This document shows positions 1 to 64,000 of a stretch of 64,000 nt of DNA, piece by piece. Source of the stretch: Candidatus Bruticola sp. (lineage in GTDB: Bacteria; Vulcanimicrobiota; Xenobia; Xenobiales; Xenobiaceae); contig JBJEGD010000040.1 of assembly GCA_051874735.1 (NCBI GenBank), forward strand, positions 1 to 64,000, written 5' to 3'. The position numbers and the translations under genes are program-made. How positions within the stretch are numbered: the first letter of the stretch is position 1; every line of letters begins with the position of its first letter. The notes below the pieces were generated by a model. The model worked only from the letters and a program-made list of their open reading frames with translations. It was not told where the DNA came from and searched no databases.

Positions 1-34
1 TGGTTTAGAAGTTGCTGTTCAAAAGTTTTTCAAT

Positions 35-77
35 AAAAAAAGAACGTTCTGTTAATTAAACAGGGCGTTTTTTTTTG
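35..77. terminator. Probable intrinsic terminator hairpin
   Basis: A-run, AACGTTCTGTT / AACAGGGCGTT inverted repeat (with GU pairs), then a T-run. Confidence 0.6.
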
Positions 78-351
78 CTTTTACGGTAAATCGTAGCGTG
101 TTACTCGGCTTGGGCAATTTTAGTGTATCGCTCTGCGTCCTTTGTCAATAAGTAAAGTCGTTTTGCTCTCAATTTGCAGAGAAGGCGGCAGCTAAAGAAA
201 AAGTAAGGGATGGGCTTTGTCTAGTCTGATTGAGTCGGTTTTATCTAAGCGGCAGGGAGTTCTAAGCTTGAGAAGAATTCGCCAGCCATATTGGTTAAGG
301 CGGATTTTGAAAGTTCGTTCCAGTTAAGCCCTTTTGCAGGAGTTTTTATCT

Positions 352-963
352 ATGATGTTCAGTGGTGAAAGAGCCCAGCTTATCCCTATGGTTATCGAGC
401 AGACGGCTCGAGGAGAGCGCGCTTACGATATTTATTCCCGTCTGCTTAAAAATCGCATTATTTTTGTGGGCGATGAAATAGACAACGAATTGGCAAATTT
501 AGTTATGGCTCAGCTCCTCTATCTTGAGCAGGAAGATCCCGATAAAGATATTGATATTTATATTAACAGCCCTGGTGGTTCTGTGACGGCTGGTTTAGGA
601 ATGTACGACTGTATGCAGCTGATCAAACCTGATGTGTCTTGTATATGCATCGGTATGGCTGCTAGTGCAGCGGCTGTTTTGTTGGCTGGTGGATGTAAAG
701 GCAAGCGTTTTGCTCTTCCTAATTCCCGTATCATGATTCATCAGCCTTGGATTGGTGAAATAGGTGGTCAAGCTACTGATATTGATATACATGCTAAGCA
801 AATTTTGAAAACACGCGAGCGGCTTAATCGAATTCTATCTGAACATACTGGACAGCCCTACGAAAAAGTGTGTCAAGATACTGAGCGCGATTATTATATG
901 TCTAGTTCAGAAGCTCTAGAGTACGGTATTATAGACGCCGTCATGACTAATGATAAGCGCTGA
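352..963 (+). CDS. clpP: ATP-dependent Clp protease proteolytic subunit
   Basis: Motifs [26 protein letters not shown] (catalytic Ser) and RIMIHQP (His). Start set to ATG 352, downstream of AGGAG. Confidence 0.97.
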
Positions 964-996
964 AATTAAACTATTAACAAGTTAAATGGGCCAACG

Positions 997-1060
997 GACG
1001 GCTTGAGCTTCGCTCCTTCTGTGTAAAAGAAAAAGCAAAGTAGAGGCTGTCCTTTTTTTA
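997..1060 (+). terminator. Possible terminator after clpP
   Basis: GGACGGCTT...AGGCTGTCC stem with a long loop, followed by a T-run. Confidence 0.4.
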
Positions 1061-1097
1061 TAATTTTAATACCCTCAATAAAGTTGGATAAAAGACA

Positions 1098-1994
1098 ATG
1101 TATAAATACTCTTCCGACGATTCAGAACATTTGTGCGGTTGTGGACTCGATATCGGCGGTACGCTTACTAAAATAGCCGTAGCTCGTCCGGGTGAGGAAT
1201 TAGTACTAACTTTTTTAAAAAATTACACCTGTCAGAAAATACTCGATTATGTAATGGACTTGGGAGTGCAGTTCTGCGGAGTTACTGGCAGTGGAGCGGC
1301 GGAATTTCGTCATAAAGCTCGCCTGTGTGTCGATCAGGGAAAAGAGGCTCCTTCTGTTTTCTGTGTTAACGAATTTGTGGCTTGGGGAGCCGGGGCGGCT
1401 AAACTTCTTCCTGGATCTAGTGGAGTGGAATTGCCTTATATTTTAGGCTCAGTAGGTACTGGTACTTCTTTGTTGCTGGTGAATGGAGTTTCTATCAGCA
1501 GAATAGGCGGATCCGCTTTGGGCGGTGGCACTATTTTAGGGCTAGGGCGGGCTCTAGTACCAGGCAGCAGCTTTGAAGACGTTTGCCGTTTGGCTGCTGA
1601 GGGCAAACGCTCGGGAGTCGACTTACTGTTAAAAGATATTTACGCTCCAGGACAGGTGGGTATAGGCGATAATATCACCGCTTCTAATTTTGGCCGTTTA
1701 GCTGGAGACAAAGAAATTCCGCGTCCCAGTAACGCCGATATTATGGCTGGCATTATAAGCATGGTGGGAGAAAATATTGCTTTAATAGCTTCTGGAATGA
1801 TGAATTTGTACCGCACGCACACTATAGTTTACGCTGGTTCTACTTTGCGCAATAATTCAGTTTTGCGTATGTCGCTGCTTAGAGCTGGAGCTTTGCTCAA
1901 TCATAAAGCCATTATTTTAGAGAGGGGAGAATTCAGCGGAGCAGTAGGGGCTTATCAGTTGGGATTATCTAACTGGAGTTTGCGATACTCTTGA
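1098..1994 (+). CDS. coaW: Type II pantothenate kinase (CoaW/fumble-like)
   Basis: Motifs GLDIGGTLTK, VNEF, GTGTS, RIGGSALGGGT and TASNFG of the ASKHA type II PanK family. Confidence 0.85.
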   Translation: MYKYSSDDSEHLCGCGLDIGGTLTKIAVARPGEELVLTFLKNYTCQKILDYVMDLGVQFCGVTGSGAAEFRHKARLCVDQGKEAPSVFCVNEFVAWGAGAAKLLPGSSGVELPYILGSVGTGTSLLLVNGVSISRIGGSALGGGTILGLGRALVPGSSFEDVCRLAAEGKRSGVDLLLKDIYAPGQVGIGDNITASNFGRLAGDKEIPRPSNADIMAGIISMVGENIALIASGMMNLYRTHTIVYAGSTLRNNSVLRMSLLRAGALLNHKAIILERGEFSGAVGAYQLGLSNWSLRYS

Positions 1995-2036
1995 GAGATG
2001 AGAGCCTAGCAGTAGTCAGTTGCGTGCGGCTGTAAA

Positions 2037-2096
2037 CAGCCCGGCAAAACTTGAGGACAATCTCAAATAATAATCTGTCCTGTGGTTGCCGGGCTG
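2037..2096. terminator. Inverted repeat between convergent genes
   Basis: CAGCCCGGCAA...TTGCCGGGCTG outer stem with AGGACA/TGTCCT inner stem. Confidence 0.55.
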
Positions 2097-2111
2097 AACC
2101 TAAAATACTAT

Positions 2112-2945
2112 TTAACGGTTGGCTTCTGGGCCAAAACGCTCTTTTATTTTCATGTAATCTTCCTCTGACATATATTGACGCAGGGTATCTAAAGAAGCTC
2201 TGGCTGAGTTGACTCTATTGGGATCGTACTTGTTATTGGCTTCTTTGCTGGCTTGTTTAAAAATCGATTTCAGTTCGCTGTCGCTAGCTTGTCCCTTCGA
2301 CTCAAAATAGCGGGCGGCTACTTCGCCTAAACCGTAAGTCCAGCCAAAAATAAAGGGAGCGCTGACCAATGAACCTATGAGAGGTATCAAGTTGCTCAAA
2401 AATAAGGCTGTCAACTCACCGAAGAGGCTCGCACTGCATGAACCGGCAATAATAGCCAAAATTCGCTTGGGAGTTTCAGTTACTCCGTAAGCTTTGCCTA
2501 CAGCGATAACCATAGCTGACTGGATGGGCATTAGCAGTACCAAATCGCAGAAGGGAATGGGTACAAGTACGATAGCCGCTGCCCAGAGTGAAAAATTCAT
2601 AATTGTTTCTTCTGCTAATTCTCGTTTGTTGGTATTTTCGTCGTCATCGTTAAAGAAATCGCTCAAAGGAGGCAGCGGTCTGGAAGCGTCGCGATTCAAA
2701 GGGGTTGACGGAGCATAAGCTGTTGAGCTGAATTCTGGTCTGCTGCTGTCAGGAAAGTCGTAAGAATGGAAGAATTGAGGTACAGAATTGGCTGTCGGGG
2801 TTGCAGAAATAGGCGGAACTGAACAATTTTGGTTATCTGCCTGGCCGGGAATTGGACGGCGCGTGCGCACCTGATGGCCGCAAATATTACAAAAACGGGC
2901 GTTATCTCTAAGTTGAGATCCGCATTTATTGCAAAACTTTGCCAT
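2112..2945 (-). CDS. Zinc-ribbon plus DUF697/YcjF-like membrane domain protein
   Basis: N-terminal FCNKCG...FCNICG zinc ribbon, Pro/Ser linker, then VPIPFCDLVLLMPIQSAMV...IPLIG...TYGLG. Confidence 0.7.
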   Translation of the reverse strand: MAKFCNKCGSQLRDNARFCNICGHQVRTRRPIPGQADNQNCSVPPISATPTANSVPQFFHSYDFPDSSRPEFSSTAYAPSTPLNRDASRPLPPLSDFFNDDDENTNKRELAEETIMNFSLWAAAIVLVPIPFCDLVLLMPIQSAMVIAVGKAYGVTETPKRILAIIAGSCSASLFGELTALFLSNLIPLIGSLVSAPFIFGWTYGLGEVAARYFESKGQASDSELKSIFKQASKEANNKYDPNRVNSARASLDTLRQYMSEEDYMKIKERFGPEANR

Positions 2946-3123
2946 GAAAAAAACCTTCTGTAGACTCTTCCTTTTGGGTGTAGGGGGTAACCTTCGCCGC
3001 TTTTAGTTTTTAAGCCTGCAACTTCGAGTTGGGCCCTAACTATTTGATAGGGGGAAAGTTCGAAGAAAGCGAAAGTAACGCAAGTGGGGGTATAGTTTTT
3101 GCAAAGGCGGGTTTCATTTTTTT

Positions 3124-5058
3124 ATGAGTGATTCTAATCAACTAGATTCAGAACAGCTTGTAATGGCTGATAAGGCTTATGCTGAGAATTTTTCCGATCA
3201 TCACATCGATGGTGGTGCTGATTCGCAATTGACCAATTATGAAACAGTAAATCACAATAGTACGCCGAGTTCATCCGCCGGATCCAAGTCTAAATCTAAA
3301 CTTTATTTAGCTGCAGTTGTAATTATATCCCTATTATGTATAGTTGCAGGCGTGTTTTATTTCTTCTTATGCAGTGGCCGGGGGATGCAAAATGTAGTGC
3401 TAGAAGCGGCCAGAATCGCTCCCAAAGATTGTGCTGCTGTCGTAGCTGTCGATTTACGCCGCGAAGAAAGTTTAAATCAGGCTTTCAGTATCATATTGTC
3501 TAGTGTGAGCAACAATGACATTACTAAGCAGGCTATTGAAAAAATTATTCCTAAAGAAGTTGTAATGGATATTGAGAAGCTGGCTGAGCATGCTGAAGGA
3601 GCTGGAGCCTTTATATTGCGATTGCGTGTGGATAACGCCGTTTCGCCTGAAGTTGTTTACATTCAGGAATTTAAAAACGGTGCCCCGATCACAAAAATCA
3701 TGCAAGATATGCAGCAGCGTGCTGTTAAAAAGAACCCTAAGCTGAAATATACTTCGACGCGGGTTGCTAACTGCACTGTATATTACCCAGACAACCAATC
3801 AGGTCTTTCCTGGGCTGTCAGAGGATCTGAACTCTACGTATCTCTTTCAGGAGCCATGCTGCAAACTATTTTGACTCCTAGAGAAGAATCTGAGTCTATG
3901 TTGGCTAATGCCGAGTTTACTAAAAATATCGGCAAAATAGATAATAATACTCTTAGCTTTGGCTTCATTGATATTAAACGCATAGTGACCGATCTTCACA
4001 TAAAAGAAGCCATGCAGCAGTGTAAAATTGACAAGGAAGTCACTGATATTATCAGTTCTTTGAATAACTTGTGTTTCCGCGGCGATATCGTGTCTTCTAA
4101 TGGCAGACGCGTTAAATTTACGACCCAGCTTAATTGTGATTCTGCGCTTTACGGAGTTTACGGTCAGCGCATTTTTAACAGTATAAATAATGTTGATTTT
4201 AAAACGCTGAAGTGCCATCCTGTTTCTAATAGTAGTGTAATCGGCTTCAATCTGCGAGTTATTTGGAACTTAGTTTACGTAGCTTGTGGTCTCAATGAGG
4301 AAACTAAACAGTACCGCGAGTTGCCTGATGCCATGCTGAGCCGGATTGGATACAGTATGGACAAGCTCTTCGATATATTTACTGGCGAATGTTGTACCTC
4401 TATTGGCGGGTTAGGGCGCGTCAACGGCAATGGAATGTTCAATGAAAGTTATCAAAACAATTCCAATGCCTTTTTGCAAGAAATTAAAGACTATCCCGTT
4501 ATAGTAACTTTGGGCGTTAAAGATATCCAAAAACTGAATAAGCTGCTCAGTAAGATTCCCCAATTATCTATGTCTTTACTGTTGTGCCAATCTCACCAGG
4601 TGGGCGAGTATACCGTTTATGAACTGCCTCATGAAAAGGGCTGTTATTTCGTTTTAGGACCGCAGTATATCGCTCTAGCTTTTAGGGTCGCTGAAAGTAA
4701 AGAACAATTTGATCAGCTGATTATGGGTAAAGGACAGGCGTGGGATAAGGTCCCAGTAATCGCTCAAGCTGCTAATAATGGCCAGCTCAATGGTTTGGCT
4801 ATTAGTTGCGAAAATATTGGAGCTAATCGTTTGGAAACGGCTGCCGCTCTCGCCCAACGAATCTCTTCAGGGGATCCAAAGTCTAAACTGCTCAAACAAG
4901 CTAAGGAAGCTTGCGAAGTGATGGGCCATTCTTTAGGGTACAGCTCTTTCCATATCTATGCCCAAAAAGATAAGATCGCTTCTGAATTGATTATGGAACT
5001 GTCTGCTGTTCCAGCAGTTCCCGTAGCTGAAAAGAAAGAAAACTCTAAAAATAGCTAA
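3124..5058 (+). CDS. Membrane-anchored hypothetical protein (DUF3352-like architecture)
   Basis: 644-aa ORF with one TM at about aa 60-83 and a large alpha/beta extracytoplasmic domain. Confidence 0.55.
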   Translation: MSDSNQLDSEQLVMADKAYAENFSDHHIDGGADSQLTNYETVNHNSTPSSSAGSKSKSKLYLAAVVIISLLCIVAGVFYFFLCSGRGMQNVVLEAARIAPKDCAAVVAVDLRREESLNQAFSIILSSVSNNDITKQAIEKIIPKEVVMDIEKLAEHAEGAGAFILRLRVDNAVSPEVVYIQEFKNGAPITKIMQDMQQRAVKKNPKLKYTSTRVANCTVYYPDNQSGLSWAVRGSELYVSLSGAMLQTILTPREESESMLANAEFTKNIGKIDNNTLSFGFIDIKRIVTDLHIKEAMQQCKIDKEVTDIISSLNNLCFRGDIVSSNGRRVKFTTQLNCDSALYGVYGQRIFNSINNVDFKTLKCHPVSNSSVIGFNLRVIWNLVYVACGLNEETKQYRELPDAMLSRIGYSMDKLFDIFTGECCTSIGGLGRVNGNGMFNESYQNNSNAFLQEIKDYPVIVTLGVKDIQKLNKLLSKIPQLSMSLLLCQSHQVGEYTVYELPHEKGCYFVLGPQYIALAFRVAESKEQFDQLIMGKGQAWDKVPVIAQAANNGQLNGLAISCENIGANRLETAAALAQRISSGDPKSKLLKQAKEACEVMGHSLGYSSFHIYAQKDKIASELIMELSAVPAVPVAEKKENSKNS

Positions 5059-5130
5059 AAAACAGCTTATAAAAGAGGCAGTAATAAGTAAACTTGTTTA
5101 GGCAATGTAAGTTTATAATGCTGTCTAAAG

Positions 5131-5170
5131 GGCCGATTCAGTTAGTTCTTTTAATCTGACTGAATCGGCC
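5131..5170. terminator. Bidirectional terminator
   Basis: GGCCGATTCAGTTAG...CTGACTGAATCGGCC near-perfect stem between convergent genes. Confidence 0.75.
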
Positions 5171-5191
5171 ATTTATTTTTGATCTTGACAT

Positions 5192-6289
5192 TTAATTTAA
5201 GTTTGTTTGCTGGATAAAGCCATTAATTTTATCAGCCCAAAATTTATGAGCCACAGGAGCAGGATGGAAATCTAATCTGTTCATAACGTGATACTCTGGC
5301 AAATAAAGTTGTTCGCAGTTAGCATCTATGAAATGTATGGAGGAATCGGGTAACTTATCTGATTCTCGATCACCTGAATTTTGCCAAATTGAATCGTATT
5401 TGTTAGGGGCAGCCGTAAGCCAATTGCTAGAAGTATCTAGGCTAGCTACCGCTAAAATGGCGCCGTGGCGGCGGCAAAGCTGCTCCATTTCCCCAATTAA
5501 ATGACGGTATAAAGCTTGAGCTGCTTCTTTATTGAAATTTATGCGGCGGCTGCGATCGATGAGTCTGTTTATATAAAGGCGGTTGGCAAAGTTGACTGTA
5601 TACAGGTATTGTTCGCCAGGCCAGGATAAGTGGCGCAGAGGATGAAAGATAAAATTATCTGAGGGTTGCAGTTCAAAGTAAGGAGTTTCTATAAAATCGA
5701 AAGCTTCGGCTGTTTTGCCGAATATGCGGCAGGAAACGTTGCGCATTAAATGATCGTTTATGAAAGCATAAATAACTAAGCGAGGTCTTTCGCCGGCTGC
5801 AAACATTTTTTCCAAACGTTTTAAACATTGGTAAGTGCTGTAGCCAATAACGCCGCAGTTAGTAAAGTTGAAGCGCTGTTGGCTATCGTTCAAACGCCAG
5901 CAAAATGTGTCTTTATCTTTTACGCCCATGCCGAAAGTGTAGGAACAGCCCAGAATTAGAGCCGGCAGAGGGTGAACCGCCTTCGAGTTTTGCTCAGATA
6001 GAGAATTGCGTTTGGACGCTTCCGGAGAAAGACTGACTCGGCAAAAGTTGCTCAAGACTGTAGCTGAGGCCTGGGGATCTTCTTTAGAATAGGAAGTACC
6101 TGGAGCGGGCAGCCAGCCGCAGTCCCGATCATCGATGTGTTTTATATGCAAAGTGTTTTGACCAGGCATCGGATAGCTGTTGTGTCTAAGATAAAGTTCG
6201 CCGACACCTAAAATCATTATTAAGAATATTAAAATTGAACCGCAAATTTTTCGCATAATTAAGCTGAAAGCCGCTTTCAAAATTATCAA
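5192..6289 (-). CDS. Membrane-anchored SGNH/GDSL-like hydrolase or acyltransferase
   Basis: N-terminal TM; block I LGCSYTFG, block II NCGVIGYS, block III FIND, C-terminal DFHP. Start may be slightly downstream. Confidence 0.7.
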   Translation of the reverse strand: MIILKAAFSLIMRKICGSILIFLIMILGVGELYLRHNSYPMPGQNTLHIKHIDDRDCGWLPAPGTSYSKEDPQASATVLSNFCRVSLSPEASKRNSLSEQNSKAVHPLPALILGCSYTFGMGVKDKDTFCWRLNDSQQRFNFTNCGVIGYSTYQCLKRLEKMFAAGERPRLVIYAFINDHLMRNVSCRIFGKTAEAFDFIETPYFELQPSDNFIFHPLRHLSWPGEQYLYTVNFANRLYINRLIDRSRRINFNKEAAQALYRHLIGEMEQLCRRHGAILAVASLDTSSNWLTAAPNKYDSIWQNSGDRESDKLPDSSIHFIDANCEQLYLPEYHVMNRLDFHPAPVAHKFWADKINGFIQQTNLN

Positions 6290-6398
6290 AAAAATCTATT
6301 GCATATTAAGTTATATTTATGCATCTGCCAATATTTCCGTAAAAAAATTACTTCTCCTAAAAAACTCTGAGGAAGGGGTTTTTTTTTGACTTTTTTTA

Positions 6399-6407
6399 TG
6401 GTATAAT
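6399..6407 (+). promoter_or_regulatory. Extended -10 sigma70-type promoter for rpmE
   Basis: TGGTATAAT (TG-n-TATAAT) about 95 nt upstream of the rpmE start. Confidence 0.6.
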
Positions 6408-6502
6408 GAGCGCCGTTCATGCTGGGCAGACAAAAAACCTGGCAATTTAGTGACCCTGAAGCCGGCACGAGGCGCGGTAAAGGGTACAGTGAGGGTAAAA
6501 AC

Positions 6503-6706
6503 GTGAAAGCAAATACTCATCCGAAGCTGCACAAGACAACTATCCGTTGCTCTTGCGGCAACACTTTTGAGACCCTGGCTACCTTGGAAGACATGCGCGT
6601 TGAAATCTGCAGCGCTTGTCATCCTTTCTACACCGGTAAAAAGCGTGCTGTTGCTCGCGAGGGACAGGTAGAGAAGTTCCGTCAGCGTTATAAAATTAAA
6701 GATTAA
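6503..6706 (+). CDS. rpmE: 50S ribosomal protein L31 (Zn-binding CxC/CxxC type)
   Basis: MKANTHP...CSCGNTF...EICSACHPFYTG. GTG start at 6503 after GAGGG. Confidence 0.95.
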   Translation: MKANTHPKLHKTTIRCSCGNTFETLATLEDMRVEICSACHPFYTGKKRAVAREGQVEKFRQRYKIKD

Positions 6707-6743
6707 TTTGTGATGGGCTGGCTTTAGGCCGGTTTTGCGGAGT

Positions 6744-6778
6744 AGCGTTTCTAGGGGAGTCCCCTCGGGAACGCTTTC
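6744..6778 (+). terminator. Hairpin after rpmE
   Basis: AGCGTTTCTAGGGGAGTCCCCTCGGGAACGCT stem-loop. Confidence 0.5.
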
Positions 6779-6880
6779 TGCGTATTAGGGGAAAATTTTA
6801 CGCCATCCCTGTAATTTTATTCAGACAGCGGATACTGTTAGGTATATCGTTGTTTTTTGTAGTTTTTTGAGGTACGAATT

Positions 6881-7963
6881 ATGCTCGATTTATCCAAGCT
6901 TAAGGAAATGGAGCGTCGCTTTGAAGAGCTCGAACACAGTTTGTGCAATCCCGAAGTATTGAGCAATCCTGCCGAGTATCAGAAGCTTTCTAAAGAACGC
7001 AAGTCTATTGAGGAAGTTGCTCTGCGCTCTCGGGATTTAGGTAATGTTGTCGAGCATATTGCTGAGAGCCACCGGGCCCTCACTAACGAAAGCGACGCCG
7101 AGATGCGAGAACTTTATCGCGGCGAGATTGAAGAGCTGGAAGCACGTCGTCTGCAATTAGAAGAGGAACTAACTCGTTTGCTTCTGCCTCGCGATCCTTA
7201 CGCTGGACGCAACGTTATTGTAGAAATACGTCCTGCCGCAGGCGGTGAAGAGTCTGCTCTGTTTGCTCAGGAAATTTTCCGTATGTATTTGTATTATGCT
7301 GAGCGTATGGGTTGGAAGACGGAAATTTTAGCTCGTCAGGATACCGATCTGGGAGGCATGAAAGAAGTTACTTTTTCTATAACTGGCCACGATGTCTACC
7401 AACATATGAAATTTGAGAGCGGTGTCCATCGCGTGCAGCGCGTGCCTGCGACTGAAGCTTCTGGACGCATTCACACTTCTACTGTTACTGTGGCTGTATT
7501 GCCCGAAGTCGACAGCGTCGATGAAGTGCCGATTAATGAAAAAGATCTCCGCATCGATACTTATCGTTCTTCCGGTGCCGGCGGACAACACGTAAATAAA
7601 ACTGAGTCAGCCATCCGTATTACTCACCTGCCTACCGGTTTAGTGGTGACTTGCCAAGATGAGCGCTCTCAGCGTCAAAACCGCGAAAAGGCTATGCGCA
7701 TTCTCCAGGCCCGCCTGTTGGAAATTGAGAGGCAGAAAGCTGAGGATGAGCTCACCTCGAATAGGCGTTCACAGGTAGGACAGGGTGATCGCTCCGAAAA
7801 AATTCGCACTTACAATTTCCCCCAGAGCCGTGTTACCGATCACCGCATCGGATTTACGGTGCACAACATAAGTGCTGTAATGGGCGGAGAACTCGATGAT
7901 ATAGTTAAAGCTCTCTGTGAGAATGAACAGAAAGAGCTTATGGAAAAACTGGGGCAAGATTAA
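6881..7963 (+). CDS. prfA: Peptide chain release factor 1
   Basis: ESGVHRVQRVPATE (PAT specificity motif), SSGAGGQHVN (GGQ), and rpmE-prfA-prmC synteny. Confidence 0.97.
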   Translation: MLDLSKLKEMERRFEELEHSLCNPEVLSNPAEYQKLSKERKSIEEVALRSRDLGNVVEHIAESHRALTNESDAEMRELYRGEIEELEARRLQLEEELTRLLLPRDPYAGRNVIVEIRPAAGGEESALFAQEIFRMYLYYAERMGWKTEILARQDTDLGGMKEVTFSITGHDVYQHMKFESGVHRVQRVPATEASGRIHTSTVTVAVLPEVDSVDEVPINEKDLRIDTYRSSGAGGQHVNKTESAIRITHLPTGLVVTCQDERSQRQNREKAMRILQARLLEIERQKAEDELTSNRRSQVGQGDRSEKIRTYNFPQSRVTDHRIGFTVHNISAVMGGELDDIVKALCENEQKELMEKLGQD

Positions 7964-8041
7964 TTAGAGAGGCACATCTGTCCGGGCAGACCGGGCCTAA
8001 GTATTTCGCAATGTATTCAATATCAGCAAGAGTTAGCGATC

Positions 8042-9010
8042 GTGGCTGACCTCTATAGCTCTTTTCCGAATCCGCCCCGTCTGGAGCAGGTGCTCAGATG
8101 GGGTAAAGAACTTTTGCTCAGCGGCGGATTTTCTGGAAGTGAAGCGCGGCGTGAGTGCGAAATTCTTGTCGGGGCTTTGGCGAGTTTTACTGAAGCTCAG
8201 CTGTTCACTCAATCTGAGATGGTGCTGCCAGATGATATATGCGCCAAAGTTGCAGAGGGACTGCAGCGCCGTTTGCAAGGAGAGCCTGTCGCCTATATTT
8301 TAGGTCGGCGCGGTTTTTACGGTTTCACTTTCTCTGTCGGCGCAGGTGTACTCATTCCGCGGCCGGAAACTGAACTATTAGTTGATACGGTCATAAATTG
8401 GATCGATCAATTCCCGAATGAGGGGGGGGCTAATTCCGAGCTCATGGGCGTGAGACGCCGTCCTCGAATTCTCGACTTATGCACTGGGAGCGGTTGTGTG
8501 GCCTTAACAATCAAGGCCTTGCGTTTGGAAGCTGTGGTAGAAGCTCAAGATATATCTGAGCGAACTTACAGTTATTTTGCTGAAAATAGGCGCAATTTGC
8601 AGCTTGAAGATCGGGTAGCTTGGCATGGAGGCGACCTTTTTGAACGTATAAATAGTCGCTTCAATTTTATAGTCGCCAATCCGCCCTATATAGGCACTTG
8701 CGAAGGGCCTAAGGCTGAGCAGTCTGTAGCTTTATATGAGCCGTCTTTAGCTCTCTTCAGTGGAAGCGACGGACTCGATTTAATTAAACGTTTAGTAAGC
8801 CTAGCTCCGGCTTATTTGGAACCCGGCGGCAGTTTGGCCTTAGAAATTGGGTGCAATCAAGGGGAGGCGGTCGCTTCTCTAATGAGTTCGGCTGGGTTCA
8901 AAAATGTAACCATCTTAAAAGATTTTAACAATTTAGACAGAGTTGTCTGCGGACATCGGCGGCAGGAAACAGCCGGGTTTGACAAACATCACTCAGAACA
9001 GCTTATTTAA
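8042..9010 (+). CDS. prmC: Release factor glutamine methyltransferase
   Basis: EPVAYILG, VLIPRPETE, LDLCTGSG, NPPY; follows prfA. Confidence 0.95.
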   Translation: MADLYSSFPNPPRLEQVLRWGKELLLSGGFSGSEARRECEILVGALASFTEAQLFTQSEMVLPDDICAKVAEGLQRRLQGEPVAYILGRRGFYGFTFSVGAGVLIPRPETELLVDTVINWIDQFPNEGGANSELMGVRRRPRILDLCTGSGCVALTIKALRLEAVVEAQDISERTYSYFAENRRNLQLEDRVAWHGGDLFERINSRFNFIVANPPYIGTCEGPKAEQSVALYEPSLALFSGSDGLDLIKRLVSLAPAYLEPGGSLALEIGCNQGEAVASLMSSAGFKNVTILKDFNNLDRVVCGHRRQETAGFDKHHSEQLI

Positions 9011-9036
9011 TCTGATGTTGAGGATTGGTATATATT

Positions 9037-9666
9037 ATGGGTAGTTCTAAACTTGAGGAACAGTGCTTAGAAGCCTCTAAAATGCGTGATGAGTATGAGC
9101 GGGAGGGAGGTTTCAGTTCTAAAGTTTGGGATGATGACGCCATCCGTTACCGCAATGAAATTTCTGATCCGGCCAGACGTGCCGTGATCTTCGCTATGCA
9201 GGCTCTTTATCAGTGGGAAACTAATTATCGCAGTCAGGTTGCTGAAGACTTGTGTACCCCTCAAATTCGCAGCTTAATCTTGTCCGATATTTTGTACTAC
9301 GAAGCAGATTCTGTTGTTAGAGAGTTGGCGAGTCGCATTTTTGTTGGCGTTTGTTGCCATGAGCAGGAAATTGATGAGATTCTGCGTCGTCATATTACTT
9401 GTAATTGGAAGATAAGCCGTTTAGCCTATGTAGAGCGCAGCTTGCTCCGTATAGGTGTTTTTTGTCTTATTTTTGATAAGAAAGAGACTCGCCGGGATAA
9501 GACGGTTATTAACTGCTGTTCAGAGCTTTCTGGAGAATATTCAAATGAGCGTTCTAAAAACTTCATATACGGAGTTTTGCGCGAAGTAAGCAAAGAAAAA
9601 GTTCCCAATAGTCAACCAGGGAAGCAAGAAACTCATACAGAGGAAGCTGAACCTAATGCAGAATAG
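9037..9666 (+). CDS. nusB: Transcription antitermination factor NusB (divergent, N-terminally extended)
   Basis: AMQALYQWE, IDEIL...NWKISRLAYVERSLLRIG, VIN...ELSGEYS...FIYGVL. Start uncertain (9025 or 9037). Confidence 0.8.
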   Translation: MGSSKLEEQCLEASKMRDEYEREGGFSSKVWDDDAIRYRNEISDPARRAVIFAMQALYQWETNYRSQVAEDLCTPQIRSLILSDILYYEADSVVRELASRIFVGVCCHEQEIDEILRRHITCNWKISRLAYVERSLLRIGVFCLIFDKKETRRDKTVINCCSELSGEYSNERSKNFIYGVLREVSKEKVPNSQPGKQETHTEEAEPNAE

Positions 9667-9805
9667 GTTTTAATTAACTATTCAGTGGCAGTTAAAAGGC
9701 CTCACGGTTGTTTTGTTTAAGAAAGCAATTCTTTTAAGGAGAGAGCTGTTCGGCAACGAAGCTGCTTTCGTTAATTCTGCAAATATAATAGGTAAGTAAA
9801 GTTTA

Positions 9806-12199
9806 ATGAGTAAAAGCGAGAAGGGTGCGGCTCCCAAGAAGCCTAAAAGTCGATTCGGATGTCTGGCACGTTTGGGTAAATTTCTCTATTGGGTCGGCTT
9901 CTCAGTTCTTTTAATTGTTTTGGCTTTAGGCGTAGCCGGTTATGTTGTTATAAATCACTATGCCAAGGGGCTCCCCGATGTCAGCAAGCTCCATCAATAC
10001 GAACCTGCAGAAACCACGCGACTTTATTCTGCCGATGGCCAGGTTATTGCTACTCTTTTCAGGGAAAATCGCACCTGGGTGCCCTTGAAGAAAATCTCTC
10101 CCAATATGCGCAACGCCATTTTAGCTATTGAGGATTCGCGCTTTTATGAGCACCACGGCGTCGATCCTATAGGCGTGCTGCGCGCTGCCGTCGACTTATA
10201 TCGTTCAGGAGGCCATATCCGTCAGGGAGCGTCCACTATTACTATGCAGCTAGCCCGCGCTTTCTTCCTGAATGACGATCAAAGTTTTCACCGTAAAATA
10301 CGTGAAGCGCTGCTAGCTCTGCAGATCGAGAAGAATTTCAGTAAAGATGAAATCCTTGAACTGTACTTGAACCATGTTTATTTAGGTGCTGGCACTTACG
10401 GTGTTCATGCCGCTGCCAATATTTATTTTCTGACCACTCCTGATAAACTTACGCCAGTGCAAGCGGCTATTATCGCAGGTTTGCCAGCTTCGCCTAGTTA
10501 CTATTCTCCTTTAGTTAATGAGCATGCTGCCTCTACTCGCACTTTAGAAGTTTTGGGGCGTATGCGCCATCTGGATATGATCACGCAAAAACAGTACCGC
10601 GAGGCTGTAGATACTTTGCGCAAAGGTATAAAATATGCCAATAAAGGGCGTACAGAGTTCCAGATTTTAAAGGTTCCTTATTTCACAACTTATGTGCTCA
10701 AAGAACTCAACAGTCGCTACAGTGAGGATATTCTCTATCGCGGCGGATTGAAAATTTATACTACTGTCGATTTAAAACTGCAGGAAAAAGCTGAAAAAAT
10801 TGTGGCCGAAAAGATCGCTCAGAACAAAGAGTGGTATAATGCCAGTACTGCGGCGGCGGTAGTAGTAGAAAATTCTACCGGTTACATAAGGGCTATGGTA
10901 GGCGGTAAAGGTTGGAGTAAAAGTAGTCAGTTTAACCGTGCTTGGCAGGCTCGCCGCCAGCCTGGTTCTTGCTTCAAAGTTTTTGTTTATACTACAGCAG
11001 TAGAATCTGGTTTCGGTCCAGACACTATTATCTCTGACAGCCCTACTACCTATAAAATAAGCGATATGGAGACTTGGTCTCCGAATAACTCCGATGGCAA
11101 GTTCTTGGGAAATATCCCTATGGTGCGTGCGTTGATGGGCTCGCGCAACGTAGCAGCGGTGCGCCTTTTAACTATGGTCGGTCCTGAACGCGTCATCGAG
11201 TACGCTTATCGTATGGGTATAAAAGAGCGTCTTGAACCTAACTTGTCTTTAGCTTTAGGCTCTGCAGTGGTGACGCCTTTGGAAATGGCCTGCGCTTTTA
11301 CTTGTTTCCCCAACGGGGGTATTAAGATTCAGCCCAGTGCTATAAAAATGGTTTACGATAACGACGGCAACATTATTGAAGATAATACTTTTCCCCGTCA
11401 GGAAGAAGTTCTGTCTGAGTCTACGGCCTACACTATGTGTTCCATGTTGCAGAGCGCTGTAGAGGGGGGCACCGGTTATGCTGCGCAAATTCCCGGTCGT
11501 TCTGTTGGAGGCAAGACTGGTACTACTGATGATTTCCGTGACGGTTGGTTCGTAGGTTTTACCCCGCAGTACACTTGTGCCGTTTGGGCGGGCAACGACG
11601 ACTACACTTCTATGTGGCATGCTTTCGGTGGTGATGTATCTGCCCCCATTTGGAAAGCTATTATGAGCTTCGCAGTTAAAGATCTTCCCAACAAGCAGTT
11701 TGAAAAACCTAAGTCTGGCTTAGTTTCCGTGCTTATGTGCAGCGAATCGAAAAAACGCGCCGGAGCTAAGTGCTTCAATACTTACAAAGAGTATTTCCGC
11801 TCTGGTGAAGTCCCTTCTCAGTTCTGCCCCATTCATGGAGGAGTCACAGCTTCTATATCAGCTCCTAAAGAAAGCAGCTATGGCAATAAAAATAGCAGCA
11901 GTGAATCGACTAGCAGTGCAGCTCCTTCTGAGACTAATCCTACTCCTATTCCTCTGGATGCTCCCAAAACTTGGGGTGAAGTAGTGCCTGATACGTCTTT
12001 AGAACATTCAGAAATTGTGACTCCCGATTTAACGCCGGAAAATATACCCGTGCCTGATACGGTATACGCTCCCACTGAGGAAGCTCCGCCGCCAGTTAGC
12101 TCTCCCGCAGAAGAGATCCCGGCTGAACCTGAACCTCAGTCTGTACCATTAGACGATACTTCGACTGAGAGTCTGCCTTCAGAGGTCAATATTAGGTAA
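9806..12199 (+). CDS. Class A penicillin-binding protein (PBP1A family)
   Basis: TM anchor; transglycosylase EDSRFYEHHG, GASTITMQ, RKIRE; transpeptidase SCFK, SRN, KTG; Pro/Ser/Glu-rich tail. Confidence 0.95.
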   Translation: MSKSEKGAAPKKPKSRFGCLARLGKFLYWVGFSVLLIVLALGVAGYVVINHYAKGLPDVSKLHQYEPAETTRLYSADGQVIATLFRENRTWVPLKKISPNMRNAILAIEDSRFYEHHGVDPIGVLRAAVDLYRSGGHIRQGASTITMQLARAFFLNDDQSFHRKIREALLALQIEKNFSKDEILELYLNHVYLGAGTYGVHAAANIYFLTTPDKLTPVQAAIIAGLPASPSYYSPLVNEHAASTRTLEVLGRMRHLDMITQKQYREAVDTLRKGIKYANKGRTEFQILKVPYFTTYVLKELNSRYSEDILYRGGLKIYTTVDLKLQEKAEKIVAEKIAQNKEWYNASTAAAVVVENSTGYIRAMVGGKGWSKSSQFNRAWQARRQPGSCFKVFVYTTAVESGFGPDTIISDSPTTYKISDMETWSPNNSDGKFLGNIPMVRALMGSRNVAAVRLLTMVGPERVIEYAYRMGIKERLEPNLSLALGSAVVTPLEMACAFTCFPNGGIKIQPSAIKMVYDNDGNIIEDNTFPRQEEVLSESTAYTMCSMLQSAVEGGTGYAAQIPGRSVGGKTGTTDDFRDGWFVGFTPQYTCAVWAGNDDYTSMWHAFGGDVSAPIWKAIMSFAVKDLPNKQFEKPKSGLVSVLMCSESKKRAGAKCFNTYKEYFRSGEVPSQFCPIHGGVTASISAPKESSYGNKNSSSESTSSAAPSETNPTPIPLDAPKTWGEVVPDTSLEHSEIVTPDLTPENIPVPDTVYAPTEEAPPPVSSPAEEIPAEPEPQSVPLDDTSTESLPSEVNIR

Positions 12200-12383
12200 C
12201 ATTACGAAGCGGCGTACGTCATACCGCTCGTAAAGGCTGGGACAGACGTCCTAAGTTCGCGTAGTTTGTCATCAATACAGGTGCGTTTCAGCCTCGCTGG
12301 TTAGATAAATCTGTTCCAGTTGGTGAGCAGAACAGAAGGGCCACAGGCTGAGCGCGTAAAAATTCTCCTTCCGGAGGTTAAAT

Positions 12384-13736
12384 ATGGAAGAACAAATTCA
12401 AAGTGAAGGCTTAGTGCAGAACGAAAATTCCAACGATTGGAACTATCCCTACGTAACTTTGGAGCATATTGGACAGTACGTGGGACAGAAAGTGGTTATT
12501 AAGGGTTGGCTGCGTAAGCTGCGCTCTAGCGGTAAGATTCTCTTTTTGCAAATGCGAGACGGTACGGCTACTATTCAGGTTGTGGTGGTTAAATCTGAAT
12601 GCTCTCCTGAAGAGTTCCAACTGGCTAAAAGTTTAACTCAGGAGTCTTCCTTTGAAATTGTCGGCCAGGTTCGTGAAGATCAGCGTTCTGCTTGCGGCTA
12701 CGAGCTGCAGGCATTTAAAGTTCGCCTCATTTCCGGTTCGGTCGATTATCCTATTACTCCTAAAGAGCATGGCACTGAGTTCTTAATGGATCACCGCCAT
12801 CTCTGGATTCGTTCTTCCCGGCAGCATGCCATTTTGCGTATTCGCGCTGAAATTATGCGGGCTGTTTGCGAATGGTTAGACACCAACGGATTCTTGCGTG
12901 TCGACAGTCCTATTCTTACTCCCAGCGCCTGTGAGGGCACTTCCACTTTGTTCGAAACTGATTACTTCGACACTAAGGCGTATCTTACTCAGAGTGGTCA
13001 GCTTTACGGAGAAGCGGCTGCTATGGCTTTTGGCAAAGTTTACTGCTTCGGTCCTACTTTCCGGGCTGAAAAGTCGAAGACGCGCCGTCATTTAACTGAA
13101 TTCTGGATGGTTGAGCCGGAGATGGCTTTTACCGATTTAGATCAAAGTATGGAAGTTCAGGAACAGATGATTAGTCATGTAGTCGCCTCGGTGCTGCGCC
13201 ATCGTCTGCCTGAATTAAAAGTTTTAGGGCGCGATCTCAGTAAGTTGGAAGTTATTAAACCTCCGTTCCCGCGTTTATCTTACGATGAAGCCGTAGAGTA
13301 TTTGCAGAGTCAGGGAGTCGATTTTAAATGGGGCGATGACTTCGGAGCTCCCGATGAAACTATTATCGGTCAGCGTTACGATAAACCTGTATTTGTACAT
13401 CATTATCCTTGTAGCTGCAAAGCTTTCTATATGAAACCTGAGCCCGGACGTCCAGAGGTCTGTCGCAGCGTCGATACTTTAGCTCCTGAAGGCTATGGAG
13501 AGATTGTCGGCGGCAGTCAAAGGATTGATGACTTTGAACTTTTAGAGTCGAGAATTAAGGAAAATGGTTTACCTTTAGAAGCTTATCAGTGGTACTTAGA
13601 TCTGCGCCGTTACGGTTCGGTGCCCCATTCCGGATTTGGTATGGGTATAGAGAGGGCAGTAGCCTGGATTTGCGGTATTGAACACGTACGCGAGGCCATT
13701 CCTTATGCCCGCACGATGAGCCGCATTCATCCTTAA
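12384..13736 (+). CDS. asnS: Asparagine--tRNA ligase
   Basis: OB-fold N-terminus, [51 protein letters not shown]. Confidence 0.95.
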
Positions 13737-13891
13737 TATTTTTAATGTAGTTTATTTTACAAGTCGGGTAAGCCTCTTCAAGAGATAGCATTATTCCGTT
13801 GGTTGATATGTTAACTCTTAAGGGGCCGTACCGGCGGCGGATTCATCCGCATTCCTGTTCGTCAAGCTCGACGACAAATTTGGAGGTTCCT

Positions 13892-14632
13892 GTGTCTGGT
13901 CACTCAAAATGGCATAATATTAGGTTGAAAAAAGGTAAAGTTGACGCTCAGCGCGGCAAATTGTTTACTAAACTTTCTAAAGATATCTATATGGCTGTTC
14001 GTAAGGGTGGACCGGACCCCGAAACGAACTTTATTCTTAAAATTGCCATACAGCGTGCTCGTGCCGTCAATATGCCGGCTGACAATATTAAGCGCGTTAT
14101 TGAAAAGGCCAGCGGTTCTGGCGACGGTGAAGATTATATTGAAGTCAGCTATGAAGGTTACGGCCCTCATGGCGTAGCCATTATAGTTGAGGCGGCTACT
14201 AATAATCGCAATCGTACCGCTGCTGATGTGCGCTCTACCTTCTCTAAATTGGGCGGTAACTTAGGTGAAACGGGTTGCGTAGGCTGGAACTTTACCCGTT
14301 ACGGCGTATTGCAGATACCCGCTGAAGGCGTCGATGAGGAAGAACTTCTTATGGCGGCCCTCGAGGCTGGTGCTGAAGATATGAACTCCGAAGGTGAATA
14401 TTTCAGTGTGCTGACTGATCCTAGTAAGCTTCACGTTGTCAAAGACGGTTTAGAAGCCAGTGGATATACTATCGAAGATGCCAGTTTCTCTCAGGTGGCT
14501 AAAGATACTGTGGAACTGAGCGTAGAGCAGGCTAAGGGTGTGCTGCGCTTAATCGAAACTTTAGAAGATTTCGATGACGTGCAAAATGTCTATTCCAATG
14601 CCGATATTCCTGATGAGGCTATGGAAGATTAG
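13892..14632 (+). CDS. yebC: YebC/PmpR family protein
   Basis: MSGHSKWHNI start at GTG 13892 after GGAGG; YEGYGP, NRNRT, DDVQNVY. Confidence 0.95.
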   Translation: MSGHSKWHNIRLKKGKVDAQRGKLFTKLSKDIYMAVRKGGPDPETNFILKIAIQRARAVNMPADNIKRVIEKASGSGDGEDYIEVSYEGYGPHGVAIIVEAATNNRNRTAADVRSTFSKLGGNLGETGCVGWNFTRYGVLQIPAEGVDEEELLMAALEAGAEDMNSEGEYFSVLTDPSKLHVVKDGLEASGYTIEDASFSQVAKDTVELSVEQAKGVLRLIETLEDFDDVQNVYSNADIPDEAMED

Positions 14633-14634
14633 TT

Positions 14635-15129
14635 TTGTCTAAGCTAGTCTTAGGTATAGATCCTGGAAACGCCCGCTGTGGTTGGGGAGTGGTTGCAGAG
14701 GAAGACGATCAGCTGTCCATGTTAGCCTGCGGCTGTCTTGAGACGGGTAAAAACCAAGAAGCAGGCGGGCGTTTAGCTGCGGTTTATACTGGTATATCTG
14801 AAGTTTTAACCAAGTATCGTCCCGATGAGCTGGCTATAGAAAAGTTGTTTTTTAATCGCAACATTACTAGTGGTATAGCTGTTGCTGAGGCTAGGGGAGT
14901 TATTTTGTTAGCTGCTCACGAAGCTGGGGTGCCAGTCTTTGAGTATACTCCCTCAGAAGTAAAAGAAACTATGACGGGAGACGGACGAGCTAAGAAAAAA
15001 GACATTGGCGAGGCCGTGGTGCTTACTTTGGGGTTAGAAAAAGCTCCTACACCCGATGATACGGCGGACGCAGTAGCTATAGCTTTAACTCATTTATTTT
15101 GGATCAGCTTCAACGGCGGCAGTTTCTGA
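14635..15129 (+). CDS. ruvC: Holliday junction endonuclease RuvC
   Basis: LGIDPG, AIEKLFF, EYTPSEVK, PDDTADA. Confidence 0.95.
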   Translation: MSKLVLGIDPGNARCGWGVVAEEDDQLSMLACGCLETGKNQEAGGRLAAVYTGISEVLTKYRPDELAIEKLFFNRNITSGIAVAEARGVILLAAHEAGVPVFEYTPSEVKETMTGDGRAKKKDIGEAVVLTLGLEKAPTPDDTADAVAIALTHLFWISFNGGSF

Positions 15130-15200
15130 TTAGCTGCTCCTATCAAGTACGGAGTCTTTAGGCTTCTCAATTCCAAGTTGAGATAGGCGAAAGGCTCTTT

Positions 15201-16778
15201 TTAATTTATGCCGAGAATAATTTTAGCTTTATCGAGAAGGCCTTCCATAGATAAGCCATGATCTTCCGGGTTAGTGCTGCGGCATTCAGGATTTAGGCCT
15301 ATAGATTCGAGCTGCACTTTTTCTGTCAGCTTGTTTCGCACTATATATTCAGATACAGCCGAAGCTAGCCCTCCAGTAACGGAGTGCTCTTCGACAGTTA
15401 CAACACGGCCAGTTTGGATAGCTTTCTCGAGTAAATTTAGATCGAGTGGATTAAGCCAACCCATATCGCAGACCGCTGCTTTAAAACCCCAGGAATTTAA
15501 AGTTCTCGAAGCTAAAATCGCATGATAGACGGTGCTGCCTAGACAGACAAAAGCTAAATCGCTGCCTTCTGCCAGACAGCGGCCGGTCAGTTCAGTTTTG
15601 GGAACAGCTTTTTTAGCCGGATGAAGTCCAATAGCTGGAGTGTTACTCAACCGAATTAATCCAGGCGTTCGTGAAGATATTAAGGAAAGTAGCATGCTCC
15701 TAGCTTCTTCTTCATCACCAGGCACACTTATAAGCATATGCTCAAAACTGCGCATCATGGCCAGATCGTGAAAATTAACATTAGATAAGCGCTTTCTAGA
15801 GCTCGTCAAACCCGCATCAGTGAGCAGAATAGTAATTGGAAAGGGAGCCATATTGAAGAGCTCGTTCAATATTTTGGGCATATCAATAGCTGAAATAACT
15901 ATGAGGGGATGCACACTGCAGGCAGCCATACCTATAGCTTGCATAATAACCCCTTCAATCGGAGCTCTCTGTAAACGTTCGTTCAGTATACGGAAGGGGC
16001 CTGGATCTTGGCGACATGTCCAAAGGCAGGAAACTAAAGGTTGATCGATCAGATCGTGGGCTATGAATTTCAAAGCCCGCTGTTCAAAAGTTAGATCTTG
16101 GCGAGAAATGGAGCGCTCAGATTTAGGAGCGAAATTATCGTCTAAAAATAGTTCGGGGCTAACTGTCAATGGGGAACTGGCGTCTTTGGAAGCGGTCAGC
16201 TCAGTTTTTTTTCGTCCCAGCACGTGAAGTATTTTGAGGCCTTTTTGAGTAAGTAATAATGATATTTTGCTGCGCAGTTTCCTTATATCGGTAAATTCTA
16301 CCGGCGGAGGATAAAGAATATTGAGAGTACTGGCAAAGACGCCTGGATAACTGTAAATTTCTGCATTTTGGCTGTCTATAGTTTTTATAGCATAGCGACG
16401 CTGGTAGTCTACAAAAATTATCAAAGCTTGTAGGCGGTTCTTCTGCATCTGTTCCATAACAGCCAACATTTGGGGAGAAAGATCGCTACAGACAATAATT
16501 AGCGGATCATCATCTAGCAGATTTCGGCTAGGAATTAAGGCATAAGCTCTTTCCCAGCCGACTGACAAATGGCACAAAGATATGTCGTCGTCTGCAAAAG
16601 AGGCCAAAGACGCCAAACTTTTGCTGTGGCAGTGGTTCTCTGCATAGTAACATCTGCCAGCTTCTCCTCTCCAGGCAACGCTGCGCAGTCCCAGCTCTTT
16701 AAGTAAGCTAGTCAATACGATGTTAACTTGTTGATAATTAAGATCTTCAGCCACTTTTTTTGACGACGCAGTCTTCAC
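15201..16778 (-). CDS. Degenerate DXS/transketolase-fold protein (TPP motifs not recognisable)
   Basis: Occupies the dxs position after xseA-xseB-ispA. C-terminal transketolase_C motifs GSDLAFVCLGS, PLD and VVTVEEHSVTGGLASAV are present; the GDG..N TPP motif is not. Confidence 0.7.
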   Translation of the reverse strand: MKTASSKKVAEDLNYQQVNIVLTSLLKELGLRSVAWRGEAGRCYYAENHCHSKSLASLASFADDDISLCHLSVGWERAYALIPSRNLLDDDPLIIVCSDLSPQMLAVMEQMQKNRLQALIIFVDYQRRYAIKTIDSQNAEIYSYPGVFASTLNILYPPPVEFTDIRKLRSKISLLLTQKGLKILHVLGRKKTELTASKDASSPLTVSPELFLDDNFAPKSERSISRQDLTFEQRALKFIAHDLIDQPLVSCLWTCRQDPGPFRILNERLQRAPIEGVIMQAIGMAACSVHPLIVISAIDMPKILNELFNMAPFPITILLTDAGLTSSRKRLSNVNFHDLAMMRSFEHMLISVPGDEEEARSMLLSLISSRTPGLIRLSNTPAIGLHPAKKAVPKTELTGRCLAEGSDLAFVCLGSTVYHAILASRTLNSWGFKAAVCDMGWLNPLDLNLLEKAIQTGRVVTVEEHSVTGGLASAVSEYIVRNKLTEKVQLESIGLNPECRSTNPEDHGLSMEGLLDKAKIILGIN

Positions 16779-17641
16779 TAAATTGTGCGCACCAACAGAT
16801 ACTCTGCTAAGGCGGCTAAAGGAATTGCCTTATCTCCCAGAGGTTCCAAAAGCTCTAAGGCTCTGGCGGTTTTTTCAGCCGCAATGCGCTTTGACTCTTC
16901 CATACCGAATAGAGTGGGGAAGCTTATGGGATCAGGATCGTCGGTGCTGTCGAGAATGTCGTCAGTAATTTGGAAAACTAGGCCCAAAATTTCGCTGTAC
17001 TCAGTAATAGCCTCCATAATTTTGGGATCGGCCTGAGCGACAATAGCTCCAGCTCTGGCAGCTCCGCGAATTAAAGCGCCGGTTTTGCCCTTGTGCACTG
17101 CCAGTAGCTTTTGCTGATCGGCGCCGTGATGCTGCGCTTCCATATCTAAAATTTGGCCTCCTACCATGCCCAGATGGCCTGAAGCTTCTGCCAATTCTTT
17201 GATAATGGCAGTAGTCAGTTCCGGGTGATTGGGAATGTTCGTTTTAGAGGCAATATTAAAAGCTTCGATAACTAAAGCATCTCCCGCTAACAGAGCGGTG
17301 TCTTCTCCATAAGCTTTATGTACGGTAGGCTTACCGCGGCGCATATCGTCATTATCCATGCAGGGTAGATCGTCGTGAACTAATGAGAAGCAATGGACTA
17401 ATTCAAAAGAGCAGGCGGCTGGTAAAGCCAAATCGGGATCTAAATTGAGGGCTTCAGCCACAGCTAAAGTTAAAATAGGACGGAATCGTTTTCCTCCTGG
17501 GAAGAGGCTGTAGCGCATAACTTCCCCTAAATTACCCATATAGGTTGCTTCAGCAGGAAGATAAGTTTCTAAAGCTGCATTTACCTTTTGGGCTTGCTTT
17601 TGCAAATATTCTTTTAAATTGAAATTAGTCGTGTTAATCAA
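16778..17641 (-). CDS. ispA: Farnesyl/geranylgeranyl diphosphate synthase
   Basis: GGKRFRP, SLVHDDLPCMDNDDMRRG, GGQ, KTG, FQITDDILD. Confidence 0.93.
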   Translation of the reverse strand: MINTTNFNLKEYLQKQAQKVNAALETYLPAEATYMGNLGEVMRYSLFPGGKRFRPILTLAVAEALNLDPDLALPAACSFELVHCFSLVHDDLPCMDNDDMRRGKPTVHKAYGEDTALLAGDALVIEAFNIASKTNIPNHPELTTAIIKELAEASGHLGMVGGQILDMEAQHHGADQQKLLAVHKGKTGALIRGAARAGAIVAQADPKIMEAITEYSEILGLVFQITDDILDSTDDPDPISFPTLFGMEESKRIAAEKTARALELLEPLGDKAIPLAALAEYLLVRTI

Positions 17642-17702
17642 TTTTAATAGGCCTTTCTGTTAGTTGATATTTTGGTCAGAGCTAGATAATAGTTCTGCCG
17701 CG

Positions 17703-17921
17703 TTAAGCTTCTGAATTAGCTGATTCTGATGATTGCAGTATCTCCAGCTGCTCTTGGGCTTCTTTGAGTTGGTCAGTACAGTAATCGAATAATTCTTTTG
17801 CTCTGGTTGTCATTTTCAAAGTTTCTTCTAAACTCTGTTCACCCTTTTCTAAGTTGCTGACAATCGTTTCTAATTCTTGGTAAGCCGCCTCGTATGATAA
17901 GGCTTGGTCTTGATCTTTCAT
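17703..17921 (-). CDS. xseB: Exodeoxyribonuclease VII small subunit
   Basis: LSYEAAYQELETIVSNLEKGEQSLEE; lies between xseA and ispA. Confidence 0.9.
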   Translation of the reverse strand: MKDQDQALSYEAAYQELETIVSNLEKGEQSLEETLKMTTRAKELFDYCTDQLKEAQEQLEILQSSESANSEA

Positions 17922-17947
17922 ATAAAAATAGCTCCTTTATTACAACT

Positions 17948-19495
17948 TTAATCAAATAGGGATGTCTGTTCCAAAACTGATGAATTACCGGCGGCTTTAG
18001 GGCTGTCTTTGCAGCTGGATTGCTTAACCTGCTTGAGAGACAAACTTGGATCACAGTTGATAATTTTCGCTTCTGCCCATCCAAAATTGAAAAGTATGCG
18101 CACTTCTTGGCCTCGTTTCAGGTGGTGGGGCTGTAAGAGTCGTCCTTGACGGGAGGTGACTATCGAATATCCGCGTTCTAAAACCCGCTCTGGAGAGAGC
18201 GACTGCAGCTGACTTTGCAGAAAATTTAGCTGATTAGTTTGAGTTCGCAGACATTTGTCTAAACTGCGGTGCAATCTTTCCCGCACCAGTTTTAAAGAAG
18301 CCAGCTTTTGCTGCTTAAAAGTTTGGACGGCTGTTTGCAAGCGCAGCCATTTATTTTTTAGTTCTACGCCCTTTCGGGGAAGAGCCCGGCTAGGATTCAA
18401 AATGAGCAGCTTATCTTGTAAATGGTAAAGGGAACGCAGGCGGAAATTTATATAACTTTGAATCGTGTTCAGAGCATCTTTTTGCAATCTAGTGAGCAGT
18501 TCTTCACGGTAAGAAAGGCTGCGGCTGACTGAAGCCATAATTTTATCTTGCTGAATGTTAAGTTTTTCTAAATATTCGCGCCGCGTACAGCGAGAAACTT
18601 CTTCTGCCGCTCTAGTCGGAGTGGACGCCCTGCAGTCGGCAGCTAAGTCTACTAAACAGTTATCGCCTTCGTGGCCCACAGCGGAAATAATGGGCTTAGA
18701 GTAAGCAGCCACAAAACGAGTCAGTATTTCGCTATTATAAATTTGCAAATCGCTCTGAGAGCCGCCTCCACGTCCTACAATAACGCAGTCGATATCGCTT
18801 CTTTTTTCCAATAGGCTGAGAGCTTGGATAATCGAATAATCGGCGTGTTCTCCCTGGCAGAGACATGGCGCCAGAACTATTTTTATGTGGGGAGCGCGAT
18901 CTTTTAAAGTGCGTTGTATATCTTTAATAGCTTGACCGCTGGCTGAAGTGGCTACACCAACTACTTTAGGGAAAGAGGGCAGAGGCTTTTTGCGCTCACA
19001 GTCAAACAGCCCCTCTGCTCCCAGCTGGCGGCGCAACTTTTCGAGTTCCTCAAGCAGCCGTCCTTTTCCATACGGTGTGATATTTTCTGTATCAAAATCG
19101 AGTTTGCCGTTCCGCTTGTAAATATTGAAGCGCCCTTCAGCTACAACGGTTTGGCCTGGAACCAGCTCCTGCACCTTGAGATGGCGTTTGGCAATGCGAT
19201 ATTCCCACATTTTGCAGCTGATGACGCTGCCGTCTGTTACGTCTTTTAATTCAAAGTAGAGATGGCGCCCATTATGGTGATTTAGGCTGCCCAATTCTCC
19301 TATGATACAAAAGCGCATCTCAGGGCTGCCTTTAAAGAAATCGTTCAGGCATTCAATTACCTGGCGTACAGGAACTGGTCTTTCACTAGTGCCGGTTAAA
19401 TTTGTCGCAGTAATTAAATCAGGATTCTCGTTAATACTATGTTGATCGGGCGTGCATTTACTGCAATTATCGTATGAGGACGCATTAACTGACAA
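17948..19495 (-). CDS. xseA: Exodeoxyribonuclease VII large subunit
   Basis: OB fold HLYFELKD, GRGGGS, SAVGHEGD, ADCRASTPT, LERGYSIV. Confidence 0.93.
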   Translation of the reverse strand: MSVNASSYDNCSKCTPDQHSINENPDLITATNLTGTSERPVPVRQVIECLNDFFKGSPEMRFCIIGELGSLNHHNGRHLYFELKDVTDGSVISCKMWEYRIAKRHLKVQELVPGQTVVAEGRFNIYKRNGKLDFDTENITPYGKGRLLEELEKLRRQLGAEGLFDCERKKPLPSFPKVVGVATSASGQAIKDIQRTLKDRAPHIKIVLAPCLCQGEHADYSIIQALSLLEKRSDIDCVIVGRGGGSQSDLQIYNSEILTRFVAAYSKPIISAVGHEGDNCLVDLAADCRASTPTRAAEEVSRCTRREYLEKLNIQQDKIMASVSRSLSYREELLTRLQKDALNTIQSYINFRLRSLYHLQDKLLILNPSRALPRKGVELKNKWLRLQTAVQTFKQQKLASLKLVRERLHRSLDKCLRTQTNQLNFLQSQLQSLSPERVLERGYSIVTSRQGRLLQPHHLKRGQEVRILFNFGWAEAKIINCDPSLSLKQVKQSSCKDSPKAAGNSSVLEQTSLFD

Positions 19496-19726
19496 AATTA
19501 TAAACCTCTGATTTGGATATTCCAGGAGGAGTACAGAAGCTGAGACGTCATGAAATCTGCGCGGGTTCTATTCTGGTATTTTTACCACAATACCTGCCCT
19601 ATAAGAGAATTGCAGGCAGGATAAAAAAAAAGAGGAGTGAAGCTGCTGAAAAGCCTGGCGGAGACGAGTTCCGTTTCAATCGGTACCAGGTCTCTATTGG
19701 AAAATGGAAGTTGGCCTTTGTGCAAT

Positions 19727-20800
19727 ATGCTAGACAAAAATTTTCTTAAACAGCTTACGGCAGTGCGTGGTGTCTCCGGTCACGAGAGAGAAGTTCAAGC
19801 GGTATTTTTAGGACATATCCGCCACCATGCTGCCAAGCTCCATGCCGATCTCATGGATTCTGTTTGGGGAGTGATAAATCCGGGAGCACCGAACAGGGTG
19901 CTTCTGGATTGTCATGCTGATGAAATTGGTTTTTTGATCCGCTTCATTTCTGAGGATGGTTTAGTTTATCTCCAGCCTATTGGTAGCCATAGTATAAAAA
20001 CAGCTGTATCTCAGCGTGTGGTTATAAAAAATGAGCGTAATTTCGTTTACGGGGTAATAGGTACTAAGCCTCATCATATGCAGAGCGCTGCTGAGCGTAG
20101 CGCTGTCCCTCCTATAAACGACATTTGGGTCGATATAGGAGCTAGGAACGGTGCCGAAGCTAGGCAAATGGTGAATCTGGGTGACCCGGTCAGCTACGTA
20201 TCGGAATTGACTGAATTAGGAGGGCGTAGAGTCTCTTCTCCAGCTTTAGATAATAGAGTCGGCATGTATGTAGTTGCTGAAGCTTTTGCTCGTTTGAGCA
20301 ACGGTTTAGAAAAAGTTGAGCTGACTGCTATGTCTTCTGTACAAGAAGAGATCGGCATGCGTGGAGCTGAAGCCGCTATAAGCAGAGTTAATCCTCAAAT
20401 TGCTATTGTTGTTGACGTCTGTCACACCACAGACACTCCCGGGTTGGACAAACGCTTGTTGGGCGATGTCTCTTTAGGACGCGGGCCAGTGATTGTGCGC
20501 GGTCCTAATACTAATTCCTATGTTTTCAAAAGATTGATTGATACCGCTAAAGGGTTTGGTATTCCATACCAAGTTCAGCCTTCGTCTGTGGTTACTTCAA
20601 CTGACGCTGGAGTGATTCAGGTTGCCAACGGTGGTGTAGCTGTCGGCATAATCTCTGTGCCTATTCGTTACATGCATACGCCTAACGAAGTGATGGAATG
20701 GTCCGATTTAGAAGCTGCTGTCGATCTTGCTGAGGCCTTTGTGCGCAGCTGCTCTTCAGGAATAAGTTTGGGCAGTTTTTGTGAATTATCCGTCACTTGA
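19727..20800 (+). CDS. M42 family metallo-aminopeptidase
   Basis: GVSGHE, HADEIG, LDNR, QEEIG, VDV, RYMHTP. Start set to ATG 19727. Confidence 0.9.
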   Translation: MLDKNFLKQLTAVRGVSGHEREVQAVFLGHIRHHAAKLHADLMDSVWGVINPGAPNRVLLDCHADEIGFLIRFISEDGLVYLQPIGSHSIKTAVSQRVVIKNERNFVYGVIGTKPHHMQSAAERSAVPPINDIWVDIGARNGAEARQMVNLGDPVSYVSELTELGGRRVSSPALDNRVGMYVVAEAFARLSNGLEKVELTAMSSVQEEIGMRGAEAAISRVNPQIAIVVDVCHTTDTPGLDKRLLGDVSLGRGPVIVRGPNTNSYVFKRLIDTAKGFGIPYQVQPSSVVTSTDAGVIQVANGGVAVGIISVPIRYMHTPNEVMEWSDLEAAVDLAEAFVRSCSSGISLGSFCELSVT

Positions 20801-20883
20801 AAAATAAGAGCTGCTGCGTGTAAGTCGGTCAAATTAATAATTCATTAAGTTTGTAAAAATTAAAAACCGGGAGCTTTAATTAC

Positions 20884-21555
20884 ATGTTGTACTTTATAGG
20901 TTTTATTCTTTTTGTTGCAGTTGCCGGTGTAGCTTATGCTACAATTAATACTTACAGCTATATGGGCGACGTAGAACACAACCTCGGATTTACTAAAGCT
21001 AAAACCTCTCTAGATGGTTTAAGCGTTAAGGTTGTGGGCATTCATCGCAATATTAATACTTCTATACAGGCGTTTGTTAACTTTACTCCTTGGAAGGCTA
21101 ATAGCAACCGCATAATTTTCACTTTGGGCCATCGATCTTCATTTAATGCTTTTATCACTCCGGGAGCTGGCTTAGCCGCTAAAGATCTGCAGGAGAAGCA
21201 GCGCCAGGCTAAAGAAGAATCGGCTAAGAAAGTTTGGAATCCTAAACTGACTCAGGAAGAGCGCACTATTATTGAAGAGCGTAACAAAACTCGCGGTGAT
21301 GAGGAACCTGCAGAACAGGAAGACTTGAAAATAATTACCGCTTCTGCTCGCGAGGTCGATCACTTTTTATCTTTAGAAGGGCGCAGAGAGGTGTTGGCTA
21401 ACCTTTTTCGCAGTGGTGTTGCCTCTGTGAATATTTCTCGTTCCGACGTCTCTATGGAAATAACTCATGGTAGTACAGAAGAGCTTAAGAGCGCCAATAT
21501 AGACAAAAATTTGAAAGAGTTACAGAAATTGATTGTTCAAAAGCTGGAAATTTAG
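20884..21555 (+). CDS. Membrane-anchored hypothetical protein
   Basis: ATG after GGGAG; N-terminal hydrophobic helix. Confidence 0.6.
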   Translation: MLYFIGFILFVAVAGVAYATINTYSYMGDVEHNLGFTKAKTSLDGLSVKVVGIHRNINTSIQAFVNFTPWKANSNRIIFTLGHRSSFNAFITPGAGLAAKDLQEKQRQAKEESAKKVWNPKLTQEERTIIEERNKTRGDEEPAEQEDLKIITASAREVDHFLSLEGRREVLANLFRSGVASVNISRSDVSMEITHGSTEELKSANIDKNLKELQKLIVQKLEI

Positions 21556-21581
21556 AGTATAAGAAGCTTTTTGCTAGGCCT

Positions 21582-21618
21582 AAGGCGTTCCGGCCAGCTT
21601 GGTTGGAGCGCTTTTTTG
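21582..21618 (+). terminator. Probable intrinsic terminator
   Basis: AAGGCGTTCCGGCC...GGTTGGAGCGCTT stem followed by a T-run. Confidence 0.55.
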
Positions 21619-21658
21619 TCAAAAACGGTCATTACACAGGGAGATAAAGTTAGCAGCG

Positions 21659-22777
21659 GTGAAAAATAGTTCGGCCATTAATTTAGCGAGTAAGCAGCTT
21701 AGGAGCTTGGCTTGGGTTCTGGTTTTGTTGTGGAGTTTATCTGCCGGTGTTTTTGCCCAAGATCAGCAGCCGCCGCAGAATTTTGCCCAGCCTCCTGAAA
21801 GAACTGGAGCAGAATCTACCTCTACCGAAGGAACTGTCGATACCTCCGTATTTGCTTCGCAAAATCAGTTCCTGGTAGTGTTGCTGACCGTGGCTGTATT
21901 AGCGCTCTATACGTCTGTGCGCTTATCAAAAACTGAGCAGCATATGGAAAATTTAGAAAGTGCTTTTAATAGTACTAAAAAGGGATTAGGCGGGGCTACC
22001 TACGAGTGTCTGCAGTGGGATGATCTGTTTCGTTCTATAGAAGAAGGTTTGCCCGTGCTGCCCGATTTCTGTCTGGATAGGCCGCGCTTGCTGCTCCTGG
22101 GATGCCCAGGCAATTCACTTATACCGAAGCTGAGTGAATTCTCTCGCAATAGCCGTTTAAATTTGCTGTTGAATTCTGCTTATGAAGTTTTAAGCGAACC
22201 CACTCAGAAATTGCTCGTATTTTCCAGCCGTTTGGGAGTGCGACAAATCGGTTGGGGATTGTTGTCTTTAGCTGGTCAGACCAATTTTAACGACCTCAGT
22301 AAAGCTGAGAGAGCGGAGCTGCTGAGCAGTTTAGATATAGCCGACTGGGAAAATCGCCTCTACAATTTTGCCGGAAGTAACACTACAATTAACGAACTTT
22401 ACCGCATTTCAAATAAACTGGCCGAAGATGGCTCAGATCTGACTCTTGTTCTTGATGGTTGGGATTTTCTTTTAACTAATTACGATCGTGCCGACAAAGC
22501 GAGTGGCGATTCTCAATTGGCTATTTGGCAAAAATTGGGACAAGATCTGTCAGTTTTAGCTAAGCGCGGCCATTTAGGAATTATTTTGTTGCTTGATACT
22601 GCAGATGAAGCTTGGCGTCAGCGTCTGTTTTGGGCTGCTAATTGGGCAGAAATAAGTATAAGTGAAGACGGACGCAAATGGAAAGCTGAAGGGCAGCTTA
22701 CAGATTACAACGGAAATTTGCAAAAGATTGAGGCGCAGTGGGACTGCAATCCTGAGAGTGGAGCTTTGGGGCGGTAG
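21659..22777 (+). CDS. Signal/TM-anchored protein with a degenerate DnaB/RecA-like C-terminal domain
   Basis: Signal peptide (VFA|Q) and a TM, then segments resembling the DnaB C-domain; no Walker A GKT. Start moved to GTG 21659, past the terminator. Confidence 0.5.
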   Translation: MKNSSAINLASKQLRSLAWVLVLLWSLSAGVFAQDQQPPQNFAQPPERTGAESTSTEGTVDTSVFASQNQFLVVLLTVAVLALYTSVRLSKTEQHMENLESAFNSTKKGLGGATYECLQWDDLFRSIEEGLPVLPDFCLDRPRLLLLGCPGNSLIPKLSEFSRNSRLNLLLNSAYEVLSEPTQKLLVFSSRLGVRQIGWGLLSLAGQTNFNDLSKAERAELLSSLDIADWENRLYNFAGSNTTINELYRISNKLAEDGSDLTLVLDGWDFLLTNYDRADKASGDSQLAIWQKLGQDLSVLAKRGHLGIILLLDTADEAWRQRLFWAANWAEISISEDGRKWKAEGQLTDYNGNLQKIEAQWDCNPESGALGR

Positions 22778-23853
22778 TGTGGGGACAAAATTTAGAGAAC
22801 AGCAGAATAAAGCGTTTTCGTTCTGTTTTTACTATTGTGTTGGCGGCAGTCCAAATTAGCCTGCTTTTTTACGTGTTGCTCTATTTTACAATTTTTGCCG
22901 ATGAATCTAAAACTGAGTTAGAGTACGGCGCTGACGACCATTCCTCTTACATAGCTTGTGCTGAATCGGAGCTTGTCAATACAGCTTCAGTACTTACCGG
23001 CAGCCAATTTGTCGGACGTTTTGAGCAGAATCCTTTAAGTTTTAACTTAAACTATACTGATGGAAATATGATTTGGTTTTTATTTAAGCGCGGCCAACTG
23101 CAGAATTGCCCGCTCTTAAATTGGCCTGATAAATATGTGCATGTTAAGGAAAATAACCGACGCCAGTTACAGCAGGCTGTGACTGACGGAATTATCAATT
23201 TCCTTTACGATACGGGCACATCCGTTTCTATAGGAAATGCTTGGAGCCGTTTCGTTGTAGAAACTTTAAACGGTTCTCCTTTTATGCCGTGGCAGAAAAA
23301 ACTCGATTTTATAATAGTTTCCAATATTAATCTAAGGGGGGGATTCAATTTTATAAATAACTTGAACAAAAATATAGTATATCTTTGCGCTAACACCGAT
23401 GTTGAGGATTTCTGTAATCATACATCTTTGTACGTTAAAGATGAACCTCAGATTATCTCCGTTCCCCCAGGCGTGCACCAGCTTTTTCTAGGAGTTTGGG
23501 CGGTTGTCGTGCCAAATGAGGAAAAATTGTTCGATTTAAATTTGCTAGTGCGTCGTCTAGATAATAGTTTAGTGTTGTTTTGCGGAGCTGGTAGCGGCAG
23601 TTTTAGAGAAAATTTTCGTATAATTGAAGAAGAACTTCATGAAGTTCCCTCTTTACTGATCGTTAATTTCGATGAGAAAGTTTGGGAAAGCGGTACGCAT
23701 ACAAATAGTACATTAAAGCAGTTTGCTACGGATTATAAGCATCTTGAAGTTAAGATGTGCGGGGGAGTTAGTTTCTCTGAGTATGAAATTCTGCGCGATG
23801 CCTTTGGAGACAGAGTATCATGCAGTAAATTAGGCGAGAGGATCTCTCTATGA
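22777..23853 (+). CDS. Membrane-anchored degenerate metallo-beta-lactamase-fold protein
   Basis: FLYDTG, KLDFIIVS, LVLFCG and FGDRV...LGERI resemble MJ0448-type MBL proteins; HxHxDH is absent. Confidence 0.5.
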   Translation: MWGQNLENSRIKRFRSVFTIVLAAVQISLLFYVLLYFTIFADESKTELEYGADDHSSYIACAESELVNTASVLTGSQFVGRFEQNPLSFNLNYTDGNMIWFLFKRGQLQNCPLLNWPDKYVHVKENNRRQLQQAVTDGIINFLYDTGTSVSIGNAWSRFVVETLNGSPFMPWQKKLDFIIVSNINLRGGFNFINNLNKNIVYLCANTDVEDFCNHTSLYVKDEPQIISVPPGVHQLFLGVWAVVVPNEEKLFDLNLLVRRLDNSLVLFCGAGSGSFRENFRIIEEELHEVPSLLIVNFDEKVWESGTHTNSTLKQFATDYKHLEVKMCGGVSFSEYEILRDAFGDRVSCSKLGERISL

Positions 23854-25883
23854 GCGGAAACAAGAGCAAAATACATTGGCTTAGCGGCCTTTTTGTGCTA
23901 CTCAGCTTTGCAGCCTTTGTTTTTACAATATTTGGCGGTTTTAATTTCCCTTATGCTCAGGAGTATGCTGGCAGCCCTGGCAGCGAGTTGGAAGGCTGGA
24001 TTTGGCGCTATTGGTGGGCTAAAAAGATGGTCTCCACCGCCTTTTACTGCGGCGCTTCTTTTCGATATCTGTTTTGGTTAATATCGGTGGCCGGCTCTTA
24101 TCCTGAAACTGGCAATTTGTTCGATCTTTTCGTTTTCTCCTGGCCTTTAGAGACTATTTTTGGGGCTCCTTTATACTTTAATGTTAAGGTTTTTCTGATT
24201 TTTCTACTTAACGGATGCTGTGGCTATCTGCTCGGCTATTCTTTTTTTAAGAACAGGGCTGCCGCTTGGTTGAGCGGAGCCATTTTTATTTTCTCCCCAT
24301 ACTGTCTCGTTGAGTTGAGTAGCGGACGTATACGTCAAACTATAATTTTCCCTATGATCCTTTACTGTCTATCTTTGGTAAAGCTGTACCGTCGTCCCAG
24401 TTTGCTATGGTTGGTCTCGACCGGATTTTGGGGAGGTTTTTCCACTTTAATATATCTGTTTTACGGCCAGTCGCTTTTAATTTTTACCGTTATTTATCTG
24501 GTGTGGAATTTAGTTAGTAAAACTGAAGGCCAGTTTACCAAACAACGTTTTTACTATTTGGTTGGCGCCTGTCTGTTGACAATTATTATTGCTGCTCCTT
24601 CTGGTTTATCTTATGCCGCTACGCTTTTTAGAGGCAACAGTCTGCCTGAGCTGGTTCTGTTTACCGATTTTCCCCCACTTAACGTACTTATTTCTCCTCA
24701 GTCGGAGAGAATTTTGCAGCAAAATGATCCGCTGTTGACTTCTTTTCAGCGCTTTCGCTTTGATTCTCTGCCTTGGCAATATCCTTTTAGTTTGAGTTTT
24801 TCCCGATGTCTGCCGTTAATGGTAACCCTGCTCAGTTTAGCAGCTTGTCCGTTGCTTTGGTGGGCCCAATATTGGTTTGAGCTTAAGTCTAGTGTCATTG
24901 TTAAGCCGGAAGAAGCGGCCAATCCAGATGAAGCCTCTGCAGAGCAGGAGACTGTTAAGCAGAAAGCTGCTGCTAATATAGACGCCCAAGCAGATGAGGA
25001 GCCATTTTCTTGTCTTACGGCTGTTCCTTGGGTTATAAGTTTGGGGCTTTTTTATTCTTTAACTTTGGGTCCTTATCTGTTAGATATCAACAGCGGAGAC
25101 TATGTTAATAAGCTTGGAGGTGGCATAGGCACTCCTTATCTTATATTTTTCAAGTATTTGCCAGCTTTTGCGCGTCTCTTTTCGCCAGTTCGTATGAGTG
25201 CAATGCTGCTGATTGCCGCTTCGGTACTTTGTGGTGCGGCTGTTAGCGCCTTGTACAGATTTCATAAAAGAGCATTAGTAAATTGGCTTATAGCTATAAC
25301 GGCTGTGGGAATTATCGGCTACGAAACTTTCTATTGCCAAGCGGCGCCTCTGTCTAGTTTCAGTATATATCATCCTGCCTGCTACTCTCGATTAGCTAAA
25401 AAACCAGGTCTTTTTATAGTCGCTGAAGTGCCTATCCGCACTGGAGATTATCTGCAGTACTATCAGATACTGCATGGCAAGCGTCTGATGTTCGGTTGGG
25501 CTGATGCAGCTATTCCGCCTAAATTTCCTAAATCTGATTTGCAGTTGTTTACTAGAACTATTACTAATTTGGCTGAAAACAGTTTTCTTAAGTTTATTGA
25601 ACAGCTCAATGTCGATCCCAGTGCTGATATAATCTTTGATTATAACGATTATAAAACTTTAGTTAATGAAGGATTATTGTATATTATTGTCCACGAACGC
25701 AGCTGCTGGCAGATCGATCCCGTATATGGCAAGGAGTTCTATGAAAGATATTGCGATACGATGGAGAGACTTTTCGGCCCACCTTGCGATCAGGGTACAG
25801 AAAAGACTATGGAGATGAATAAACATCAGTCGTATGAGTACTCTATTTCCATATATAGAATAGACAAACTTAAAATTCCTTAG
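23850..25883 (+). CDS. Polytopic membrane protein, probable GT-C fold glycosyltransferase
   Basis: Many TM helices, AAAWLSGAIFIFSPY, LFSPVRM, C-terminal soluble domain with QYYQILHGK; adjacent to a GT2 gene. Confidence 0.6.
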   Translation: MSGNKSKIHWLSGLFVLLSFAAFVFTIFGGFNFPYAQEYAGSPGSELEGWIWRYWWAKKMVSTAFYCGASFRYLFWLISVAGSYPETGNLFDLFVFSWPLETIFGAPLYFNVKVFLIFLLNGCCGYLLGYSFFKNRAAAWLSGAIFIFSPYCLVELSSGRIRQTIIFPMILYCLSLVKLYRRPSLLWLVSTGFWGGFSTLIYLFYGQSLLIFTVIYLVWNLVSKTEGQFTKQRFYYLVGACLLTIIIAAPSGLSYAATLFRGNSLPELVLFTDFPPLNVLISPQSERILQQNDPLLTSFQRFRFDSLPWQYPFSLSFSRCLPLMVTLLSLAACPLLWWAQYWFELKSSVIVKPEEAANPDEASAEQETVKQKAAANIDAQADEEPFSCLTAVPWVISLGLFYSLTLGPYLLDINSGDYVNKLGGGIGTPYLIFFKYLPAFARLFSPVRMSAMLLIAASVLCGAAVSALYRFHKRALVNWLIAITAVGIIGYETFYCQAAPLSSFSIYHPACYSRLAKKPGLFIVAEVPIRTGDYLQYYQILHGKRLMFGWADAAIPPKFPKSDLQLFTRTITNLAENSFLKFIEQLNVDPSADIIFDYNDYKTLVNEGLLYIIVHERSCWQIDPVYGKEFYERYCDTMERLFGPPCDQGTEKTMEMNKHQSYEYSISIYRIDKLKIP

Positions 25884-25985
25884 CTTTCATAATGTACCGT
25901 TAAGGTATAAAAATTGGGGCAGGGCCGGGAGCGTGCCGTCGCGTAATGGCTCTATAGTGCATAATAGGAAGTAGTGTATATCGAC

Positions 25986-26702
25986 ATGAGCAGGGCATTA
26001 ATTATTCTGACTTACAACGAAATAGAAGGCTCTAAGGCCCTTTGGGAGCGTCTGCCTTTGCGCGATTTTGACGAAGTTTTGGTGGTAGATGGCGGTTCTT
26101 CAGATGGCACGGTAGAATTTTACCAAGAACATAATATAAAAGTCGTCGGCCAAGAAGTGCGCGGTCGAGGAGAGGCTTTTCGTGTAGGAGTACGCAACAC
26201 ATCGTCTTCTCTATTGGTGTTTTACTCTCCCGATGGGAACGAAGATCCTGCGGATATTGTTAAGCTATGTCTCTGCATAGAAAGTGGGGAGGCAGATATA
26301 GCTATTGCATCTCGTTTTATGAAGACGAGTCGCAATGAAGAAGATGATCAGCTGTTCCGTTTTCGAGCTTGGGTCAACAGAGCTTTTACTTTTATTGCTA
26401 ACACTCTTTTTAACAAAGGTGCCTATGTTACCGACACTATTAACGGATTCAGAGCGGTGCGCCGCTGTGCCTTTGAAATGCTTAATTTAGATGAGTGCGG
26501 TTTCCCCATTGAATATCAAATGAGTATTCGAGCTATGAAAAAAGCGCTGCGCATAGTAGAAATTTCCACTGTAGAGGGAGATCGCCTGGGAGGAGAGTCT
26601 AAGTGCTTGTCTTTTCCGGTAGGTTGGGGACACGTTAAAGTGCTAGGACGCGAAATTATGAACAGTCTTAGCGAATATTTAACTAAAAATTTTATGAAGT
26701 AG
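25986..26702 (+). CDS. GT2 glycosyltransferase (polyprenyl-phosphate sugar synthase, DPM1-like)
   Basis: LTYNE, VVDGGSSDGT, GRGEA, IASRF, VTDTINGFRA. Confidence 0.88.
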   Translation: MSRALIILTYNEIEGSKALWERLPLRDFDEVLVVDGGSSDGTVEFYQEHNIKVVGQEVRGRGEAFRVGVRNTSSSLLVFYSPDGNEDPADIVKLCLCIESGEADIAIASRFMKTSRNEEDDQLFRFRAWVNRAFTFIANTLFNKGAYVTDTINGFRAVRRCAFEMLNLDECGFPIEYQMSIRAMKKALRIVEISTVEGDRLGGESKCLSFPVGWGHVKVLGREIMNSLSEYLTKNFMK

Positions 26703-26717
26703 GCTCAGGCTAAAATA

Positions 26718-27362
26718 ATGATTTCTTTTATTGAGGGATTATGTGTTTACAGCGGTCAAGGCCGAGTTGTTTTAGAAGTTGGCGGTATCGGTTGTGAAAT
26801 TTTTGTTTCTGAACCTTTGGCTGCCAGATGTGCTGTAGATAAATACTATCGCCTGCAGACTTTAATGGTTGTGCGCGATAATGAAATCTTTTTAGTAGGT
26901 TTTTCTTCGCCTTTAGAACGTGAATTTTATAAATTGCTTACTTCCATTTCTGGTATTGGTTCTAAAGCTGCTCTCAAAATTTTGAGTCAGCTTACTCCAG
27001 CCGATTTAGCTTCCTGTATTTTGGCCGATGACAGCAAATCTTTAGTTAAAGTACCAGGCATAGGAGCAAAAACATCTAAGCGCATAATTTTAGAGCTCAA
27101 AGAAAAAATTGAAGAAATGGTTAAAAGTGCTGCTCTAGTTTTAGATGCTTCTGCCCCGCGCGAAGCCGAACAGGCGGAGAGCAAGAGTGCTGAAAGCGCA
27201 CTTCCTGGTCCTGCTTTAGAAGCCGTCTCGGTGCTAATGGGATTAGGCTGTTCCAAAGAAGAAGCTGAAAATGCCGTTAGAGCTGCTTTAAAACATGGGG
27301 CTGAGGCTGATTCCTCCAATTTAGTTATGGCGGCAGTAAGTGAGTTGGGAGGCGTAGAGTAA
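26718..27362 (+). CDS. ruvA: Holliday junction branch migration protein RuvA
   Basis: MISFIEG, SISGIGSKAAL, VPGIGAKTSKRIILELK, C-terminal LMGLG domain. Confidence 0.95.
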   Translation: MISFIEGLCVYSGQGRVVLEVGGIGCEIFVSEPLAARCAVDKYYRLQTLMVVRDNEIFLVGFSSPLEREFYKLLTSISGIGSKAALKILSQLTPADLASCILADDSKSLVKVPGIGAKTSKRIILELKEKIEEMVKSAALVLDASAPREAEQAESKSAESALPGPALEAVSVLMGLGCSKEEAENAVRAALKHGAEADSSNLVMAAVSELGGVE

Positions 27363-27365
27363 ATT

Positions 27366-28391
27366 ATGTTTGGTTTGCCTCGCCGTCAGTTGTCTCCACG
27401 TCAGGTTTCTGCTGAGGAGAGTGAAAGTGAAAAGAGCCTGCGCCCTCATAATATCTCTGAATATGTGGGACAAACTGATATAGTTGATAATCTGCGCGTT
27501 TTTATTAAAGCTGCTAAGCAGCGGCGCGAGCCCCTCGATCATATCTTACTGTCTGGGCCGCCCGGATTAGGTAAAACGACCTTGGCCCAATTAGTCGCTT
27601 CTGAAATGGGGGTGGAAATGCGCACCGCTTCTGGCCCCGCCATTTCGCGTCCTATCGATCTTTTGGTGCTCCTGCATGGGCTCAAACCGCGTCAAGTATT
27701 ATTTATAGACGAAATACATCGTCTATCTCATGTCGTTGAAGAGATTCTTTATCCAGTTATGGAAGATCTTTCTTTCGATCGTATCATCAGCAAGGGTAAC
27801 GCTAAAGGAGCTGTTCAGCATCGCGTAGCTCCCTTTACTTTAGTTGGAGCTACTACCAGGTCTGGAGCTCTGTCGTCTCCTTTACGCTCTCGTTTCGGCA
27901 TACTGATGCAGCTCAATTTTTATAAACCTGCTGAATTGGCTAAAATAGTCAGTCGTTCAGCTTCTCTGCTCAATATAAATATAAACGAAGGAGGCAGTTT
28001 AGAAATAGCCCGTCGCTGTAGGGGAACTCCTCGTATTGCCAACAGACTTATAAAGAGGGTGCGCGATTTTGCCCAGGTTGATGGCGCCGATATTATTACC
28101 GCGGAGTTAGCTGCATCAGCTTTGGAGCGTATGTCCATCGATTCATGCGGACTAGATTCTGTAGACAGGCGCATTCTTGATATTCTTATCAATACATATA
28201 AAGGCCAACCTGTCGGTTTGGCTACTTTGGCGGCAGCTGTAGGTGAAGAGCCGGAAAACTTAGAAGACGTCTATGAGCCTTATCTGTTAGCTTCCGGCTT
28301 TTTGTTAAAAACACCTCGCGGACGTGTAGCCGGCCCCAAAGCTTACGAGCATTTAGGTTTGGAGCCGCCTGGGCAATCGAGTATAGATTAA
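27366..28391 (+). CDS. ruvB: Holliday junction branch migration helicase RuvB
   Basis: LRP, GPPGLGKTT, FIDEIHRL, GATTR, RGTPRIANRL, YEPYL, TPRGR. Confidence 0.97.
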   Translation: MFGLPRRQLSPRQVSAEESESEKSLRPHNISEYVGQTDIVDNLRVFIKAAKQRREPLDHILLSGPPGLGKTTLAQLVASEMGVEMRTASGPAISRPIDLLVLLHGLKPRQVLFIDEIHRLSHVVEEILYPVMEDLSFDRIISKGNAKGAVQHRVAPFTLVGATTRSGALSSPLRSRFGILMQLNFYKPAELAKIVSRSASLLNININEGGSLEIARRCRGTPRIANRLIKRVRDFAQVDGADIITAELAASALERMSIDSCGLDSVDRRILDILINTYKGQPVGLATLAAAVGEEPENLEDVYEPYLLASGFLLKTPRGRVAGPKAYEHLGLEPPGQSSID

Positions 28392-30463
28392 GGCTCAGAC
28401 GAAGAAGCTGTAATTTCTTTGACTAAGCTGTCAGCATGGTAAACATGGCGCAGAGCTTCCAATAGGGCCGGTGAAGCTACAGAAATATGACGGGCTTTTA
28501 CTTCATCGTAGACAAAATTGCGCACCATGCCGAACTGATTACGGTCAAAATTGAGGCCAACTAGCTCTCCTGCCTTATTGAGCACTGGACTGCCAGAGTT
28601 ACCTCCGATAGTGTCTGAAGTAGCTGTAAATACCATATGTGTATGCAGATCTAAGCTATCGCGGTTATTCAGCCATGATGGGGGCACCCGGAAAGGAGGG
28701 GTGCCTTTGTGCAATTCAGCACGTTTGTACAGGTCGTCTAAAGTTGTACACCACTTTATTTCCTGTCCGTTGTCTTGGTAACCTTTGACCACGCCATAGG
28801 AAAGGCGCAGAGTAAAAGTGGCGTCGGGAGGAACGGCGCCTTGGTCAATTTTAAAACGTTCAGTAGCTATTTGAGCGTAAGCTTTTACTGAAGGAGCCTT
28901 AAAAATATTCTCATAAGCGCGTCGCAGCTGACGGGAGTTGTCGTCTATAGACAGGGCCAGCTGAATCATGGAATCATCCGTTTTTTGCAGTTCTTGCCAA
29001 CTGAGATTGGCCAAACGTTCCCTTTCTTTGACGTCGAACAGATGGCAGCCGTCTACCAGTTCGGCCGCTCGATCGGCCGGGCTCTGTCCTTGCAGAATAA
29101 TTTGGATTGAGGGATTGTCAGCGCCTAACCGTTCGGCTGCGAAGGAAAAACTAGCGCTGAGGCGGGCCTTTTCTACGTCGGCATAGATAGGAGCTGGTGA
29201 AAATATATTCTGTTTGAGAGAATCGAGCTTAGTAGAATTGTACTCCTGCAGATGGAATTGCGGATTATCTTTTTCTCGAGCTAAACGAACTATATGTCGG
29301 GCGATCGAGAAGAGAGGACTAGGGTAAGCATCTTTCTTTTCGAGAAGGTAATAAGGCTCTTCAAGGTGGCTGATATCTCGGCAGGCTTTTTCTATATCTT
29401 GCCAAGGGGTTTGATCGCTCACTAATTTTCTGAGGCGATCTTCTTGGGCTTTTTTGCGCTCCATAATGGAAGTTCGGCACAAACCTTGATACATGCCAGT
29501 GTAAGCTTTACGGGAATTCGCTATAGAGCGTATATCGTTATTAATGCGGCGGGCGTTTTCAGGAGAGCGCTCGGCAAACTGCAAATAAGCGGCTTCCATA
29601 GCTCTGGCTCTAGCTAAACGGTAAGGAAGAGTTACCGAACGGGTATGTTTAGTTTGAGCGTAAGTTTCCAAACGATTAGTTGTACCTGGATGTCCGACTA
29701 CAAAAACGAGATCATTTTCTTGGGGGCCTTGAGGATTGATGGTGAAGAAATGTTGCGGTTTGACGGGTTTCCCATTCTCGTAGACGCGGAAGATCGCAGC
29801 ATCAAGGCAGGTACGCGGATATTCAAAATTGTCAGCATCTCCGCCGAAGAAAGCGGCTTCTTGTTCAGGAGCCCAAACTAAGCGGATATCAGTATACTTT
29901 TTGTATATGTATAAACAGTACTGGCCGCCTTGATATAACGTTACTACGTCGCAGCGCAGCTTAGTGCGTTCGCCGGCCTCTTTTTCTATGGTGGCTATAT
30001 TGGCTTTTCTTATGCTGTCAGCCTGGGCGGCGTCAGTTTGGGGAGTTATTGAGCTGTTGACCCTATCAGTAACATCGGTAATTGACTGTAGACAGTTAAT
30101 TTCTAAGTTGGGAGCTTTTAATTCCTCGCTCCTATTTTTAGCCAAAAATCCGTTGGCGATTAAGTCGCGCGTAGGAGTACTTAATTCGGAAAGGGTTTCA
30201 TCAGCTATATGATGATTAGTAATTACCAAGCCGTCCGCCGAGATAAAACCGCCCGATCCGCCGTTATTGAAGCGCACGGCGGCGTGCATAGCTTTATCGA
30301 GCCACTGTTCACTTAGAGTAAAGTTATATTTCTGAGCTAGCTGTTTTTGCGGAGGAGTATTAAAAGGGAACATTCCTTCGTCGGCCCGGCAGAGTGCGGG
30401 AAAAGCTGCGGCTGCAGCCAAGCTGATAATTAGAGCAGAAGCAGAAAACTTTATATTAATCAT
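28388..30463 (-). CDS. S46 family dipeptidyl peptidase
   Basis: Signal peptide then DEGMF, TNHH, DNFEYPR, DATFTLRLSYG, IGGNSGSP. Confidence 0.92.
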   Translation of the reverse strand: MINIKFSASALIISLAAAAAFPALCRADEGMFPFNTPPQKQLAQKYNFTLSEQWLDKAMHAAVRFNNGGSGGFISADGLVITNHHIADETLSELSTPTRDLIANGFLAKNRSEELKAPNLEINCLQSITDVTDRVNSSITPQTDAAQADSIRKANIATIEKEAGERTKLRCDVVTLYQGGQYCLYIYKKYTDIRLVWAPEQEAAFFGGDADNFEYPRTCLDAAIFRVYENGKPVKPQHFFTINPQGPQENDLVFVVGHPGTTNRLETYAQTKHTRSVTLPYRLARARAMEAAYLQFAERSPENARRINNDIRSIANSRKAYTGMYQGLCRTSIMERKKAQEDRLRKLVSDQTPWQDIEKACRDISHLEEPYYLLEKKDAYPSPLFSIARHIVRLAREKDNPQFHLQEYNSTKLDSLKQNIFSPAPIYADVEKARLSASFSFAAERLGADNPSIQIILQGQSPADRAAELVDGCHLFDVKERERLANLSWQELQKTDDSMIQLALSIDDNSRQLRRAYENIFKAPSVKAYAQIATERFKIDQGAVPPDATFTLRLSYGVVKGYQDNGQEIKWCTTLDDLYKRAELHKGTPPFRVPPSWLNNRDSLDLHTHMVFTATSDTIGGNSGSPVLNKAGELVGLNFDRNQFGMVRNFVYDEVKARHISVASPALLEALRHVYHADSLVKEITASSSEP

Positions 30464-30699
30464 AAAAATATACTTCTTATATAAATTAACTTATTTCCTG
30501 CTGGTGGAGCTAGTCACTGTTACTCTGGGAAAGCTCTGTACTTTATAAATAAGTCTGATAGAGTGGTTATTACCTTTACTTCTAGGAATATTTGCTCTTG
30601 GCGGTAAAATTATACTTTGAAGGTTGAGGTGTTAACATATCTTCCATGTAGTTCTGTATATCTACATGTCGGTAAAGTATGGTCAAAGGGGCAAATTCT

Positions 30700-31368
30700 A
30701 TGGGACAGCAAATTCTGATTATCGGTTTGGGACAGTTCGGCATGTCGTTGGCCCGCACACTTTCTGAAAAAGGCGTGGAAGTGTTGGCTGTAGATCGCGA
30801 TCTTTCCCTGGTAGAAGAAGCCTCGCTCTTTGTAGCCGACGCCATGCAGATACGCATCGCTGATGAAGTAGATATGGCTAGGCTTGATCCTTCGAAACGC
30901 GATGCCGCTGTGTGTGCTATTGGAGATCAAGCTAAAGAAGATTCGATTATTTGTACCGCTCTTTTAAGTCAACTAGGCGCTCCTTTTATTGTTGCTAGAG
31001 CGCGTGATTCAGTACATAAACGAATTCTCAAAGCTGTAGGAGCCAATCTGATTATAAATCCGGAACGTGAATTCGGCCGCCGTTTTGCTACGCGTCTCAT
31101 TAACCGCCACATGGTTGTCGATACCGATTTGGGCGATGACTGTCTGCTAACGGAAATAAGAGTTCAACCAGGTATGGTTGGCAAAAATCTAATTGAGTTG
31201 GAACTGCCTAAGCGTTTCGAAGTCATGGTAGCTGGCATACGCTGTTCTGAAGATCCTTCTAAAATTATCCATCCTAATCCCAGTATTCCTTTAAAAGCCA
31301 ATGATAGACTCATTATTGTTTCTAATGAGTTAGCTATTGCTGAAATGCAAAAAACTTTTCGCCGTTAA
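30700..31368 (+). CDS. ktrA: KtrA/TrkA family K+ uptake RCK subunit
   Basis: IIGLGQFG Rossmann motif, INPERE, C-terminal TrkA_C domain. Confidence 0.9.
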   Translation: MGQQILIIGLGQFGMSLARTLSEKGVEVLAVDRDLSLVEEASLFVADAMQIRIADEVDMARLDPSKRDAAVCAIGDQAKEDSIICTALLSQLGAPFIVARARDSVHKRILKAVGANLIINPEREFGRRFATRLINRHMVVDTDLGDDCLLTEIRVQPGMVGKNLIELELPKRFEVMVAGIRCSEDPSKIIHPNPSIPLKANDRLIIVSNELAIAEMQKTFRR

Positions 31369-31374
31369 AAACTT

Positions 31375-33414
31375 ATGATAAAGAGATTGGCAGATTTATA
31401 CGATAGGCTCAGAGAAGCTGCTTCAGGTTGGTCCGCTTTCAGCAGTGCTGCCATCGTTCTTTCCCCCTTAGCCTTTATCTTCTTTGGGCTCGATCTCGAG
31501 GAAGGCGGCACTATTCCGGCTTTCCGAGGTCTATGTTCAAGTCTGGCTTTAATTTTTACCGTCTCCATAGGTCTATTCTGGGATAAACACCCCAAAATAG
31601 GCAAGTTCCTCGCTATAGGCGATACTTTTGCTTGTATAGGAGCAGCCGGCAAATATATATTTAACGATCCGTTTTCAGCTTTGACTATCTTTGCGGCAGT
31701 TTCAGTTTTAATAAACGCCGTGATTCATTATAAGGGCCATACTGGTGGATACGCCGCTCCTAAACATCAGGCGATCGATTTGGAAGCTGTCAACGGAGCG
31801 GTAGGTGGTTTTGTCAGCCTATTTTTTATAACTTGGCTGCTTTGCGGATTCAGCAATCGGTTAGGCCTGTCGCTATGTGCTTGCGGTGGACTTATTTGTC
31901 AGCTTATTTTTTATAAGTGGTCTCGTATTACCGCCTCTAAAATTCCCCAAACGGCTGTATTATTCTGTTTCTTCTTAATTTGTTTCAGTTTTTCCGCTTC
32001 TGGAACTTGGCTGACTGTAATTTCAATTTTTTTCTCTATTTTTGTTGATATATTTATCGCCAGCAGTTACGGAGATTTAAAGCTTAGAGAAGATTTAGGC
32101 ATAGACTTCTTTATAAATCGCCCAGCGCGTTTTTTACTATTTACTTTTGTGCTGCTCTGTACGGTCGGTTCGATTCTTCTATATTTGCCTATATCGTCTC
32201 ACAATAGTCTTGAATTTATAGATGCTGCTTTTATTGCAGTTAGTGCATCTTGCGTAACTGGATTGACTTGCATAGATATAGACCAATTTACCGTTTACGG
32301 TAAAATTTTTATTGTTATGCTTGTCCAATTGGGAGGTCTTGGGATGATGGGTACCGCCTCTTTAGCGATGCACGCTATGGGACGACGACTCAGTCTCCGT
32401 CATGAACGTCTGCTGGCTTCTCTTTCAGAATCAGAAAGTGGTCCCAACCTCATACGATCTTTATATATCATAGGAATTTATGTTTTTATTTTGGAGCTGC
32501 TCGGCGGCTTGATTATGACTTGGGCTCTAATAAATCAGGGAATGGCTTGGAAGAGCGCTGTAGGGCGAGCCTTTTTTATGGCCGTTACTGCTTTTTGTAA
32601 CGCCGGCATGACATACGACAGCTTTAACATGGTAACTTACGCTCAGACTCCTGTTATGCTTTACACTGTAGCTTTTTTGGTCATTCTAGGCAGTATGTCG
32701 CCTCTGACTTTTTTAGCTGTTCCTCTTTGGTTCAAGCGTCGCCATATATCATTAGTCAGTTTTTTAGCCTTATCGGCTACTATGTTGCTCTTATCTTTGG
32801 GGACCGTATTATATTTGTTGTTAGAATGGAATGGAGTTTTTGCTCATCTAAATCTCCCGGACAAGTTCCACAATGCTTTTTTTCTCTCAGCGGTAGGGAG
32901 GACAGCTGGCTTCAATTCTGTAGATGTAAGTGGTTTAGCCCCTTTGAGCGTGATTATCAGTTTGGTATTTATGCTTATAGGTGGTTGTCCGGGAGGTACA
33001 GCTGGAGGGATGAAAACTGTTACGATAGCCATTATGTTATTGGCTTTTTGGAGCGATCTTAACCAAGAAAAAGAGGTCGTCTGCCGCCGTCGTCTTATTC
33101 CACATCATACGGTAAGGCGCACCGTTACTATTTTTGTGGCTTTTATGCTGACCTTAGCCTGCAGTACTATATTGCTGCTTTTGACTCAAAATATAGCTCC
33201 TAAGCTGCTCATTTTTGAAGCTGTATCTGCATTAGGTACTGTGGGCATGAGTCTAGGGGCTACTCCTAATTTAGATGAAATAGGCAAAGATATTATTATC
33301 TTTACTATGTTTTGTGGCCGAATTGGCCCTATTTCTATGTTCGCCGTTATGGCTGATAATAATCCTGTTAAACATGAAGTCGGATACCCTCAGGAAAATA
33401 TTCCTTTAACTTAA
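31375..33414 (+). CDS. ktrB: KtrB/TrkH family K+ uptake membrane subunit with N-terminal TM extension
   Basis: Four pore-loop motifs: SASCVTGL, TAFCNAG, RTAGFN, SALGTVGMS; also GGTAGGMK and MFCGRIG. Confidence 0.9.
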   Translation: MIKRLADLYDRLREAASGWSAFSSAAIVLSPLAFIFFGLDLEEGGTIPAFRGLCSSLALIFTVSIGLFWDKHPKIGKFLAIGDTFACIGAAGKYIFNDPFSALTIFAAVSVLINAVIHYKGHTGGYAAPKHQAIDLEAVNGAVGGFVSLFFITWLLCGFSNRLGLSLCACGGLICQLIFYKWSRITASKIPQTAVLFCFFLICFSFSASGTWLTVISIFFSIFVDIFIASSYGDLKLREDLGIDFFINRPARFLLFTFVLLCTVGSILLYLPISSHNSLEFIDAAFIAVSASCVTGLTCIDIDQFTVYGKIFIVMLVQLGGLGMMGTASLAMHAMGRRLSLRHERLLASLSESESGPNLIRSLYIIGIYVFILELLGGLIMTWALINQGMAWKSAVGRAFFMAVTAFCNAGMTYDSFNMVTYAQTPVMLYTVAFLVILGSMSPLTFLAVPLWFKRRHISLVSFLALSATMLLLSLGTVLYLLLEWNGVFAHLNLPDKFHNAFFLSAVGRTAGFNSVDVSGLAPLSVIISLVFMLIGGCPGGTAGGMKTVTIAIMLLAFWSDLNQEKEVVCRRRLIPHHTVRRTVTIFVAFMLTLACSTILLLLTQNIAPKLLIFEAVSALGTVGMSLGATPNLDEIGKDIIIFTMFCGRIGPISMFAVMADNNPVKHEVGYPQENIPLT

Positions 33415-33462
33415 CTTTTAGCAGAGAAAAAAGATAATTGGGGCAGAGGCGTAAAAAGCCAT

Positions 33463-34119
33463 ATGAAAGTAGCAAAGTCTGTAAAAATAAGTATTTGGTG
33501 CTTCATACTTTTCAATTTAATGGTAGCATACTGCTGTATCTGGATCTTTACGCGCATGTTACCTTCTATAGAAGCGGTAATTCAAGATAATGAAACGTCT
33601 ATTCATGTTTCTATGACTATGATGGCCATGCTCACTCAGCATCAGCATGGCCTCGTCTCTAAGCATATTGCTATGCCTAAGTTTGAGCGGTATTTAAAAG
33701 AAGCGGAAGATCTCGTCAGTGAGAAAGGGGAAACTGAATATCTGAAGGTTATTAGAGAACATTATCGGAATGCTTTCGAGGGGAAAAAGCTGGAGTTTAA
33801 TGTAGTGACTGACGCTATAGTTAGGCTAGAAAACGTAAACAGGGAAGCCATGCATAATTCTATTGTGAAGGCTCAACATATGGGGCGAACGGGCGCCTGG
33901 GGTATAGTGTTTATGGCCATTATGAATTTTATTGCCGGCTTAATTTTTATGCATAACTTAAATCTAAAATTTATTGAACCGATGGAAGAGATAGAACAGA
34001 CTATCAGCGACTTCAAAAAAGGTAATAAAATGCGCCGCTGTTTAGTTTCTAGCCAATCGATGGGCATGGAAAAAATTATGCGCAATCTTAACGATCTTTT
34101 AGACTCCATCGATCAGTAG
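33463..34119 (+). CDS. Two-TM protein with a helical periplasmic domain and HAMP-like C-terminus, no output domain
   Basis: TM-helical domain-TM, then FIEPMEEI...NLNDLLD HAMP-like segment and stop. Confidence 0.6.
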   Translation: MKVAKSVKISIWCFILFNLMVAYCCIWIFTRMLPSIEAVIQDNETSIHVSMTMMAMLTQHQHGLVSKHIAMPKFERYLKEAEDLVSEKGETEYLKVIREHYRNAFEGKKLEFNVVTDAIVRLENVNREAMHNSIVKAQHMGRTGAWGIVFMAIMNFIAGLIFMHNLNLKFIEPMEEIEQTISDFKKGNKMRRCLVSSQSMGMEKIMRNLNDLLDSIDQ

Positions 34120-34168
34120 GCTTTATCGGTTAGTGCATTTCTAGTGTTTAAAAGGCAAAAATTAGTAT

Positions 34169-35128
34169 ATGAAGTTAGACCATTATACCGTTATCGATGT
34201 TGAAACTGCCAATGCTAACCGCAGTTCTATATGCCAAATTGCCGTTCAGGAAATATATGGCGATCAAATAATTTTTGAAGCTTGCAGTCTGATCAATCCT
34301 CAGGAACATTTTGATGATCTTAATATCTCCATTCATCATATTGAGGAAGCCGAGGTAAAAAATGCCCCTACTATGGCTCAGTATTGGCCTAAAATTAAAG
34401 ATCACTGTTTAAACACAGTTATCGTGGCCCATAATGCAATTTTTGATCTTTCGGCCTTGAGCGGCTCTCTGCGTAAATACTCTATTCCTTTGCCTCCTAG
34501 TTTCAAGTATTTATGTACTTTGAAGTTGGCAGAACGCTTGTTACCTGGTCGTCGCAGATCTCAAAACCCTGCCCTCAAAGCCTTAGAAAATCCTGGAAGC
34601 GTAGGTTATTCTTTAAAAGCTCTGTGCTGCTATTATTCTATAAATATGATTAGACATCATGACGCCTTTTCTGATACAGATGCGTGTCGCCGCCTTCTAG
34701 AAAATTTGTTGCAGGAAGGCGAATTACTGGAAAGCGATATAGGGGAATATGTAAATTTTAACCAAGCGGGCTTTGCCGATTATGAAGGGGACGGGATGAG
34801 CGCCCATAACGAAAAATCCGCTTCTGACAGTTTTAATTCGTTTAAAGTTCATCAGGAGGTGCGCATCTGTCTTACTGGCAAGTTTCGTTTAGGTAGGCGC
34901 GACAAAGTGGAAAAAATGCTGACAGACGCCGGGGCTGTAATACAAAACTCAGTAGGCTTTGATACCGATTATTTAGTTACTGGCAATTTAAAAAATTTGG
35001 GAGCTCAATTGTCAGCTAAAGAAAAGAAAGCCGAGCAGGTTAAAGCGGCAGGTTGCGATCTTAAAATAATTAATGAAATGGAAATGAGCACTTTGTTGAA
35101 AGTTCTCTCCGAAAGTAGCCGTACTTAA
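34169..35128 (+). CDS. DEDDh 3'-5' exonuclease (DnaQ-like) with C-terminal BRCT domain
   Basis: IDVET, VAHNAIFD, HHDAFSD; BRCT ICLTG...SVGFDTDYLVTG. Confidence 0.88.
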   Translation: MKLDHYTVIDVETANANRSSICQIAVQEIYGDQIIFEACSLINPQEHFDDLNISIHHIEEAEVKNAPTMAQYWPKIKDHCLNTVIVAHNAIFDLSALSGSLRKYSIPLPPSFKYLCTLKLAERLLPGRRRSQNPALKALENPGSVGYSLKALCCYYSINMIRHHDAFSDTDACRRLLENLLQEGELLESDIGEYVNFNQAGFADYEGDGMSAHNEKSASDSFNSFKVHQEVRICLTGKFRLGRRDKVEKMLTDAGAVIQNSVGFDTDYLVTGNLKNLGAQLSAKEKKAEQVKAAGCDLKIINEMEMSTLLKVLSESSRT

Positions 35129-36108
35129 GGTCTATTTGGGCTTAAAGCTGTAATCGCTTTCTGCAGGCTGGCTGCGGTGGGATCTTCTTCGATGGGGCCG
35201 TTGGCATAAAGAGGCCTGCGGCTGATTTGCTTGCTTATGTAAAGTTGCTGATCTTTATTGAGCAGTTCATTAAGCTTTTTAGCTGCGTTTTTTTCGGCAT
35301 TTTTGTCTTCTTCCGCTGCTTCAATAAGTTTTAGCACGCATCGAGCTTGAGCCGGAGTCAGGGCTAACGATCCGCCTTTATCTTCTAAAAAAATTATAGC
35401 CGCTAAGCAGCGCTCATAATTGTTGTTGATGCGCTGCTTTGTTTGTCTTTGTAGGGCTTGCATATATTCATCAGAATATCCTGGCTTTAGTAGTCCTTTG
35501 TCAGAGCTGGAAACGTCTTTATCTTTCTCAGGGCGCTGTAGGTGAGCTTGAGCCATCTGCATGCTCAGTTGAGCTTGAGTTTCCGGACTTATTGGCGCCG
35601 CGTCAGAATCTTGGCCGCCTGTAAGCGCCGTTTGCAGCTCAGTCTGGCGGCTATCTTTGCTTCCGCCATCATGTCCGGGAAGATGTTTGACAAATATTTG
35701 TTTAGGAGCGCCTTGCTGCACAGCGGGCCGAACAGATTGACCTTGAAATATGGAACTAGAGCGATCTATTTTGGGCATACCAACTCGGTTAGGTACGCTA
35801 GCCGGGGCGTTTTCTCCGAAACCTACAGCTAAATTTCCTGTATTTGACATTTTATCAACTTCAGTTTTGGGCGGTCCCATGTGATCTACGGTATTATCTG
35901 GTAGTTCGGCCTCAGAAGAAGTTACAACCCTAGATAGACGGTTGTCATTCTGCTCATTATTGGCATGGCCTTGAAAAACTAAAGTTTTGTCTGCTTTGGA
36001 AGCTGGTCCGAGGTGGCTTATTTGACCTTCAGAAATAAACCTTATTTGCAGAGCGGCCCAAACGGTGAAAAACAGAGCAGTTGCTTTAAACAGATTAAGA
36101 CGGAACAT
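35125..36108 (-). CDS. Hypothetical exported or membrane-anchored protein
   Basis: N-terminal hydrophobic segment, disordered middle, helical C-terminus (LALTPAQAR). Confidence 0.55.
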   Translation of the reverse strand: MFRLNLFKATALFFTVWAALQIRFISEGQISHLGPASKADKTLVFQGHANNEQNDNRLSRVVTSSEAELPDNTVDHMGPPKTEVDKMSNTGNLAVGFGENAPASVPNRVGMPKIDRSSSIFQGQSVRPAVQQGAPKQIFVKHLPGHDGGSKDSRQTELQTALTGGQDSDAAPISPETQAQLSMQMAQAHLQRPEKDKDVSSSDKGLLKPGYSDEYMQALQRQTKQRINNNYERCLAAIIFLEDKGGSLALTPAQARCVLKLIEAAEEDKNAEKNAAKKLNELLNKDQQLYISKQISRRPLYANGPIEEDPTAASLQKAITALSPNRP

Positions 36109-36269
36109 ACTCTTTATTATAAGAATATCTGTAGTTAGACGCTAGCGTCTCCAAACTCTTTAAATGGAGGAATAACATTTTTTCTCTTCTTGACAAAGAT
36201 TGGCGATGTTGTAGACTTTTTGGGCATTTGTTTCCGCCATATTGTAAAAATTAGGAAAGCGTAAGAGTT

Positions 36270-38246
36270 GTGAGCTTTAAAAATTTAGTCAAGACTTTGG
36301 GACGCGTTCTCAAATATCTGCTGCCTTATTGGAAAATTGTCGTTATTGCGCTGCTGTTTAATCTGTTAGCTACTGGAACCCGTCTGTGCCAGGCTAAATT
36401 TGTGGGCTGGATTATGGAATTAATGTCTAAGGGCAGTCCAGCTATAGCTGAACTTTTGGAACAAGATAAAAGAGAGGATAGCTTAAGACTTCGTCAGGCC
36501 GGTATCACTCCTTACGGAGAGAAAGAAGCCACCTCAGTGGCGGCAGCCGGTGGCCGATCGGCGTCGGGGCAGGTTCAAAATGGCAGAGGGGCTACAGAAG
36601 CTGTCAGTAAGTCTGCTGGAGAACTCAACAGTCAGGAAGAGGCTTTCAACAAATTTTTTAGTTATGACAACGGTCGCAATCCTTTTATGACTCTAAATTA
36701 CGTTTGTCTGCTGTTCCTAATAGTAATGGCTGTCATGGGCGTATGCACTTACTTCCAAAAGTATCTTACCGATCAATGTGGTCAGTTGGCCATACGAGAT
36801 TTCCGCAGCAATGTTTTCTGTGCTTTGCAGCGTCTGCCAGTTAAATTTTTCGATCAGATGCGATCTGGTGAAGTTTTATCTCGCTCCACAACTGATGTAA
36901 TCACTGCTTCCGGTGTTTTCAGTCTGCTTTCTGAGTTTACTAAAAATTTTCTTATGGTAGCCGGATGCTTTATTTGGATGTTCTGGCGCGATTGGCAGAT
37001 GACGATAGTAGTTTTAGTTATCAGTCCTTTAGTTGCCATTGCTATCAGCAATTTCGGGGCAAAAATAGGGCAAAAAACTAGTAAGCTGCAGGCTCGTTTA
37101 GCCGATTTGTCAGCTTTGCAGTTCGAAAATGTGTCAGCTGTAAAAGTTGTCAAAGCTAACTGCCGTGAAGATTATGAGTATAAGCGCTTTGTCGATCGCA
37201 ATGAAGATAATTACGCCGCACAGATGAAAGTCGTCCAAGTGCAATCTATGCAGTCACCCGTAGTAGAATTTTTGGGCATAATTGGCATTATTATTATCGT
37301 TTGGTTCGGAGCTACTCGCATTCTTCAAGGTCAGGTCAGCTTTGCACAAATGACCGAATATTGGGCTTTAATGGCCATGACTAGTCACCCACTGTCGGTG
37401 CTTTCTACTTTTTACGGTAGCTGCCAAAATTCCGCTGCCGCGGCGGTGCGAGCTTTTGAAATTATCGATTCCGTTCCGGAAACTTCCTGTGATGGCGCCG
37501 AAGTGTTACCCGAAATAAAGGGAGAAGTGGAATTTAAAAATGTTTCGTTCGCTTATGAAAAAGATAAACCAGTTTTGGAAAACGTCAATTTAAAAATAAA
37601 AGCTGGTGAATTTGTCGCTATTGTCGGTACTAATGGTTCGGGCAAATCTACATTGGTAAATATGTTGGAGCGTTTTTACACTCCCGACTCCGGACAAATT
37701 ACTATTGACGGTCATGACATTACCAAAGTTACCTTGGATTCGCTCCGTTCTCAGATAGGTATCGTCTTTCAAGAATCGGTACTCTTCCGTGATACTATTT
37801 ATGAAAATGTACGTTACGGAAATTTAGATGCTGATGAAGCTGAAATTAAAAAGGCTATTACTATGTCGGGAGCTGATGAGTTTGTAGCGAAGTTCCCCGA
37901 AGGCTTAAATACTAATGTGGGAGAGCGCGGTTCGGCTCTCTCTGGAGGTCAGCGCCAACGTTTAGCTGTAGCTAGAGCTTTAGTTCATAATCCACGTATT
38001 CTAATTTTAGATGAATACACTTCCGGACTTGACGCCAACGCAGAAAGTAGCCTAACTGAAGTGATTGATACTTCTATGAAAGGGCGCACCTGTCTGGTAA
38101 TTGCCCACCGCTTAGCTACTATTAGACATGCTGATCGTATTGTAGTTATGAATTCTGGCAAAGTTGCCGAAGAAGGATCTCATAGTGAACTGATGGCTAA
38201 AAACGGATTGTATCGCCGTATTTTTGAAACGCAGTCTATAGTTTAG
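36270..38246 (+). CDS. ABC exporter, fused permease/ATPase (MsbA-like)
   Basis: TM domain, Walker A GTNGSGKST, LSGGQRQR, ILILDE, IAHRL. Confidence 0.93.
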   Translation: MSFKNLVKTLGRVLKYLLPYWKIVVIALLFNLLATGTRLCQAKFVGWIMELMSKGSPAIAELLEQDKREDSLRLRQAGITPYGEKEATSVAAAGGRSASGQVQNGRGATEAVSKSAGELNSQEEAFNKFFSYDNGRNPFMTLNYVCLLFLIVMAVMGVCTYFQKYLTDQCGQLAIRDFRSNVFCALQRLPVKFFDQMRSGEVLSRSTTDVITASGVFSLLSEFTKNFLMVAGCFIWMFWRDWQMTIVVLVISPLVAIAISNFGAKIGQKTSKLQARLADLSALQFENVSAVKVVKANCREDYEYKRFVDRNEDNYAAQMKVVQVQSMQSPVVEFLGIIGIIIIVWFGATRILQGQVSFAQMTEYWALMAMTSHPLSVLSTFYGSCQNSAAAAVRAFEIIDSVPETSCDGAEVLPEIKGEVEFKNVSFAYEKDKPVLENVNLKIKAGEFVAIVGTNGSGKSTLVNMLERFYTPDSGQITIDGHDITKVTLDSLRSQIGIVFQESVLFRDTIYENVRYGNLDADEAEIKKAITMSGADEFVAKFPEGLNTNVGERGSALSGGQRQRLAVARALVHNPRILILDEYTSGLDANAESSLTEVIDTSMKGRTCLVIAHRLATIRHADRIVVMNSGKVAEEGSHSELMAKNGLYRRIFETQSIV

Positions 38247-38287
38247 CAGGAAGAGCTTGTCTATAGTTAACTAACATCATAAACAAT

Positions 38288-38356
38288 CGAGCTGAGAAAA
38301 TGTCTTTGCTCTTGCTAACTAATGGGCAGAGACAAACTTCTGAGCTCGTTTTTTTT
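38288..38356 (+). terminator. Long stem-loop with T-tail after the ABC exporter
   Basis: CGAGCT...TGTCTTTGC...GCAGAGACA...AGCTCG followed by a T-run. Confidence 0.55.
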
Positions 38357-38565
38357 GATTTATTATTTCTTTATTTGATTATCGACTTTCCAAACTTAAT
38401 AAAAAAACGTTCTTGCCAGGGCTTGACAGCCATTTAGACAAGAACGTTAGCCTATAAAAAAAGTAAACAGCACGAACGGTAATACTTTAGACTAAAATTG
38501 TCTGCTTGCTTTTTTATCGGAGATTTCAGATAAAAATTAGCCTGGAACAGTAAAAACTCAGCTAA

Positions 38566-39603
38566 TTAGGGATTGCAGTTTTTGCATGGTGAATAGCCTT
38601 GGCGAATTAGACTGCTGAGCGAGCCTGTGTACTCTTCTCGATTAGATGGACTGATCTTTTGGGCGTAACTGCAAGAGGGGAGATGAATTTTTTTACTGCG
38701 GTTATTGAGAACGTAAATGTTGATAGCTGTACTTTTAGAGTATTGAGAATTTTTGTTATACTTCTTTTGGTAGGAGGTTTGGGAGGAATTAGAACGTCCG
38801 GAATTTTTCTGTTGATAGGCTGTGCCTGCCGCTCCGTAAGAACTGGCTCCAGTTTTATAGTCAATACTAATTTGGGGCTGCACATTATAGCAGAAAATGT
38901 TAAAGAGAATACCTTGGCCGTTATCTTCAACGGACATAGCCTCCATAAGCACGCCGTGAGCTACTAAATTATTTCCCTGAAATATGGGAGTAACTCTGTA
39001 AAGCACGTGGTTGCCAGTTTCTTTTATGTAGTCGGCTACCATATTCTCAAAAGGAAGCATGCCTTGAACATTTAGATATCTGGTGCCGGTGATTAAATTG
39101 CGCTCATTGGCATTTTCGGCTGTCAGCTGATAACCAATTAAGTGGCAGCGGTTGTACAGATATTTACCTTCTACGCAATCGTACTTGGCTAAATGCCAGC
39201 CGCTAGGTTTAACTTGCCCTATCTTGCCTCTTTTAGCAGTAGGCATAAGATCGCGTCCAATATTGGCGACAGCCACACCGCAGCGCCCCAGGTTATCTAA
39301 AGGACTGTATCTTTCATAAGAGCGTGAGGTACGGTCAGCTTTAGTAAAATAGGGTACATTTTTATTGATAACAGCATAAGGGGTACCTGAGTAGGCAGGA
39401 ACTTTAGCTAAGGAAAATTTACCTGCAGTTGAATTGGAGACTTTTTTTGTTGAAGCGGCTAATAGTTTAATTGTGGAATCTGCTGCTTCGACCGGTTTCA
39501 AGTTTAGAGCTACGAAGCTCAAAACTGCGATTATGAATAACAGCAACCACAACTGTCTCGACTTATTTTTGCTGCTTACATTAGCAAAGTTGTATCTGTG
39601 CAT
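38566..39603 (-). CDS. Secreted DNA/RNA non-specific endonuclease with C-terminal Zn-binding (Ada-like) domain
   Basis: Signal/TM; LDNLGRCG, YNRCHLIG..L..ENAN, NLITGTRYLN; C-terminal KIHLPSC...GYSPCKNCNP. Confidence 0.88.
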   Translation of the reverse strand: MHRYNFANVSSKNKSRQLWLLLFIIAVLSFVALNLKPVEAADSTIKLLAASTKKVSNSTAGKFSLAKVPAYSGTPYAVINKNVPYFTKADRTSRSYERYSPLDNLGRCGVAVANIGRDLMPTAKRGKIGQVKPSGWHLAKYDCVEGKYLYNRCHLIGYQLTAENANERNLITGTRYLNVQGMLPFENMVADYIKETGNHVLYRVTPIFQGNNLVAHGVLMEAMSVEDNGQGILFNIFCYNVQPQISIDYKTGASSYGAAGTAYQQKNSGRSNSSQTSYQKKYNKNSQYSKSTAINIYVLNNRSKKIHLPSCSYAQKISPSNREEYTGSLSSLIRQGYSPCKNCNP

Positions 39604-39608
39604 ATTTT

Positions 39609-40028
39609 TTAACCTTTGCGTACAAAAATTTCTTCAGTAATTTTTTCATGAGAAGAGCCTACAAAGTCGGCAGAGCTTATTTTCTGCCATTCTTGAAGCA
39701 GATTCAAGTCAAAATAAAAATCAGCAGGATAAGTTCTGTTCCACCTGTAGATAATTATTCGTTCTATTTTATCTTTGTAAGCGGCTGCCGAAACATTTTC
39801 CAGGAAACAGTAATCCCCAGATGAAGCTTCACTTAAAAAATTTTTGCTGATAGATAATTGCTCTGGAGCCGCTTGCGAAGCAAATTGTTCAGCTGAGTAG
39901 GCGTTTAAAAACAGCTTTTTACCAGACAGTTTAGAAATTAATCTCTCGCGCATCAGTCTATCTTGACTTTGACGCCGGTTATTGAACATTAAGCCGTTTT
40001 GATTATCTAGAGCGGCTACGAGAATCAT
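39609..40028 (-). CDS. Small DHFR-fold-like hypothetical protein
   Basis: MILVAALD..NGLMFN, IIIYRWNRTYPADFYF and SHEKITEEIF echo the DHFR strand pattern. Confidence 0.5.
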   Translation of the reverse strand: MILVAALDNQNGLMFNNRRQSQDRLMRERLISKLSGKKLFLNAYSAEQFASQAAPEQLSISKNFLSEASSGDYCFLENVSAAAYKDKIERIIIYRWNRTYPADFYFDLNLLQEWQKISSADFVGSSHEKITEEIFVRKG

Positions 40029-40328
40029 ATGCTTATTTTTCCTTTCTCAAGTTCAGCTGCCCAGTGAAATAATTTACCGTTTAGTTCGTAATCTGCTCGG
40101 CAGCCGCGGATAGATTTTCTTCTTAACTAATAAATATTGCAAGATCTAGTGAGAATTTTTTTGACTGAAGCTGACCTAAAAAATTGGCTTTATTATTTAG
40201 TTTTTGCTTATGTGCTGCGCTGATAATATCTTTACTTTTATAAGTTATGTTTTGAAATAGAGCTTGTAAACGGGGCGGGGTGGTCTTGTTTTTTTAGCAA
40301 GGCAGCCGTCTCAAAGGGGGGAAAAGTA

Positions 40329-41891
40329 ATGTTTGCCAATATTTTTACGGCCGCTTTAATCGGTGTTAATTCTCATTTGGTTTCTTGTGAAGTCGATATT
40401 TCTAGAGGTTTACCTAGGTGTATAGTGGTAGGCCTGCCCGATGCTGCTGTTAGTGAAGCTGGTGAGCGCGTTTGGGCCGCTTTCAGTAATTCCGGTTACG
40501 AGGCGCCGGTGGGGCGGGTGCGCATTAATTTGGCTCCGGCTGAGCTGCGCAAAGAAGGAGCCCGCTTCGATCTTTCCATGGCTTTGGCCGTTTTAGCCGC
40601 CGATGAAAACTGTGATTGCGTAACGCCAGATATGGTGAAAAATTGGCTAGTGTTGGGTGAATTAGCTATGAACGGACGAGTTCGCGGCGTGCGCGGTGTG
40701 TTGCTTTCCGTTTTAATGGCTAAACGCTTGGGCTTTACTAATGTTATGGTGCCCCAAGAAAATTTAGCTGAAGCCTCACTAGTAGAAGGGATAAACTGCC
40801 AGGGAGTTTCCTGTTTGGCGCACGCCGCCGCCTTAGTTAGCGGCCAATATCAAGAAGCTATGGCTATAGAAGCGGGACAGCAAACTGAATATGCCCATTA
40901 TATTGGCAGCTCAGCAGAACTAGTTAGCAGCTCTGCGGAGGAGAACGATCTTAAATATGTCTGCGGTCAAGCGGTCGCTAAGCGCGGATTGGAAATTTGT
41001 GCCGCCGGAGGACATCATATTTTGATGCTGGGGCCTCCAGGCTCAGGTAAAACTATGCTGGCCCGTTGTTTGTCGTCAATTTTACCCCGGCTCAGTCGCG
41101 AAGAGGCCATCGAGGTGGCGGCTATTCACAGCGTTTCTCAGTGCTTCAGCTCTAAAATGCTTCAGCAAATTCCCTTCCGATCCCCTTCTTCCAATATTTC
41201 TGCAGCCGGTTTGTTAGGTAGCATTCAGCCTGGAGAAGTTACTTTGTCTCATAAAGGTATTCTCTTTATGGACGAGTTCCCCGAGTTTCGGCGCGATTGT
41301 TTGGAAGCTTTACGTCGTCCTTTAGAATCAGGGCAAATCGAAATTGCCAGAGCAAAAGTTCATACTCAGTATCCTTGTCGCTTCACCTTAGTGGCAGCCA
41401 TGAATCCTTGTCCTTGTGGTTATTGGGGCGATCGTGAAAAAAACTGTATCTGTCAGCCGTCCAAGCGTCTGCGTTATTTATCGCGCCTTTCCGGACCTCT
41501 TCTTGATCGTATCGACCTGCAAATTCAGGTATCGCGCGCTTCTGCCGCTGAATTGCTTGAAACTTCTTTAAGTGAAAGTTCGGCTCAAGTTCGCGCTCGA
41601 GTCGAAAGAGCTTTAGAAGTGCAACGTCAGCGCGGCTGTCGCAGCGCCTTTATGAATGCTGCTCAAACCCGCCGTTTCTGCCTTCTCGATAAAGAGAGTC
41701 AAAAATTTTTAGCCGATGAGGTCAAGAAGCGTCATCTCTCCGGAAGAGTTAAAGATCGTCTCTGTCGCACCGCTCGGACTATAGCCGACCTGGCCGGACG
41801 TGACCATATTATTTTGAGTGATTTATGCGAAGCTATGGAGTACCGAGCTTTCGATCGTTTTATGGCTTCCCTGGACAGTCGCTTTGTATAA
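40329..41891 (+). CDS. comM: YifB/ComM Mg-chelatase-like AAA+ ATPase
   Basis: VGLPDAAVSE, NLAPAELRKEG, GPPGSGKTM, LFMDEFPEF, AAMNPCPCG, SGPLLDRID, ARTIADL. Confidence 0.92.
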   Translation: MFANIFTAALIGVNSHLVSCEVDISRGLPRCIVVGLPDAAVSEAGERVWAAFSNSGYEAPVGRVRINLAPAELRKEGARFDLSMALAVLAADENCDCVTPDMVKNWLVLGELAMNGRVRGVRGVLLSVLMAKRLGFTNVMVPQENLAEASLVEGINCQGVSCLAHAAALVSGQYQEAMAIEAGQQTEYAHYIGSSAELVSSSAEENDLKYVCGQAVAKRGLEICAAGGHHILMLGPPGSGKTMLARCLSSILPRLSREEAIEVAAIHSVSQCFSSKMLQQIPFRSPSSNISAAGLLGSIQPGEVTLSHKGILFMDEFPEFRRDCLEALRRPLESGQIEIARAKVHTQYPCRFTLVAAMNPCPCGYWGDREKNCICQPSKRLRYLSRLSGPLLDRIDLQIQVSRASAAELLETSLSESSAQVRARVERALEVQRQRGCRSAFMNAAQTRRFCLLDKESQKFLADEVKKRHLSGRVKDRLCRTARTIADLAGRDHIILSDLCEAMEYRAFDRFMASLDSRFV

Positions 41892-41953
41892 ATTAATTTC
41901 AATATGTTAGAATTAGTGCCGTTAGTTTTATAATTTTCAGAAAGTATGAGCTT

Positions 41954-42349
41954 ATGGGCCCTATGATGAAATTTTTGAACGGTATGCTGGGTAATGCTTC
42001 TGAAGTTAGTGCTGAGGAAATTTTTCGCGAATATGCCGAAATTTTTATACCAGGAGAAACTATCGATCGCGCTTATAGGCAGATCCGCGATCTAATTATT
42101 TTTACTAATAAGCGTTTCATTTTTATAAATATTCAGGGTTTATCAGGCAAAAAAGTCTCCTTCTACAGCATTCCTTACAAAAATATCAGCCATTTTTGCA
42201 CCGAAACTGCCGGCACTATAGATCTCGATTCAGAGTTGAAAATTTGGGTAGTTGGTTCCAATATTCCGGTAGTCGATCTAAAATTCAGTAAAGATTTAAA
42301 TATTAACGATATTCAAGTTCTATTGGCTGGATATACATTAAAGTCTTAG
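41954..42349 (+). CDS. Bacterial PH-domain protein (YvbH/bPH-like)
   Basis: IRDLIIFTNKR, QGLSGKK, SIPYKNI, ETAGTIDLDSEL. Confidence 0.85.
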   Translation: MGPMMKFLNGMLGNASEVSAEEIFREYAEIFIPGETIDRAYRQIRDLIIFTNKRFIFINIQGLSGKKVSFYSIPYKNISHFCTETAGTIDLDSELKIWVVGSNIPVVDLKFSKDLNINDIQVLLAGYTLKS

Positions 42350-42575
42350 TTTATTTAGATCGTCTTATTAACCTTTCATCTAAAAGTCGCTTTAGCTTAG
42401 GTTACTTTATAAAAAGGCACCGCCTTTTGAAGCTGTTTGTACTATTTTTTTCTCGGCTGGTCGGCTAGTTAGCTGTATACTGATAGGCTGTTTGTGCTAA
42501 AATGCGGCCAGTTAAAGCGGACGAGCCGCTTTTTTAATTTAGTTTAAGCTTTGCAATAGAAGTGAGTTTTGTTTC

Positions 42576-43757
42576 ATGATCTATTTAGATAATGCAGCTA
42601 CAACTGCGGTATTGCCCGAGGTCGTTGAGGCTATGCTGCCGTTCTTTACTAAGTTTTATGGTAACCCTTCCAATATTTACGGTCTTTCCTTGACTTCGCG
42701 CCGTGCTCTTGATGCAGCCCGAGCTTCAGTCGCTAAATCTATTGGGGCCAAACTTCCTGCTGAGATATTCTTTACCGGATGTGGTACTGAATCGGATAAT
42801 TTGGCTGTTATCGGTTTAGCTCGGGCTAGACGAGAATTGGGCAATCACATTATTACTACCGCTGTAGAACATCATGCTGTGCTGCATGCTTGTGAACAGT
42901 TAAAAAAAGAAGGTTTTGAAATAACCAAAATTCCAGTCAATTCTCAAGGATTGATTACGGTTGAGCAAGTGGTCGATGCTTTAACAGATAAAACTATTTT
43001 AGTTTCGGTTATGATGGCTAACAACGAGGTCGGCACTATTCAGCCTATAGCTGAGCTGGGGCGCCTTTTAGCTAATCATCAAGCTTATCTGCATACTGAC
43101 GCTGTACAGGCTGCCGGCTATATCCCTATAAACGTGGTTGAGTTGGGGGTAGATGCTCTCAGCATGTCTGCTCACAAATTCCACGGTCCTAAGGGCGTGG
43201 GGGCACTTTATTTGCGCACTGGAGTGAGGCCTTTAAGTGTTAATTATGGTGGAGGCCAAGAGCGAGGGCTGCGTTCTGGAACAGAAAATGTTCCAGGTAT
43301 TATAGGCTTAGCTAAAGCTTTGGAAATTTCCTGTACCGATCAAGCTAAGCGAGCTGAAGATTTGCAAGCTAAACGAGATTATTTAGTGAATAAAATCAGT
43401 TCTGCAGTACGTGGGGCCGAATTGACAGGCCATCCCACATTGCGTTTGCCGGGTAATGCCAGTTTCGTTTTTCCTGGAGTGGAAGGCGAATCTTTAATTA
43501 TGCAGCTCGATCGCAAAGGGGTGTGCGCTTCTTCCGGTTCCGCCTGCGCTTCTTCTGCTTTGGGCGTTTCGCATGTTTTGGAAGCTATGGGATACCATGC
43601 GCCTTTAGGTAGGGGCAGTCTTCGTTTAACTCTCGATGCTTCTATTACTTATTCTGAGCTCGATGAAGCGGCCGATATTATTATTAAAGCCGTTCAGAAA
43701 CTGCAAGCTATGGCTCCTAAGTCTTGTTTCAGTAAAACGCGTTCCTGTGGCCGCTAA
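42576..43757 (+). CDS. iscS: Group I cysteine desulfurase (IscS/NifS)
   Basis: IYLDNAATT, SAHKFHGPKG (PLP Lys), RSGTEN, SSGSAC. Confidence 0.95.
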   Translation: MIYLDNAATTAVLPEVVEAMLPFFTKFYGNPSNIYGLSLTSRRALDAARASVAKSIGAKLPAEIFFTGCGTESDNLAVIGLARARRELGNHIITTAVEHHAVLHACEQLKKEGFEITKIPVNSQGLITVEQVVDALTDKTILVSVMMANNEVGTIQPIAELGRLLANHQAYLHTDAVQAAGYIPINVVELGVDALSMSAHKFHGPKGVGALYLRTGVRPLSVNYGGGQERGLRSGTENVPGIIGLAKALEISCTDQAKRAEDLQAKRDYLVNKISSAVRGAELTGHPTLRLPGNASFVFPGVEGESLIMQLDRKGVCASSGSACASSALGVSHVLEAMGYHAPLGRGSLRLTLDASITYSELDEAADIIIKAVQKLQAMAPKSCFSKTRSCGR

Positions 43758-43762
43758 AAAAT

Positions 43763-44146
43763 ATGGAATATTCAGCTAAAACTTTACTGCACGGAGAAAA
43801 GCCTGCTCATGTGGGGGAAATAGTTGGAGCTCATGGGCATGCGCAGGCGGAAAATCCTGTTTGTGGCGACACCGTAGAATTTTGGATAAATCTTGATGCT
43901 GAAAGAAAAAGTGTGCAGCAGGTAGTTTTTAAGTCGTTCGGATGTTTGGCTGCTGCTGCTGCTTCAGAAGCCTTGTGCGAGTTAGCTCAAGGGAGGTCCG
44001 TAAATGTCGCCCTCGCCCTAGAGGAGAAGGATATTCTGGAAGTTTTAGACGGACTTCCTCCAACTAAGCAGCATGGAGCTGCATTAGCGTGTGAAGCTTT
44101 TCAAGAAGCTTTAAACCAAGCCGTGTGCCATCAGACGAGCTGCTAG
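43763..44146 (+). CDS. iscU: IscU/NifU-N type Fe-S scaffold (third Cys substituted)
   Basis: NPVCGD, FKSFGC, LDGLPPTKQHG; directly follows iscS. Confidence 0.85.
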   Translation: MEYSAKTLLHGEKPAHVGEIVGAHGHAQAENPVCGDTVEFWINLDAERKSVQQVVFKSFGCLAAAAASEALCELAQGRSVNVALALEEKDILEVLDGLPPTKQHGAALACEAFQEALNQAVCHQTSC

Positions 44147-44273
44147 TTTGCTGCAAGTAGTAAACTAGGAGACTAATCTGGTAAAAAGTAAACAATCGCA
44201 ACTTTTTGCAGGTGAAAAAGGGCTCAGGATGAACTTGAGCCTAATTTTTGCTAATTAAGAGGATTTAGCTCTT

Positions 44274-44591
44274 TTGCATTATTCTTTACACAATCGAGAG
44301 AGCAGAGCCAGCCGTCAGAGAGAAGCGGCTCATCAGCGGGCTATGGAGCCTACGCGCCGTTATTGCTATATAACTAAACGTGAAGTCACCGTCTGTATAG
44401 ATTATCCCCAATATGTTAATTTCAGGTGTAAAGGGCCTGAGGGCGAAGTTTACTGTGAACACATAGTAGAGTGCTATCGCAAGGGCGTAAAATGTCGCCA
44501 CAGCGGTATCTCTCAGCTTTATCCCGATCCTTTTACACCTGAATCAGCTGCCAGTCTTCCCGATAAAGAACTGACGTTAGATAACGTTTGA
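44274..44591 (+). CDS. Small Cys-rich hypothetical protein
   Basis: Six Cys in the C-terminal part; AGAGGA upstream of the TTG; an alternative ATG lies further in. Confidence 0.5.
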   Translation: MHYSLHNRESRASRQREAAHQRAMEPTRRYCYITKREVTVCIDYPQYVNFRCKGPEGEVYCEHIVECYRKGVKCRHSGISQLYPDPFTPESAASLPDKELTLDNV

Positions 44592-44645
44592 ACTGGCAGT
44601 TTTTTATCAGCTTAAGCTGACTGGCTGCTCACCGATAGACAAACT

Positions 44646-46103
44646 TTAGAAATGCATGTTCTTTTCTCGGGAGCAGGTTTCTTTTGTTCTAGTAATGGAA
44701 GGGGTCGAAGTGGCCGTAGTCTTGCTATTTTGCTTGGCATAGCTACTGTGCTTAGTCGATCTTTTCCAATTACGTCCGTTTCTGTCTGTTAGAGGAATTT
44801 CTACTTCTTCGACTACAGAAGCCTTAAAGTCTATAGATAGGTCCATTAAGCAGGCGTACTGATGACCGTCCACCCGTTTAGAAATTTCGACCTGTTGACC
44901 TGGAGCTAAAGGATTTATTAAGTAATCTTCTACTACTTCCCAATGGGAGCCACGTTTGCTGCTTTTGACCATAAATTTGACCATAAAAGGTTTTTTAACA
45001 GCTAATTCGCCCGTGTTTCGTATAGTAGCTTTTATTTCGTAGGCAGTGAGGAAGAATGACATTTGGCGCAGCACATCAAACTCCACAATTTCCGGATTAG
45101 CTGGCTTCGGTTTCACGTTGCCGCTGTTGGTGGACGAACCGTTTGAACTGCTTTCCGTTAGAGAACTGGGCTGAGCTGAAGAAGTTGTTTGAGAATAGCT
45201 GATAACTGCTGGCTGTGGCTGCTGCTGAGTAGGGGCGCCCACATTAGTGGGAGCTGTTCCGTTTACGCCTGTTGCTAGGCCGTACATTTGATTTAATCCT
45301 GAAGGGTAACGCATGCCAACTGCGTTGTGCATAGTAGATACCTCTTCTATAGTGCGCGGCTGTTCAGTAGTGATCTGACGTGAGCCAACATTAGTTACTG
45401 AAACCACGGGACGTTCATAAGGGGAACTTTTTGCGTTTTTGCTGCTTAAGCCGCCCAAGCCAGCCTCAGGAAAAGCTGGGTTGTCCATAGCATCGGGAGC
45501 TGATATCACAGAAGAAGAGCCGTTGATATTAGGCAAAGTTTCTAAAGGAGGCATGCCGAAAACGTTGCCACCGTTCTGAATACTGCTCAGGTAAGCATTT
45601 TTAGCACTTACTCGGCCGTTTAATGTAGGCAGAGGAACTGAACTCAGAGTAGCATTGCCGCTGCTTCCGCTGTCAGTTTTTACTATAATTTGTTTTTCGT
45701 TATTGGTAATTTGCGCTTTGATAATGGCGCATATTTCGTTGAGCTGAACAACTAAATCATTTTCGTACAGGCCAGAAGGAGCTTGCAGAGGAATTTGCTG
45801 GCCATTGTAAATGCAGTAAGTTTGCCCGACAACGATGGTTAACATAGAAGATGACCAAGAAGCTTCTAATTTCTGACCGTCAAACTCTACTGAAGCACCT
45901 GAGGCTCGAAGTAGAGGAGAAGCTTTGACAGCTATATCGTTGCCCGTAGAGCCAATTACTGCTGAACGCTCTAGAGGTACGCCGTTTACCAGAACATCGG
46001 GATTGATCTGGGCCTGCTGAGCTAATGATATACCGCTAGTTAGTGTAAACAGCAACACCAAGCAGAGAAGCGGCCAACTCAGCCGCCGATAATGATCATG
46101 CAT
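44646..46103 (-). CDS. Secreted protein: copper-amine-oxidase N-terminal (stalk)-like domain, Ser/Thr/Pro linker and CARDB-like domain
   Basis: Signal peptide SLA|Q; GASVEFD...YNGQQIPLQAP; IKATIRNTG...LAPGQQV. Confidence 0.6.
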   Translation of the reverse strand: MHDHYRRLSWPLLCLVLLFTLTSGISLAQQAQINPDVLVNGVPLERSAVIGSTGNDIAVKASPLLRASGASVEFDGQKLEASWSSSMLTIVVGQTYCIYNGQQIPLQAPSGLYENDLVVQLNEICAIIKAQITNNEKQIIVKTDSGSSGNATLSSVPLPTLNGRVSAKNAYLSSIQNGGNVFGMPPLETLPNINGSSSVISAPDAMDNPAFPEAGLGGLSSKNAKSSPYERPVVSVTNVGSRQITTEQPRTIEEVSTMHNAVGMRYPSGLNQMYGLATGVNGTAPTNVGAPTQQQPQPAVISYSQTTSSAQPSSLTESSSNGSSTNSGNVKPKPANPEIVEFDVLRQMSFFLTAYEIKATIRNTGELAVKKPFMVKFMVKSSKRGSHWEVVEDYLINPLAPGQQVEISKRVDGHQYACLMDLSIDFKASVVEEVEIPLTDRNGRNWKRSTKHSSYAKQNSKTTATSTPSITRTKETCSREKNMHF

Positions 46104-46215
46104 AATAAATAAACTCCTGAGTAAATTCCGGACTACTTATAAGCAGAGAAGCCTGCCTGCTAAGTTTGTGCGAAACATCCGCCGCAGAGAAATTTTAGCA
46201 GAAAAGCGGCGTCTT

Positions 46216-47352
46216 TTATAGAGTAGTGTGTCCGGATAAGCTACTTAGAGAAGCGCTTAGTACTAAATCTGCCAAAGTTACGGCCAGCATAGCTTCAACT
46301 GCAGGTACAGCCCGTATGGCCACACAGGGATCATGGCGCCCTTTTATACTGATTTTGCAGGGCTGTAAATCTGTATTTAAAGTTTCCTGTTCTATTCCTA
46401 TACTCGGAGTGGGCTTGAATGACACGCGGCCCCAAATTATTCCTCCTGCAGATATGCCGCCCCAAATACCTCCCTGACGGTACGTTTTGGACACAACGCG
46501 GCCATGGCATTCTGTCAGCGTGTCGTTAGCTTCAATACCGCTCATAGAACTCATTTTAAAACCTTCGCCTATTTCTACTCCTTTAGCTGCAGGCAGTGAA
46601 ATAAGAGCGGAAGCAAGTCGGGCGTCTAATCTGTCAAATACCGGATCGCCTATTCCCGGAGGTAGCCCGCGCACCACAAATACTAAAGAGGCTCCCCAAG
46701 AGTTTTGTTCTTGGCGGGCCTGATCCAAAAGCTTTTGCAGCTGTGGTTCGGCTTGGTGGTCGGGGCAGCGAGTCCAGCTTGAGTCTATCTCCTGGCGGCT
46801 TAAGTTATTTAAATAATCTTCAAACTGTCCTTTTTGGTACTCAATTTTGTAAGGCCCTAGCCGTTCCAGCCAGACAGCGATACTAAAATTTTGCTCTCCG
46901 CCGTTATTGGGGAGCCATTGGCGCAGCATTTGCTCAGCTAAAGAACCAGCTATAACTCGACCTATAGTCTCTCTGCCGCTTGAGCGTCCGCCTCCGCGCC
47001 AGTCCCGCCAACCGTATTTAGCTTGCCAAGTGTAGTCTCCGTGAGAGGGACGGTAAACGGAAGCTAATTCTTTATAATCGTGGGAGCGCTGTCCTTGATT
47101 GCGCACTATAGCTGCAATAGGGGTGCCTAAGGCTTTTCCTTCGAATACACCTGAAAGAATTTCCACACGATCACTTTCCTGGCGCGCTGTAGTATTTATT
47201 TGGCCAGGTCTTCTTCTGTTCAGCCATTGCTGTATTTCTTCTAAATTAATCATGGTTTGGGCCGGCATACCGTCAACGACGACTCCGCAAGCCGGCCCGT
47301 GCGATTCTCCAAAAGTAGCAACTTGAAATATTTTTCCCAAAATACTGCTCAT
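46216..47352 (-). CDS. aroC: Chorismate synthase
   Basis: TFGESHG, RRRPG, RPSHGD, GGRSSGRET, KPTPSI, GRHDPC. Confidence 0.95.
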   Translation of the reverse strand: MSSILGKIFQVATFGESHGPACGVVVDGMPAQTMINLEEIQQWLNRRRPGQINTTARQESDRVEILSGVFEGKALGTPIAAIVRNQGQRSHDYKELASVYRPSHGDYTWQAKYGWRDWRGGGRSSGRETIGRVIAGSLAEQMLRQWLPNNGGEQNFSIAVWLERLGPYKIEYQKGQFEDYLNNLSRQEIDSSWTRCPDHQAEPQLQKLLDQARQEQNSWGASLVFVVRGLPPGIGDPVFDRLDARLASALISLPAAKGVEIGEGFKMSSMSGIEANDTLTECHGRVVSKTYRQGGIWGGISAGGIIWGRVSFKPTPSIGIEQETLNTDLQPCKISIKGRHDPCVAIRAVPAVEAMLAVTLADLVLSASLSSLSGHTTL

Positions 47353-47580
47353 TTTGTACTCTCTTTTGTATAAATATTGTCAGACTTAAGGTCGTTTTCG
47401 TTTGTTTGTGGTTAGGGTTCCTTTGCCTTTTTGTTTTTTTTATCGGGGCAGGAAGGCAGCCGTTAGGAGTGAACTTTGTAAGTCTGGGCGGATAGGTATG
47501 CTCTGTGAAATTTTTGATATAACACCTGAAATAGTTTGCTATTTCGGTTTTTTATGATTTCTAAGAGGTTATAGACGGCA

Positions 47581-48018
47581 GTGACTAAACAAAAAGAGAA
47601 TTTACCTGTAGGTTTTTTGATTACGGTACTTAGTGATGACGAGCGCCGCTTGTGTGCTTTAGAAGTGCGGTGCGCCGATGAATCTCAGAAAATTGAGGAG
47701 TTAAGAGAACTTGCCGGTCTGGCTTGTAAAACAGCTTTGACTAATTCTGACATAATGTACCTAGATCGCAGGCATATTCCTTGGGAAGAAGTTCGTCGTC
47801 GTGAGCGCAGTTTTACTGCCAGTGTTTCTAGTGAATGTTCCGATTACTCGAAAATAGAGGAACAGGTGCTTTCTCTTATGGGCAAATGGTACGGGGAAGT
47901 TTGCCTTATGGAGCACGAACTTAAAGGCAAAGGTAATTTTGGGTTGCTTTTGGCTAGGTTAAATAGAGAACACAGTTTGAAAGCTGCTTTTACTAATCTT
48001 GTTATAGTGCAGTCCTGA
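47581..48018 (+). CDS. Hypothetical protein
   Basis: 145-aa ORF, GTG start after AGAGG. Confidence 0.5.
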   Translation: MTKQKENLPVGFLITVLSDDERRLCALEVRCADESQKIEELRELAGLACKTALTNSDIMYLDRRHIPWEEVRRRERSFTASVSSECSDYSKIEEQVLSLMGKWYGEVCLMEHELKGKGNFGLLLARLNREHSLKAAFTNLVIVQS

Positions 48019-48391
48019 GGCTAAGCCTAGAATTTATCTAGAATTTTTGTCAGATTGGGTGGCAGGCCGACTGCTTTGTTCGTAATGGCTGTTTATTGAA
48101 GTTTTGTTGCTTTTTTTATTGTCTGTTGGCTACCCATTTGATAAAATAATTACACGATACCGTGCGGCACGCGGAGAACTCTGTTGAGTCATTTTTGCAG
48201 GTTAATTCGGCGTTTTCCGTTTTCCGTTTTTAGTCGGCGAGTGTTTAGTTCTTATCCTCTATCTCAGAGGACAAGTTCTGCCCGGCAGCGTTGTCTTCTA
48301 AAGCGGACTTCCGTCTTCGTTAGGTAGTTCCTGAGGGTCGTGCAGTTCCATTGGCGCGGTGTTTTAATTTTTTAGAAGGGCGTTTTACAAA

Positions 48392-48991
48392 ATGTCTATC
48401 AATTCCGTTAACTCTTTTGCTAGTACTTACAGTGCGTCCGCTCCTGTATACAGCAAGGAGCAGACCAATGGCGAAGCTGTTGCAGTTCAAGCAGAACCGC
48501 AGGAAATGTTCGCTCTAAGCGAAGAAAGCAGCGATCCCATTGCTCAAAAGCCTAGCTTTGCTACTCGTGCCGTTCGCAATGTAGCCGGTGTGGTAACTGG
48601 AGCTATTGGGGCTGCTGCTGGAGCCACTAAGGGTGGCTTAGTTGGTGCTGCTGAAGGCAAAGTGAGCTTATCTCACGATGCTAAAATTGTTCTGCAAACT
48701 ATTGGTGCTTCTGCCGGTTTAGTGGCCGGCTTGGCTATTACTGGTGCTGTCGGTGGTCCGGTTGCTCTGGTGGGTGGTTTGATTGCCGGTCCTTTAGTCG
48801 GATCAATGGCTGGTGGTGCTGTAGGTGGTGCTGTTGAGGGGCTCGGTTCTGCTTTGGTCGGTGCCGGCCCTGGTGCTGTCAGAGGTGCTAAGAAAGGCTT
48901 CGACATCGGTCGTACCGTAATCGACAAGATTGTAGCCAAAGATACTCCTGCTCCTCAAAATGACAATCAAACAAAGTCTCTCGGTGAGTAG
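48392..48991 (+). CDS. Glycine-zipper-rich hydrophobic protein
   Basis: Multiple GxxxG repeats over about aa 60-170; polar N-terminus without a Sec signal. Confidence 0.7.
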   Translation: MSINSVNSFASTYSASAPVYSKEQTNGEAVAVQAEPQEMFALSEESSDPIAQKPSFATRAVRNVAGVVTGAIGAAAGATKGGLVGAAEGKVSLSHDAKIVLQTIGASAGLVAGLAITGAVGGPVALVGGLIAGPLVGSMAGGAVGGAVEGLGSALVGAGPGAVRGAKKGFDIGRTVIDKIVAKDTPAPQNDNQTKSLGE

Positions 48992-49025
48992 AGCAGTTTA
49001 ATTTACCTTTTTTTCTATAAATTGA

Positions 49026-49060
49026 AGGGGCCCCCGCCTGAATAAGGCGGGGGCCTCTTT
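49026..49060. terminator. Strong terminator between convergent genes
   Basis: GGGGCCCCCGCCT GAATA AGGCGGGGGCCTC stem-loop followed by TTT. Confidence 0.8.
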
Positions 49061-49102
49061 AGTTGGGTTAGAGTACAGAACTATAGTTTTGCGACGTGCA
49101 GC

Positions 49103-50917
49103 TCATTCAGTTGTATCGATTGCTTCAAGCTTGTCTTTTAAAACTTTAATAAATTGTTTTTCATCGGTATGCAGGTTCAAACTGCAGGCCTTATTGAACA
49201 TGTTCAAGCTTTGGGCAATATCATTTCTTTCCAAGTAAAGCTGCCCCAAAACCAAATAAGGGTATCCATCCTGCGGAGCTTCTGAGGCTAAAGATTTTAA
49301 GGATTGCTGTAGAGAAGCGCTGCGTTCCGATTTAAAAGCTCCGCGAAGCCACTGAATTTTTAATAAATAACTGTTGGGCAATTTGTTGGCTAAAAGAGCC
49401 GCTGTGTCGTCTAGTTCGTACCAAAGACGCTGGTCGCTGCAGAATTGGCAGATTGCTTCTGCCATGAAATTGGGCATAGCGTAAGAAGATAAGCTTTGCA
49501 GCTGGCAGGCCGCTCGGGGGCTCTGAATAGTAAATATGTACAAGAATGCTCGGGCTTCGATAACGTCTGGATGACGTTGAGGCAGCTTACTGAGCCAAAA
49601 TTCAGCGGCCTGCCAGTCATATTTAAACATAGCTTGCCAGGCCTGTAACATTTTGGCTGCCGGTTCTTCCATCAGGCTTAGGTCTTTTGTTTCTTCGACG
49701 GTGAAATGGTGCTGGCGAATCCAAAATTTGGCCCTGCTTATATTCTGAGGATTGGCTTGTATTTGCTGCTTTATTTGCTTCCAATCTTGAGATGAGGAGT
49801 CGCCTGGCACAGGTTGTGGGGATGGTTGGATATTTTTTAAAGCTGAAGCTAGATCGAGTCGGCTTCGTGATCCGTTTAGACAGCTTTTGTAAGTTAGCAT
49901 TTTATGATTAACCTTAAGTTTTAAGGCTTCAGAATCTAAAAGAAATTTTTGAGTTTTGGTTTGAACTTGTTTAATAATATTGGCAGTTGGTTCTTCTGAA
50001 GCTTTGACTCCTTTGCTATCGTCACCTATATACCAGACTACTAAATTCGGATCTGTTTTAGCAAAGCAACTTTGGCGGGTATAAGAATATCGCCCTTGAG
50101 CTGAATCGACGGGTACATATCCCAAAGTAGGACAAAAAACTTCACACCAGGAGTGGGTTAAGGGCTCTCGAGGTTGGGATGTGCTTAACAGCAGACCTCC
50201 GCTTATTCTCACTTTAAATCCGTTTAACTGTAGCAGCTTGGCAGTAAGTATGGCAGCGTCTGAACATTGCAGACGGCGATCTTTTAACATAGAGGCAAAA
50301 GATGTTTTAGCTTTTTCTGAACCATAATTAAAGTTAGTGCGCATAAAATCGTAAACAGATAGCAATTTATAAAGATCAGTCTTTTGGCTACCCGCAGCTT
50401 GGGAAGCTAATTTATGCAGCATTTCTTCTTCTTCAGACGAAGTTGCTGTTAAAATTTCATGCCAATAATCCGCTTGAAAGACTCGGCGCTCTGAATTTTG
50501 TTGAGCAGCTGCTTCCCAATCTTGCAAGCTGAAATTGTAAACTAAGGCCTCATTTTCCACAACAGCCTGTTGACTGATCGTAAAAAATTGCCCAGGTTGT
50601 ATGGTGAGCTTATTGTAATGGGCATAAGTATTGCCAAATTCATCGCGGCTTTGGCTATCTGGTTCAGGAGTTAGGCGGAAATCGGTAATTTTTTGTCTGT
50701 AAGGCCTATTTTGCAATAGGGGAACTTTTAAAGAGACTAGGCAAGTATAATTGTGCAAATTTTGGTAGCTTACATCGAGAGTAAGACGGCGTTTAATGCT
50801 CTCACAGTCTTCTACAGACGGCATGGGTTGAGCTGTCGATAGGTTGCAACTCTGGCGGCAGCCAGCCAAACTAACTAAGGCAATTACAATTAAGGCCGAA
50901 AACAATTTATGAATCAT
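49103..50917 (-). CDS. Lipoprotein with transglutaminase-like domain and C-terminal TPR-like repeats
   Basis: Lipobox LAGC; Cys-His-Asp triad LQCSD...HSWCEV...VPVD; TPR-like YLVLGQLYLERND. Confidence 0.82.
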   Translation of the reverse strand: MIHKLFSALIVIALVSLAGCRQSCNLSTAQPMPSVEDCESIKRRLTLDVSYQNLHNYTCLVSLKVPLLQNRPYRQKITDFRLTPEPDSQSRDEFGNTYAHYNKLTIQPGQFFTISQQAVVENEALVYNFSLQDWEAAAQQNSERRVFQADYWHEILTATSSEEEEMLHKLASQAAGSQKTDLYKLLSVYDFMRTNFNYGSEKAKTSFASMLKDRRLQCSDAAILTAKLLQLNGFKVRISGGLLLSTSQPREPLTHSWCEVFCPTLGYVPVDSAQGRYSYTRQSCFAKTDPNLVVWYIGDDSKGVKASEEPTANIIKQVQTKTQKFLLDSEALKLKVNHKMLTYKSCLNGSRSRLDLASALKNIQPSPQPVPGDSSSQDWKQIKQQIQANPQNISRAKFWIRQHHFTVEETKDLSLMEEPAAKMLQAWQAMFKYDWQAAEFWLSKLPQRHPDVIEARAFLYIFTIQSPRAACQLQSLSSYAMPNFMAEAICQFCSDQRLWYELDDTAALLANKLPNSYLLKIQWLRGAFKSERSASLQQSLKSLASEAPQDGYPYLVLGQLYLERNDIAQSLNMFNKACSLNLHTDEKQFIKVLKDKLEAIDTTE

Positions 50918-50975
50918 TGTTTATTTGTTCTTATGTTTAAGATTGTTTTACAGTTTAACATAAAAGGCCGCAATT

Positions 50976-51926
50976 TTGACAAAATTAGAGGAAGAGGAGG
51001 GCTTTGAGCTGAAAGTGGGGCTCGTTTCTGGAGGGATAATTGTGAAATATTATTGTTATTCTGCTGTAATATCTGTGCTTTGGGCGGTAGCAACCGTCTG
51101 TCTTCCCTCGCTAGCTGCCAACGAAGATTCTTTATCAGTGAATCCGACTAGCAAAAGTCATACTGGTGTGGATACTGTCACTATTTCTAAAGTTACACCT
51201 CGCACTTCAGCCGATATTCCTCAGAATTGTCAGTTGCCCGTGGTGCTGCTAGCTGATTATCAGCTGCAATCGTCCAGTAGCGGCTTAATAAAAACTAGAG
51301 CCTTCATCTGGTCGCCTAAGGATAAGGGCAGCTCTAGTTATAAAAAGGGGCTGCGTCCTATTTCTGCAGTGATGCAGGCAGCCGTAAAAAAAGGCAGTGG
51401 AAGTGTGAAAGTTTCTTTCCCTCCTTTGGCTATGCCTGTTAAAGCAGATCCTCAAACTCAGTTAGTTGTGGTTTCTAGCTTACAGAACAGTGCTCATAAA
51501 GAAATTGCTTGGGGAAGTAGCTACAATTTTGTGCGCGGTTCTATGATGTTGACTAAGACCGCTGACAAAAGTCCGCGTTCCGCTATCACCGTTTTAGACT
51601 TCTCGCCTAAAGTCGGCACTCTAACTGTAGGCAAAACTCAGGAATTTACTTACAAGTTTCAATACAGCCTTAAAGAACAAGATTACGGTTTTGTTAACTT
51701 CGAATTGAAAAATGCTCTGGACAGTTTTGAAACTAGCCCTTGGTACTGTGCAGCTGTACCAGTTCCTAAAGGAGCAGGAGTTGTAAAGTACGTTTCAGGT
51801 AGATACTTTTTCCCGTACATGTACAAATTCTATAAGATGCGTTTGGGCGTTCTTTATCGCACTGAACCTTTGGGAGGTACTGTTGATGCGCTATTTTACG
51901 GGGATTGGCAGCTTGCTTCTAACTAG
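50976..51926 (+). CDS. Putative secreted beta-rich hypothetical protein
   Basis: Hydrophobic stretch ending SLA|A and a beta-strand-rich body; the real start is probably the GTG at about 51042, after GGAGG. Confidence 0.55.
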   Translation: MTKLEEEEGFELKVGLVSGGIIVKYYCYSAVISVLWAVATVCLPSLAANEDSLSVNPTSKSHTGVDTVTISKVTPRTSADIPQNCQLPVVLLADYQLQSSSSGLIKTRAFIWSPKDKGSSSYKKGLRPISAVMQAAVKKGSGSVKVSFPPLAMPVKADPQTQLVVVSSLQNSAHKEIAWGSSYNFVRGSMMLTKTADKSPRSAITVLDFSPKVGTLTVGKTQEFTYKFQYSLKEQDYGFVNFELKNALDSFETSPWYCAAVPVPKGAGVVKYVSGRYFFPYMYKFYKMRLGVLYRTEPLGGTVDALFYGDWQLASN

Positions 51927-52003
51927 AATATATTGAAATTTAATTTTGCTTTTGTTACTATGAACACAGATATATCTTTCTTTGTATTTTGGGAGGAAAG
52001 AGC

Positions 52004-52654
52004 ATGAACATAGCCTTCGTTTTAAATTCAGCCGTGCTTTCTGCTACTTGGTCCTCATTCAGAGATCGCGCCGAACGAAAAGGTGAGGGCAGTGCTTGTC
52101 AGCTCGACGGTGGAATTTTGCTGAATGTAGCTGCCGAAAGGGCTCTTTCTAAAGAAATTAAGGCCGCCGAACAATTAAAATATTCCGATTTAGTTCTTCC
52201 TGAGACTAACTTCCATGTTCAGTCTGTCAATTTGGTTCCTTCAATGCGTTCCAGAGTTAGCAAGGCTTTGCGCAATTTGGTAGATGGTTTTGAGCTGCCT
52301 CTGGTGCGTCGCAGTTTCGTCTGGTCTGGTTGTTTTGCGATGCTGGCTTCCGTAATTCTGAGCGGCAGTCAGCCAGTCAGTGCTGAAACTATTCCTGTTT
52401 GCTCTAAGACCGCTGTTCAGTCTGTCAGCCCCGTTCAAGGGCTGCTGGCAGCCACCGAGGTCGATCCTGTCAATCATGCTCTGCGTTTAGGCAGTGCTTG
52501 GGGATCCTACGCTGATTCGGATAGTAGCCATACAAATATCCCTGCTCAGCATATAAATATACCTAACGGGCAGCACAGCAACAGTGCTCATCTTCCATTA
52601 GGCAGCAAAGGACACACTCCTCAGGTTCCTCCTGTGACTGGGGCCGGAGTGTAG
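52004..52654 (+). CDS. His-Xaa-Asn repeat protein 1 (candidate RiPP precursor)
   Basis: ATG 52004 after GGAGG; C-terminus HTNIPAQ-HINIPNGQ-HSN; internal RRSF plus hydrophobic segment ending VSA. Confidence 0.7.
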   Translation: MNIAFVLNSAVLSATWSSFRDRAERKGEGSACQLDGGILLNVAAERALSKEIKAAEQLKYSDLVLPETNFHVQSVNLVPSMRSRVSKALRNLVDGFELPLVRRSFVWSGCFAMLASVILSGSQPVSAETIPVCSKTAVQSVSPVQGLLAATEVDPVNHALRLGSAWGSYADSDSSHTNIPAQHINIPNGQHSNSAHLPLGSKGHTPQVPPVTGAGV

Positions 52655-52721
52655 TTTAGCAACTGATACTAAAGAGAACAGCAGGCTAGTGCAGCCGCTC
52701 CATTTCAGAAAGGCTATTTTT

Positions 52722-53279
52722 ATGAGACGATACAGAGTTGCCTTAGAAAAAGGGACTGAGCTAAATAAAGAGTCGGAATATCTTTTAGAAAACAGAAACC
52801 AAGCGGTTAAAGTTAATTTGCTTTCCCGGTTAGGTTCAGATAGCTCTAGTTTTGAGCTGTCTTTAATATCTTCTAAATATTCTAAGTTGGCTGCTTGTGC
52901 TGCGGCAGTAGGGGCTGTTATAGCTGGCCCCGTTCTGCCTGCTCAGGCTTCTTCTTTGGTAGGGCTGCCTAGCGCTTCTGCCCAAGTGGTTTCTCTGCAG
53001 GAGTGTTTTGCTTGTTCAGCTTTAAGTTCTTGCGGAAAAGAGATTATTTTAGACAGCGCTGTTAAGATTGAATCCCCTGATAATCTGCAGATCGCCCAAG
53101 CTAGCTATCATACTAACGGCTCTACCCATGTAAATAAAACGCCAGTTCCGCATACTAATACTGCTTGGAGCAACCATAGCAACACCGGTGGGCACTCTAA
53201 TGGCGACTGGGCCAACCATGGCAATACCGCTTCTGGTACTGGACACGTAAATTTGGTGCACGGCGACTTCTTATTCTAA
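52722..53279 (+). CDS. His-Xaa-Asn repeat protein 2 (candidate RiPP precursor)
   Basis: ATG 52722 after GAAAGG; the last 56 aa contain 7 HxN, 2 WxN and 1 HxD. Confidence 0.75.
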   Translation: MRRYRVALEKGTELNKESEYLLENRNQAVKVNLLSRLGSDSSSFELSLISSKYSKLAACAAAVGAVIAGPVLPAQASSLVGLPSASAQVVSLQECFACSALSSCGKEIILDSAVKIESPDNLQIAQASYHTNGSTHVNKTPVPHTNTAWSNHSNTGGHSNGDWANHGNTASGTGHVNLVHGDFLF

Positions 53280-53307
53280 GCTTAAACTCTTCAACTTTTG
53301 TGTCTCA

Positions 53308-53343
53308 GGCTCGGCTCATTGTATGGCTGAGCCGCCTTTTTTT
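53308..53343 (+). terminator. Stem-loop with T-tail between precursors and maturase-like gene
   Basis: CGGCTCA...TGAGCCG stem, closed by AGG/CCT, followed by T7. Confidence 0.65.
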
Positions 53344-53407
53344 CAGCCTCTTTAATCTGCCTTCCCATATTTGTTAAGGTTGATGCAGAGGCCGCGGAGG
53401 TTTTGTT

Positions 53408-54613
53408 ATGCTCAATCTGGTTGCTCCAGTAAGCTGCAACATTATTTTAGCGTCTGAAGCTTGTACGGCTGCTGATACGCTCAGTTTTCAAGAGTGGTCG
53501 GCTATTTTAGACCAGCTTGGAGCAGCTAATGAGTTTCGAGTTTACGGTTTTGAGAGATGGTTTTCTCTTAGACAAGAAGTCGGCGAAACAGCAGAAAATG
53601 TTCTGTCTTGGTGGAATAGACTGGATAGTTGCCAAAAGTGTTTTCACGTCTATTTTGACGGTTCAGTTGCTCTGGAGAAATTTCCCAGCAGTCTATGGGC
53701 TGCTCTCTTAAATTGTTCTTATTTAGGAAGCGTAGTATTTTGTTTTTCCGGTCAGCGTGCCTTAGCGGAAGAACCAGGCTGGACGCTCCTGGAAAATGCT
53801 GCCGCCGCTGGTTTCGATACTGAAGTGTCTATTTTGTTAACTGAATACAGCGCTTTATCTATTGAAGAGCTTACTAATGAAGCCCTCGACGGTGGGGCGT
53901 CGCTAGTTATTTTTGAGCGCTTATCTCCTGCTGAGAGTGGAGAACTCTCTTTAGAGAGCTTGCGCCGCAGTGCTGAACAAATTAAGGAGCTGCGCCAGCT
54001 CGGTGTAGAGGTGGCTATGAGCGGATGCTTCCCGAATTGCTTTAGCAAAGGCGATATACCTTCTTGTTTAGCTGGTACGGTTAGTTGTGCTATTACTCCC
54101 GACGGGATGCTTCGTCCCTGTCGTTATGTCGACAGTTCAGGCTGCTTAAGTTTAGTGCACAACAGTTTGACTGCCGCTTGGCGCAGCGATGCTTTTATAA
54201 ATTGGCGCCGTATTAGTTCCGAGAGTTGTCAGCAGTGCAATAAATGCAATCTCTGTCCTGGAGGTTGCCTGCTTTATGCTTACAAGAGCGGCGGCCAAGA
54301 TAAAGATCCTCTGATTTCAGAAACTGAGACGGAGGAGACTATTTTACAAGAAGTTACTTTGGAAGATGAACTTTGCCCAGTGCCTTGTTACAACATAAGG
54401 GCTGAGGAGTTCGGTTGGTTGTTGATGCGCGGATCTCGAGTAGTTCCTGTCAGTCCTAAGGCTGCGTCAGTTTTGGCCCGTTTCGATGGTAGAACTACGC
54501 TTGGCCAGATAGAAGAAGAATTCGGATCGGGAGCTTTGTCATTTATTTACTCGCTGTATGTGCGCGGTTTTGTTGAATTTAAAGATATGGTGGCGCTGGG
54601 TGAGGACAGCTGA
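53408..54613 (+). CDS. Radical-SAM-fold/SPASM protein with C-terminal PqqD/RRE-like domain, lacking CxxxCxxC
   Basis: SPASM CLAG...CAITPDGMLRPC...CQQCNKCNLCPGGC; LSFQEWSAILDQL helix typical of rSAM; C-terminal IRAEEFGWLL...FDGRTTLGQI...LYVRGFV winged-helix pattern. Confidence 0.8.
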   Translation: MLNLVAPVSCNIILASEACTAADTLSFQEWSAILDQLGAANEFRVYGFERWFSLRQEVGETAENVLSWWNRLDSCQKCFHVYFDGSVALEKFPSSLWAALLNCSYLGSVVFCFSGQRALAEEPGWTLLENAAAAGFDTEVSILLTEYSALSIEELTNEALDGGASLVIFERLSPAESGELSLESLRRSAEQIKELRQLGVEVAMSGCFPNCFSKGDIPSCLAGTVSCAITPDGMLRPCRYVDSSGCLSLVHNSLTAAWRSDAFINWRRISSESCQQCNKCNLCPGGCLLYAYKSGGQDKDPLISETETEETILQEVTLEDELCPVPCYNIRAEEFGWLLMRGSRVVPVSPKAASVLARFDGRTTLGQIEEEFGSGALSFIYSLYVRGFVEFKDMVALGEDS

Positions 54614-54659
54614 TCCTATTAGTTTTTTTAATTAAGTTAGACTGAACGGGGAGCTAAAA

Positions 54660-55121
54660 ATGAGGCGAACTTTGAGCCGCGATTTTATGGATTTGGTGCG
54701 TCATTTTGCCTACCATGAAAAGCAAATCCATGTTTATGGTGTGACAGAGCCTCTATACCGCTCGGAAATTCACGTGGTTTGGTTGGTGGGCGTCGAACCA
54801 GGTCTTTATGGAATGAAGCTGGCGAAAAAAATCGGAGTGACTAAAAGTGCAGCTTCGCAAATTCTTTCCAAGTTAGAGAAAAGGGGCATGATTTCTAGCC
54901 GCGTAGCTGCCGATAAGCTAACGAAGCGGGAATACGCTTTAACTGAGGAAGGCTGGAAAGTCTTTGCTTTTCATGAGGAGTTGCACCGCGAGTTTGAGAA
55001 ACGCTTTAATACTTTTTTTAAAAAATATACTCCTGAGCAGCGTAAGTTTTTGAAGACGTTTGTGCAAGACCTCAATAACGTTTTGGACATTTGGTTTACT
55101 GACGACCTTTATATATTGTAA
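54660..55121 (+). CDS. MarR family transcriptional regulator
   Basis: LAKKIGVTKSAASQILSKLEKRGMI...D...YALTEEG winged HTH. Confidence 0.9.
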   Translation: MRRTLSRDFMDLVRHFAYHEKQIHVYGVTEPLYRSEIHVVWLVGVEPGLYGMKLAKKIGVTKSAASQILSKLEKRGMISSRVAADKLTKREYALTEEGWKVFAFHEELHREFEKRFNTFFKKYTPEQRKFLKTFVQDLNNVLDIWFTDDLYIL

Positions 55122-55377
55122 GAACTAAGAATTGTCATTGGCAAGTTAATTTTTGTAATATTTTCTGTCTGCTATAGGCTGTGTTGTTTCTTTTCTAAAA
55201 TTACCTTAAGAGAAGTCCCGATTTTGTAAGTATTTTAGCGTTTTTTTAGGAGGAAAAGGCGAGACAATATTTAAGGTTTGCGCTATCATAATGTAAGAAG
55301 GTGTGCGAGGGCTTGGCAGCGCTTTAGAGCTTCTTCTATTCGGGCCATGCAAAAAAAGGAGAGGAAACTATCGTAAT

Positions 55378-55953
55378 ATGCGTGTTTTAACCAAGCGTTC
55401 GAGGTTTTATGCTTTTTCACTGATAGAACTTATGGTAGTTATATCAGTGGCTTCGCTGCTTATAGCTATTGTAGCGCCAGCCTGGAGTAGCTATAATACC
55501 CGTCTAATGGTACTGACTAATGCCAATGAAGTGGCGGCTGAACTGCGCAATGCTCGTGAAAAAGCTTTCCGCAGTGGATATTTTGTGTATTTTTATTATC
55601 AGTATAATAGCTCTAAAAGAAAAACATACTATTCTTATTGTAGGACTGCGCGATTAAGTTACATTAATTTATCTAACGGTGTTTTGACCGGTAATGCGGG
55701 TTGGGGTGGGAATGCAGTAACTAATTCGTTGCTTTCTAAGGTTCATGTGCTAGATCGCAGATGCGATTTTTATAGTAGCGCTACTGCTACCTCTGCTCTC
55801 TCTAATGCTTACATTAGTTTTGATATTGATGGATCTGTTTTTGATACGTCTGGTTATGTAAAATCAGGTGACAATTATGTCATATATGTAGGCTCTGGAG
55901 GCTACTGTGTGCCAATTACAATTTCTCCTATCGGGCGAATAACGGTAGGTTAG
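55378..55953 (+). CDS. Type IV minor pilin/pseudopilin (FimT/GspH-like)
   Basis: Prepilin motif A|FSLIELMVV...AIVAP, then LRNAREKA; C-terminal ITISPIGRI. ATG 55378 after GGAGAGG. Confidence 0.85.
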   Translation: MRVLTKRSRFYAFSLIELMVVISVASLLIAIVAPAWSSYNTRLMVLTNANEVAAELRNAREKAFRSGYFVYFYYQYNSSKRKTYYSYCRTARLSYINLSNGVLTGNAGWGGNAVTNSLLSKVHVLDRRCDFYSSATATSALSNAYISFDIDGSVFDTSGYVKSGDNYVIYVGSGGYCVPITISPIGRITVG

Positions 55954-55955
55954 GT

Positions 55956-56831
55956 ATGAACAAGAACATCAATTTTGTTGCACAGAAGAAAAAACGGGGA
56001 GTGGCCCTTATTTCGGCCCTTTTCGTCTTAGTTATTATGGCTACTATTTGCGGCGGCTTTGTTTCTATTATGGCCCAAAATAGCAACGCTTCACGCCGGG
56101 CCGCTGAAGATAGTATTCTGCTCTATACGGCTGAAGCTGGCTTAGAATATGCGAAGTGGTGCGTTAAGCACAACCTAACTTATTACCCGGTGCGCGACCT
56201 TTACACTGCCTCTTCTTCCACCGTACCCAAAATAAAGGCTGGTGGCCTTTATAACTTTTGGGGATCGAGTGCCTATTTCGCTTACCCTGGAGCCGACATT
56301 TCCTCTTCTAATTTGGCTTCAATAGATTATCTGACTCGTCGCTATGAATATCTTTATTGGACTGATTTAAGTTTTGACAACTCTAATCAGAGTGGTCGCA
56401 AAAATGTTTTCGATGTGAACGGGGAAACCCGCTTTCTTACTACCTTCCAAATTACAGCAGGTGTAATTTGGGATAATGCCAAAACCAGCTCAACTTATAA
56501 TAATACTTCTACTGTCAACTATGTCAGGGCTGTGGGCAGTTCCAGTCAGAGAGGGTTCCCTGTAGAATTAGTTTCTACAGCTAGGCTCTGGAGTCTGAAG
56601 GACAACGGTCAGCTTTATAACGCCTTTAATAATCAGAATAGCGCCAATCAGCTTACATTAGTAGAAACTTCCAAACTTATCGAAGATATGGGAGCAGTTC
56701 AGGAGGCCACGCGCACTTTGCACTGTACTTTCATGCATGCGGTCAACGCCGATCAGTACAAGAACAGCTACCCAAAACAAGATTATTACGATGTAAAAAT
56801 GTTTAAAGATTACAGGGATTATGCACGATGA
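55956..56831 (+). CDS. Type IV minor pilin (PilX/GspK-like)
   Basis: KKKRG|VALISAL without Glu5; YTAEAGLEYA. Confidence 0.85.
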   Translation: MNKNINFVAQKKKRGVALISALFVLVIMATICGGFVSIMAQNSNASRRAAEDSILLYTAEAGLEYAKWCVKHNLTYYPVRDLYTASSSTVPKIKAGGLYNFWGSSAYFAYPGADISSSNLASIDYLTRRYEYLYWTDLSFDNSNQSGRKNVFDVNGETRFLTTFQITAGVIWDNAKTSSTYNNTSTVNYVRAVGSSSQRGFPVELVSTARLWSLKDNGQLYNAFNNQNSANQLTLVETSKLIEDMGAVQEATRTLHCTFMHAVNADQYKNSYPKQDYYDVKMFKDYRDYAR

Positions 56832-58270
56832 GTTGGATAAGCGTAAACAGGCGTCAGCGCGGCGTCACTCTCATAGAAATATTGGTGGCCGTAGCTGTTC
56901 TGGCTGTCGGCTTCGGCGCCGTCTTTCAGGTGTTCCCTTTGGGATACGCAGCGGCAGCTAAAGGTAAAAATCTCAATATAGCTTATGAGCTAGCTTCGCG
57001 CCGTTTGGAAGAGGCTCGCGGTTATGTGCTTTTTGGCGGTAATCCCAATAACGGCAATGCGCTATCTTCCTTCTCCTATTGGGGCAGCGGAGCGCCAGCT
57101 CCTGATGGTACTACTTATAAAGCTGTCAGCACTAACGGACAGTTTGTGGCTTTCAGTACTTCTACCGCTCCGGAGAATAAGTTCTTCTACAAAATAGACT
57201 GTCTGCCGGTAGTGGACAACCGTCGCCTTTATTTGGAGTTCCCGGCTAGACGCACTGGCGTAAAATCGCCTATCCACTATAACGGCAGCTACGCTCCAGC
57301 CACAGAGGTAGCTGACACCGCTAACTCAGGGTTCGCCTCTATGTTCCGTTTAACTGTCACTGTGCGCGGTCCGCTTCCTCAGGTCGAGTTGGCTGCCGAT
57401 GATGAGTTCAGTAATTACAGCGAGGGTGCTGTAGAAGCCATACTTTCGACCATGGTGACCAACGAAAACTTAGGCGACGCTTTGTTGGCCAGTAACATGA
57501 CTTTGCGCAATACTACTTATGGCACCGTGGGCGACGACCCCACTGGAGGTCTTACTGGCGTTACCGCTTACAAGGGAATGCCTAGGCGCGGCCCGAGTGT
57601 GGCTAATTTAAATAAAGTGCTCATCAAAGGATTTACCCAGACCAATCCTCATCCTGAAAATTTTACAGTGCTCAATGTCGCCAACTTGACGCCTACCGAA
57701 TTAGCCGATACTGGACCCAGTATCTTAGACAGCAACGGAGCTGCTTCTGTGGCGCGCCGCCGTTTTGCTAACGATGCTTATTACGATCCTAGCTATGGCA
57801 AATACAATCCTTACTACCAAGATAAGACTGGCAGCCAGTTTACAGCTCAGGAGCTTATTGAGACTAATATTCTTGGTTTAGATAACGTTATGATTTACTC
57901 GCCGTCTTTGGCTGTAGGCGGATCTACCTATAAGCACAGTGCTTGTTCCTGGACCGGTGGCGGCTGGATTGCCGAAAGTAACAAGATTCATCGTTTACTA
58001 CCCCCCGGAGCTGGCGGTAATCCCAGCAGCAGTTACTGGTGTTTAGAATTGGTTAACGATTTGATCGGCCGCGACGGCGATTCTCCCAGTAAAGCTGGAG
58101 CTGCTTTAATGGATATGAAGTTTGATGGCGATATTTATCTGGGTAGCAGTAACGTGGTCGGCTATACGGCTGGCAGCTGCGATTCCAGCGGCAATGTGTT
58201 CGGTACGAGAGTGCGTACTCTGGTTCGCATCGAGGCCGGTAAAAATTACAATAACGTTTTACAGTATTAG
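56828..58270 (+). CDS. Large type IV minor pilin (PilV/GspI-like N-terminus)
   Basis: RRQRG|VTLIEILVA, AYELASRRLEE; 480 aa. Confidence 0.82.
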   Translation: MSWISVNRRQRGVTLIEILVAVAVLAVGFGAVFQVFPLGYAAAAKGKNLNIAYELASRRLEEARGYVLFGGNPNNGNALSSFSYWGSGAPAPDGTTYKAVSTNGQFVAFSTSTAPENKFFYKIDCLPVVDNRRLYLEFPARRTGVKSPIHYNGSYAPATEVADTANSGFASMFRLTVTVRGPLPQVELAADDEFSNYSEGAVEAILSTMVTNENLGDALLASNMTLRNTTYGTVGDDPTGGLTGVTAYKGMPRRGPSVANLNKVLIKGFTQTNPHPENFTVLNVANLTPTELADTGPSILDSNGAASVARRRFANDAYYDPSYGKYNPYYQDKTGSQFTAQELIETNILGLDNVMIYSPSLAVGGSTYKHSACSWTGGGWIAESNKIHRLLPPGAGGNPSSSYWCLELVNDLIGRDGDSPSKAGAALMDMKFDGDIYLGSSNVVGYTAGSCDSSGNVFGTRVRTLVRIEAGKNYNNVLQY

Positions 58271-58299
58271 TTAAGGGCGTAACTGCAGGGAGGCACACA

Positions 58300-59040
58300 A
58301 TGAATATGAGGTTTTACGGTTTTAGGTCTGGCCTGTTGAAGCGGCGCGGCTTTACTTTGGTAGAGCTGCTCATATCTATAGCCATGTTTTCGCTCTTTAC
58401 TTTAACTATTACTCAGTTGCTGATGGGCGGTATCGATTCTTTTAAGCGCGGTCAGGTAATTACAACCTTAAAGAATGATGTAAAAACCTGCTTGACTCAA
58501 ATTGAAGCCGATTTGCGTTATGCCAACAGTCGGTCTTCTTTTACCGATCCGGTTTATACTTCTGGAAATCAGTCTTTGGTTATGTCCTTTTATCGTTTTT
58601 ATGCCAGAGATACAGACTGGACGGTTGATGGCTCAACTTCCACTTATAAAGTAGATTATGCTATAGAACAAGAGGGTGATACTTATGTGCTCAATTATTC
58701 TAAAAGGAGCGGTACTAAGTATAAAATGCTTGACGATGTTATGTTAAGTACGGTGCCTGGCCAAGCTGGTACTTCTGGCAATTACAACAGTTATTTCCAG
58801 TGGGGACGCGTTAGCTACGGAAGCAACATTAACACCGTTCCCGAAGATGTAATGAACATACGTTTGACTAGTGGCCGCTATTTAGGCAAAGAAATTTTAA
58901 CTATGACTATGTCTAGTGCGGTAGCTGTTCGTACTCCTGTAGAGTGTTCTAATATGAAAGCTAGCGGTGGTATTCGCACCCAGGCTGTGGAGCTTTTGCC
59001 TTTTGAGGTTAATCTGCGTTCCGGCTCTTTATCATTCTAA
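58300..59040 (+). CDS. Type IV minor pilin (PilW/GspJ-like)
   Basis: KRRG|FTLVELLIS, IEADLRYA. Confidence 0.85.
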   Translation: MNMRFYGFRSGLLKRRGFTLVELLISIAMFSLFTLTITQLLMGGIDSFKRGQVITTLKNDVKTCLTQIEADLRYANSRSSFTDPVYTSGNQSLVMSFYRFYARDTDWTVDGSTSTYKVDYAIEQEGDTYVLNYSKRSGTKYKMLDDVMLSTVPGQAGTSGNYNSYFQWGRVSYGSNINTVPEDVMNIRLTSGRYLGKEILTMTMSSAVAVRTPVECSNMKASGGIRTQAVELLPFEVNLRSGSLSF

Positions 59041-59048
59041 TAATAAAT

Positions 59049-59088
59049 AAAAAAAAGAGCCTGCCAAAGCGGCAGGCTCTTTTTTTTT
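59049..59088. terminator. Bidirectional intrinsic terminator
   Basis: A-run, GAGCCTGCC AAAGC GGCAGGCTC, T-run. Confidence 0.9.
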
Positions 59089-59094
59089 GAGGAC

Positions 59095-59895
59095 TCAGAC
59101 TTGCCGCCAGCGTTTAATGAGCATGGATATTACTAAGAACAGGCAGGCAACAGCTGTAATAGAAGCACTAGTAGGTAAATCATAACGTACGGACAAGCCC
59201 ACACCTAAAAAAACTGAGGCTAAAGCAGAAAGCAGGGAGGCTATGCAAACCCATCTCCAGCGGCAGCTCAAACATAATCCGGTCAGCGGAGGTACTATCA
59301 GCATAGCAAATACTAGCAAAGCACCGGCACTGTGTATAGCGACAGCTATAGCTAATCCTACCGTAAAGTAGAAGAGCCAATTCCAAAATTTTACGTTGTA
59401 CCCTAAAGCCTGAGCCATCATAGGATCAAACGAAGCCAATATAAACTGTTTGCAAAATATGAGGCTCATAGCTGCAATAAAGACTAGCGCGCCAATCATA
59501 AGATAAATATCCGTTGAGGTGACGGCTAAAACATTGCCGAAGAGCAAACTTAGCATATCGCTGTCGGCGTGGGGAGATAAGGCAATAAACAGAACGGCCG
59601 CCGCTCCAGCTGCTACGTAAGCGCTGCCTATGAGCCCTTCTGAAGGAAGTCCGCGTCGATGATCCTTAGCGAAGAAAGTTACTCCTCCCAGCATAAGAAT
59701 GATGGCTCCTAAACTGCAGGGGAGGTGGAGCCAACCGCTCATAGCGATGCCGGCTGTTGCTAGTTGAGCTAGGGCTACTCCTACAAAGGTAATACGGCGC
59801 AGTACGATCAGCACTCCCAAGTAGGCAGTCATTAAAGCAGTCAGGGAAGCCGAAAGCAAAGCTAAAGAAGTAAAATCTAAATTATCAATAGACAT
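59095..59895 (-). CDS. Zn/Mn ABC transporter permease (ZnuB-like)
   Basis: LGVLIVLRR, LLFGNVLAV, SFDP..A.ALG, GALLVFAMLIVP. Confidence 0.92.
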   Translation of the reverse strand: MSIDNLDFTSLALLSASLTALMTAYLGVLIVLRRITFVGVALAQLATAGIAMSGWLHLPCSLGAIILMLGGVTFFAKDHRRGLPSEGLIGSAYVAAGAAAVLFIALSPHADSDMLSLLFGNVLAVTSTDIYLMIGALVFIAAMSLIFCKQFILASFDPMMAQALGYNVKFWNWLFYFTVGLAIAVAIHSAGALLVFAMLIVPPLTGLCLSCRWRWVCIASLLSALASVFLGVGLSVRYDLPTSASITAVACLFLVISMLIKRWRQV

Positions 59896-59936
59896 ATTCT
59901 CTCTCAGAAAAAATAAACGGAAGCCTATTTGCGGTA

Positions 59937-60683
59937 TTATTTATTCCACCGAATGGGACGTCCAAACAGTTTGCTTAAATATTGAGAAGTAAATATCTCT
60001 TTAGGTTCGCCCCAGCTTATAGTGCGGCGGCCATTTTTATCAGAGTGAAAAATGCCGACAATTTGCGCATGTTCGGCCACAATTTCTAACATGTGGGTGA
60101 CTATGACAACTGTCATACCCTGCTTGTGCAGTTGGGAGACTATTTCCAGAGTATCTTGGCTAGCTCCTAAATCCATGCCGTTAGTTGGTTCATCTAAAAG
60201 TAGGACTTGTGGTTTCGACACTAGAGCTCTGGCCATAAGTACTCTTTGCAGCTGCCCTCCAGAGAGAGCGCTGATATGAGAATCAGACCAAGCTTCTAAA
60301 TTTACCTGCTCTAAAGCTTGCTTGACAGCTTGCCGATCAGTCGAAGATGGCCAAAATCTGTTTCCCATTTGGGCGTAGCGTCCCATAAGTACAGTGTCAA
60401 AAACGGAAAGTGGAAAAGAAGTTTCTAAAGTTTGGTGTTGAGGCATATAGCCGAGTCCATGCATACGGTGCTGCTCCTGACCTGAAGAGTCAAAAAATTT
60501 GATATGACCGCTTATAGGTTTAAGAGCCCCTACTAGACCTTTTAAAAGAGTAGATTTGCCGACGCCATTAGAGCCAACTAAGCCGATGTATTTGCCTCTT
60601 TCAAGAGAAAAATTTAGCCCTTCTAGTATGGGATAGCCCCCGTAGCCCAAACTGACTTGGCTGAATTCTGCAAACATAGCCAT
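59937..60683 (-). CDS. Zn/Mn ABC transporter ATPase (ZnuC-like)
   Basis: GSNGVGKST, GYMPQ, LSGGQLQR, LLLDEPT. Confidence 0.93.
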   Translation of the reverse strand: MAMFAEFSQVSLGYGGYPILEGLNFSLERGKYIGLVGSNGVGKSTLLKGLVGALKPISGHIKFFDSSGQEQHRMHGLGYMPQHQTLETSFPLSVFDTVLMGRYAQMGNRFWPSSTDRQAVKQALEQVNLEAWSDSHISALSGGQLQRVLMARALVSKPQVLLLDEPTNGMDLGASQDTLEIVSQLHKQGMTVVIVTHMLEIVAEHAQIVGIFHSDKNGRRTISWGEPKEIFTSQYLSKLFGRPIRWNK

Positions 60684-60684
60684 T

Positions 60685-61611
60685 TTATTTCAAAGCCTTA
60701 ACTAACTGATTAACGTTGTATTCCATCATTTCTAAATAAGTAGAAGTATTAGGTAAACTTCCGGGCTGGATGGGCAATTTTAAAGTGGTGGCTCCCGATT
60801 TTTGAGCCACAGAGTTGGGCAAATTCTCAGGATACCAAGGTTCAAAAACTACCACCTTAACTTTAGAATTTTTCATCAGCTCTACAAGTTCGTTGAGTTG
60901 GCGGCTAGAAGGAGAGACGCCTGGTTTAGGCTCAATATTGCCGCATACTTTTAAACCGAAATGGGCGGCGAAATAGCTCCAAGTGCTGTGATAAGTGACG
61001 ATATTGCTGCCTGCATAAGGCTGTAATAAAGCTTTCCAACGTTTATCGGCCTGATCGATTTTATGCCAGTAGGCGCTGTAATTTTTATCATAAATAGCTG
61101 AGCCTTCCGGATCGATACGTTTAAAAAAGGCGGTCATAGTTCTGGCCACATGTTTTACATTAGTAGGATTGAGAGTATAATGCGGATTTCCGTCAGGGTG
61201 AGCATCGCCACGGGAACGATCGACTTTGCCGCTAGGCTTATCCATAACTTTAATGCCTGAGCTGGCTTCTAAAAAGTTAGGTTGTCCGGGCATAATTTTG
61301 GGATTGCGAGCGCTGCGCAGCAGACTGGGAGCCCAACCTATTTCCAAGGATAATCCCGTTTCGATGAAAGCATCAGCTTGCTGTAAGGTACGCAGATAGC
61401 TAGGTTTTGTTTCCACAAAGTGAGGATCTTGGCCGCCTTTGGCAATACAGGTAACTTTTACACGGGATCCGCCTATCTGGCTGGCTATATCGGCTAAATC
61501 GGGCGTAGTGACAGCCACATTCAAAGTTTTATCGGCGCATACTGGCTGAGAAAAACAAAAAGCCAGACACCAAACTGTCAGAAGAACGCACCAAAAAGAA
61601 GTTTTAGACAT
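60685..61611 (-). CDS. Zn/Mn ABC transporter substrate-binding protein (cluster A-I)
   Basis: Signal peptide; DPH, GNPHY and TYH metal-ligand motifs. Confidence 0.92.
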   Translation of the reverse strand: MSKTSFWCVLLTVWCLAFCFSQPVCADKTLNVAVTTPDLADIASQIGGSRVKVTCIAKGGQDPHFVETKPSYLRTLQQADAFIETGLSLEIGWAPSLLRSARNPKIMPGQPNFLEASSGIKVMDKPSGKVDRSRGDAHPDGNPHYTLNPTNVKHVARTMTAFFKRIDPEGSAIYDKNYSAYWHKIDQADKRWKALLQPYAGSNIVTYHSTWSYFAAHFGLKVCGNIEPKPGVSPSSRQLNELVELMKNSKVKVVVFEPWYPENLPNSVAQKSGATTLKLPIQPGSLPNTSTYLEMMEYNVNQLVKALK

Positions 61612-61644
61612 AAAAAATACTCCTTTATTTAGGCAAGATTAAAT

Positions 61645-63330
61645 TTAATATTTATGGGCTCCATGAGGGCCAATTACTACATTCCACTGCAGTAGCAGTT
61701 CGTTATAGCTAGGCTGCCAACTGGGAGAAGTTCGGTTGTATTGCAGTTTTATGGAATTCCATTCGTTGGCGATATACTCTGCAAAGGTAGAGAAGCGCTT
61801 AGTTTTGCCGTCTTCAACTAAAGGAGACTCAGCTTCTTCATAGCGAGCTCCTAAGCGGAAATTTTTATTGCAACGGTACGCTAAATAGGTGTACCAGCCA
61901 CTCAAATTTTTGTCTTTGAGCATAGAATGGTGCTCATGCTCTTCCATTTCTTCAATTTCTTCAGTTCGGTTAGTTTGGTAGGACTGATGAGCCTGCATGT
62001 ATTCGCTGCGCCAAATGAATTCGCGGTAAGGATCAGCAGTAGGGCTCCATTTTAGAGTTAAGTCGGCACCGTTAATAGAAGAAGAGCGTATATGCTCGCT
62101 GTCTATAGAAGAACTGGCGTGAGAAAGTCCTAAAGTTAAAGTAGTATCGTCATTAAGCTCAGCCATATTTTCCCAGCGGGCGCTGAACATCGGATTGTGT
62201 TTGCCCTCGTTGGGAAACAGTGCAAATTCTTCTTCAGCCTCTTCGCCGTTGTGGGAATGGCCTTCGATGCGGCTAGTGACTGAGGTGGAAATTTTCGAAT
62301 ACCATGGAGTGGGCAACAGCCAAGATAACTCTACACCTGGAGTGGATAGTCCCTCTTCGCCTAAAAATTCAGTATAGGGTAGAGGGCGATCTATTTGAGG
62401 TAGAGCGTGAGTATGCGTAGAATTTAAAGCTCCAAATTCTGTGCGCATTTGGCCAGCGCGTAGTTGTAAACCGCCGCTTAGCCCCATATATTGTATGAAA
62501 GCTTCCTCTAATTCCGGACTTTCATTTTGATGGGCGGCAAAAGTTGCTTCTAAACGGGTAGACGGATCGACTGGGGCTGAAAGCTGCAGTTCAGCTTCCT
62601 GAATGAAGAAGCTGTTTTTTGTTGAGCTGTCTTCCTGGCCGCCTAGTTGGCCTCCGCCTAGCAAAACTAACGAAATGTTAGGATTCATATCTGGCTGTTG
62701 GCCGCTGGCCTGAGCAGTGGCCTCTTGGGGGGCCTCAGAGGCTGAAGGGGGTTCCGGCCCCAAATCTTCAGTTTCACCGTCGTCTGGATTGGCTTGGGCT
62801 TCCAACTCGTTAAGCTTCTTAGAGCTATTTAAAGAGTTATTTTCATTTGGTGAGGACTCCGCTAGAGCTGCTTCCTTTTCCCGATCTAGCTTATCCGTGG
62901 GAGCGTCAGCTAGATTTGGGGTTTGCTTGGGCTCCTCCATTGAGGCGGCAGCTGCTGTTCTCTCTGAAAAACTGCCCTCACCTTGGGTAGCTGCTGTCTG
63001 GAACTGACCGCGCCTCATTTCCTCAATCTGAGAGCGCATTTCGTCTATTTGAACTTGCTGTTTTTCGATTAATTTGGCTTGATCTTCGAGTAGGCGCTGC
63101 TGTTTTTGAAAAAGTTGCTGCAGTTCATCGAGTGAATGAGTAGAAGGCTGAGCTGCAGGGGTGGAATTATTTAAGCTTTTAGTATTGTCAGCTGTATTAT
63201 TTAACGAGGCAGAAGGGCTGCTAAGGTCTGTGGAATCGACAGTTTCAGCTTGAGCTGAAAGCGATAAAGGACCAGCTAGAGCAGCACCAAGCAGACCAAT
63301 ACCCAGAAGGTGTAGGTGTAGCTTCGGCAA
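61645..63330 (-). CDS. Putative metal-uptake outer-membrane beta-barrel/receptor with N-terminal coiled coil
   Basis: Signal peptide AQA|E, coiled coil, NPNIS, EAELQLSAPVDP, NSTHTH, His/Glu loops, C-terminal LLQWNVVIGPHGAHKY. Confidence 0.7.
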   Translation of the reverse strand: MPKLHLHLLGIGLLGAALAGPLSLSAQAETVDSTDLSSPSASLNNTADNTKSLNNSTPAAQPSTHSLDELQQLFQKQQRLLEDQAKLIEKQQVQIDEMRSQIEEMRRGQFQTAATQGEGSFSERTAAAASMEEPKQTPNLADAPTDKLDREKEAALAESSPNENNSLNSSKKLNELEAQANPDDGETEDLGPEPPSASEAPQEATAQASGQQPDMNPNISLVLLGGGQLGGQEDSSTKNSFFIQEAELQLSAPVDPSTRLEATFAAHQNESPELEEAFIQYMGLSGGLQLRAGQMRTEFGALNSTHTHALPQIDRPLPYTEFLGEEGLSTPGVELSWLLPTPWYSKISTSVTSRIEGHSHNGEEAEEEFALFPNEGKHNPMFSARWENMAELNDDTTLTLGLSHASSSIDSEHIRSSSINGADLTLKWSPTADPYREFIWRSEYMQAHQSYQTNRTEEIEEMEEHEHHSMLKDKNLSGWYTYLAYRCNKNFRLGARYEEAESPLVEDGKTKRFSTFAEYIANEWNSIKLQYNRTSPSWQPSYNELLLQWNVVIGPHGAHKY

Positions 63331-63372
63331 TTTTATTCTCCAATTCGGCTTAAAAAATATATATTGATGTAG

Positions 63373-63798
63373 TTAAATGGCAGAGCCGAGAGGAGAAGGA
63401 GGTGAGCGGCCCGTTTTAGATATGAAGTCTAGACGGTCGCAAAGGCAACTGTAATATTCCAACTGTTCTGGCAGCGGACAACAATAGGGTAAGAACAGAA
63501 AGCTGCGGTATCCTTGACCTAGTTGGATAATAATTTGGCAAGCGGAACAGTCGTCTTCTTGAATTCCAGAAGTGTTTTCCAAGTGAAGGGCACGATTAGA
63601 GCAACTGCAAAAGTCCGCCTGATCGAAGAATTCGATTTGACAGAAACGGGCTGCCTCACAAGGAAAAATTCGGCTGCTGTGAGGGTGCAACCAAAGCATA
63701 CCTTGAGCTGGTACAAAGAAAAAAAGCAGCCATAAGCAGATCAGCCCTAAAGAACCGAACTTACTTAGGTCGTTATTTTTATCTTTAGCTCGCAGCAT
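63373..63798 (-). CDS. DUF2946-like Cys/His-rich leader protein (CxxC plus RSPP)
   Basis: N-terminal hydrophobic segment, HPH, DDCSACQ, C-terminal GRSPP; first gene of the metal-uptake operon. Confidence 0.65.
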   Translation of the reverse strand: MLRAKDKNNDLSKFGSLGLICLWLLFFFVPAQGMLWLHPHSSRIFPCEAARFCQIEFFDQADFCSCSNRALHLENTSGIQEDDCSACQIIIQLGQGYRSFLFLPYCCPLPEQLEYYSCLCDRLDFISKTGRSPPSPLGSAI

Positions 63799-63871
63799 AT
63801 GGAGTAAGTATTGAAATAAGGGTAAATAACTTTAAGATCAACTCATTATAAACCCGCTTTCTTTATTAGTC

Positions 63872-63890
63872 AATGATAATGAAAAATCAT
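63872..63890. promoter_or_regulatory. Possible Fur-family (Zur/Fur) operator
   Basis: AATGATAATGAAAAATCAT, an imperfect ATGAT-N8-ATCAT inverted repeat containing GATAATGA, upstream of the metal-uptake operon. Confidence 0.45.
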
Positions 63891-64000
63891 CAGCACTAAC
63901 CTGTAGTACCATTTTTAGAAGTTTTAATTTAATTTAATACACAATATATTAAAAATTTTATGCAAAAAAGTATCTTTTTCTGTAGGGTAAAAGCCTTTAA

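Follow-up and report, generated by a model that had tools for sequence, protein, structure and literature searches.

The triceptide and HXS systems are among the closest described parallels to the locus analysed here. For triceptides, two sources (PMC11002830, PMC11499958) describe Trp-x-Asn and Phe-x-Asn links to the Asn C-beta, as well as His-C2 links in HAA, HNR and HTK motifs. For HXS, PMC13128918 describes HxsA as a protein of ~214 aa that carries a signal peptide and has five HxS repeats rich in basic residues. Radical SAM (rSAM) enzymes mature it in the cytoplasm; it is processed at its N-terminus and exported, and it acts in the envelope. A His-x-Asn repeat was not found in the literature searched.

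The locus lies in the window (the whole stretch of DNA that was analysed, 64,000 nucleotides), and existing annotation of the system is limited to 'hypothetical' and 'SPASM domain-containing protein'. A preliminary description had read it as a RiPP-like system of two His-x-Asn (HxN) repeat precursors and a maturase-like gene. We conclude that the system is real and undescribed, and that the RiPP-like reading is partly supported.

The locus and its distribution

The three co-oriented ORFs first noticed, here called A, B and C, were confirmed at their positions. They and their neighbours are as follows.

49103..50917, minus strand: transglutaminase-core and TPR protein (Pfam Transglut_core, E 1.5e-10; lipoprotein-type signal LAGC)
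50976..51926, plus strand: orf316, family unassigned, just upstream of A, with an N-terminal hydrophobic segment
52004..52654, plus strand: gene A (216 aa), with N-terminal region, FELPL, hydrophobic segment, linker and HxN tail
52722..53279, plus strand: gene B (185 aa), with conserved MRRYRVAL N-terminus, FELSL, hydrophobic segment, variable linker and [H/W]xN tail
53308..53343, plus strand: terminator-like hairpin between B and C (9-bp stem, 6 G-C pairs, plus T run)
53408..54613, plus strand: gene C (401 aa), with degenerate radical-SAM-like barrel, complete SPASM domain and C-terminal RRE-like domain
54660..55121, plus strand: MarR-family regulator, weakly AdcR-like, separating C from the pilin genes in this genus only
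55303..59040, plus strand: four prepilin-type genes (N_methyl Pfam matches; weak GspH, GspK and GspJ matches)
55303-55953, plus strand: pil1, GspH-like
55956-56831, plus strand: pil2, prepilin-type
56828-58270, plus strand: pil3, prepilin-type
58300-59040, plus strand: pil4, GspJ-like

Linkage was assessed in the 20 genomes whose C match reached E<=1e-100. A/B-type ORFs stood directly upstream of the C homologue in 15 of these, and in 11/11 metagenome loci with at least 399 nt of upstream sequence. The proposal that HxN-repeat ORFs travel with this clade of C was thus borne out, and the opposite case, that C homologues generally lack such neighbours, was not what we found. Seen from B, its profile matched 17 of 401 genomes, and C was present in all 17. 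Genomes G007 and G014 have a strong C match and no A/B-type ORF in the flanks read, and in G020 B and C lie on different contigs. The occurrence of [HW]xN-tail ORFs immediately upstream of C homologues across genera supports A and B as specific partners of C. In the data searched, the known range is confined to one uncultured phylum (Vulcanimicrobiota/Eremiobacterota), with gut and rumen lineages among its members.

Within the genus, five of nine genomes have both B and C and the other four have neither. Neither pil3 nor orf316 was found in these four congeners, and the transglutaminase-core/TPR gene had no match in them at E<=1e-30. The module is gained or lost as an island, of which the transglutaminase-core/TPR gene is a possible outer edge; in G076 and G070 this gene is ~4 kb away from the cluster, and in locus L073 it adjoins orf316. 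The orf316 product matched 0 Pfam or NCBIfam families and has its hydropathy peak (2.07) at residues 30-48; its homologues are recurrent neighbours, adjoining the cluster in G064, G086, G108, G007 and L073/L078. Pseudopilin genes adjoin A-B-C in other genera too, in varying gene order, and none was found within 5 kb upstream in three loci where C has an intact radical site (L085, L087, L088). The island holds no rSAM gene besides C. The hairpin between B and C recurs only in the closest relative, L037, and is absent from L031, L033, L035 and L056.

The type IV pilus is a common phage entry route. The linkage to pseudopilin genes, together with a patchiness within the genus like that of defence islands, would fit a module that functions like the HXS anti-phage system, or some other envelope barrier linked to pili, placed in the periplasm at a type IV pilus or pseudopilus. 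HxsA is matured by rSAM enzymes, processed and exported (PMC13128918). However, the proteins show no NCBIfam HxsA, HxsB, HxsC or HxsD membership: A and B matched 0 NCBIfam families at E<=0.1, hence no HxsA model, and the 16 NCBIfam matches listed for C include none of the Hxs models (TIGR03976-03979). Relatives of C with an intact radical site scored 48-78 bits against HxsC (cut-off 267.9), a generic similarity only. PADLOC (2023 library) gave no match, Pfam revealed no peptidoglycan-binding domain, and the tails are near-neutral (K+R = 1) rather than basic-rich like the HxsA repeats. We consider this analogy quite unlikely.

The A and B proteins

A and B are paralogous proteins of ~200 aa, not small peptides. 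They share one build: a leader with the motif [FWY]-E-[LI]-x-L, a signal-like segment ending A-x-A, a variable linker and a [His/Trp]-x-Asn tail.

52289..52303, plus strand: FELPL motif of A (aa 96-100), with E97 and L100 invariant in 9 A-family sequences
52529..52582, plus strand: HxN part of the A tail (HTN176, HIN183, HSN191)
52851..52865, plus strand: FELSL motif of B (aa 44-48), in predicted contact with the RRE-like domain of C
52887..52952, plus strand: hydrophobic segment of B (aa 56-77), resembling a signal peptide or transmembrane segment, with a conserved A-x-A at its end
53109..53276, plus strand: B tail (residues 130-185), with 7 HxN, 1 HxD, 2 WxN and a C-terminal GDFLF

All eight His of the whole B protein lie in the tail, at residues 130, 136, 144, 152, 158, 166, 175 and 180, and each starts an Hx[N/D] motif (in order HTN, HVN, HTN, HSN, HSN, HGN, HVN, HGD). 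The series was exactly as claimed, as was the presence of WSN and WAN, each directly abutting the next HxN. Whether the tail or the entire protein was shuffled, eight Hx[ND] were reached in 0/200,000 trials, and of the 8,629 stop-to-stop frames in the genome that are 60 aa or longer, B holds the densest HxN stretch. The motif is conserved in relatives: in the C-terminal halves of 12 B-family sequences, Asn stands at +2 of 102 of the 118 His and 21 of the 22 Trp. The family alignment has invariant columns in the tail; the C-terminus reads HVNLVHGDFLF in B, and its family form H.N.V.GD[FY].F is conserved. The dN/dS of B was 0.05 overall and 0.01 in the tail. An AF2 model of B alone gave no confident fold (pLDDT 37).

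For A, the tail motifs HTN, HIN and HSN were as written in the preliminary description, but its account had left out four non-HxN His: two within the tail (HLP196, HTP204) and two further upstream (H71, H158). With three of seven His in HxN, a count matched by ~1.5% of shuffles, the pattern of A is convincing only through its orthologues. Across the C-terminal halves of the A family, Asn is at +2 of 56 of 74 His. The dN/dS of A against its G019 orthologue was 0.07, and each of the four regions fell within 0.03-0.10.

In the leader of B, E45 of FELSL does not vary among 12 sequences, and at least 90% of them keep L48. The hydrophobic segment that follows reaches a Kyte-Doolittle 19-aa maximum of 1.98 at residues 56-74 and ends in AQA, followed by S, with A76 invariant. 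The corresponding segment of A (aa 104-122) is borderline (Kyte-Doolittle 1.49) and ends in VSA, followed by E.

Gene C and its domains

The product of C divides into three parts.

53408..54007, plus strand: degenerate radical SAM barrel (aa 1-200), pLDDT mostly above 90
54026..54376, plus strand: SPASM region, with invariant Cys 207, 211, 220, 238, 274, 277, 283, 287 and 323
54371..54586, plus strand: RRE/PqqD-like domain (aa 322-393), with four strands, then three helices, then one last strand

The AF2 model of C (pLDDT 81, pTM 0.80) has strands and helices alternating over residues 9-170, giving a partial (beta/alpha)6 fold. Foldseek placed SuiB first (4e-11), followed by SkfB, PqqE and CteB; anSME also matched, and the triceptide synthase ChlB came at rank 36. 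A SPASM domain was called on the seven-Cys motif CX9-15GX4C ... CX2CX5CX3C ... C together with a profile match above cut-off. C matched Pfam SPASM with 27.2 bits (cut-off 21.5) and TIGR04085 with 37.2 bits (cut-off 27). Its Cys pattern is intact (C220-x12-G233-x4-C238, C274-x2-C277-x5-C283-x3-C287), and C323 is invariant in the family.

The description of C as an rSAM/SPASM maturase-like gene therefore stands for its fold and SPASM domain, but not for its radical site. The CxxxCxxC motif is absent, with an 11-residue gap where relatives P0017 and P0018 have CNSRCPGC; YGFERW stands where relatives have TGGEP, the GGE-type SAM motif; and no Pfam Radical_SAM (PF04055) match was obtained at E<=0.1. 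Homologues in genomes G005 (locus L048) and G035 (L046) match the same profile at E 2.8e-20 and 4.2e-16. Both CxxxCxxC and GGEP are missing in 16 of 18 family members. The open frame of C extends only 8 codons upstream of its ATG. C appears radical-dead because the triad and GGE are gone, while both are retained in deep-branching relatives that share its neighbours. The relatives with an intact site and A/B-type neighbours are L046, L048, L082, L085, L087 and L088.

C is not decaying: its SPASM cysteines and RRE-like domain are under purifying selection, with dN/dS of 0.13 in the barrel, 0.08 in SPASM and 0.05 in the C-terminal domain. Its features suggest a leader binder that descends from a radical SAM maturase and is radical-dead.

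Having lost the cluster site and SAM motif, and giving no Radical_SAM match, C cannot be assumed to make cyclophanes. The case for C as a working rSAM/SPASM maturase, cross-linking each His or Trp to the Asn two residues on to give poly-cyclophane products, would draw on its maturase fold, its complete SPASM motif, the very strong purifying selection on the B tail and the fit of [H/W]xN to the aromatic-X-X motif of triceptides; links from Trp to Asn C-beta and from His-C2 to C-beta are both known (PMC11002830, PMC11499958). Beyond the missing motifs, however, the N-terminal half of C offers no alternative trio of conserved Cys, invariant Cys occurring only from residue 207 onward. Cys10 and Cys78 are at the starts of modelled strands 9-13 and 78-84, and Cys103 just before strand 106-113, but none of these is conserved in other dead lineages. 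A working maturase in the window is thus very unlikely. Cyclophane formation by this C is unlikely, and the module in the window probably no longer does radical chemistry. For the family, an [H/W]xN-modifying maturase is a reasonable reading because relatives with intact sites have the same precursors.

The [H/W]xN tails are equally well conserved in lineages with a dead and with an active C. This independence makes it hard to regard the motif as a mere substrate of C; the tail may be modified by another enzyme, or the motif may have its own function. Stand-alone RRE proteins such as PqqD and MftB exist, and C might be only a leader-binding adaptor for an rSAM enzyme encoded elsewhere that modifies A and B at [H/W]xN. 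Such an enzyme would account for the strong selection on the tail motif, and the genome encodes four further SPASM-type proteins with intact CxxxCxxC, on contigs C35, C5, C39 and C32. However, none of the four is linked to the island, rSAM/SPASM proteins of the 454-aa type also match in the A/B/C-less congeners G003, G034 and G054, and no extra rSAM gene adjoins C in the dead-lineage loci read (G076 and G040). We judge this arrangement unlikely.

Alternatively, A and B could be exported, unmodified His-rich binders of a metal such as zinc, with C an Fe-S protein in an unrelated or regulatory role. The His-rich tails, their conservation whatever the catalytic state of C, and the Zn/Mn-type ABC importer and AdcR-like MarR regulator that flank the island in this genus would all be compatible with that. 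The MarR and ABC neighbours are, however, specific to this genus. Asn is not a usual metal ligand, but it is as invariant here as His, and Trp-x-Asn is conserved too. The tight co-occurrence of B and C and the predicted contact between leader and RRE-like domain favour a direct partnership instead, and metal binding of this kind seems rather improbable.

The RRE-like domain is the best-conserved part of C. Solved RREs are winged helices of three strands followed by three helices, with the leader bound along a strand and the last helix. In the model of C, strands at 322-348 are followed by helices at 350-356, 365-372 and 374-385. The assignment of a PqqD/RRE-like domain draws on model topology and predicted binding; Pfam PqqD (PF05402) matched 0/18 full-length family members and 0/17 isolated C-terminal domains. 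PqqD itself (3g2b) was the top PDB sequence match of the domain, at a non-significant E of 0.82. Taken with the predicted binding mode, these features suggest an RRE-like domain.

Complex modelling of B with C gave a score of 0.72 (runs 0.72, 0.69 and 0.76), against 0.00 for the best of 3 controls; the mark for such scores was reached by 58/80 solved complexes and 2/110 mismatched pairs. Contacts agreed at 73% or more, with a partner pLDDT of 47-49. The complex score may reflect resemblance to solved RRE-leader complexes, e.g. SuiB-SuiA. The modelled interface sets B 1-11 and 43-50 against C 345-349 and 374-385, its lowest-error contacts being those of B 44-48 with C 345-349, 352, 355 and 375-382. 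B 1-11 and 43-50 coincide with the two stretches of B singled out beforehand as conserved. The conserved F-E-L-x-L leader motif of B is thus predicted to dock on the RRE-like domain of C.

Proposed roles and known systems

With slightly better than even confidence, we read the locus as an accessory envelope module in which A and B form a leader-dependent partnership with C, whose ancestor was a maturase and which in the window is a non-radical partner. C would be cytoplasmic and bind the A/B leader through its C-terminal RRE-like domain, the leader motif contacting strand 344-348 and helix 374-385. In deep-branching relatives with a complete rSAM/SPASM C, [H/W]xN would most probably be modified before export, the simplest chemistry being a triceptide-like cyclophane that joins an aromatic carbon to the Asn C-beta. 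In the lineage of the window, C would most likely serve as a non-radical leader binder, either acting as chaperone or escort of A and B or holding auxiliary clusters for them. A and B would then travel to the envelope, where the tails may act together with the neighbouring minor-pseudopilin cassette. We infer the export and cleavage of A and B, any modification and the role with pseudopilins from these features.

A more specific version is possible, though we hold it with clearly less than even confidence. C would be a maturase turned pseudoenzyme that keeps its RRE-like domain and two auxiliary Fe-S clusters and escorts A and B to the envelope, the radical site having been lost in several of the family's lineages without change to the client motif. 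A and B would cooperate with a minor-pseudopilin cassette of their own, as pilus tip, cargo or HXS-like gate.

Should the family reading be true, [His/Trp]-x-Asn repeat proteins would be a new substrate class of rSAM/SPASM-RRE maturases, and the active members (the six locus types listed above) would be ready targets in the search for a His-to-Asn cross-link. The C of the window would be a natural experiment, with the same clients and leader-binding domain and the radical site deleted, and bears on a question in RiPP biology, the role of recognition domains and auxiliary clusters beyond catalysis.

Among described enzymes, PqqE (6c8v, E 2.2e-9) and MftC (TIGR03962, E 3e-10, 39.8 bits against a cut-off of 265) gave the best sequence matches to C; with the PqqE model TIGR02109, C scored 19.4 bits, below the cut-off of 381. 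The PqqE/PqqD and MftC systems resemble C as rSAM/SPASM enzymes that use an RRE-type peptide-binding protein, whereas C has its RRE-like domain fused at the C-terminus, has other substrates and lacks the radical site. By name, TIGR04347 ('pseudo-SAM/SPASM protein') and TIGR04304 ('GeoRSP system SPASM domain protein') are curated SPASM families without a working radical SAM domain, like C, so the loss of its radical site has precedent in annotation. The similarity is sub-threshold (at most 58 bits against 525, and 37 bits against 300, respectively), and these families are not known to be linked to HxN proteins, an RRE fusion or pseudopilins.

The triceptide systems (XncB, OscB, MscB, HaaB, YhhB, HtkB) have repeated aromatic-X-X precursors, as with HxN/WxN here, and their synthases share the rSAM/SPASM fold with C. 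Among the NCBIfam matches listed, the only triceptide model was YhhB (NF041707), at 16.3 bits against a cut-off of 445. Triceptide precursors are short peptides, whereas A and B have ~200 aa and a signal-like segment; moreover, the C of the window is without a radical SAM site and carries its RRE-like domain C-terminally.

HXS differs in having two active rSAM enzymes, compared with one pseudo-rSAM with a fused RRE-like domain here, where HxsD and a peptidoglycan-binding domain were not found and the tails are neutral. The likeness to HXS lies in A and B themselves, proteins of ~200 aa with repeats of the His-X-small-residue type, a signal-like segment and an rSAM-derived partner. The leader-signal-core design and the pseudopilin link suggest protein-sized exported products rather than small antibiotics, and such products would parallel the recently described HXS defence effector.

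Genes A, B and C and the [H/W]xN tails of A and B

The three co-oriented open reading frames of the preliminary description were confirmed at their positions in the window, which has a G+C content of about 44%:

52004-52654, co-oriented with B and C: A, 216 aa, with a His-x-Asn (HxN) tail
52722-53279, co-oriented with A and C: B, 185 aa, a paralogue of A with an HxN tail
53408-54613, co-oriented with A and B: C, 401 aa, radical SAM (rSAM)/SPASM-fold gene with a C-terminal RRE-like domain

As had been described, the last 56 residues of B hold all eight of its His, seven in HxN and one in HxD, and both Trp of this tail begin WxN, each abutting the next HxN. The motif count of B was matched in 0 of 200,000 shuffles, whether the tail or the whole protein was shuffled, and no other of the genome's 8,629 frames is as dense in HxN as B. 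In A, the HTN, HIN and HSN motifs were found, together with four further His outside the motif. Because of these four His, and because about 1.5% of shuffles reached its motif count, A is weak on its own. A tandem DNA repeat as the origin of the window's tail was ruled out, since TRF detected no repeat at the DNA level.

A and B share a plan consisting of a conserved N-terminal region (M-[RK]-x-[YF]-[RK]-V in the B family), an [FWY]-E-[LI]-x-L motif (FELPL in A, FELSL in B) whose Glu is invariant in both families, a hydrophobic stretch, a variable linker and the repeat tail. The hydrophobic stretch is about 20 residues long and Ala/Gly-rich, with positive charges on its N-terminal side, an A-x-A-like end (AQA before S in B, VSA before E in A) and a hydropathy maximum of 1.98 in B and 1.49 in A. 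These features lead us to infer an export signal, either a signal anchor or a cleavable one, behind a cytoplasmic leader. B modelled alone gave no confident fold, and its pLDDT of 37 is only weak evidence of disorder because the alignment was shallow (12 rows).

C-family loci were then taken from other genomes and their upstream ORFs aligned. In the C-terminal halves of the B family (12 sequences, 7 genera), Asn occupies the +2 position of 102/118 His and 21/22 Trp. The last ~45 residues share the pattern H.N..W.NH.N...GH.N..W.NH.N.....H.N.V.GD[FY].F, in which there are invariant columns of His, Asn, Gly, Asp and Phe. HxN accounts for 56 of the 74 His in the A family (9 sequences). The [H/W]xN motif is conserved across relatives and is not incidental. 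Across the families the HxN copy number ranges from 3 to ~30, with long runs such as PLVAHSNT in G076, L075 and L077 (G, sampled genomes; L, loci). In one genus, the tails of both A and B have grown to ~25-30 HxN units with a period of 7-8 residues (e.g. PLVAHSNT, TPHTNTF), so that the number of repeats can change even though the motif does not:

L032, 3393-5883: expanded A/B tails
L075, 2485-4885: expanded A/B tails
L077, 2175-4326: expanded A/B tails

Compared with the closest orthologue, A has a dN/dS of 0.07, B of 0.05 (0.01 over its tail) and C of 0.10. A, B and C are genuine genes, and this extends to the N-terminal regions of the first two. Neither A nor B had a family match in Pfam, NCBIfam or PADLOC. 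Searching with B alone recovered only 6 proteins, and with the B alignment only 9, named at most 'hypothetical'; a search of the ESM Atlas with B gave no usable match.

Linkage of A/B with C and the surrounding island

The C profile (E ≤ 1e-100) matched in 20 of the 401 genomes sampled from the phylum; these lineages are related and not independent. A/B-type ORFs lie directly upstream of C in 15 of the 20 (G000, G012, G019, G025, G037, G072, G064, G070, G076, G084, G086, G040, G102, G035 and G005), G040 having B only, at a contig end. Two genomes could not be assessed, with C at a contig edge (G080, G098), and three were exceptions: G007 and G014 had no A/B-type ORF in the flanks read, and in G020 B and C are on separate contigs. 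Conversely, the B profile matched in 17 of the 401 genomes, all 17 of which contain C. A metagenome scan gave 13 further loci with a near-full C. Upstream sequence of 399 nt or more was available for 11 of them, and it contained ORFs with [HW]xN tails in every case. The proposal that HxN-repeat ORFs travel with homologues of C was thus borne out, in 15/20 genomes and 11/11 assessable metagenome loci.

The following features surround the three genes in the window:

48392-48991, + strand: 199-aa protein, rich in Gly/Ala and without a known family, just outside the island, 82-91% identical within the genus
49103-50917, − strand: TGase-TPR, a transglutaminase-core and TPR lipoprotein that co-varies with the island
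50976-51926, + strand: orf316
54660-55121: AdcR-like MarR regulator, flanking the island
55303-59040, + strand: pil1-pil4, four prepilin-type genes (N_methyl; GspH-, GspK- and GspJ-like at low scores)
59095-61611, opposite strand: Zn/Mn-type ABC importer (permease, ATPase, AztC/MntC-like binding protein)

Among nine other genomes of the genus, five have both B and C and four have neither (completeness 88-97%). No pil3, orf316 or TGase-TPR was found in these four; the neighbouring metal ABC permease is still present in three of them. The MarR gene and the importer are neighbours of the cluster in the window's genus only. Prepilin genes adjoin A-B-C in the window's genus, G076, G070, G064, G086, G108, L075-L078 and L080, in either order (pil-ABC or ABC-pil). 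Only pil4 is beside the cluster in G102, and in G005 prepilin genes lie within ~5 kb; the 5 kb upstream showed none in L085, L087 and L088. The two secretin and ATPase sets of the genome are on other contigs.

In G076 and G070, some 4 kb separate TGase-TPR from the cluster. In G006 (L051), a C paralogue is immediately followed by a relative of TGase-TPR with 28% identity over 130 aligned aa. TGase-TPR could be an enzyme that processes exported A/B. For the orf316 orthologue of the closest relative (G019, contig C27, 51780-52697), the match was reported to contain a single in-frame TGA. A strong terminator-like hairpin between B and C (53308-53343) is shared only with the closest relative; were it a partial terminator, the A/B transcript would exceed that of C. 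Among the sequence data sets matched to the window none was RNA, and two DNA ones each contained 0.06 of the sampled words.

Fold of C, loss of its radical SAM site and predicted leader contact

The preliminary description gave C a SPASM and a PqqD/RRE-like domain. SPASM was recovered as the sole Pfam match, and PqqD had no Pfam match with either the full-length protein or the C-terminal domain. NCBIfam matches were partial and sub-threshold, the best being mycofactocin maturase (39.8 vs 265 bits). The AF2 model of C (pLDDT 81, pTM 0.80) has three parts:

Residues 9-170: (beta/alpha)6 barrel
Between barrel and C-terminal domain: SPASM region, its seven-Cys pattern complete and invariant
Residues 322-393: C-terminal domain, in which four strands are followed by three helices and one last strand

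The best PDB matches by Foldseek were RiPP rSAM/SPASM maturases (SuiB at 4.3e-11, then SkfB, PqqE, CteB and Tte1186), followed by anSME, with the triceptide synthase ChlB at rank 36.

Where the C-family proteins P0017 and P0018 read ...CNSRCPGC... and TGGEP, window C and 15 others show a gap of 11 residues and a YGFERW-type sequence. On this alignment, the radical SAM site of window C is gone. A sequencing or assembly artefact was excluded, as the same gap occurs in 16 proteins from independent assemblies and in further loci. So was a hidden N-terminal extension bearing the Cys triad: the open frame is only 8 codons longer (409 vs 401 aa), and the MLxLxAPV N-terminus aligns at residue 1 in all relatives. 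A substitute cluster site of Cys10, Cys78 and Cys103 was rejected, the first two being placed at strand starts and the third just ahead of a strand, and all three being unconserved in other dead lineages, those that lost the radical SAM site. Purifying selection persists on the barrel (dN/dS 0.13), making C a maintained pseudo-enzyme rather than a decaying gene. A literature search for pseudo- or inactive radical SAM proteins found nothing relevant.

Active forms, with canonical CxxxCxxC and GGEP, are present at L046 (G035), L048 (G005), L049, L082, L085, L087 and L088, and Radical_SAM was confirmed by Pfam in the G005 and G035 proteins. L043, L045 and L080 have a Cx4Cx2C variant. In the window's genus the whole family has lost both motifs; the triad is also missing in G040, G102, G014, L078, L079 and L081. 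The same kind of A/B neighbours accompanies every active form except L049, and, of the Cx4Cx2C forms, it accompanies L080; tails beside active forms include WxN (e.g. ...PWENWTN...WHN...GDGILF in G005). None of ten active relatives reached any NCBIfam cut-off, leaving the C family unnamed. The active C of G005 (L048) has A-B-C flanked by four B12-binding radical SAM genes, suggesting that this lineage makes further modifications, for instance methylation:

L048, 1766-4403 and 8924-12068: B12-binding radical SAM genes

In the wider C family (160 representatives, E ≤ 1e-30), most full-length members keep the triad and at least 15 lack both motifs, and loss of the radical site seems to be recurrent. 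Further full-length members without CxxxCxxC and GGEP include P0032, P0036, P0039, P0043, P0049, P0062, P0069, P0078, P0098, P0119, P0120, P0136, P0142, P0145 and P0170. P0007, a dead member, has four Cys in its first 15 residues (positions 5, 10, 13 and 15), which may be a re-invented metal site or chance.

The C-terminal domain is the most conserved part of C. In the model its topology matches that of an RRE; the top PDB match of its profile was PqqD (3g2b), at a non-significant E of 0.82. The FELxL motif and the B N-terminus had been marked as conserved before full-length C was modelled with B 1-58. The complex scored 0.72 (runs 0.72, 0.69 and 0.76) vs 0.00 for the best of three controls, at a mark reached by 58/80 solved complexes and 2/110 mismatched pairs. 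Contact agreement between runs was at least 73%, with a partner pLDDT of 47-49. The least-error contacts joined B 44-48 to C 345-349 (strand), 352, 355 and 375-382 (helix), with B 1-11 also involved. This is the binding mode of solved RRE-leader complexes, so the pass may in part reflect likeness to these. The model supports, as a prediction, binding of the B leader by C.

Proposed role and known systems

At the family level, the system is best seen as one in which exported [H/W]xN-repeat proteins would undergo leader-guided maturation. The cyclophanes of the preliminary description are not expected from C in the window, since the radical site of the maturase is lost; the most likely role left to C there is that of a partner that binds the leader and carries Fe-S clusters. 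The strong tail conservation without an active cognate enzyme may reflect a trans-acting rSAM. No extra rSAM adjoins C in dead lineages (ORFs scanned in G076 and G040), and four intact SPASM-type rSAMs are encoded elsewhere in the genome. It may also reflect a role that the motif has in itself, for example in metal binding or structure, or unforeseen chemistry.

By NCBIfam and PADLOC, the latter without any meaningful match, the A/B-C system is a member of neither the Hxs nor the triceptide families. HxN-type precursors could be among the precursor lists of Sugiyama et al. (JACS 2022), on the triceptide landscape, or in the supplement to PMC11499958. A literature search did not find a 'His-Xaa-Asn' repeat, and 'HxN motif' occurred only in unrelated kinase papers. 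No paper joining 'triceptide' and 'HxN' was found. In logic, the system stands closest to triceptide systems and to HXS. The likeness to triceptide systems is by motif, cross-links from Trp to Asn C-beta and from His C2 to C-beta having been described (PMC11002830, PMC11499958). The HXS system is alike through its combination of repeat protein, rSAM maturation and export, PMC13128918 describing a ~200-aa protein with a signal peptide and HxS repeats that is rSAM-matured, N-terminally processed and exported.
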